In this document: one piece after another, positions 1-20,342 of the stretch | Numbering within the stretch: position 1 is the first letter of the stretch | Layout of the letters: each line of letters starts with the position of its first letter | Sequence record: SRR31156797_2770 | Direction: 5' to 3' (one strand) | DNA length: 20,342 bases | Notes under the pieces: model-generated | What the model was told of the DNA's origin: nothing | What the model saw: the letters and a program-made list of their open reading frames with translations, nothing else | Databases searched by the model: none | Position numbers and translations under genes: made by a program

Positions 1-27
1 ACCTAACATTCGTACCTTTTTGTTCAT
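1..27 (-). CDS. 5' end of a gene running off the left edge; N-terminus MNKKVRMLG resembles a signal-peptide n-region
   Basis: Minus strand reads GAAGGAAGAG-ATG-AAA-ATG-AAC-AAA-AAG-GTA-CGA-ATG-TTA-GGT. In-frame ATGs at 33 and 27; SD spacing favours 27. Only 9-11 codons are visible. Confidence 0.5.
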
Positions 28-211
28 TTTCATCTCTTCCTTCACTTTTTTTAATGAGAAACCGAGGGTCATCGAAAAAACAGCCTTAAAAAATAATAAT
101 TTAATTGGTGTTTTTTCATTCTATTCTCATCTATCATAAGTATAATCCATCATGGTTATCATACGGTTCACAGATTTAGCGTAAAAAAAACGCCAAAAAG
201 GAGAATCCCTT

Positions 212-1717
212 ATGTATCGAGAATTCATTTCTCCCGCAGAAGAAAAGAAATTAGAGATTTTCAAAGTTGTCTGCAATTCCAACGGAGTGACATTGGTCCA
301 ACTGTCAGAAGTTTTGAATATCCCGCAAAAAAGCCTGCAAAAATATATCTATTTTTTAAATGAAGATTTGCAGCTGCTCTCACCTCACATGCTTCTATCA
401 AAAAATCATTACAATCAGTATTTTCTTGATCGAACAGAGGATGATGAACCTTTTTATGCACAATTGATGTATCATTACTTGCTCAACTCCACACAATACA
501 ACCTGATTCATTACTTGATTGGGCGCCCGCAAATGACCTTGACTCAATTATGTTTGGATTTGCATGTCAGCCAATCGCATATGTATCGGTTGATCAAGAA
601 AATCAACCAACTATTGGAAAAATTTCAAATCCGAATTCGAACAGACCTGAATAATCGCATCGTTCTTGCTGGAAAAGAGCTTGATATCCGTATTTTCACC
701 TACAGTTTCTTGACCCAAAGTGCGCCTGCTGATTTGTGGCTTTTGCCGAGTGTTTCCCATAAAAATGTCGAAGAATTTACGGCATTCTTTGCTGTTTCTC
801 ACTTTGATCCGTTGACGAAAAATAAACTCGCTGCATTTTGGCAAGCAGTGGTCAGCCGAACGATCCAGAAAAAATATTTACCGCCGATTCCTGAAAAATA
901 CATGGGATTGATGAATTTCTATTGTTTTTTACCAGAAGAAATTCTCGAATCACTTTTTTTGAGTGCCGATTATGCCTCAGAAAAGATGCTTCAGTCAGAG
1001 TATCTTTACTTGAATTTCTTTTTGCATGTCTTTTTGCCAGGGGTTGTTCCCCAAGAAAAGAATCAAACGATCATCCAAGAGATCAAACATTCTGATACTG
1101 ATCTTGTGCGCTTTTTCACTGCAATGATCAAAGATTGGCACGATACCTTTGCTCCAAGTCAGGAAGCCGCCGAATTCGAAAAATTATTAAGCAGCTGTCT
1201 ACTGGTCTTCAATCTATCGATCATTATCGGCATCGATCTTCTGGAAGTGTGGCAGCTAGAACACCAACTGTTGACTGAAAATGCTCCTTCTAAAGACAGA
1301 ACCTATGAAGCAATCTGCACACTTTTACTGACCCATGTTGAAAAGTATCCATTTGCTGACTTGGATAAAGAGTATTTTGAACAGACACAGTTGCCTTATC
1401 TGGCTCATCTCTTGTATTTGGAAACACAGATGAATACGCCCCCGACCGTGTCGATCTATATTCAAACGACGATTCAATACCGCACAAAGCAAATGATTGA
1501 GACGAGGATTCGTTCGATTTATTCTAAAGCTTCTGTGACTTTCGTCAAACAAATGGAAGCCGCAGATTTATTGATCACGGATAATTATGAAGAAGTGATG
1601 TTTTCCGAAAAATTAGTCTTACTGTCTAACCTGCAAGCCGAGCAAGAGTGGGCAGCCGTTTTTGCAAAGATCAATCAACTGATGATGACCAAGATGTTTG
1701 CCGAACAAGGAAAATAA
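212..1717 (+). CDS. Mga/AtxA-like (PRD-containing regulator family) helix-turn-helix transcriptional regulator
   Basis: 501 aa. Two N-terminal HTH regions (LVQLSEVLNIPQKSLQKYI; LTQLCLDLHVSQSHMYRLIKKIN) followed by the Mga-type 'GKELDIRIF' motif. C-terminal EIIB-like segment (ADLLITDN). SD AAAGGAG upstream. Confidence 0.8.
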   Translation: MYREFISPAEEKKLEIFKVVCNSNGVTLVQLSEVLNIPQKSLQKYIYFLNEDLQLLSPHMLLSKNHYNQYFLDRTEDDEPFYAQLMYHYLLNSTQYNLIHYLIGRPQMTLTQLCLDLHVSQSHMYRLIKKINQLLEKFQIRIRTDLNNRIVLAGKELDIRIFTYSFLTQSAPADLWLLPSVSHKNVEEFTAFFAVSHFDPLTKNKLAAFWQAVVSRTIQKKYLPPIPEKYMGLMNFYCFLPEEILESLFLSADYASEKMLQSEYLYLNFFLHVFLPGVVPQEKNQTIIQEIKHSDTDLVRFFTAMIKDWHDTFAPSQEAAEFEKLLSSCLLVFNLSIIIGIDLLEVWQLEHQLLTENAPSKDRTYEAICTLLLTHVEKYPFADLDKEYFEQTQLPYLAHLLYLETQMNTPPTVSIYIQTTIQYRTKQMIETRIRSIYSKASVTFVKQMEAADLLITDNYEEVMFSEKLVLLSNLQAEQEWAAVFAKINQLMMTKMFAEQGK

Positions 1718-1741
1718 GTTGCCGATTCCATTTTCATCCGC

Positions 1742-1777
1742 AAAAAAAGCCCGAGCCTCTTTGCTCGAGCTTTTTTT
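1742..1777. terminator. Bidirectional intrinsic terminator between the convergent Mga-like and SDR genes
   Basis: A7-GCCCGAGC-ctcttt-GCTCGAGC-T7; the single mismatch is a G-U pair on the minus strand. Confidence 0.85.
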
Positions 1778-1800
1778 CTACTATTTTAGTCCTAGGAATT

Positions 1801-2688
1801 TTAAGCGAAGAAGCTACCGCCAGTTACACTGTAAACTTGACCAGTTACATAACTTGCTTCATCAGAGGCTAAGAAAACATAGACTGGTGCTAATTCGACT
1901 GGTTGTCCAGCACGTTTCATCAGTTCTTTTTGACCAAATTCTGGGATCGCAGATTGTGGCTGTCCACCCGAAATTTGAAGTGGTGTCCAGATTGGACCAG
2001 GAGCCACCGTATTGACCCGAATGCCTTTTTCACTTAATTGAGCAGCTAGTCCTTTACTAAAGGAAGTAATAGCACCTTTCGTGGCTGCATAGTCTAAAAG
2101 ATGGGCACTAGGCTCCGCACTTTGGATCGAAGTGGTCGTGATGATGCTCCCACCAGCTGGCAGATAATCCAACGCTTCTTGGACTGTCCAATACATCGAG
2201 ATGATATTCGTTGTAAAGGTATCTTGAATTTGTTGTGTAGTCAACTCTTTGATGTCCTTCACCGCTTGTTGCATCCCAGCATTTAGAACCAACGTATCTA
2301 ACCCGCCTAATTCTTTGGCTGCTTCATGAACCAATTGACGAGCGAAAGTTTCATCTTTCAAGTCTCCTGGGATCAAAACTGCTTTGCGTCCAGCTTTTTC
2401 AATGACTACTTTGACTTCTTGTGCGTCTTCTTCTTCAAAAGGAAGATAGTTGATTGCAACATCGGCGCCTTCTTTGGCAAAAGCAATCGCTGCTGCTCGA
2501 CCAATACCAGAATCACCACCGGTCACTAATGCTTTGCGTCCAGCTAATTTGCCTGAACCTGCGTAGCTTTCTTCCCCGCAATCAGGTACTGGCTGCATCT
2601 TTCCTTGAATTGCCGGTGCTTCTTGCACCTGTTTTTCAAATTTGCCATCATAATACTTCGTTAACGGATTGTTGATTTTTTCTGACAT
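1801..2688 (-). CDS. Short-chain dehydrogenase/reductase, YhxD/YghA/YdaD (general stress) type
   Basis: TGGDSGIG Rossmann motif, LNAG, catalytic [15 protein letters not shown], and the N-terminal extension typical of this subfamily ([16 protein letters not shown]). SD AAGGAGG. Confidence 0.92.
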
Positions 2689-2796
2689 GCTCGTTTCCTC
2701 CTTGATTATTTCTACTTCTATTTGTCATAGTTTGTTATGACCTTACTTAAAAGTGTAAAGGAAGATGGAGGGAATGAAAAACGAAACGCTCACCAG

Positions 2797-2825
2797 AAAA
2801 AAAGCATCTGTAAGAAAACAGATGC
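2797..2825 (-). terminator. Intrinsic terminator of the GH3-to-DUF4091 operon
   Basis: Minus strand GCATCTGT-tttctt-ACAGATGC-T7, about 110 nt after the DUF4091 stop. Confidence 0.85.
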
Positions 2826-2933
2826 CTAGTAAAACGAAAAAGCTGCGTGAATCAGTAGTGAAAACGCCCACAGGTATCTCACTATTCTTCTGGAAAATCG
2901 TAGTGAAATTTCTGGGTGCAGTGTTTGATTTTG

Positions 2934-4634
2934 CTACTTTTCTAGCAGTTCGAGGAGGGCCCGATGAAAGGCCTCCATCTCCTCCGCGGTCTGTAGAAAA
3001 ACATCGGGATGACTGTGATGGCTGTCGATCATCCAGTGTTTCGTGTCTGTAACTTTAAGAAAATCTGCTACTACGGCGTCGGTTTGCTGCGGTTGTGCAG
3101 CTTGAGCGGTCTTCAAGAGATAGAAATCTTCAATCCCCCGCTGTAGTTGTTTATACCTTAGGGACAACAATAAATGTCCGTGATTGCCAGGATAGACGAA
3201 ACAAAGATCACCGATCGGTAGTGAGCTCGTATTGTACCGAATATCGGACCGAGCATGTTCTGGCCAGCAATTGTAGGCCCAACGCAGAAAGCCGTCTGTT
3301 TTGAACTGATACGATAAGATTCCTTGCATTCGCGTCTCTAACAAGGGACTATGCAAAAAGGTATTTGGTTTGTCGGGATAATTGCAGACATAGTACTGCA
3401 TCTTGCCCGGATGGCTTTGTGCTAGTGTTTCGTAATGGTTGCAAGTACAGTAATAGGAAGTCACAGGATGATCGATCACTGGCAGCAGCTCAAATAACAC
3501 GTCTTCTTTATCAAAAGCAGATTTGATCTGGATCGACGGATCAATTTCTTTTAAAACAGCTAACGAGGCTCGGAAACTGTCGATTTGATGTTTCTTCGGT
3601 TCGTCAGAAACGATGCGAACCTTCTCCCACAGATTCTTTCCTTTAAAATAATCAAATACTTGGCGTAGATACTCCTGCAACTCAGCTTTTTGATGAATAA
3701 AGCCAAAGGCGCCTTTCCCCTCATCATAAAAGCGAATCACCAATTTTTCTGGATGGTCCAAGTTGACTAACGGAAAAAATGGCGGTTCCCAGACCCCTAA
3801 TAAACCAAACACATCAATTTCATCTTTGATGCCCGCAGCAAAAAAACAATCAAGGTAACGTGTCAGCACAGAAAAATCGCAGGAAAGTTCTCCGTCTGGT
3901 GTCTTTTTGACCTTTACCATCGAATACTCATATAAATTGGCGGGATAATCTTTGACGATGTAATTGAACCAGCCCTTCCAAGGGATCTCTCCGGCGATCA
4001 CTGTGATCGCTTTTTGTCCGATCGCAGCGAGACTCTCAGCCATTTCCTTGATCAAGTCAAAGTGGGCATCGCTCCATAACGGAACGTCAAAGGTGCGAGC
4101 CAAATTGCTGGGCTGCTGCCACATATTTAAGTGGAACGTTTCTAAATATTCTTTTGGAAAAGTAAAAGTGTCCACTTCAATCGTTAGGTTCTTTTCTAAC
4201 AAGCACTCCTCTTGGCTAGTCAAGTGTGCCCGATAGACCTTGATTTTCACGGGATAAACTTTCGGTTTGATTGTCTCATCGATCTGCCACTCCAAATAAA
4301 GAGGCGCAAAGCGATCGCCAGGATAGGTTTTGGCAGTTCGTTCAAGCAATTTATCGGCGTACGCCAATTCCTGCTGACCGACATAATAATCGACGAATTG
4401 CGCTTTGACCGGCAATTCGCTAAAAATCTCAACACGTATCATGGGAATCTCGATTTCATCGGGGATCGAAAACTCGTCACCAATAATATAATGATTGCGA
4501 TTGCCATCGTGCAGCAGCAACTGACAAGCAGCAGTACTGTTACGAACAGCTGATAACTGTTCAATCGCTTGTGGCTCTTGAGTGATCAATTCTGTTGAAG
4601 CCTTATAGCTTTCATGGACCAGGATTGCTTTCAT
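2934..4634 (-). CDS. DUF4091-domain protein, GH123-like putative glycoside hydrolase
   Basis: 566 aa, no signal peptide. 'SDEP' adjacent acid pair, 'GFLRWAYNCW', and the DUF4091-type C-terminal motif 'GDLCFVYPG...SLRYKQLQRGIEDF'. Confidence 0.7.
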   Translation of the reverse strand: MKAILVHESYKASTELITQEPQAIEQLSAVRNSTAACQLLLHDGNRNHYIIGDEFSIPDEIEIPMIRVEIFSELPVKAQFVDYYVGQQELAYADKLLERTAKTYPGDRFAPLYLEWQIDETIKPKVYPVKIKVYRAHLTSQEECLLEKNLTIEVDTFTFPKEYLETFHLNMWQQPSNLARTFDVPLWSDAHFDLIKEMAESLAAIGQKAITVIAGEIPWKGWFNYIVKDYPANLYEYSMVKVKKTPDGELSCDFSVLTRYLDCFFAAGIKDEIDVFGLLGVWEPPFFPLVNLDHPEKLVIRFYDEGKGAFGFIHQKAELQEYLRQVFDYFKGKNLWEKVRIVSDEPKKHQIDSFRASLAVLKEIDPSIQIKSAFDKEDVLFELLPVIDHPVTSYYCTCNHYETLAQSHPGKMQYYVCNYPDKPNTFLHSPLLETRMQGILSYQFKTDGFLRWAYNCWPEHARSDIRYNTSSLPIGDLCFVYPGNHGHLLLSLRYKQLQRGIEDFYLLKTAQAAQPQQTDAVVADFLKVTDTKHWMIDSHHSHPDVFLQTAEEMEAFHRALLELLEK

Positions 4635-4636
4635 CT

Positions 4637-5608
4637 TTACTCTTCCTTTCTAGGATCAATCAGCTGCAAAACAAGCGCTTGATAAGAAACATTCTCAAAA
4701 GCTTCTGGCATGATCGTTACTAGTTGCTGCAAGCTGATGTTTTTTACGATTTTTAAGTGGCTTTTGTCTGCCCATGATGGAAAAGCCTGCAACAGCAAGC
4801 GTTTGTTTTCACCTGACTCGAGTAATGCCCGAATTGGCCACTGCCCTAAATCAGGAAACAAAGCTGGCTGGGCAACTTTATCTGCCCAGTTCAACTCTAG
4901 CCATTCGACGCATTCATCAAACCAACGGGCAAAACGTGGATCAACCATTTCTTTACGATTACCGAAGCGTTCGGTCGCCAAAGAAAGACCGTGACGTCCT
5001 TTTTGGAAAATATGACTTTCAAAGGGAACCTCGTGATCTTCTAGGGCCTGCAGATACGCCAATGAATTTTCGATAGGAACGACATTGTCTTCAAAGGTTG
5101 AAAACAAAAAGGTGGGCGGCGTATCTTTTGTGACACATTCCTCTAATGAAGGGGCATCGATCTTCATCACAGTAGCAAATGAAGACAATATCGCTGGGTA
5201 GCCTAAAATACATAAGCTTGGTTTCATTGAGGAGAGTGTTGATAACGCCGCTGCCAAATGGCCGCCGGCAGAAAAGCCGATCACAGCGATTTTTTCGGCA
5301 TCGACTTCCCATTCACTTGCAAGTTCTCGGATTTTAGTAATCGCTTTTTCTGCATCTGCTAAGGAATGGCTGAAACTGCGATGTGTCCCTACATGATAGC
5401 GTAAGACCCCGGCGTGAAAGCCTTGGGCAGCAAAATTTAAGGCAATCGGCTCAGCTTCCCGCTCACTGCAAAAGGAGTAGCCGCCACCGGGAATCACCAA
5501 GACAAACGGACGATCGCCCACCCGTTCATACTCGGCTTTTTCCTCATGCAGGTACACTGTCAAACCGGCTTGCGCTTCTGGATCAAATAGATATTCCTGA
5601 AAAAACAT
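4637..5608 (-). CDS. Alpha/beta-hydrolase esterase (acetyl/feruloyl-esterase-like) with a C-terminal extension
   Basis: PGGGY oxyanion motif, GFSAGG nucleophile elbow, D(NVVP) acid and H(GLSL) catalytic His. Confidence 0.85.
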   Translation of the reverse strand: MFFQEYLFDPEAQAGLTVYLHEEKAEYERVGDRPFVLVIPGGGYSFCSEREAEPIALNFAAQGFHAGVLRYHVGTHRSFSHSLADAEKAITKIRELASEWEVDAEKIAVIGFSAGGHLAAALSTLSSMKPSLCILGYPAILSSFATVMKIDAPSLEECVTKDTPPTFLFSTFEDNVVPIENSLAYLQALEDHEVPFESHIFQKGRHGLSLATERFGNRKEMVDPRFARWFDECVEWLELNWADKVAQPALFPDLGQWPIRALLESGENKRLLLQAFPSWADKSHLKIVKNISLQQLVTIMPEAFENVSYQALVLQLIDPRKEE

Positions 5609-5611
5609 CGC

Positions 5612-7865
<2,254 letters not shown>

Positions 7866-7883
7866 ATGTGCCACTTCCTTTGT

Positions 7884-9236
7884 TTACGCTTGAATTTCTT
7901 CCACGACTTTTTCTGTCATTTTTGCTGCTTCACTTGCTTGCTTTTTTTCAGCAGCCATTTCTAATTCGTACTCTTTTTTATCCGCAATTTTTAGAAACGG
8001 ATACCACATAACAATACCGATCAGCATACAGATGATCATTAAGATCGTGTAGTTAAGCCCTCCTGAAAAGGGCATTTTGATAAAAGTCGGTGTGGTCCAT
8101 GGCAATAGACTCATGGTTGGATTCAAGCTGATTGGGAGGATCGTTGTTGCCAATCCCCAGGTCACAAAGCCAGCGATCAATTGTGTAAAGACTTGCGGAA
8201 TAAAGAACAACGGATTCAAAATAATCGGCATCCCGAACATGATTGGCTCTGTGATGTTAAAGATCGACGGGATAAACGACAATTTTCCTAATTGTTTCAT
8301 TTTTGCCGATTTGCTGCGGATCATAAAGAAGGTCACAAAGCCCATGAAGCCAGCAGCATACATGCCCATATAAATCACTGAAGGAATCAGATAAGGCAGC
8401 GCTTGTCCTTGTTGGTAAGCGGCAATATTTGAAACGACCATGGTCATACTAATCGCCCCGAGTGGTCCTTGTAAAACTGCATTATGAATTCCGAAAAACC
8501 ATAAAACAGCTAATAATTCCATAATGATGATGATCGATAGCGGGCTGGCAACTAAGGAGTTCAACGGCGCATTGATCACATCGATAAAGAATTGGAAAAT
8601 CGAACCGGATGAAGTAAACCCAAATAAGACACGTAAGACAAAGACGACTGCAAAAATGATCGTGACAACAAACACTGGTGCTAAAGATTGGGTTACCATT
8701 GGGGGAACACTATCCGGTAGCTTGATCATAATGTTTTTTCTCGATAAGAAAGCATAAAAGCGAGTGACCAACAAAGCGGTCAGCATGCCGATAAACAGTC
8801 CTTGCCCGCCTAAGAAATCAAGCTTCAAGGCACCAATCGTTTGTTCCACTGCTTGGCCATCTTGCATGACAGTTGTTGCGACGGTTTGTGGCATCAACAT
8901 AATGAAACTAGCTAAAGAAATAATCGCTGAATTGCGTTCATTGCTTCCTAATTGTTTTGCGTAAGAATACGCCAAACTGTATACAACATACAAGGCAAAA
9001 ACGCCAGTTGCTCCGTTGGTGATCGCTTCAACATGCTGGAAGATGCCAATTTTCGTCAAATAGTCCGTCCAACCAGGAATCGGAAAATTTCCAATGATCG
9101 TGATAAACGCAATTCCTAAAGTGATGGGACTTGTTCGAATAAAACCCTCCATCAAAGCGGCCAATACTTTGTTTTGTTGTAATTTTTGTGACATTGGTAA
9201 TAGTTTGCTACTTAAAAATGCTTCTAATTTTTCCAT
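7884..9236 (-). CDS. PTS EIIC component, lactose/cellobiose (Lac) family, with no adjacent EIIA/EIIB
   Basis: 450 aa polytopic membrane protein with LGGQGLF, IKLPDSVPPMV, WFFGIH, FNITEPIMFGMPIILNP and WYPFLK motifs. Confidence 0.92.
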   Translation of the reverse strand: MEKLEAFLSSKLLPMSQKLQQNKVLAALMEGFIRTSPITLGIAFITIIGNFPIPGWTDYLTKIGIFQHVEAITNGATGVFALYVVYSLAYSYAKQLGSNERNSAIISLASFIMLMPQTVATTVMQDGQAVEQTIGALKLDFLGGQGLFIGMLTALLVTRFYAFLSRKNIMIKLPDSVPPMVTQSLAPVFVVTIIFAVVFVLRVLFGFTSSGSIFQFFIDVINAPLNSLVASPLSIIIIMELLAVLWFFGIHNAVLQGPLGAISMTMVVSNIAAYQQGQALPYLIPSVIYMGMYAAGFMGFVTFFMIRSKSAKMKQLGKLSFIPSIFNITEPIMFGMPIILNPLFFIPQVFTQLIAGFVTWGLATTILPISLNPTMSLLPWTTPTFIKMPFSGGLNYTILMIICMLIGIVMWYPFLKIADKKEYELEMAAEKKQASEAAKMTEKVVEEIQA

Positions 9237-9255
9237 TCTTTCTCACTCCTTTAGT

Positions 9256-11457
9256 TTAGATCGTTACACTAAGCATCGTTTCTTTTTGATCGATCCGCAT
9301 TAGGAATCGATAAGTACCTTTGGTTATGTGTTTCTTCCCTTGATTGTCATAGAAAACAAGTTCTGACAACGGCAGTGACAATCTGCGCTCTTTTTCTTCT
9401 TGGGGCGCGAATGAGATGAGGTCACTCGCAATTAATTGGCGACTTGGACGAACCATTGCCGCTGGGCGCTGCATGAGATAAATTTGGATGACGGCTTCTG
9501 CCGCTGTTGCCGATTGGTTTTTCACTCGATAAGCCAAATGGATTGTCTCGCTAGATACTTCACTACCAAGCCATTCACCAGTAAACGAACTGTAACTAAG
9601 ACCTGTTCCGAATGCGAATAAGGGTTCATTTGATTCATCGCGGTATTTTGACAAAAAGCGATCAGAATGCTCACTATCTGTCAAAGGTCTGCCCGTTGGC
9701 AGTTGGGCACTGTATAGTGGGATCTGTCCTTCACTCCGAGGAAAGGTCATCGCCAGTTTTGCCGTCGGAGAAGCCTGCCCACTCAACAGATTGGCGATCC
9801 CGATCCCGCCCATCGTTCCTGGATACCATACGAGCAACAGACTATCAAATAATGCTTCCACTTGTGTTAAGACTAACGGTCTGCCAGTGTAAAGCACGCC
9901 AATCAAAGGCTTGCCAGTTTTTTTCAACGCTTGGATCAAACGAATTTGTTTCAATGGCAGCTGCAAATGAGCTTTTGATGCCCCTTCGCCGCTCTCCAAA
10001 AACTGCTCTCCAAAAGTCAAGACGATAACTTCGGCGGCTTCGGCGGCTTCCATGGCTTCCAAAAGCAACTGATCTTCTGGTTCGATCGGTCCATTCAGCT
10101 GTTCGATCCCGGCTTTTAAAGGACCAAATTTCTCATACGAGTCGAATAGATTGTATCCACGAGCAAAAATCAAGTTTTCGGGTGCGAAATGCTGCAGCAA
10201 ACCGGTTTTTAAAGGAATCGTGTCTTGTGGCTTGCCGCTGACTGACGCCCAAAAACCTAAGGTCAACCGGCTTTCTCCATAAGGACCGATCACAGCGACG
10301 GTTTGGTCCTTTTTCAAAGGTAAGCTGCCCTCATTTTTTAACAGCACACAGCTTTTTTCTACTAGCTTAACGGCTAGCTCTTTGGCTTTATCCGACAAAA
10401 CCTCTCCAGTTTGTTGCGTTTTCAACCCTCGATAGGGTTCCTCAAACAAACCTAATTGATTTTTTAGTACGAGAATTCGCCAGACTGCTTCATCCAGCAA
10501 CGCGGCTAATTCGGGTTCTTTAATCAGTTCTGGCAAGTGCGTCGCATAGACCGATGTCATCATATCAAAATCAACGCCCGCTTCCAAACCTTTCTGAGCG
10601 GCCTCCCGTTCATCTTTGACAAAACCGTGGGGGACCAATTCTTTGATGGCGGCATGATCGGAGACCAGTACCCCATCAAAACCGAAACGTTCGCGCAAAA
10701 TCTCTCGGTTCAACCAGCGGCTACCCGTTGCAGGTTCACCATTCAATATGTTGAAGGCCGTCATCACTAGCAGTGCTTGGGCTTCGATCGCCGCTTGATA
10801 GGGTTGCAAATATTCATTGAATAAGCGCTGATTGGACATATCGACCGTATTGTATTCTCTGCCCGCTTCGGGTGCACCATAACCAGCAAAATGTTTGATG
10901 CAAGCAGCAACGTGATTTTCTGCCACTCCTTGATCAAGATTGCCTTGGTAGCCGGTCACGACGCTTTTAGCAAAACGTTTTGCCGTATACACATCCTCTC
11001 CTGGCGACTCCATCACTCTGCCCCAGCGAGGATCGCGAACAAGATCCAGCATGGGTGAAAAGATCACATGAAGGCCATTTTGGTAACATTCTTTGGCGGT
11101 CATCTCAGCGGCTTGCCCGATCAAATTAAAATCGTAGGAACCTGCTTGGGCAAGGGGAATCGGAAAAATCGTTCGAAACCCGTAGATGACGTCCGACATA
11201 AACAGCATAGGAATCTTTAGTCGGCTGTGTGCTAACGTTTCCCTCTGTAACTGAATCAATTTTTGGTAATCGTTCACATTATAAATCGAACCAATCTCGT
11301 GAATCTTCAAATTTGGTGGAAGCCCTAAATCTTGCATCGGGCCAGTAGTCATCACCTCATTTTCAATGACTAAACTGCCATTCAATTGAATCGTCTGAGC
11401 GATTTTTTCTTCTGGCGTCAATTGCTGAAACAATTCTTTCAATTTTTTACTATCCAT
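9256..11457 (-). CDS. Cytoplasmic GH3 beta-glucosidase (BglX-like) with C-terminal Fn3-like domain
   Basis: RDPRWGR, KHFAGYG, VSD nucleophile, SGEGAS acid/base region, PLFAFGTGLSYS. No signal peptide. SD GAAAGGAG. Confidence 0.92.
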   Translation of the reverse strand: MDSKKLKELFQQLTPEEKIAQTIQLNGSLVIENEVMTTGPMQDLGLPPNLKIHEIGSIYNVNDYQKLIQLQRETLAHSRLKIPMLFMSDVIYGFRTIFPIPLAQAGSYDFNLIGQAAEMTAKECYQNGLHVIFSPMLDLVRDPRWGRVMESPGEDVYTAKRFAKSVVTGYQGNLDQGVAENHVAACIKHFAGYGAPEAGREYNTVDMSNQRLFNEYLQPYQAAIEAQALLVMTAFNILNGEPATGSRWLNREILRERFGFDGVLVSDHAAIKELVPHGFVKDEREAAQKGLEAGVDFDMMTSVYATHLPELIKEPELAALLDEAVWRILVLKNQLGLFEEPYRGLKTQQTGEVLSDKAKELAVKLVEKSCVLLKNEGSLPLKKDQTVAVIGPYGESRLTLGFWASVSGKPQDTIPLKTGLLQHFAPENLIFARGYNLFDSYEKFGPLKAGIEQLNGPIEPEDQLLLEAMEAAEAAEVIVLTFGEQFLESGEGASKAHLQLPLKQIRLIQALKKTGKPLIGVLYTGRPLVLTQVEALFDSLLLVWYPGTMGGIGIANLLSGQASPTAKLAMTFPRSEGQIPLYSAQLPTGRPLTDSEHSDRFLSKYRDESNEPLFAFGTGLSYSSFTGEWLGSEVSSETIHLAYRVKNQSATAAEAVIQIYLMQRPAAMVRPSRQLIASDLISFAPQEEKERRLSLPLSELVFYDNQGKKHITKGTYRFLMRIDQKETMLSVTI

Positions 11458-11470
11458 GTTTACTCCTTTC

Positions 11471-11484
11471 TGTAACCGTTTTAT
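11471..11484. promoter_or_regulatory. Putative cre (CcpA) site at the start of the GH3 operon transcript
   Basis: TGTAACCGTTTTAT matches 12/14 positions of TGWNANCGNTNWCA and lies between the -10 and the SD. Confidence 0.6.
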
Positions 11485-11492
11485 TTATCTGA

Positions 11493-11498
11493 ATTATA
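11493..11498 (-). promoter_or_regulatory. -10 box of the GH3 operon promoter (poor -35, probably activator-dependent)
   Basis: TATAAT on the minus strand; the hexamer 17 bp upstream is TATATC. Confidence 0.65.
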
Positions 11499-11553
11499 GA
11501 AAGAATCCTTCCTTAGATATACTAAAAAACTAGTGTTTATAATAAATTGTTTA

Positions 11554-11581
11554 TTGAATGCTAAAAAATTTACGTTATACT
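11554..11581 (+). promoter_or_regulatory. Putative sigma-A promoter of the AraC gene
   Basis: TTGAAT-N16-TATACT. Confidence 0.5.
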
Positions 11582-11617
11582 AAAAGAAAAAACAATGTTT
11601 GGACTTTGAGGTGTCTC

Positions 11618-12793
11618 ATGAACAAAACAACACTTACGACCGCCATGGATCTGCTTTATCGCAAATATTTGATCCCGATGATTCTCTTGGATCAAGAAGG
11701 GACTCCGCTGTATCCCCCACTCACCTTAACAGCTAAGAATCCTCTGAAACACTATTTGGAAGAAACGAACGGCCCAGTTGCAAATCTCTATCATTTCGGC
11801 AAATATATGCTTGGTTGTTTTGCGTTTCAGTTAGCTGGAAAAACCTGTTATATGGTCATCGGTCCCTGTGGAGTGATTGGTACACCAGATACGTCTTACC
11901 TATTTCTTGAACATGAATACCACTACAATGTGCACTATTCCAAAGAAGACAAATACTCCTTTGAAGAATACATCCAGCTGCTTTATACGCTGTTTGCGGA
12001 GCAGCCGTTGGCAAAAGACCAAATCCATTGGCATTACCAAACTGAATCCCACGACCGATCCATGCAAACAGATCTTAGCTTGGAAACCAATCTTTATGAA
12101 CGCCGTGTGCATGAAGCTACCTTTGATTCCTATCATTTTGAATTGCGCTATCTTGACTACATCAAACGAAACGAGCCGGAAAAAGTAGTCTGGGTATTTA
12201 ACAAAATGAAAGAGACCTACAGTGTTTCCCTTTCCCCTCATGAACTGGAAGGCTTAAAACTAAAGTTTTCGGCCTTTGTCGCTGTCGTGACCCGCATGAG
12301 CATTGATGAAGGAGTACCAGTCAACCAAGCATTCGGCTTATCTGATTCATTGATCCAAGGTCTGGTTTATATTCATTCTGCCGAGGAGTGCCTCCGCTAT
12401 ATCAAAGAAGCCACCTACCGCTTTATGGAGCTTCTGCATAGCTATCCGCTGGCGCAAAAATCACTGTTGGTCAAGACGATTGTTAATTATGTCGACAGCC
12501 ATCTCTATGAAAAAGTGACCATTGATGATCTCGCAGCCATCACTCAAAAACATAAGACCCATCTATGTAATCAGTTCAAAAAAGAAATGAACAAAACGAT
12601 CCACAGCTACATTCAGGAACGAAAGATCAGCGAAGCCAAGCATCTATTGCTGTTCACAGATTTTTCCTACGAAAAAATCAGCACCCAGTTGGCATTCGCC
12701 AATCAAAGCCATTTTATCCGCAATTTCAAAGCCGTTACCGGGCAAACACCAAAAGAATTTAAAGAGAAACATTACGCTCATGCTTTAAGTTAA
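11618..12793 (+). CDS. AraC/XylS-family transcriptional regulator with a large N-terminal sensor region
   Basis: C-terminal double HTH (TIDDLAAITQKHKTHLCNQFKK ... LAFANQSHFIRNFKAVTGQTPKEF). SD GAGGTG precedes ATG 11618 (391 aa), not 11558. Divergent from the glycoside operon. Confidence 0.9.
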   Translation: MNKTTLTTAMDLLYRKYLIPMILLDQEGTPLYPPLTLTAKNPLKHYLEETNGPVANLYHFGKYMLGCFAFQLAGKTCYMVIGPCGVIGTPDTSYLFLEHEYHYNVHYSKEDKYSFEEYIQLLYTLFAEQPLAKDQIHWHYQTESHDRSMQTDLSLETNLYERRVHEATFDSYHFELRYLDYIKRNEPEKVVWVFNKMKETYSVSLSPHELEGLKLKFSAFVAVVTRMSIDEGVPVNQAFGLSDSLIQGLVYIHSAEECLRYIKEATYRFMELLHSYPLAQKSLLVKTIVNYVDSHLYEKVTIDDLAAITQKHKTHLCNQFKKEMNKTIHSYIQERKISEAKHLLLFTDFSYEKISTQLAFANQSHFIRNFKAVTGQTPKEFKEKHYAHALS

Positions 12794-12899
12794 AGACACA
12801 ATTTCCGAAAAAATGCTCAGAAACAATGGTTATTATTTTTAATAACAAACGTTGTAAGCTATCCTTTTACTCAAATCAATTTGAATGAGGAGAGATAAA

Positions 12900-13157
12900 A
12901 TGATCCAACTTGCTCGCTTGATCTTTTGGGTACCAGTCATCTTTTTTTCGTTAGGATTGATCATCGTAACGAAACGATTGCCGCGTTTCACATGGGTTTC
13001 CTTATCCATCACGGTTTCTTTAGTGATCTTTGTTTGTAAGATTTTAGAGTATTCCTATACGATGCCTGACATGCAGCTAACTTTCTATTTTATGGGTTTC
13101 TTGATTTCGGCTAGTCTTCTTTGTTTTATTTTCTACTTGAGGATCAGAAAACGGTGA
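12900..13157 (+). CDS. Small hypothetical membrane protein (85 aa, about 3 TM)
   Basis: SD GAGGAG 7 nt before ATG 12900. Three hydrophobic segments and a basic C-terminus (RIRKR). Confidence 0.7.
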   Translation: MIQLARLIFWVPVIFFSLGLIIVTKRLPRFTWVSLSITVSLVIFVCKILEYSYTMPDMQLTFYFMGFLISASLLCFIFYLRIRKR

Positions 13158-13265
13158 ATGACAGTGGCGGGTTTTCCACGTAAATTAGTCAGGTCCCCAG
13201 TAACTAAGGACCAATAGCTTCATCAAATACACGGGTTTCTTCCTATCTTTTTAAAGAACTCCCCT

Positions 13266-13286
13266 CCCCTGAAAAGGGGCTTTTTT
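13266..13286 (+). terminator. Intrinsic terminator downstream of the 85-aa membrane-protein gene
   Basis: CCCCT-GAAA-AGGGG-C-T6. Confidence 0.65.
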
Positions 13287-13412
13287 ATTGCTAGTTCTGA
13301 TTCTAACCTCAAGCTTACTGTGTTACTCTAGAAAGATTCGAATCAAAATACAAGGATGTGCCACTCGTTTTTCTCCCCCCTTCCTGCACACGATCGTTAT
13401 TCCATGAGCTCC

Positions 13413-13441
13413 TTGCCTTTTTAACGAACTAAATATATAAT
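13413..13441 (+). promoter_or_regulatory. Sigma-A promoter of the 61-aa membrane-protein gene
   Basis: TTGCCT-N17-TATAAT. Confidence 0.7.
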
Positions 13442-13503
13442 GAATTTGCAAAATAATAACACAAAAGAACAAATCATCTATCCTCATAAAAGGAGCTTAC
13501 CCT

Positions 13504-13689
13504 ATGAACTGGCTGACCTTTGTCGTCCAACCACTGACCCTGCTGTTTTTTCTTACAGTATTCTCTCTCGTCTATTTGATGCCCGAATCCCTTGTGCCTA
13601 AGCCCAAAATGAAAAAATGGGCGTTGACTGTTTCTTTGATTTATCTAGCATGGCAGCTGCTGATTCCCTTTTTCTTCTTTCTTTACTGA
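13504..13689 (+). CDS. Small hypothetical membrane protein (61 aa, 2 TM hairpin)
   Basis: SD AAAGGAG 8 nt upstream, own promoter and terminator. Two hydrophobic helices joined by a Lys/Pro-rich loop (PKPKMKK). Confidence 0.72.
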   Translation: MNWLTFVVQPLTLLFFLTVFSLVYLMPESLVPKPKMKKWALTVSLIYLAWQLLIPFFFFLY

Positions 13690-13696
13690 GCACAAC

Positions 13697-13728
13697 AAAA
13701 AAGCGGCTCTCTTTTTGAGAGCCGCTTT
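13697..13728. terminator. Bidirectional terminator, mainly for the minus-strand bgl operon
   Basis: A6-GCGGCTCTC-ttttt-GAGAGCCGC-TTT. Confidence 0.88.
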
Positions 13729-13737
13729 GGTTTATTT

Positions 13738-15249
<1,512 letters not shown>

Positions 15250-15298
15250 TCAGCAAGAAAGCATTCTTACTGATCCTACGACGTGCCGATAAACGCAT

Positions 15299-17200
15299 TT
15301 ATTTTACGACTTCGATCAAATTGTCGTTCGCTGTTACTTCTTTTGACTGTGTCGTTTGGATGTCACTGTAGTCGTTAGAGTTTGTGACGATGACTGGTGT
15401 CAGTAAGGAATAGCCTTCCGCACGAATCGCTTCAGTATCAAATGAGATCAATTTTTGACCGGCTTTGACTTTGTCTCCTTGGTTGATGTAGGCAGTAAAG
15501 TGATTGCCTTCAAGTTCCACCGTATTCATGCCGATGTGGATCAATAATTCTGTCCCATCCTCAGTGACTAAGCCGATGGCATGTTTTGTTGGAAACAAGA
15601 TTTTGACTTCTGCATCTGCTGGAGCAGTGATTTCACCGATCGCTGGTTCAACGGCGATCCCTTTTCCCATAGCACCTGAAGAAAATACTTTGTCTTCCAC
15701 ATCTGCTAAAGCAACCACTTGACCGGTTACTGGACTTTTGACTGTTTCATCTTTGACGCTGGCAGAAACGGTTTTTACTTCTGGTGCTGGTGCTGCTGGT
15801 GTTGCTTGACCGTCGACTGGTGAATCAACAGTTGTATACAAAGTTGGTACTTTCAATAACATCATGATGATAAATGACGCTACGATTGCAATAACTGTAC
15901 CGATGGCTAAGTGGATCACGCTATGGAAGCTGCCTGTTGCTGGATCGATATATGCAGGATACAAGAAGATGCCCATACCGCCCATTGCGTAACCAGTGAC
16001 GTTAAAGATTGACAAGTAGATACCGACGAAACCTGAAACTAAACAAGAAACGATAAATGGTGTTTTCATTGGCAAAGTATAACCGTAGATCGCAGGTTCA
16101 GTCACACCGAAGATCGATGAGATCAATGCTGGCATTGCGCCTTGTTTGACTTTTGGTTCTTTCGTTTTCAACCAAATCGCTGCTAACACACCCGTTTGCG
16201 TGAAACATGGTAGCACTGCGGCGGTCAAAATAATCGAAGAACCGTTTTGCGCCATATCCATGATCGCCAATGGCACAAGACCCCAATGAAGACCAAACAT
16301 TACCAATACTTGCCATAATGCCCCTAAAGCAAATCCATAAATGATTGGGCTGAAATCATAAACCGCTTGGAAAGCAATACCGATCCAGCTAGATGCTGTA
16401 TTTGCGACTGGACCTACCACAAAGAAGGTCAACGGCACAGTGATCAAAATCGTTACAAAAGGAACCACAAACATTTTGACTACATCAGGTGTAACTTTGC
16501 GCATAAACTGTTCAATTTTCGAAGCGACAAAAATCGCTAAAATAATCGGCAGTACGCTATTAAAGTAGCCACCTGCTGGTAAGGTCAAGGTTAGACCAAA
16601 GACTTTGCTCGCTTCAGCAACGCTTTCTGCTAAACCAGGATAGACCATCGCACCTGCAATCGCTAATGCTGTATAGGTATTCATCTTGAATTTCTTTGCA
16701 GCAGTTACGGCTAAGATCATAGGTAAGTATTGGAACAAACCATCGCCTAGGGTATTCATTACTACATAGATTCCATTGGTCGCTTCCATCCCAGTTGCTG
16801 CAAGTAGCGCCGTGATCCCTTTTAAAATACCGGCTGCCGCTAATGGACCTAAGAACGGTTGAAACAAGCTTGAGATGACATCGATAAAGCGGTCAAACAA
16901 ACTGCCTTTCTTTTCGTCGCCTTCGTCGATATCAAGACTGCCGCCATCGGCTAATCCGCCGACTTTCAGCACTTCATCGTAAACATCTGGCACATGATTA
17001 CCGATAACCACTTGGTATTGTCCGCCTGCTTTGACAACGGTCACGACACCGTCACGTTTTTGCAAATAATCTGTGTCTGCTTTGCTTTCGTCTTTTAAGT
17101 GGAAACGTAAGCGAGTCACACAGTGTTTTACAGAAGAGACATTTTCTTTGCCGCCAACGTGGGCCAAAATGTCTTGTGCTAATTCAGTATATTTTGCCAT
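15299..17200 (-). CDS. bglP: PTS beta-glucoside-specific EIIBCA (BglF/BglP)
   Basis: EIIB HCVTRLRF, EIIC FGLHWG and FGVTEPAIYG, Ala/Pro linker, EIIA TKHAIG and LIHIG. Preceded by a RAT/terminator. Confidence 0.93.
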   Translation of the reverse strand: MAKYTELAQDILAHVGGKENVSSVKHCVTRLRFHLKDESKADTDYLQKRDGVVTVVKAGGQYQVVIGNHVPDVYDEVLKVGGLADGGSLDIDEGDEKKGSLFDRFIDVISSLFQPFLGPLAAAGILKGITALLAATGMEATNGIYVVMNTLGDGLFQYLPMILAVTAAKKFKMNTYTALAIAGAMVYPGLAESVAEASKVFGLTLTLPAGGYFNSVLPIILAIFVASKIEQFMRKVTPDVVKMFVVPFVTILITVPLTFFVVGPVANTASSWIGIAFQAVYDFSPIIYGFALGALWQVLVMFGLHWGLVPLAIMDMAQNGSSIILTAAVLPCFTQTGVLAAIWLKTKEPKVKQGAMPALISSIFGVTEPAIYGYTLPMKTPFIVSCLVSGFVGIYLSIFNVTGYAMGGMGIFLYPAYIDPATGSFHSVIHLAIGTVIAIVASFIIMMLLKVPTLYTTVDSPVDGQATPAAPAPEVKTVSASVKDETVKSPVTGQVVALADVEDKVFSSGAMGKGIAVEPAIGEITAPADAEVKILFPTKHAIGLVTEDGTELLIHIGMNTVELEGNHFTAYINQGDKVKAGQKLISFDTEAIRAEGYSLLTPVIVTNSNDYSDIQTTQSKEVTANDNLIEVVK

Positions 17201-17232
17201 TTTGATTTCTCCTTTTTAATAGATCATTTAAT

Positions 17233-17336
17233 AAAAATAAAAAGACCGGCCATTTCTACAATAAACAAGCAGGAGTATCACCCATAAAAAACGAGACGGG
17301 TCTCCTCAACGAGTATTGTAAGAAAGTGCAGGTCTT
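17233..17336 (-). terminator. Conditional terminator t2 overlapping the RAT upstream of bglP
   Basis: AAGACC (3' end of the RAT) pairs with GGTCTT and is followed by TTTATTTTT. Internal helices TTTCTTACAATA/TATTGTAGAAA and AGGAG/CTCCT. Confidence 0.8.
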
Positions 17337-17359
17337 GCCAGCCGAACTGTAACGAATCC
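17331..17359 (-). promoter_or_regulatory. RAT (ribonucleic antiterminator) between licT and bglP
   Basis: GGATTCGTTACAGTTCGGCTGGCAAGACC, similar to the BglG/LicT consensus GGATTGTTACTG-N-CAGGCAA(A/G)ACC. Confidence 0.9.
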
Positions 17360-17369
17360 ATTTCCATTC

Positions 17370-18212
17370 TTAGGTTAATTTTGAGTGAGCGGCTAAGTTA
17401 CCGATATGCAGAATCAAATACATCAATTCCATATCGTTGACATGCCAGCCCTTTTGTTCAAATAAGTATTCTTTGATCGAATCTGCGGTTTCTTTTTCTT
17501 TCGGATAGCTGCTGAAAGCCAAGGCAATCATCGGATTAGCCAATACTGGCTCTTCTTTTTCTTGACTTTGTCGAATTAAATAATAGCGAATGTGGGTCAC
17601 AAACCGTTGGAAGTAGGAAGAATTCTCATCGTACTCGATGTTCATGCTATACTTAACGATCCGTAAAATATTGTTGGTCAACTCGGTGTGCTCATAGGCA
17701 CTTTGATTGGCGCTTTTTTCAATTTGCGCATTGACGAAATGCAAAGTGATAAACGCAGCTTCTTCTTGCGAAAAATCGGGATACAGCTCTTTGCGGATCA
17801 ACTCGACCGCTTGGACACTGACCGCATATTCCTTGGCATAGATTTTCTTGATTTCCCAATGCATGGGATTGGTCAAAACAATTTCTTGCTTTTGACGACT
17901 GATGGCAAACAAGATATGATCCATCAGTGTGAAATAAACGTTTGGATTGAAATCGGTTCCAACACTTTCCCGAAAAAGACGCACGATTTCATAAATGACG
18001 GCCATTTGTTTCTCGTCAGCCTTCGTCATGACTTTCGACATATGTTCCACTGTCAAGTCATCTTCTGGGTAGTATTTTTTTTCGATTCGCTCAGCCGGAA
18101 TCAGGTCACCCGGTTTCGTTTGAAAGCCGATCCCTTTTCCCATTAGGATCACTTCAACTTCATCTTCTTTTGAAAGTACAACATTGTTGTTGATCCTCTT
18201 GATAATCTTCAC
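17370..18212 (-). CDS. licT: BglG/LicT-family PRD-domain transcription antiterminator
   Basis: CAT domain (KIIKRINNNVV...MGKGIGF) and four PRD histidines (LMDHI, ITLHF, VTHIR, ILHI). SD AAGGAGG precedes GTG 18212 (280 aa). Confidence 0.93.
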   Translation of the reverse strand: MKIIKRINNNVVLSKEDEVEVILMGKGIGFQTKPGDLIPAERIEKKYYPEDDLTVEHMSKVMTKADEKQMAVIYEIVRLFRESVGTDFNPNVYFTLMDHILFAISRQKQEIVLTNPMHWEIKKIYAKEYAVSVQAVELIRKELYPDFSQEEAAFITLHFVNAQIEKSANQSAYEHTELTNNILRIVKYSMNIEYDENSSYFQRFVTHIRYYLIRQSQEKEEPVLANPMIALAFSSYPKEKETADSIKEYLFEQKGWHVNDMELMYLILHIGNLAAHSKLT

Positions 18213-18379
18213 GAACGATCCTCCTTGATCAGCATAGCGCATACACAGCTTTGCATCGTTTGACGTCTATGCAGAAGGTCTTGTATTTTTTTCTTTCTCT
18301 GACTTGCCATTAAGTGACGAGGTGAATGTCTGCTCCAGGCAGTACTGCAGGATATCGTCAAACCTAGCTGGCACTTCAT
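18209..18379 (-). CDS. Possible 56-aa upstream ORF whose stop overlaps the licT start
   Basis: MKCQLGLTISCSTAWSRHSPRHLMASQRKKKIQDLLHRRQTMQSCVCAMLIKEDRS*. Its TGA overlaps the licT GTG (GTGA). A purine-rich AAAGGAGGGGAG lies 12 nt upstream, which is long spacing. Confidence 0.25.
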   Translation of the reverse strand: MKCQLGLTISCSTAWSRHSPRHLMASQRKKKIQDLLHRRQTMQSCVCAMLIKEDRS

Positions 18380-18467
18380 TGCGTTTTACTTCTCCCCTCC
18401 TTTGATGATCAATGACTGGACCTTACCTTGGAACCGGTTCTTTTTTAGCGAATAGAAATAATGGAGC

Positions 18468-18545
18468 AAAAAAAGAAGACCAAAGCAAAAAAGTGTACAA
18501 CCCAAGAAACTTTGGGTAATCAATGCACTTTTTTCCTCTGGTCTT
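18468..18545 (-). terminator. Conditional terminator t1 upstream of licT
   Basis: AAGACCAGAG-GAAAAAAGTG...ACCCAA-agtttc-TTGGGT...CACTTTTTT-GCTTTGGTCTT-C-T7. Confidence 0.85.
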
Positions 18546-18568
18546 GCCTGCCGAACAGTAACGAATCC
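18540..18568 (-). promoter_or_regulatory. RAT upstream of licT
   Basis: GGATTCGTTACTGTTCGGCAGGCAAGACC; 27/29 identical to the downstream RAT and overlapping terminator t1. Confidence 0.92.
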
Positions 18569-18602
18569 AGTAATGAGAACACTCTCGTGTTCCGTTGAGA
18601 TA

Positions 18603-18631
18603 ATAGTACTCATTCTGAGAAAAAATGTCAA
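18603..18631 (-). promoter_or_regulatory. Sigma-A promoter of the licT-bglP-GH1 operon
   Basis: TTGACA-N17-TACTAT with an A-rich UP region upstream. Confidence 0.85.
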
Positions 18632-18640
18632 CACTTTTTT

Positions 18641-18654
18641 TGCAAACGTTTTTC
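18641..18654. promoter_or_regulatory. Possible cre site just upstream of the licT -35
   Basis: TGCAAACGTTTTTC has the AAACGTTT core but three mismatches to TGWNANCGNTNWCA. Confidence 0.4.
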
Positions 18655-18766
18655 TTTTTTTGTTTTTGACTTTTTTTCACTATCTTTCTCACTGAATTTC
18701 TTTTCTAGCTTTGGTCTTTTAGTTCACTTGAAATACAAGGTTTACTGTGTAGCACAATAAGACCAC

Positions 18767-18796
18767 AAAAAAACCGTAATCTTCGTGCATTACGGT
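18767..18796 (-). terminator. Intrinsic terminator ending the rgg-divergent transcript
   Basis: Minus strand ACCGTAAT-gcacgaag-ATTACGGT followed by a T-tract (7 T in total). Confidence 0.85.
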
Positions 18797-19107
18797 CATA
18801 GCTGGAAGTATGATGCTTGAAAGACGATCAATCACAAAGAATCAGAAAATTGGGGAAGGTCTGGTGCATGACAGACATTCAACGGGACTGACCACCTTGC
18901 GCGATTCATGCGTTTCATGACTTCCACAAACGAAAAGGTCTCTTTGAGTGGGGGAATCAACCAAATAACCTTTCGATTCTTCAAGATCTTCTCTTTCCTG
19001 CTTAGAATGTTCGCAGTTCGCCGCGAAAAAAGCAGAACGTAAACTAAATTTCATTTATCAATCTGTCACTGATCCTTCAATGACAAGTATCTAAATGAAA
19101 GCCTGTA
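18767..19107 (-). ncRNA. Putative structured non-coding 3' region or sRNA of the rgg-divergent transcript
   Basis: No ORF with a convincing SD. Several nested inverted repeats, two UUCCCC motifs, and a terminator at the end. Confidence 0.45.
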
Positions 19108-19158
19108 CTAGTTTTTAAATGGGTTGATTTCCCAAGGACCAAATGGTTCAAATTCCAT
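19108..19158 (-). CDS. 16-aa peptide MEFEPFGPWEINPFKN divergent from rgg (candidate signalling peptide)
   Basis: SD AAAGGAGGT (19167-19175) 8 nt before the ATG, TATAAT at 19193-19198, TAG at 19108-19110. Below the ORF-track length cutoff. Confidence 0.7.
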   Translation of the reverse strand: MEFEPFGPWEINPFKN

Positions 19159-19180
19159 GAAAAACGACCTCCTTTATTAT

Positions 19181-19209
19181 TTGCTATACCCTATTATATT
19201 TGATAACAT
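19181..19209 (+). promoter_or_regulatory. Putative rgg promoter overlapping the divergent peptide promoter
   Basis: TTGCTA-N17-TAACAT. Confidence 0.45.
19193..19198 (-). promoter_or_regulatory. -10 box of the peptide/sRNA promoter (no consensus -35)
   Basis: TATAAT on the minus strand; the hexamer 17 bp upstream is GATTTT. Confidence 0.65.
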
Positions 19210-19260
19210 GTTATTAAAATCACATTGTTCAGAAATGCGTCACAATTAAGGAGGTCCCCC

Positions 19261-20124
19261 ATGAAACAGCAAGGCTCTTTAATCAAAAAACTGCGCACAG
19301 ATCGCAAAATCTCGCAAGCCAAGCTTGCCGAAGGTATTTCCTCTCGCACCACCCTTTCTTCTTTCGAAAATCGCAAAACAAATCTCTCTTCACAAACCTT
19401 GTTTGACTACTTAGACAAAATGAATATCACGGTTCATGAGTTCAGTCTGTTGATCGACAGCGAAGCCACAGGACAGAAACGTCAGCTGGTGCAAGATTTC
19501 TATACCCGATACTATGATCGAACACTGACTATCGACTACTTGACTAGCCTTGAGGAACGCTACTTTGAGACACAAAATTTTTTTTATTATTCTTTGTATG
19601 TCCAAGGCCTGCTGCTGCTCAACCGTGAATCATTTCTGATGAATCGAGGAGCTTACACCCAAGAAGTTGAACTGGTAAAGCAATACTTGTTTGATATCGA
19701 AACCTGGGGGCGCTTTGAGTTGAACTTATTCTCAAATTTGTTATTTATTTTCGACCAAGAAACCATCAGTTACTATTTAGATCATGGGATCAAAAAAATT
19801 CTTCGCTATGCCAATGATCCCTTTTATGCAAATCTGTTAAGTGTTGTGATCTTAAATGGCTGCGCCTTTGCCAGTGAAAGTAAGGATTCCTATCTGCTTA
19901 ACAAGTTTCTGCTTTTGTCTCATCCCTTGCCTAATACACCTCTGTATTTTTATTTGAAAATCCATCAAGTCTTGTATCAAGAAATTTACTCCTATTTGCA
20001 ATCTTCTCAATTAAACAAAGAAGTGTTAAGAAACAGCTTAATCGTTATCGAACAAGCCGGTTACCAGAACCATAAAAATGACCTGCAAAACTTGATTCAT
20101 ACCGTGACGAATATCTCCATTTAA
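19261..20124 (+). CDS. Rgg/GadR/MutR-family (RRNPP) transcriptional regulator
   Basis: 287 aa from ATG 19261 (SD AAGGAGGT). XRE HTH (GSLIKKLRTDRKISQAKLAEGISSRTTLSSFEN) and the Rgg signature YLFDIETWGRFELNLFSN. Confidence 0.9.
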   Translation: MKQQGSLIKKLRTDRKISQAKLAEGISSRTTLSSFENRKTNLSSQTLFDYLDKMNITVHEFSLLIDSEATGQKRQLVQDFYTRYYDRTLTIDYLTSLEERYFETQNFFYYSLYVQGLLLLNRESFLMNRGAYTQEVELVKQYLFDIETWGRFELNLFSNLLFIFDQETISYYLDHGIKKILRYANDPFYANLLSVVILNGCAFASESKDSYLLNKFLLLSHPLPNTPLYFYLKIHQVLYQEIYSYLQSSQLNKEVLRNSLIVIEQAGYQNHKNDLQNLIHTVTNISI

Positions 20125-20179
20125 CATTCTTCCCTTTGAATCATCCTATATACTTACAAGCATGATTTATCTTTTTCGT

Positions 20180-20215
20180 AAACGCCTGTCTGCTCATTGA
20201 AGGACAGGCGTTTTT
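20180..20215 (+). terminator. Intrinsic terminator after rgg
   Basis: AAACGCCTGTC-N12-GACAGGCGTTT-TT. Confidence 0.8.
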
Positions 20216-20243
20216 CAGTCAAATGCTGGCCTAACTTGTACAC

Positions 20244-20279
20244 AAAAAACCAGTTAGGTGCGTAGACCTAACTGGTTTT
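20244..20279 (-). terminator. Terminator of a convergent transcript entering from the right edge (may be bidirectional)
   Basis: AAAAAACCAGTTAGGT-gcgtag-ACCTAACTGGTTTT, a 14-bp perfect stem. Confidence 0.8.
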
Positions 20280-20342
20280 CGGGCTAAAATCTTAGAACGT
20301 ATCTGGTTTATCCTGACCCAGATTTGATTTTGCACAACTCAT

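Follow-up and report, generated by a model that had tools for sequence, protein, structure and literature searches.

A putative Rgg quorum-sensing cassette of Enterococcus whose peptide transcript carries a conserved, folded non-coding 3′ domain

Organization of the rgg locus

The stretch of DNA analyzed here (20,342 nt; hereafter, the window) belongs to an Enterococcus of the casseliflavus/innesii group. Between an oppA-like gene for a substrate-binding protein and a bgl operon, it carries a cassette of ~1.5 kb, which consists of an rgg gene on the plus strand and a divergent unit on the minus strand (Table 1). In the direction of transcription, the unit is composed of an Rgg-box-like motif and a TATAAT −10 hexamer, a Shine-Dalgarno (SD) sequence with a 16-residue ORF, a variable linker, a conserved non-coding domain of ~190 nt, and a terminator. 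Only few species of the casseliflavus/innesii group, three out of eight species of the genus, have the cassette at this position; it is absent from sister species and behaves as an insertion/deletion unit. For example, in two genomes without the cassette (G002 and G005), the bgl promoter directly follows the oppA-like gene, which is present in these species too, and homology to the window restarts at 18659 and 18653, respectively. A plasmid origin of the locus was rejected with no match among 72,556 plasmid records.

Table 1. Features of the cassette, with positions in the window
Feature	Position	Strand	Remarks
rgg	19261..20124	+	287-aa Rgg-family regulator with HTH_3 and Rgg_C domains (Pfam)
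Rgg-box-like motif GACGCATTTCTGAACA	19226..19241	−	~27 nt upstream of the −10; candidate operator of the peptide promoter
−10 hexamer TATAAT	19193..19198	−	read from the sequence; invariant in 10/10 sequences
Shine-Dalgarno AAAGGAGG	19168-19175	−	upstream of the 16-codon ORF
16-codon ORF MEFEPFGPWEINPFKN	19108..19158	−	putative pheromone precursor
Variable linker	18987..19107	−	~41% identity between clades (50-51/122 columns)
Linker stem-loop	19087-19062	−	kept in both clades; 11 pairs, 93.2% of cells paired
Conserved non-coding structured 3′ domain	18798..18986	−	hairpin 1, outer stem, long helix, inner hairpin
Hairpin 1	18979-18928	−	RNAalifold; helix 18979-18968/18939-18928 plus 18965-18961/18947-18943
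C-rich motif 1 UUCCCCC	18950..18956	−	apical loop of hairpin 1 (consensus structure); invariant in 10/10 sequences
Outer stem UGGAAG/CUUCCA	18926-18921/18808-18803	−	RNAalifold
Long helix	18898-18883/18836-18821	−	RNAalifold
Inner hairpin	18876-18872/18863-18859	−	RNAalifold consensus structure
C-rich motif 2 CUUCCCC	18852..18858	−	internal loop of the long-helix domain; unpaired in the consensus; invariant in 10/10 sequences
Intrinsic terminator	18765..18797	−	terminator scan; hairpin 18797-18772 with 9-bp stem, 8-nt loop and 7-U run

The rgg product has the domain order of the cytoplasmic receptors of Rgg/RRNPP systems, an N-terminal HTH (HTH_3, E 2.2e-8) and a C-terminal Rgg-type repeat domain (Rgg_C, E 7.3e-13, with 49 bits where the cut-off is 27). 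Its orthologues are 92–99% identical in three species of the genus, and 43 of the 134 family genomes hold relatives at E ≤ 1e-20. No promoter for rgg was called by a promoter scan of the window. We think that rgg and the divergent unit together form a self-contained peptide quorum-sensing cassette.

The divergent promoter and the peptide ORF

A preliminary description of this DNA, made from the sequence alone, had proposed that the minus-strand unit is a dual-function RNA of ~420 nt, starting near a −10 element, encoding a 16-mer behind a good SD and ending at a terminator. All these elements are present (Table 1). The −35 region is weak and a sigma-70 scan called no full promoter there, which fits the expectation for an activator-dependent promoter. 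Upstream of it, the core of the Rgg-box-like motif, GACGCATTT, is invariant in all ten orthologous sequences, and the same core is located 11–61 nt from the rgg start codon in 13 out of 30 loci of Rgg relatives. Exact copies of the core occur once each in genomes G001, G003 and G008. As to further boxes, near-matches in G001 and G003 are no commoner than those of a reversed control, and an excess of near-matches in G008 turned out to be a repeated unrelated sequence.

The 16-codon ORF has accumulated only two substitutions over ten sequences, both synonymous (TTT/TTC and GGT/GGC) with none nonsynonymous, and identity over the promoter, SD and ORF is 96–100% between the two clades into which the sequences fall. 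As judged from this substitution pattern, the ORF is under purifying selection. Thus placed behind its SD and conserved as coding sequence, it corresponds to the adjacent cognate peptide ORF of an Rgg/RRNPP system. Furthermore, in nine other loci an Rgg relative has a related, divergent short ORF with a W-E-[IVL] core beside it. We are confident, short of certainty, that the transcript encodes a real signaling peptide.

The transcript and its terminator

Transcription beyond the peptide ORF, as the preliminary description predicted, is suggested by RNA-seq run X18, in which a 369-nt contig co-extensive with the unit covers 18800–19168 at depth 13.9. The rgg contigs of the same run have depths of 4.0–4.3, and depth falls to zero in the flanking bins 18702–18768 and 19171–19237. 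Together with the −10 and the terminator, the contig indicates a discrete transcript, for which it is weak evidence as a single assembled contig that gives neither strand nor ends nor a link to Rgg. Three other RNA runs (X1, X3, and X4) have contigs of 6.8 kb, 81 kb, and 956 nt, respectively, that cross genes and intergenic DNA; these were set aside and not counted as transcription because they may be DNA-derived. The terminator is invariant among the aligned sequences, stem included. In sum, the unit is discrete, running from a promoter to a terminator, with the conserved peptide ORF placed 5′.

The unit is co-oriented with the licT-bglP operon downstream, and its architecture is like that of prgQ of pCF10. 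The 3′ domain and terminator might accordingly act as a conditional terminator, from which Rgg-driven transcription reads through into the bgl operon in the manner of prgQ/IRS1. This is very improbable: the bgl operon is provided with a promoter (18631–18603) and a RAT-like leader and terminator of its own, and cassette-free species have the operon with this promoter too. The terminator of the unit, with nine pairs and a run of seven U, does not vary, and X18 depth is zero just behind it.

No protein effector gene was found inside the cassette, and the preliminary description had taken this lack as an argument for an RNA output. The observation holds but the argument is weak, because among ten units of Rgg relatives six are also without a same-strand downstream ORF of at least 90 aa (in two of the six, a mechanical ORF of 64 or 82 aa is all there is). 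These six suggest that a circuit of this kind can do with autoinduction as its sole local output.

Conservation of the 3′ domain and its non-coding nature

Between the two clades, the 3′ domain is 87–89% identical (196–202 of 226–227 columns), against ~41% in the linker and 36–41% in the DNA after the terminator. At fourfold-degenerate sites of rgg, gallinarum-type and casseliflavus-type sequences are 75% identical, a value below that of the 3′ domain. A different picture is given by the window and E. innesii, in which rgg fourfold sites are only 61.5% identical and the RNA unit is 94–100% identical. This mosaic means that recent gene flow could inflate the conservation. One of the two sequence types was probably shaped by recombination, and the argument from conservation is therefore real but not overwhelming.

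Taken to its end, the same consideration gives an alternative reading, that the conservation merely reflects recent gene flow between species and the 3′ region is a functionless leftover, perhaps of a downstream gene since lost. The divergence between the window and E. innesii (38% at rgg fourfold sites against 0–6% in the RNA unit) speaks for it, as does the restricted, insertion/deletion-like occurrence of the cassette. However, the 3′ domain of the two clades stands out from unalignable flanks and exceeds the rgg fourfold sites, and no protein relative was found for any reading of the region, which also bears on the possibility of a decayed protein gene that the preliminary description had raised. 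We regard such a leftover as improbable, also in view of the pattern of paired columns and the strand-specific folding described below.

In all six frames, the 3′ domain has no coding signature: nonsynonymous codon changes outnumber synonymous ones and at least one stop is found in every frame. The domain is without coding potential. A 70-aa ORF was rejected as a protein, having only two near-identical clusters of similar length and no relatives outside the group; its sole longer match, P0003, is an artefact, a casseliflavus sequence read through two stops. A 50-aa ORF was rejected as well, being interrupted by TGA in most relatives. The region could still specify a second small protein or peptide, either from a sense 16-codon ORF, MSVMHQTFPNFLILCD, which is open in eight of nine sequences (by eye, in the alignment), or from a plus-strand ORF starting with MMLERRSITKNQ, whose frame survives a 3-nt insertion in three out of four casseliflavus-type sequences. 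Neither of them, however, has a conserved SD (AAGGUGG upstream of the sense ORF is changed to AAAGCGG in the casseliflavus clade), an 8-nt deletion in one strain truncates the sense ORF and abolishes the plus-strand ORF, and the DNA needed for a plus-strand promoter is not conserved. With the excess of nonsynonymous changes added, a second peptide is highly unlikely.

Distribution of the 3′ domain is narrow. Full-length BLASTN matches were obtained in 3 of 134 family genomes, and five other matches are fragments of 22–28 nt. A covariance model, R1, recovered the same three carrier genomes, plus matches at E 0.03, 0.06, and 0.8, which were rejected as homologues since they look like an unrelated terminator-type hairpin. 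In the loci of Rgg relatives L016–L022, R1 with filters off found nothing (best E 0.036). A cmscan of 4227 Rfam families at E ≤ 10 yielded eight matches, none of them near the gathering score; those within the unit (mir-743, CRISPR-DR47, and MESTIT1_3) are noise. The Infernal search suggested in the preliminary description thus assigned the RNA neither to RNAIII nor to any other curated family.

Predicted secondary structure of the 3′ domain

The RNAalifold consensus structure of the 3′ domain comprises 62 pairs, with 100% of 558 cells paired, one compensatory pair and seven further pair types. Eight paired columns are variable and all retain standard pairs; the changes include one G-C to A-U double change, found in four of nine sequences. 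Varying columns make up 23 of 99 unpaired columns and 8 of 124 paired ones, figures to be read with the fact that RNAalifold rewards compatible columns in choosing the consensus structure. Since the ten distinct sequences represent just two clades, the compensatory change counts as one evolutionary event, and the structural support is modest for the same reason. Within this limit, the non-coding part has a conserved secondary structure, and the avoidance of paired columns by variation, with the pair kept where it is hit, is not what the gene-flow reading predicts. The linker contributes another element: in its stem-loop, four pairs differ between the clades and all four are still paired, one via a double change.

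The helices proposed by eye in the preliminary description fared unequally in this comparison. Both arms of its hairpin 18967–18975/18931–18940, with a C-rich apical loop, are contained in hairpin 1 of the consensus. From the outer helix of its nested domain (18915–18926/18803–18813), RNAalifold reproduced the stem 18926–18921/18808–18803. The next helix, 18902–18907/18839–18844, never varies and has no comparative support, and two of its partners are lost in the strain with the 8-nt deletion. The innermost helix, 18891–18898/18856–18865, is contradicted by the alignment: two of its eight pairs are broken in four of nine sequences with zero compensatory changes. The same substitutions are absorbed by the long helix 18898–18883/18836–18821 via one G-C to A-U double change and wobbles, and on the aligned sequences this long helix fits the comparative data better than the inner helices proposed before.

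Foldability was compared with that of shuffled sequences. The full 420 nt gave z = −2.97 (0/100 shuffles as good). For the 3′ domain, the sense strand gave z = −2.02 (6/200) and its casseliflavus-type counterpart z = −3.82 (0/200), and the opposite strand gave z = −0.06 (85/200). Foldability beyond that of shuffles is restricted to the transcribed strand. From conservation, absence of coding signature and folding taken together, it is rather probable that the 3′ domain has been selected as an RNA.

C-rich motifs and the search for targets

The preliminary description had pointed to C-rich loops in a structured non-coding 3′ part, including a second copy, CUUCCCC. This copy is present, and in the conserved domain both motifs are invariant and predicted to be single-stranded in the consensus structure. 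In folds of the full-length RNA, motif 1 has an unpaired probability of 0.73–0.82 in eight of eleven sequences and of 0.06 in the window-type variant (three of eleven), where the loop pairs with codons of the peptide ORF; for motif 2, the probability is 0.54–0.99. The window holds nine copies of TTCCCC, both strands counted, where 8.4 are expected; two of the nine fall in the 220-nt stretch with the two motifs.

For the anti-SD function first proposed, no specific or conserved mRNA target was found, either by seed-complement searches in three genomes (G001, G003, and G008) or by a duplex scan of the window. Sites complementary to the motifs are abundant in these genomes, though only 1.5–2 times as frequent as those of a reversed-pattern control, an excess expected for a purine-rich, SD-like sequence. 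Nine of the best sites, taken from several hundred listed, are mostly coding, as judged by eye from flanking sequence without annotation. One ribosome-binding-site candidate, that of an amidase gene, was dropped for loss of the G-run in E. innesii. Within the window, a duplex scan of ribosome-binding sites found none outstanding (best −13.8 kcal/mol against a background 5th percentile of −15.4), and no antisense stretch longer than 12 nt was found. A trans-acting anti-SD mechanism is a doubtful proposition on these data, though one with some chance of being right.

A cis-acting role has to be weighed here. The 3′ domain may be a structured 3′ UTR that determines how the pheromone mRNA is processed or translated and how stable it is, for example through an exonuclease block or a fold-back onto the 5′ region, with the peptide as the only output. 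In the full-length fold, the SD region is indeed largely paired (unpaired probability 0.17–0.36), loop 1 of the window-type variant contacts the ORF as noted above, and the linker hairpin kept in both clades stands just past the stop codon; the fruitless search for a trans target and the six relatives' units with no sizeable ORF downstream point in the same direction. On the other hand, in the three relatives' units whose sequence was read, the terminator comes directly after the peptide and a long tail is dispensed with, the long-range pairings to the 5′ region vary among the sequence variants, and ~190 nt with invariant single-stranded motifs exceeds the need of a protective 3′ hairpin. A purely cis-acting tail is unlikely on balance, though it has more in its favor than the readings above as a leftover, a second peptide gene or a conditional terminator.

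Comparison with known systems

In Staphylococcus aureus, RNAIII is the agr P3 transcript and encodes delta-haemolysin. Like RNAIII, the present unit combines a short ORF and a large structured non-coding part in one transcript, for which quorum control would be exerted through Rgg, and has unpaired C-rich motifs proposed to pair with G-rich ribosome-binding sites. Unlike RNAIII, to which it has no homology in sequence or structure (no Rfam match at E ≤ 10), it is associated with a cytoplasmic Rgg/RRNPP receptor instead of the Agr two-component system, its peptide is the presumed signal and not a toxin, and the RNA is ~420 nt long and found in three species only. RsaE/RoxS are C-rich-motif sRNAs of Firmicutes, the looped C runs of which target G-rich SD regions. 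Short unpaired C runs in loops are also predicted here; they belong, however, to the 3′ extension of a peptide mRNA and not to a stand-alone sRNA of ~100 nt, and the unit matched no Rfam family.

On plasmid pCF10 of Enterococcus faecalis, prgQ (the Qs/QL RNA with the iCF10 ORF) is divergent from prgX, and its RNA takes part in the circuit. In both cases, an enterococcal RRNPP-type regulator lies beside a divergent promoter for a transcript of a few hundred nt with a 5′ peptide ORF and a terminator at the end. The locus in the window differs from prgQ in being chromosomal, in having an Rgg with an Rgg_C domain in place of PrgX, and in lacking a dedicated operon behind the terminator, the neighboring bgl operon having a promoter and leader of its own and being present also in the cassette-free genomes G002 and G005.

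There is also a likeness to Rgg/SHP systems and RopB-type systems with leaderless communication peptides (LCP), in which an Rgg-family receptor is likewise found beside a divergent short ORF with a good SD and no signal peptide, and a conserved promoter motif beside the regulator gene. Those systems drive adjacent protein operons, whereas the unit here drives a long non-coding tail. Most putative LCPs are reported to be 8–10 residues long and highly hydrophobic (PMC10518010); the present peptide, in contrast, has 16 residues, charged and proline residues among them, and a W-E-I core. The E. casseliflavus LCP systems listed in the supplement of that survey are different loci, with other peptides and with receptors of 282 and 291 aa (PMC10518010). 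Short transcripts carrying small ORFs are known from pneumococcus as well: in one study, annotated sRNA loci were found to hold translated small ORFs, two quorum-sensing sORFs were reported separately, RNAIII is mentioned, and a possible dual role for such transcripts is raised by the authors, with a regulatory role of the RNA part not demonstrated there (PMC9426450). The present unit differs from the pneumococcal loci in that its non-coding part exceeds the ORF in size and is conserved separately.

A model for the circuit and its implications

A possible course of events is as follows. Rgg, carrying the matured 16-residue peptide, would bind the GACGCATTT box just upstream of the weak −35, and the binding would give rise to a transcript of ~420 nt (about 19186–18767), with the pheromone mRNA as its 5′ fifth and the conserved folded non-coding domain, followed by the terminator, as its 3′ half. 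Most likely, the 3′ domain would be a riboregulator. If it pairs with unlinked mRNAs at their G-rich ribosome-binding sites, the two YUUCCCC motifs, both invariant and predicted to be single-stranded, are the parts best suited to do so, and the output of the circuit is then an RNA, in the manner of RNAIII. Rgg dependence, peptide processing, and any trans action are parts of the model that we only infer. A dual-function RNA with a riboregulatory 3′ domain and an RNAIII-like output is a plausible but tentative reading, with somewhat less than an even chance of being correct. The more specific idea, that the RNA is the effector of a minimal Rgg cassette and silences G-rich ribosome-binding sites elsewhere in the genome through its two C-rich loops, is more speculative still, though worth keeping in mind.

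Rgg/RRNPP circuits are known to switch on protein operons in their neighborhood, among them operons for proteases, for RiPP pathways, and for competence genes. In the present cassette, the Rgg promoter appears to be wired solely to a peptide ORF and a conserved folded RNA. We found no precedent in the open-access literature for an RNAIII-like output of RRNPP/Rgg quorum sensing. If the reading is true, this would be the first such output described for an RRNPP/Rgg system, packaged as a mobile module of 1.5 kb, and would offer a compact and tractable model made of one regulator, one promoter, and one RNA. If the tail acts in cis only, it would still be an unusual tuning of pheromone production. 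The W-E-[IVL] peptide family beside enterococcal Rgg relatives is, in addition, a lead on signaling codes outside streptococci. Should the RNA regulate other genes, peptide signaling through cytoplasmic receptors would take its place beside Agr/RNAIII among the forms of quorum sensing that work by a dual-function RNA.

Organization of the peptide/RNA unit

Beside rgg, the divergent minus-strand unit joins a small ORF of pheromone type to a 3′ domain that is conserved, structured and non-coding; the unit is part of a minimal Rgg cassette. Along the minus strand, the rgg start codon is followed by GACGCATTTCTGAACA, a 12-nt palindrome, TATAAT, AAAGGAGG and the 16-codon ORF. The TATAAT, ORF and terminator proposed in the preliminary description were all recovered by minus-strand reading and a terminator scan. 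A sigma-70 scan of the unit called no complete promoter, consistent with activator dependence and a poor −35. The palindrome, ATAACATGTTAT, is perfect, separates the box motif from the −10 (19203-19214 (−)), is invariant in 10/10 sequences, and could be a second operator of the peptide promoter. E. innesii and E. casseliflavus hold named relatives of rgg, at 93% and 92% identity.

Features of the peptide/RNA unit and its surroundings
Feature	Position	Strand	Remarks
rgg	19261-20124	+	287-residue Rgg-family regulator; Pfam HTH_3 and Rgg_C
Rgg-box-like motif GACGCATTTCTGAACA	19241-19226	-	read from sequence
TATAAT (-10)	19198-19193	-	read from sequence
AAAGGAGG	between TATAAT and 16-codon ORF	-	read from sequence
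16-codon ORF MEFEPFGPWEINPFKN	19158-19108	-	read from sequence
Motif 1, UUCCCCC	18956-18950	-	invariant; loop of consensus structure
Motif 2, CUUCCCC	18858-18852	-	invariant; loop of consensus structure
Terminator hairpin	18797-18772	-	9 pairs and U-run; terminator scan; ~340 nt beyond ORF
bgl promoter	18631-18603	-	sigma-70-type: TTGACA, 17-nt spacer, TACTAT

On the 3′ side of the unit, the minus strand continues with a separate promoter, a leader and the licT-bglP operon. The leader (18464-18631 (−) region) gives sub-threshold Rfam matches to SpF43_sRNA (23.6 bits vs 70) and bglG-cis-reg (19 vs 80), and is probably a LicT/RAT antiterminator leader. On the other side, a minus-strand gene for an oppA-like oligopeptide-binding protein (L013:8-1186 in a fetched locus, with its end at window ~20290) converges on rgg; this gene is also found in cassette-free species (80% identity), so its adjacency to rgg may be incidental.

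Distribution and relatives

The unit is confined to a few species: its stretch is present in 3/8 species genomes of the genus, and its 3′ part is full-length in 3/134 family genomes by BLASTN and equally by a covariance model derived from its own sequences, as a single copy in each of the three carriers. In the cassette-free genomes G002 and G005, the oppA-like gene and its terminator are directly followed by the bgl promoter, with window homology resuming at 18659 and 18653, indicating that rgg and the unit together form a ~1.5 kb insertion/deletion that comprises two transcription units and lacks a protein effector. Each carrier genome has one exact copy of the box motif, and near-matches show no excess over a reversed control in the carriers G001 and G003.

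Rgg relatives (E ≤ 1e-20) are found in 43/134 family genomes, and GACGCATTT lies beside the regulator start codon in 13/30 loci fetched. Besides the three orthologues, nine loci (L019, L020, L022, L025, L028, L029, L036, L038 and L040) carry, on the divergent side of an Rgg relative, a short ORF with a good Shine-Dalgarno site and a W-E-[IVL] core, such as MYPNSPWEVEVF, MNPYTWEIEPPQKIEK and MFDFFEEKIWEVVPPQ. These ORFs occur in several Enterococcaceae genera and look like a distinct pheromone code; no description of such a peptide family was found in the literature searched. Together with the shared box, they support the view that the 16-codon ORF genuinely encodes a signalling peptide. The E. 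casseliflavus receptor-peptide pairs listed in one paper on LCPs differ from the rgg/16-codon ORF pair (PMC10518010). The peptide strings are absent from the part examined of the RRNPP_Detector supplement, whose passages contain no peptide sequences and so carry little weight. Compared with the units of Rgg relatives, the conserved tail is peculiar to the rgg-plus-unit cassette.

The preliminary description had argued for an RNA output from the missing protein effector. In 10 peptide-bearing relatives' loci (the nine above and L023), the contents after the peptide vary, with secreted-protein genes or a radical-SAM-like gene in some, and no same-strand ORF of at least 90 aa follows in six, two of which contain just a mechanical ORF of 64 or 82 aa and three of which have a terminator right after the peptide. 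Effector-less units are thus common in the clade, so that the absence of an adjacent effector, true of the cassette, is alone no pointer to an RNA output. On the divergent side of L023 (G075:C2), a 14-codon ORF, MKDTERDYWLIEAQ, precedes a same-strand 180-aa ORF and an ORF with the CxxxCxxC motif typical of radical-SAM enzymes, and this side resembles an Rgg-controlled RiPP cluster.

Conservation and coding potential

With strain variants from seven metagenome loci, the collection comprises 10 distinct sequences, which fall into a gallinarum/innesii-type clade and a casseliflavus-type clade. Between the two clades, conservation across the aligned unit is strikingly uneven: identity is 99/101 in the promoter and Shine-Dalgarno region, 49/51 in the 16-codon ORF (both changes synonymous), 50-51/122 in the linker 3′ of the stop codon, 196-202/226-227 in the 3′ domain with terminator, and 24-28/67-68 in the DNA 3′ of the terminator. 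With 75% identity at rgg fourfold-degenerate sites, the 3′ domain is more conserved than the silent sites of rgg, and essentially unalignable stretches flank it on both sides.

Could gene flow have inflated this conservation? Against the E. innesii-type locus L015, divergence is mosaic, with the window only 61.5% identical at rgg fourfold sites vs 94-100% in the RNA unit (18767-19260). This indicates recombination at the locus, with a putative breakpoint near the rgg start, and recent shared ancestry may account for part of the unit's conservation. As a reading of the whole, gene flow ranks next after a cis-acting 3′ UTR and is unlikely.

Annotated sRNAs can conceal translated small ORFs, according to one study (PMC9426450). 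Here, a 70-aa ORF (18842-19054) is rejected as a gene, its N-terminal half and start codon being lost in the casseliflavus clade and its frame holding 15 residue-changing vs 2 silent codons; a 50-aa ORF has a TGA inside in most relatives. In all six frames of the 3′ domain, nonsynonymous changes exceed synonymous ones and at least one stop occurs. A search of 5.8 billion proteins gave, at similar length, just two near-identical clusters; the single longer match, P0003 (245 aa, Logan source), is casseliflavus-type DNA read through two stop codons as W and is an artefact of gene calling with another genetic code. A Pfam search of the 3′ region matched no family. From these observations the 3′ domain is concluded to be non-coding, and neither a decayed protein gene nor a conserved translated ORF, either of which would have spoken against an RNA function, was found in the six frames, the proteins or Pfam.

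RNA structure

The 420-nt RNA folds better than 100/100 shuffles (z = −2.97). For the 3′ domain, the sense strand gives z = −2.02 in the window and −3.82 in the casseliflavus type, against −0.06 for the opposite strand; the fold signal is strand-specific. In the RNAalifold consensus of nine sequences, hairpin 1 carries the loop UUGAUUCCCCCAC, and UGGAAG pairs with CUUCCA as the outer stem. A long helix, 18898-18883/18836-18821, continues through 18880-18877/18842-18839 and encloses an inner hairpin; the terminator is the fourth element. Standard pairs fill 558/558 pair cells; seven pairs vary and none is broken, one G-C being changed on both sides to A-U in 4/9 sequences, and 8/124 paired vs 23/99 unpaired columns are variable. 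This consensus reproduces the hairpin and outer stem drawn by eye in the preliminary description, whose helix 18891-18898/18856-18865 has 2/8 pairs broken in the casseliflavus clade and whose whole structure gains no compensatory change. A linker hairpin of 10-11 bp, 21 nt past the stop codon, occupies identical columns in both clades despite the unalignable linker, and all four pairs changed between clades are still paired. With two lineages and a structure derived from the same alignment, these tests are supportive rather than decisive. The Rfam search suggested earlier gave nothing meaningful for the unit at E ≤ 10. The casseliflavus-type locus L014 has lost one copy of ATTCTTTG, a tandem repeat elsewhere among casseliflavus-type sequences, through an 8-nt deletion at window 18843-18850, in a predicted internal loop beside motif 2.

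C-rich motifs and possible targets

Both C-rich motifs are unchanged in 10/10 sequences. In full-length partition-function folds, the unpaired probability is 0.54-0.99 for motif 2 and 0.73-0.82 for motif 1 in 8/11 sequences; in the window-type variant, motif 1 is sequestered (0.06) by predicted pairing with peptide-ORF codons. Loop 1 of this variant, GGUUGAUUCCC (18951-18961), is nearly complementary to the W-E-I-N codons GGGAAAUCAACC (19122-19133) (−), a pairing weaker in the predicted folds of other variants, and could be freed there by translation of the peptide ORF.

Across the window TTCCCC is not enriched (9 found vs 8.4 expected), and 2/9 occurrences fall inside the 220-nt 3′ stretch. 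The three carrier genomes contain many complements of the motifs with flanks, at only 1.5-2 times the reversed control, a level that purine-rich Shine-Dalgarno-like sequence would be expected to give, and most of nine of the best sites among several hundred were judged coding by eye from flanking sequence. Within the window, a duplex scan found no ribosome-binding site better than random background, and no longer antisense match to the unit was found. One candidate target, at the ribosome-binding site in front of an amidase gene, is rejected, its G-run reading GGAGG in E. innesii. A trans-acting anti-Shine-Dalgarno mechanism is a candidate at less than even odds.

Expression and overall reading

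The unit stretch is present in 18 RNA-labelled runs, all as assembled contigs. In one of them, X18, with an assembly broken up by gene, a 369-nt contig of depth 13.9 spans exactly 18800-19168; rgg lies on separate contigs (depth 4.0-4.3), and bins 18702-18768 and 19171-19237 have zero cover. Three other runs were left out as evidence, since their contigs bridge genes and may contain DNA. The X18 contig with its empty flanks is expected of a discrete transcript spanning the ORF and the 3′ domain, and the unit is real and probably transcribed. Of the ~420-nt transcript predicted earlier, the contig supports the extent to 18800, with strand, ends and dependence on Rgg outside its scope.

A dual-function RNA, as first suggested, is tentatively the best single explanation of the unit: the peptide ORF and the conserved, structured, non-coding 3′ domain speak for it, and the failure to find an anti-Shine-Dalgarno target speaks against it. 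Its main rival, a 3′ UTR acting in cis, is unlikely. The unit invites comparison with RNAIII, RsaE/RoxS and prgQ, and a search of the open-access full-text literature found no Rgg- or RRNPP-driven riboregulator. A dual-function RNA controlled by quorum sensing is a known theme, of which the RRNPP setting would be the new part.

Follow-up and report, generated by a model that had tools for sequence, protein, structure and literature searches.

Among Rgg-type regulators, those with a nearby pheromone gene have been found mainly in streptococci (survey in PMC9765709). The described systems closest to the locus analysed here are those of RopB with its peptide SIP and the wider LCP class, in which an ultra-small ORF led by a Shine-Dalgarno (SD) sequence lies divergent from an Rgg-type receptor and encodes a peptide that lacks a basic-hydrophobic signal. 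LCPs usually have 8-10 residues, almost wholly aliphatic or aromatic, with longer and charged exceptions allowed (PMC10518010). In the related receptor NrpR, two residues, N152 and N192, contact the peptide backbone (PMC12186490). Here, we describe a locus of the same general layout in a stretch of 20,342 nucleotides (record SRR31156797_2770; hereafter the window), together with a family of related peptide genes.

A divergent micro-ORF beside rgg

The gene for an Rgg-family regulator of 287 residues occupies positions 19261-20124 on the plus strand of the window. Since named relatives of its product, at 92-93% identity, come from E. innesii and E. casseliflavus, the window probably belongs to the E. 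casseliflavus group. Divergent from rgg, with 102 nt between the two start codons, a micro-ORF of 16 codons runs from ATG to TAG on the minus strand (19158..19108); it is preceded by an SD (19175-19167, minus strand) with an 8-nt spacer to the ATG and by a perfect -10 hexamer (19198-19193, minus strand) without a -35. These elements, including the distance of about 100 bp from rgg, had been noted in an initial reading of the DNA without database searches (the sequence-only reading), and all were confirmed. The encoded peptide is net acidic, with three prolines and polar C-terminal residues. Its three x-Pro-aromatic triplets, which that reading had pointed out, are indeed present, but what the family described below conserves is instead a tryptophan core, W-[E/D]-[I/V], which starts at residue 9 of this peptide.

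The 16-residue peptide is unchanged in all three genomes in which the Rgg is 92-99% identical (L001-L003), and its SD is invariant across the three aligned loci. Between L002 and the window, the ORF shows two synonymous and no non-synonymous codon changes, and 19 of the 45 nt past its stop differ; at the same time, close orthologues conserve the whole intergenic region, beyond the ORF alone. Judged from these alignments, the 16-codon gene is real, conserved and under selection, and the SD together with codon-level conservation suggests that the peptide is translated.

The hexamer 17 nt upstream of the peptide -10 is far from the -35 consensus, and a scan of 17500-20342 for consensus two-hexamer promoters returned eight sites, none of them at the peptide promoter. 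A 17-bp imperfect inverted repeat, TGAC-N9-NNCA (19226..19242, unstranded), identified by eye 27 nt upstream of this -10 and adjoining the SD of rgg, is a candidate Rgg box. By eye, L004, L005, L008 and L009 show the same pattern 27-28 nt away from a hexamer resembling a -10, and L009, L059 and L083 show perfect palindromic variants; the candidate box also occurs at receptors that lack a peptide. ComR and MutR boxes lie at a comparable distance of about 24 nt from the -10 (PMC11848300). A regulon search using one box pattern gave 1, 2 and 3 matches in G001, G003 and G008 versus 2, 3 and 3 for the control, and thus brought no regulon to light. Between the box and the -10 there is also a perfect 12-bp palindrome (19203-19214), not observed at distant loci, which overlaps a weak (8/12) candidate rgg promoter at 19181-19209.

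The peptide gene is followed by an untranslated trailer of about 310 nt (18772..19107, minus strand), closed by a hairpin resembling an intrinsic terminator (18797-18772). Its distal part is conserved in L002 and L003 and has no Rfam family, both matches of an Rfam search of the trailer falling far below the gathering score; in the non-coding, single-copy stretch 18772-18990, conservation in L002 exceeds that of the 120 nt past the peptide stop. The structure z-score of the trailer is -2.4. A comparison of the trailers of 18 loci showed likeness among close kin only, and none with distant loci. A 40-codon ORF in the trailer was rejected as a gene because its changes in L002 are almost all non-synonymous. 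The stretch is present in 18 RNA runs; in the four examined it takes the form of contigs, two of which cover the whole 3 kb in one piece and are DNA-like. In one run a deeper contig spans 18802-20281 and ends 5 nt from the terminator, a hint from a single study that proves nothing.

This locus has no co-transcribed target gene. The module is flanked by a BglG-type antiterminator/PTS operon and by an OppA-like gene (SBP_bac_5), and in three other genomes of the genus these two neighbours lie adjacent, with no rgg module between them. Because the OppA-like gene is found at the syntenic site in all three of these genomes, its presence here is not evidence of linkage. The antiterminator gene is an unlikely target, since it has a consensus promoter of its own (18631-18603) and the terminator-like hairpin closes the trailer. 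We therefore propose that the output is either a gene located elsewhere or the RNA of the 310-nt trailer. Elsewhere in the window, we recognised from the sequence a beta-glucoside use cluster (2934-17200), with two GH1-like genes, one GH3-like gene and PTS, ROK and AraC genes, and noted small hydrophobic ORFs of 90 and 61 aa (12885-13157 and 13504-13689) without a Pfam match.

A family of peptides with a tryptophan core

Receptor homologues were sought in sets of 61, 134 and 401 genomes, their flanks were fetched, and the divergent strand was read for SD-led ORFs of 8-35 aa that start 60-330 nt from the receptor start and contain W-[E/D]-[I/V/L] (W-core peptides). Such a micro-ORF was present in 26 of the 97 distinct receptor rows, compared with a mean of 0.4 and a maximum of 2 of 97 rows in 40 rounds of first-order Markov shuffling, and with 0/97 on the opposite strand. 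The motif was first noticed in batch one (11/33) and recurred in the hold-out batch (15/64); the 97 rows are related, and hence are not independent trials. The 26 positive rows cover genera g1, g2, g4, g8, g9, g14 and g16 of the window's family, with receptors down to about 25% identity, and further members were found in other families (L149, L166, L180, L184, L185). Across 26 streptococcal rows there was a single W-core label, itself doubtful. In the class-wide search, 15 of the 401 genomes matched at E<=1e-28, with nothing above 138 bits outside the nearest genome, G001; two phage matches were also seen. Receptor identity correlates with peptide-core similarity (Spearman 0.38, 37 rows, 0/2000 permutations), a figure inflated by kinship. 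Together with the family counts, this bears out the expectation of the sequence-only reading that a conserved, co-varying micro-ORF would accompany orthologues of this Rgg.

A wider pattern, W-[EDSQN], labelled 46 of 171 rows, of which 42 were kept once L202, L167 and L071 (doubtful labels) and L082_p5561 (a duplicate) had been removed before the motif table was made. The 42 rows yield 35 distinct peptides of 8-28 aa from seven genera of the window's family and three other families, with 1-13 variable residues ahead of the Trp and a Trp-to-end piece of 6-23 residues. Most are net acidic (28/35), 34 have a net charge of zero or below, and only one has K or R within its first six residues, so that the absence of a basic N-terminus of the SHP kind, remarked on at the outset for the one peptide, holds for nearly the whole family. 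Several members have a hydrophobic N-terminal half. Motif columns 0 to +3 are imposed by the search pattern and are not evidence; in columns free of the pattern, Pro occupies +4 in 15 peptides and +5 in 12, and Pro or Gly occupies -1 in 16. Pairs with receptors 82-92% identical gave synonymous to non-synonymous ratios of 2:0 (L002/window), 2:0 (L040/L005), 5:1 (L042/L005) and 2:1 (L009/L010), with 16-30 mismatches in the 45 nt past the stop, and at 60-64% receptor identity non-synonymous peptide changes dominate. By these comparisons, conservation centres on the Trp and on the acidic and then aliphatic positions that follow it, often with a Pro four to five residues later, and the eight-residue piece from Trp9 to the C-terminus would be the likeliest active part of the peptide encoded here.

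In 15 of the 32 divergent loci, the peptide gene is followed within 850 nt by a long ORF of the same direction; in 10 it faces an opposite-strand gene, in five (this locus included) the next gene is more than 1 kb away, and in two the flank is too short. We count the 10 loci that lack a co-directional gene and the five with a remote one against a pheromone loop. The genes after the peptide include ABC and MFS transporters, a ketosynthase, an AraC regulator, SdpI, a transposase and an ETX/MTX2-family protein, and six of those scanned have no Pfam match. The ETX_MTX2 gene (a pore-forming toxin family in Pfam) lies at L015:2604-3557, directly after a W-core peptide gene. A different arrangement characterises a chitinase-linked clade, in which it is a GH18 chitinase gene that lies divergent from rgg, with an LPMO gene after rgg. 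Here, the W-core gene comes after the chitinase in 9 of 14 loci, on the opposite strand in eight and as three same-strand tandem copies in L103; four of the others have no W-core gene and one is doubtful. In L102 it lies about 1.1 kb off, behind other ORFs. Three peptide types of these loci have 8 aa and begin Met-Trp. The L103 copies (4225-4835) are 8-codon genes, two of them identical. This freedom of position and strand, and the triplicate copy, favour a product that acts in trans.

Other small genes were observed beside Rgg-type receptors. L166, L180, L184 and L185 encode W-D peptides with Gly-rich tails that appear halfway between SHP and LCP, next to receptors sister to the RopB/LCP group. 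In L154-L160 and L017 (family f5), a separate receptor subclade is accompanied by another divergent type of 20-23 aa, with a hydrophobic N-terminal half and an acidic end in Pro. Unrelated divergent micro-ORF types, each in two to three loci, are found in L168/L181, L171/L175, L169/L172 and L072/L086/L071. On a conjugative E. mundtii plasmid (NZ_CP018062.1; L224, 2248-4882), two Rgg copies accompany an unannotated 14-codon Trp peptide gene that precedes a radical SAM gene.

The receptor and possible roles of the peptide

The window's Rgg has the N-terminal HTH and the Rgg C-terminal TPR-like domain of Rgg/GadR/MutR (RRNPPA) regulators (HTH_3; Pfam Rgg_C 49 bits, cut-off 27; TIGR01716 47.4, cut-off 36.9). 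Its structure model (pLDDT 89.8) matches Rgg2, NrpR, PrgX, Rgg144 and Rgg3 at TM 0.67-0.79, with NrpR best at 0.79 and Rgg2 at about 0.7, and NrpR-NIP (9LTH) is the best PDB match to the receptor clade profile (E 1.8e-36). N159 and N199 align with the pocket asparagines N152/N192 of NrpR/RopB, and W149, N159, N199 and K73 are each present in 33/33 main-clade receptors. K73 opens the first TPR helix, and 4/4 LCP rows have Glu in its place; as it is also found in peptide-less members it is a clade marker, and a role in reading the peptide's acidic residue would be a guess. The pH-sensing H144 position of RopB/LCP is Arg in this Rgg.

In a FastTree phylogeny of 171 rows, in which the root is not settled, long branches meet and the RopB clan is thinly sampled, the W-core receptors belong to a clade of 101 rows (SH-like 99) that excludes four LCP rows and two SHP-labelled rows; four further W-D peptides belong to a six-row receptor group sister to the LCP rows (97). 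A kept W-core peptide accompanies 38 of the 101 clade members, a proportion that we count against a pheromone; the rest include Trp-bearing variants outside the pattern (L043, L054, L068, L073, L098) and many short flanks. The three nearest non-orthologous receptors (L038, L004 and L039, 41-44% identity) had no W-core peptide by our filter in 13-14.5 kb each and retain both the box and K73, so that such receptors may be able to function with no peptide gene nearby. In L011 and L012 the box, the -10 and the codons of the core persist, but an SD and a start are lacking; these are possibly the remains of decayed peptide genes next to intact receptors. In the nearest genome, G001, there is also a second receptor, a paralogue (31%), which is paired with a W-core peptide of 23 aa (L059:3411-3600; also L060 and L061) and so offers a natural specificity control.

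Taking all ligand readings together, it is very likely that the peptide is the ligand of its receptor. The sequence evidence points, with fair probability, to an activating pheromone loop as in RopB/LCP, in which a peptide of an undescribed class supplies its Trp-to-end piece as ligand. In such a loop, the architecture suggests that Rgg would bind the inverted-repeat box at an activator position upstream of the -35-less peptide promoter. The peptide would leave the cell without a classical signal sequence, in LCP fashion, and might shed its variable N-terminal residues before re-entering. By homology to NrpR/RopB, the Trp-[acidic]-aliphatic core would then dock in the TPR groove, with N159 and N199 holding its backbone, and Rgg with its bound peptide would activate the promoter that carries the box, so that the loop feeds back positively and targets are turned on. 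At many loci, these targets would be the genes after the peptide (exported or biosynthetic) or the GH18 chitinase facing rgg. Against a pheromone, we know of no export route for an acidic peptide without a hydrophobic core.

The cognate ligand might instead stay inside the cell and form a positive-feedback or bistable switch with Rgg, which would suit both the many stand-alone cassettes and the lack of signal-peptide features (charge <=0 in 34/35, K/R in the first six residues in 1/35). However, LCPs, which have no signal features either, do act between cells (PMC10518010), and several members have hydrophobic N-terminal halves; we consider an internal ligand unlikely.

The sign of the response might also be reversed, with apo-Rgg activating and the peptide, made from the activated promoter, shutting it off by negative feedback. 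Such feedback is given by iCF10 in PrgX signalling. The peptide-less receptors of L038 and L004 retain the box before target genes, as expected of an active apo-Rgg, and displaced peptide genes converge on the chitinase rather than leading it. Yet the described peptides of Rgg-SHP, RopB-LCP and MutRS activate (PMC10518010, PMC11848300), and inhibition appears decidedly unlikely.

That the peptide is an output under Rgg control, as a RiPP precursor or small effector, is suggested by radical-SAM genes near some relatives (plasmid locus L224; CxxxCxxC-bearing ORFs after L074 and L082), Trp being a common cross-link site. Since neither this locus nor the other stand-alone cassettes have a modifying enzyme, and the same core occurs beside chitinase, ABC, MFS and ketosynthase genes, we regard this as very improbable. 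Scarcely to be expected is a cis-acting leader or ribosome-arrest peptide controlling the trailer or a downstream gene: a structured trailer with a terminator does follow, and the Trp and Pro-Pro close to the stop bring to mind TnaC and other arrest peptides, but anything between 6 and 23 residues separates Trp and stop, copies are found on both strands, lacking any following gene, and as a set of three, and no sequence similarity links this trailer to those of distant loci. A chance ORF in a conserved promoter region, with which the intergenic conservation among close orthologues would agree, has a negligible probability given the shuffle and opposite-strand controls and the synonymous bias, and for the family as a whole the hold-out count refutes it.

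Comparison with described Rgg systems

We found no description of the W-core family in the literature within our scope, outside which lay subscription papers and bioRxiv supplements; a search with six peptide fragments returned one, unrelated, paper. The accessible supplements of PMC10518010 (fragment searches) and PMC10075063 gave no match, although some W-core peptides may be listed unremarked among the 975 RopB homologues and flanking sORFs of PMC10518010 Supplementary Data 1. Many Rgg-type regulators count as orphans, and the family supplies a list of enterococcal receptors and peptides that can be tested as pairs; their predicted active core could be made synthetically within days. It bears on how leaderless signals originate and exit, and on how enterococci associated with insects, plants or the gut might tie chitin use and exported products to cell density. 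We tentatively suggest, as something close to an even chance, that the Rgg branch has one more peptide class, typical of Enterococcaceae, whose leaderless, acidic members combine an unvarying Trp core with N-terminal extensions that vary freely and range from 8-aa LCP-like to 28-aa forms. If this is true, many orphan enterococcal Rgg regulators would gain ligands, including the chitinase/LPMO-linked one in most genomes of one genus; the class would need an export or trimming route new to science; paralogues, and listener receptors that have no peptide of their own, could engage in cross-talk; and cassettes that stand alone, as here, would act via distant genes or trailer RNA.

Among chromosomal enterococcal RRNPP pairs with a small ORF, the E. 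faecalis NAPHQ/NVPHV system offers a parallel, but there the 20-aa propeptide carries a signal sequence of 15 aa and has a pentapeptide at its C-terminus, and the system is confined to the E. faecalis lineage (PMC11343167). MutRS (SHP group III) resembles the W-core family in its Pro and aromatic residues and in a regulator box that precedes the -10 by about 24 nt, whereas mutS is convergent, downstream and equipped with a basic-hydrophobic leader, and the gene here is divergent, upstream and leaderless (PMC11848300). Rgg/SHP groups I-II of streptococci share the divergent layout and the fold (PMC12445099, PMC13361665), and acidic followed by aliphatic residues recall the start of mature SHP as reported there. 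W-core peptides nevertheless lack the Lys-rich N-terminus, hydrophobic leader and C-terminal Gly-Gly of the SHPs described in those accounts, have an invariant Trp before the acidic residue, and belong to a separate receptor clade (two SHP-labelled rows compared); mature SHPs start with D/E, are hydrophobic and usually end in Gly, whereas the 16-aa peptide ends in polar residues.

The RopB/SIP and LCP systems come closest, with the same ultra-small, SD-led divergent ORF and the same lack of a basic-hydrophobic signal. The shortest W-core members, at 8 aa, have a Met-Trp start as LCPs do, and the equivalents of N152/N192 are retained. The sequence-only reading had proposed a cognate ligand for an enterococcal Rgg that belongs to neither the SHP nor the SIP type; the family comparisons support this proposal well, but these short members make the type less than wholly foreign to LCPs. 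In contrast to the all-hydrophobic LCPs, W-core peptides are acidic with a Pro-rich core and extend from 8 to 28 aa, with up to 13 residues ahead of the Trp; the 16-aa peptide, net acidic with three Pro, falls outside LCP size and composition. The W-core receptors lie outside the RopB/LCP group (FastTree, four LCP rows, RopB clan thinly sampled), and the E. casseliflavus LCPs that appear in PMC10518010 are other peptides. From its sequence, the 16-aa peptide looks like an N-terminally extended, acidic relative of the LCPs in style, set on a separate receptor clade. The best reading of the locus is a putative variant of Rgg peptide signalling that would work in an LCP-like way and that, by the features compared here, stands outside the LCP, SHP and MutS classes.
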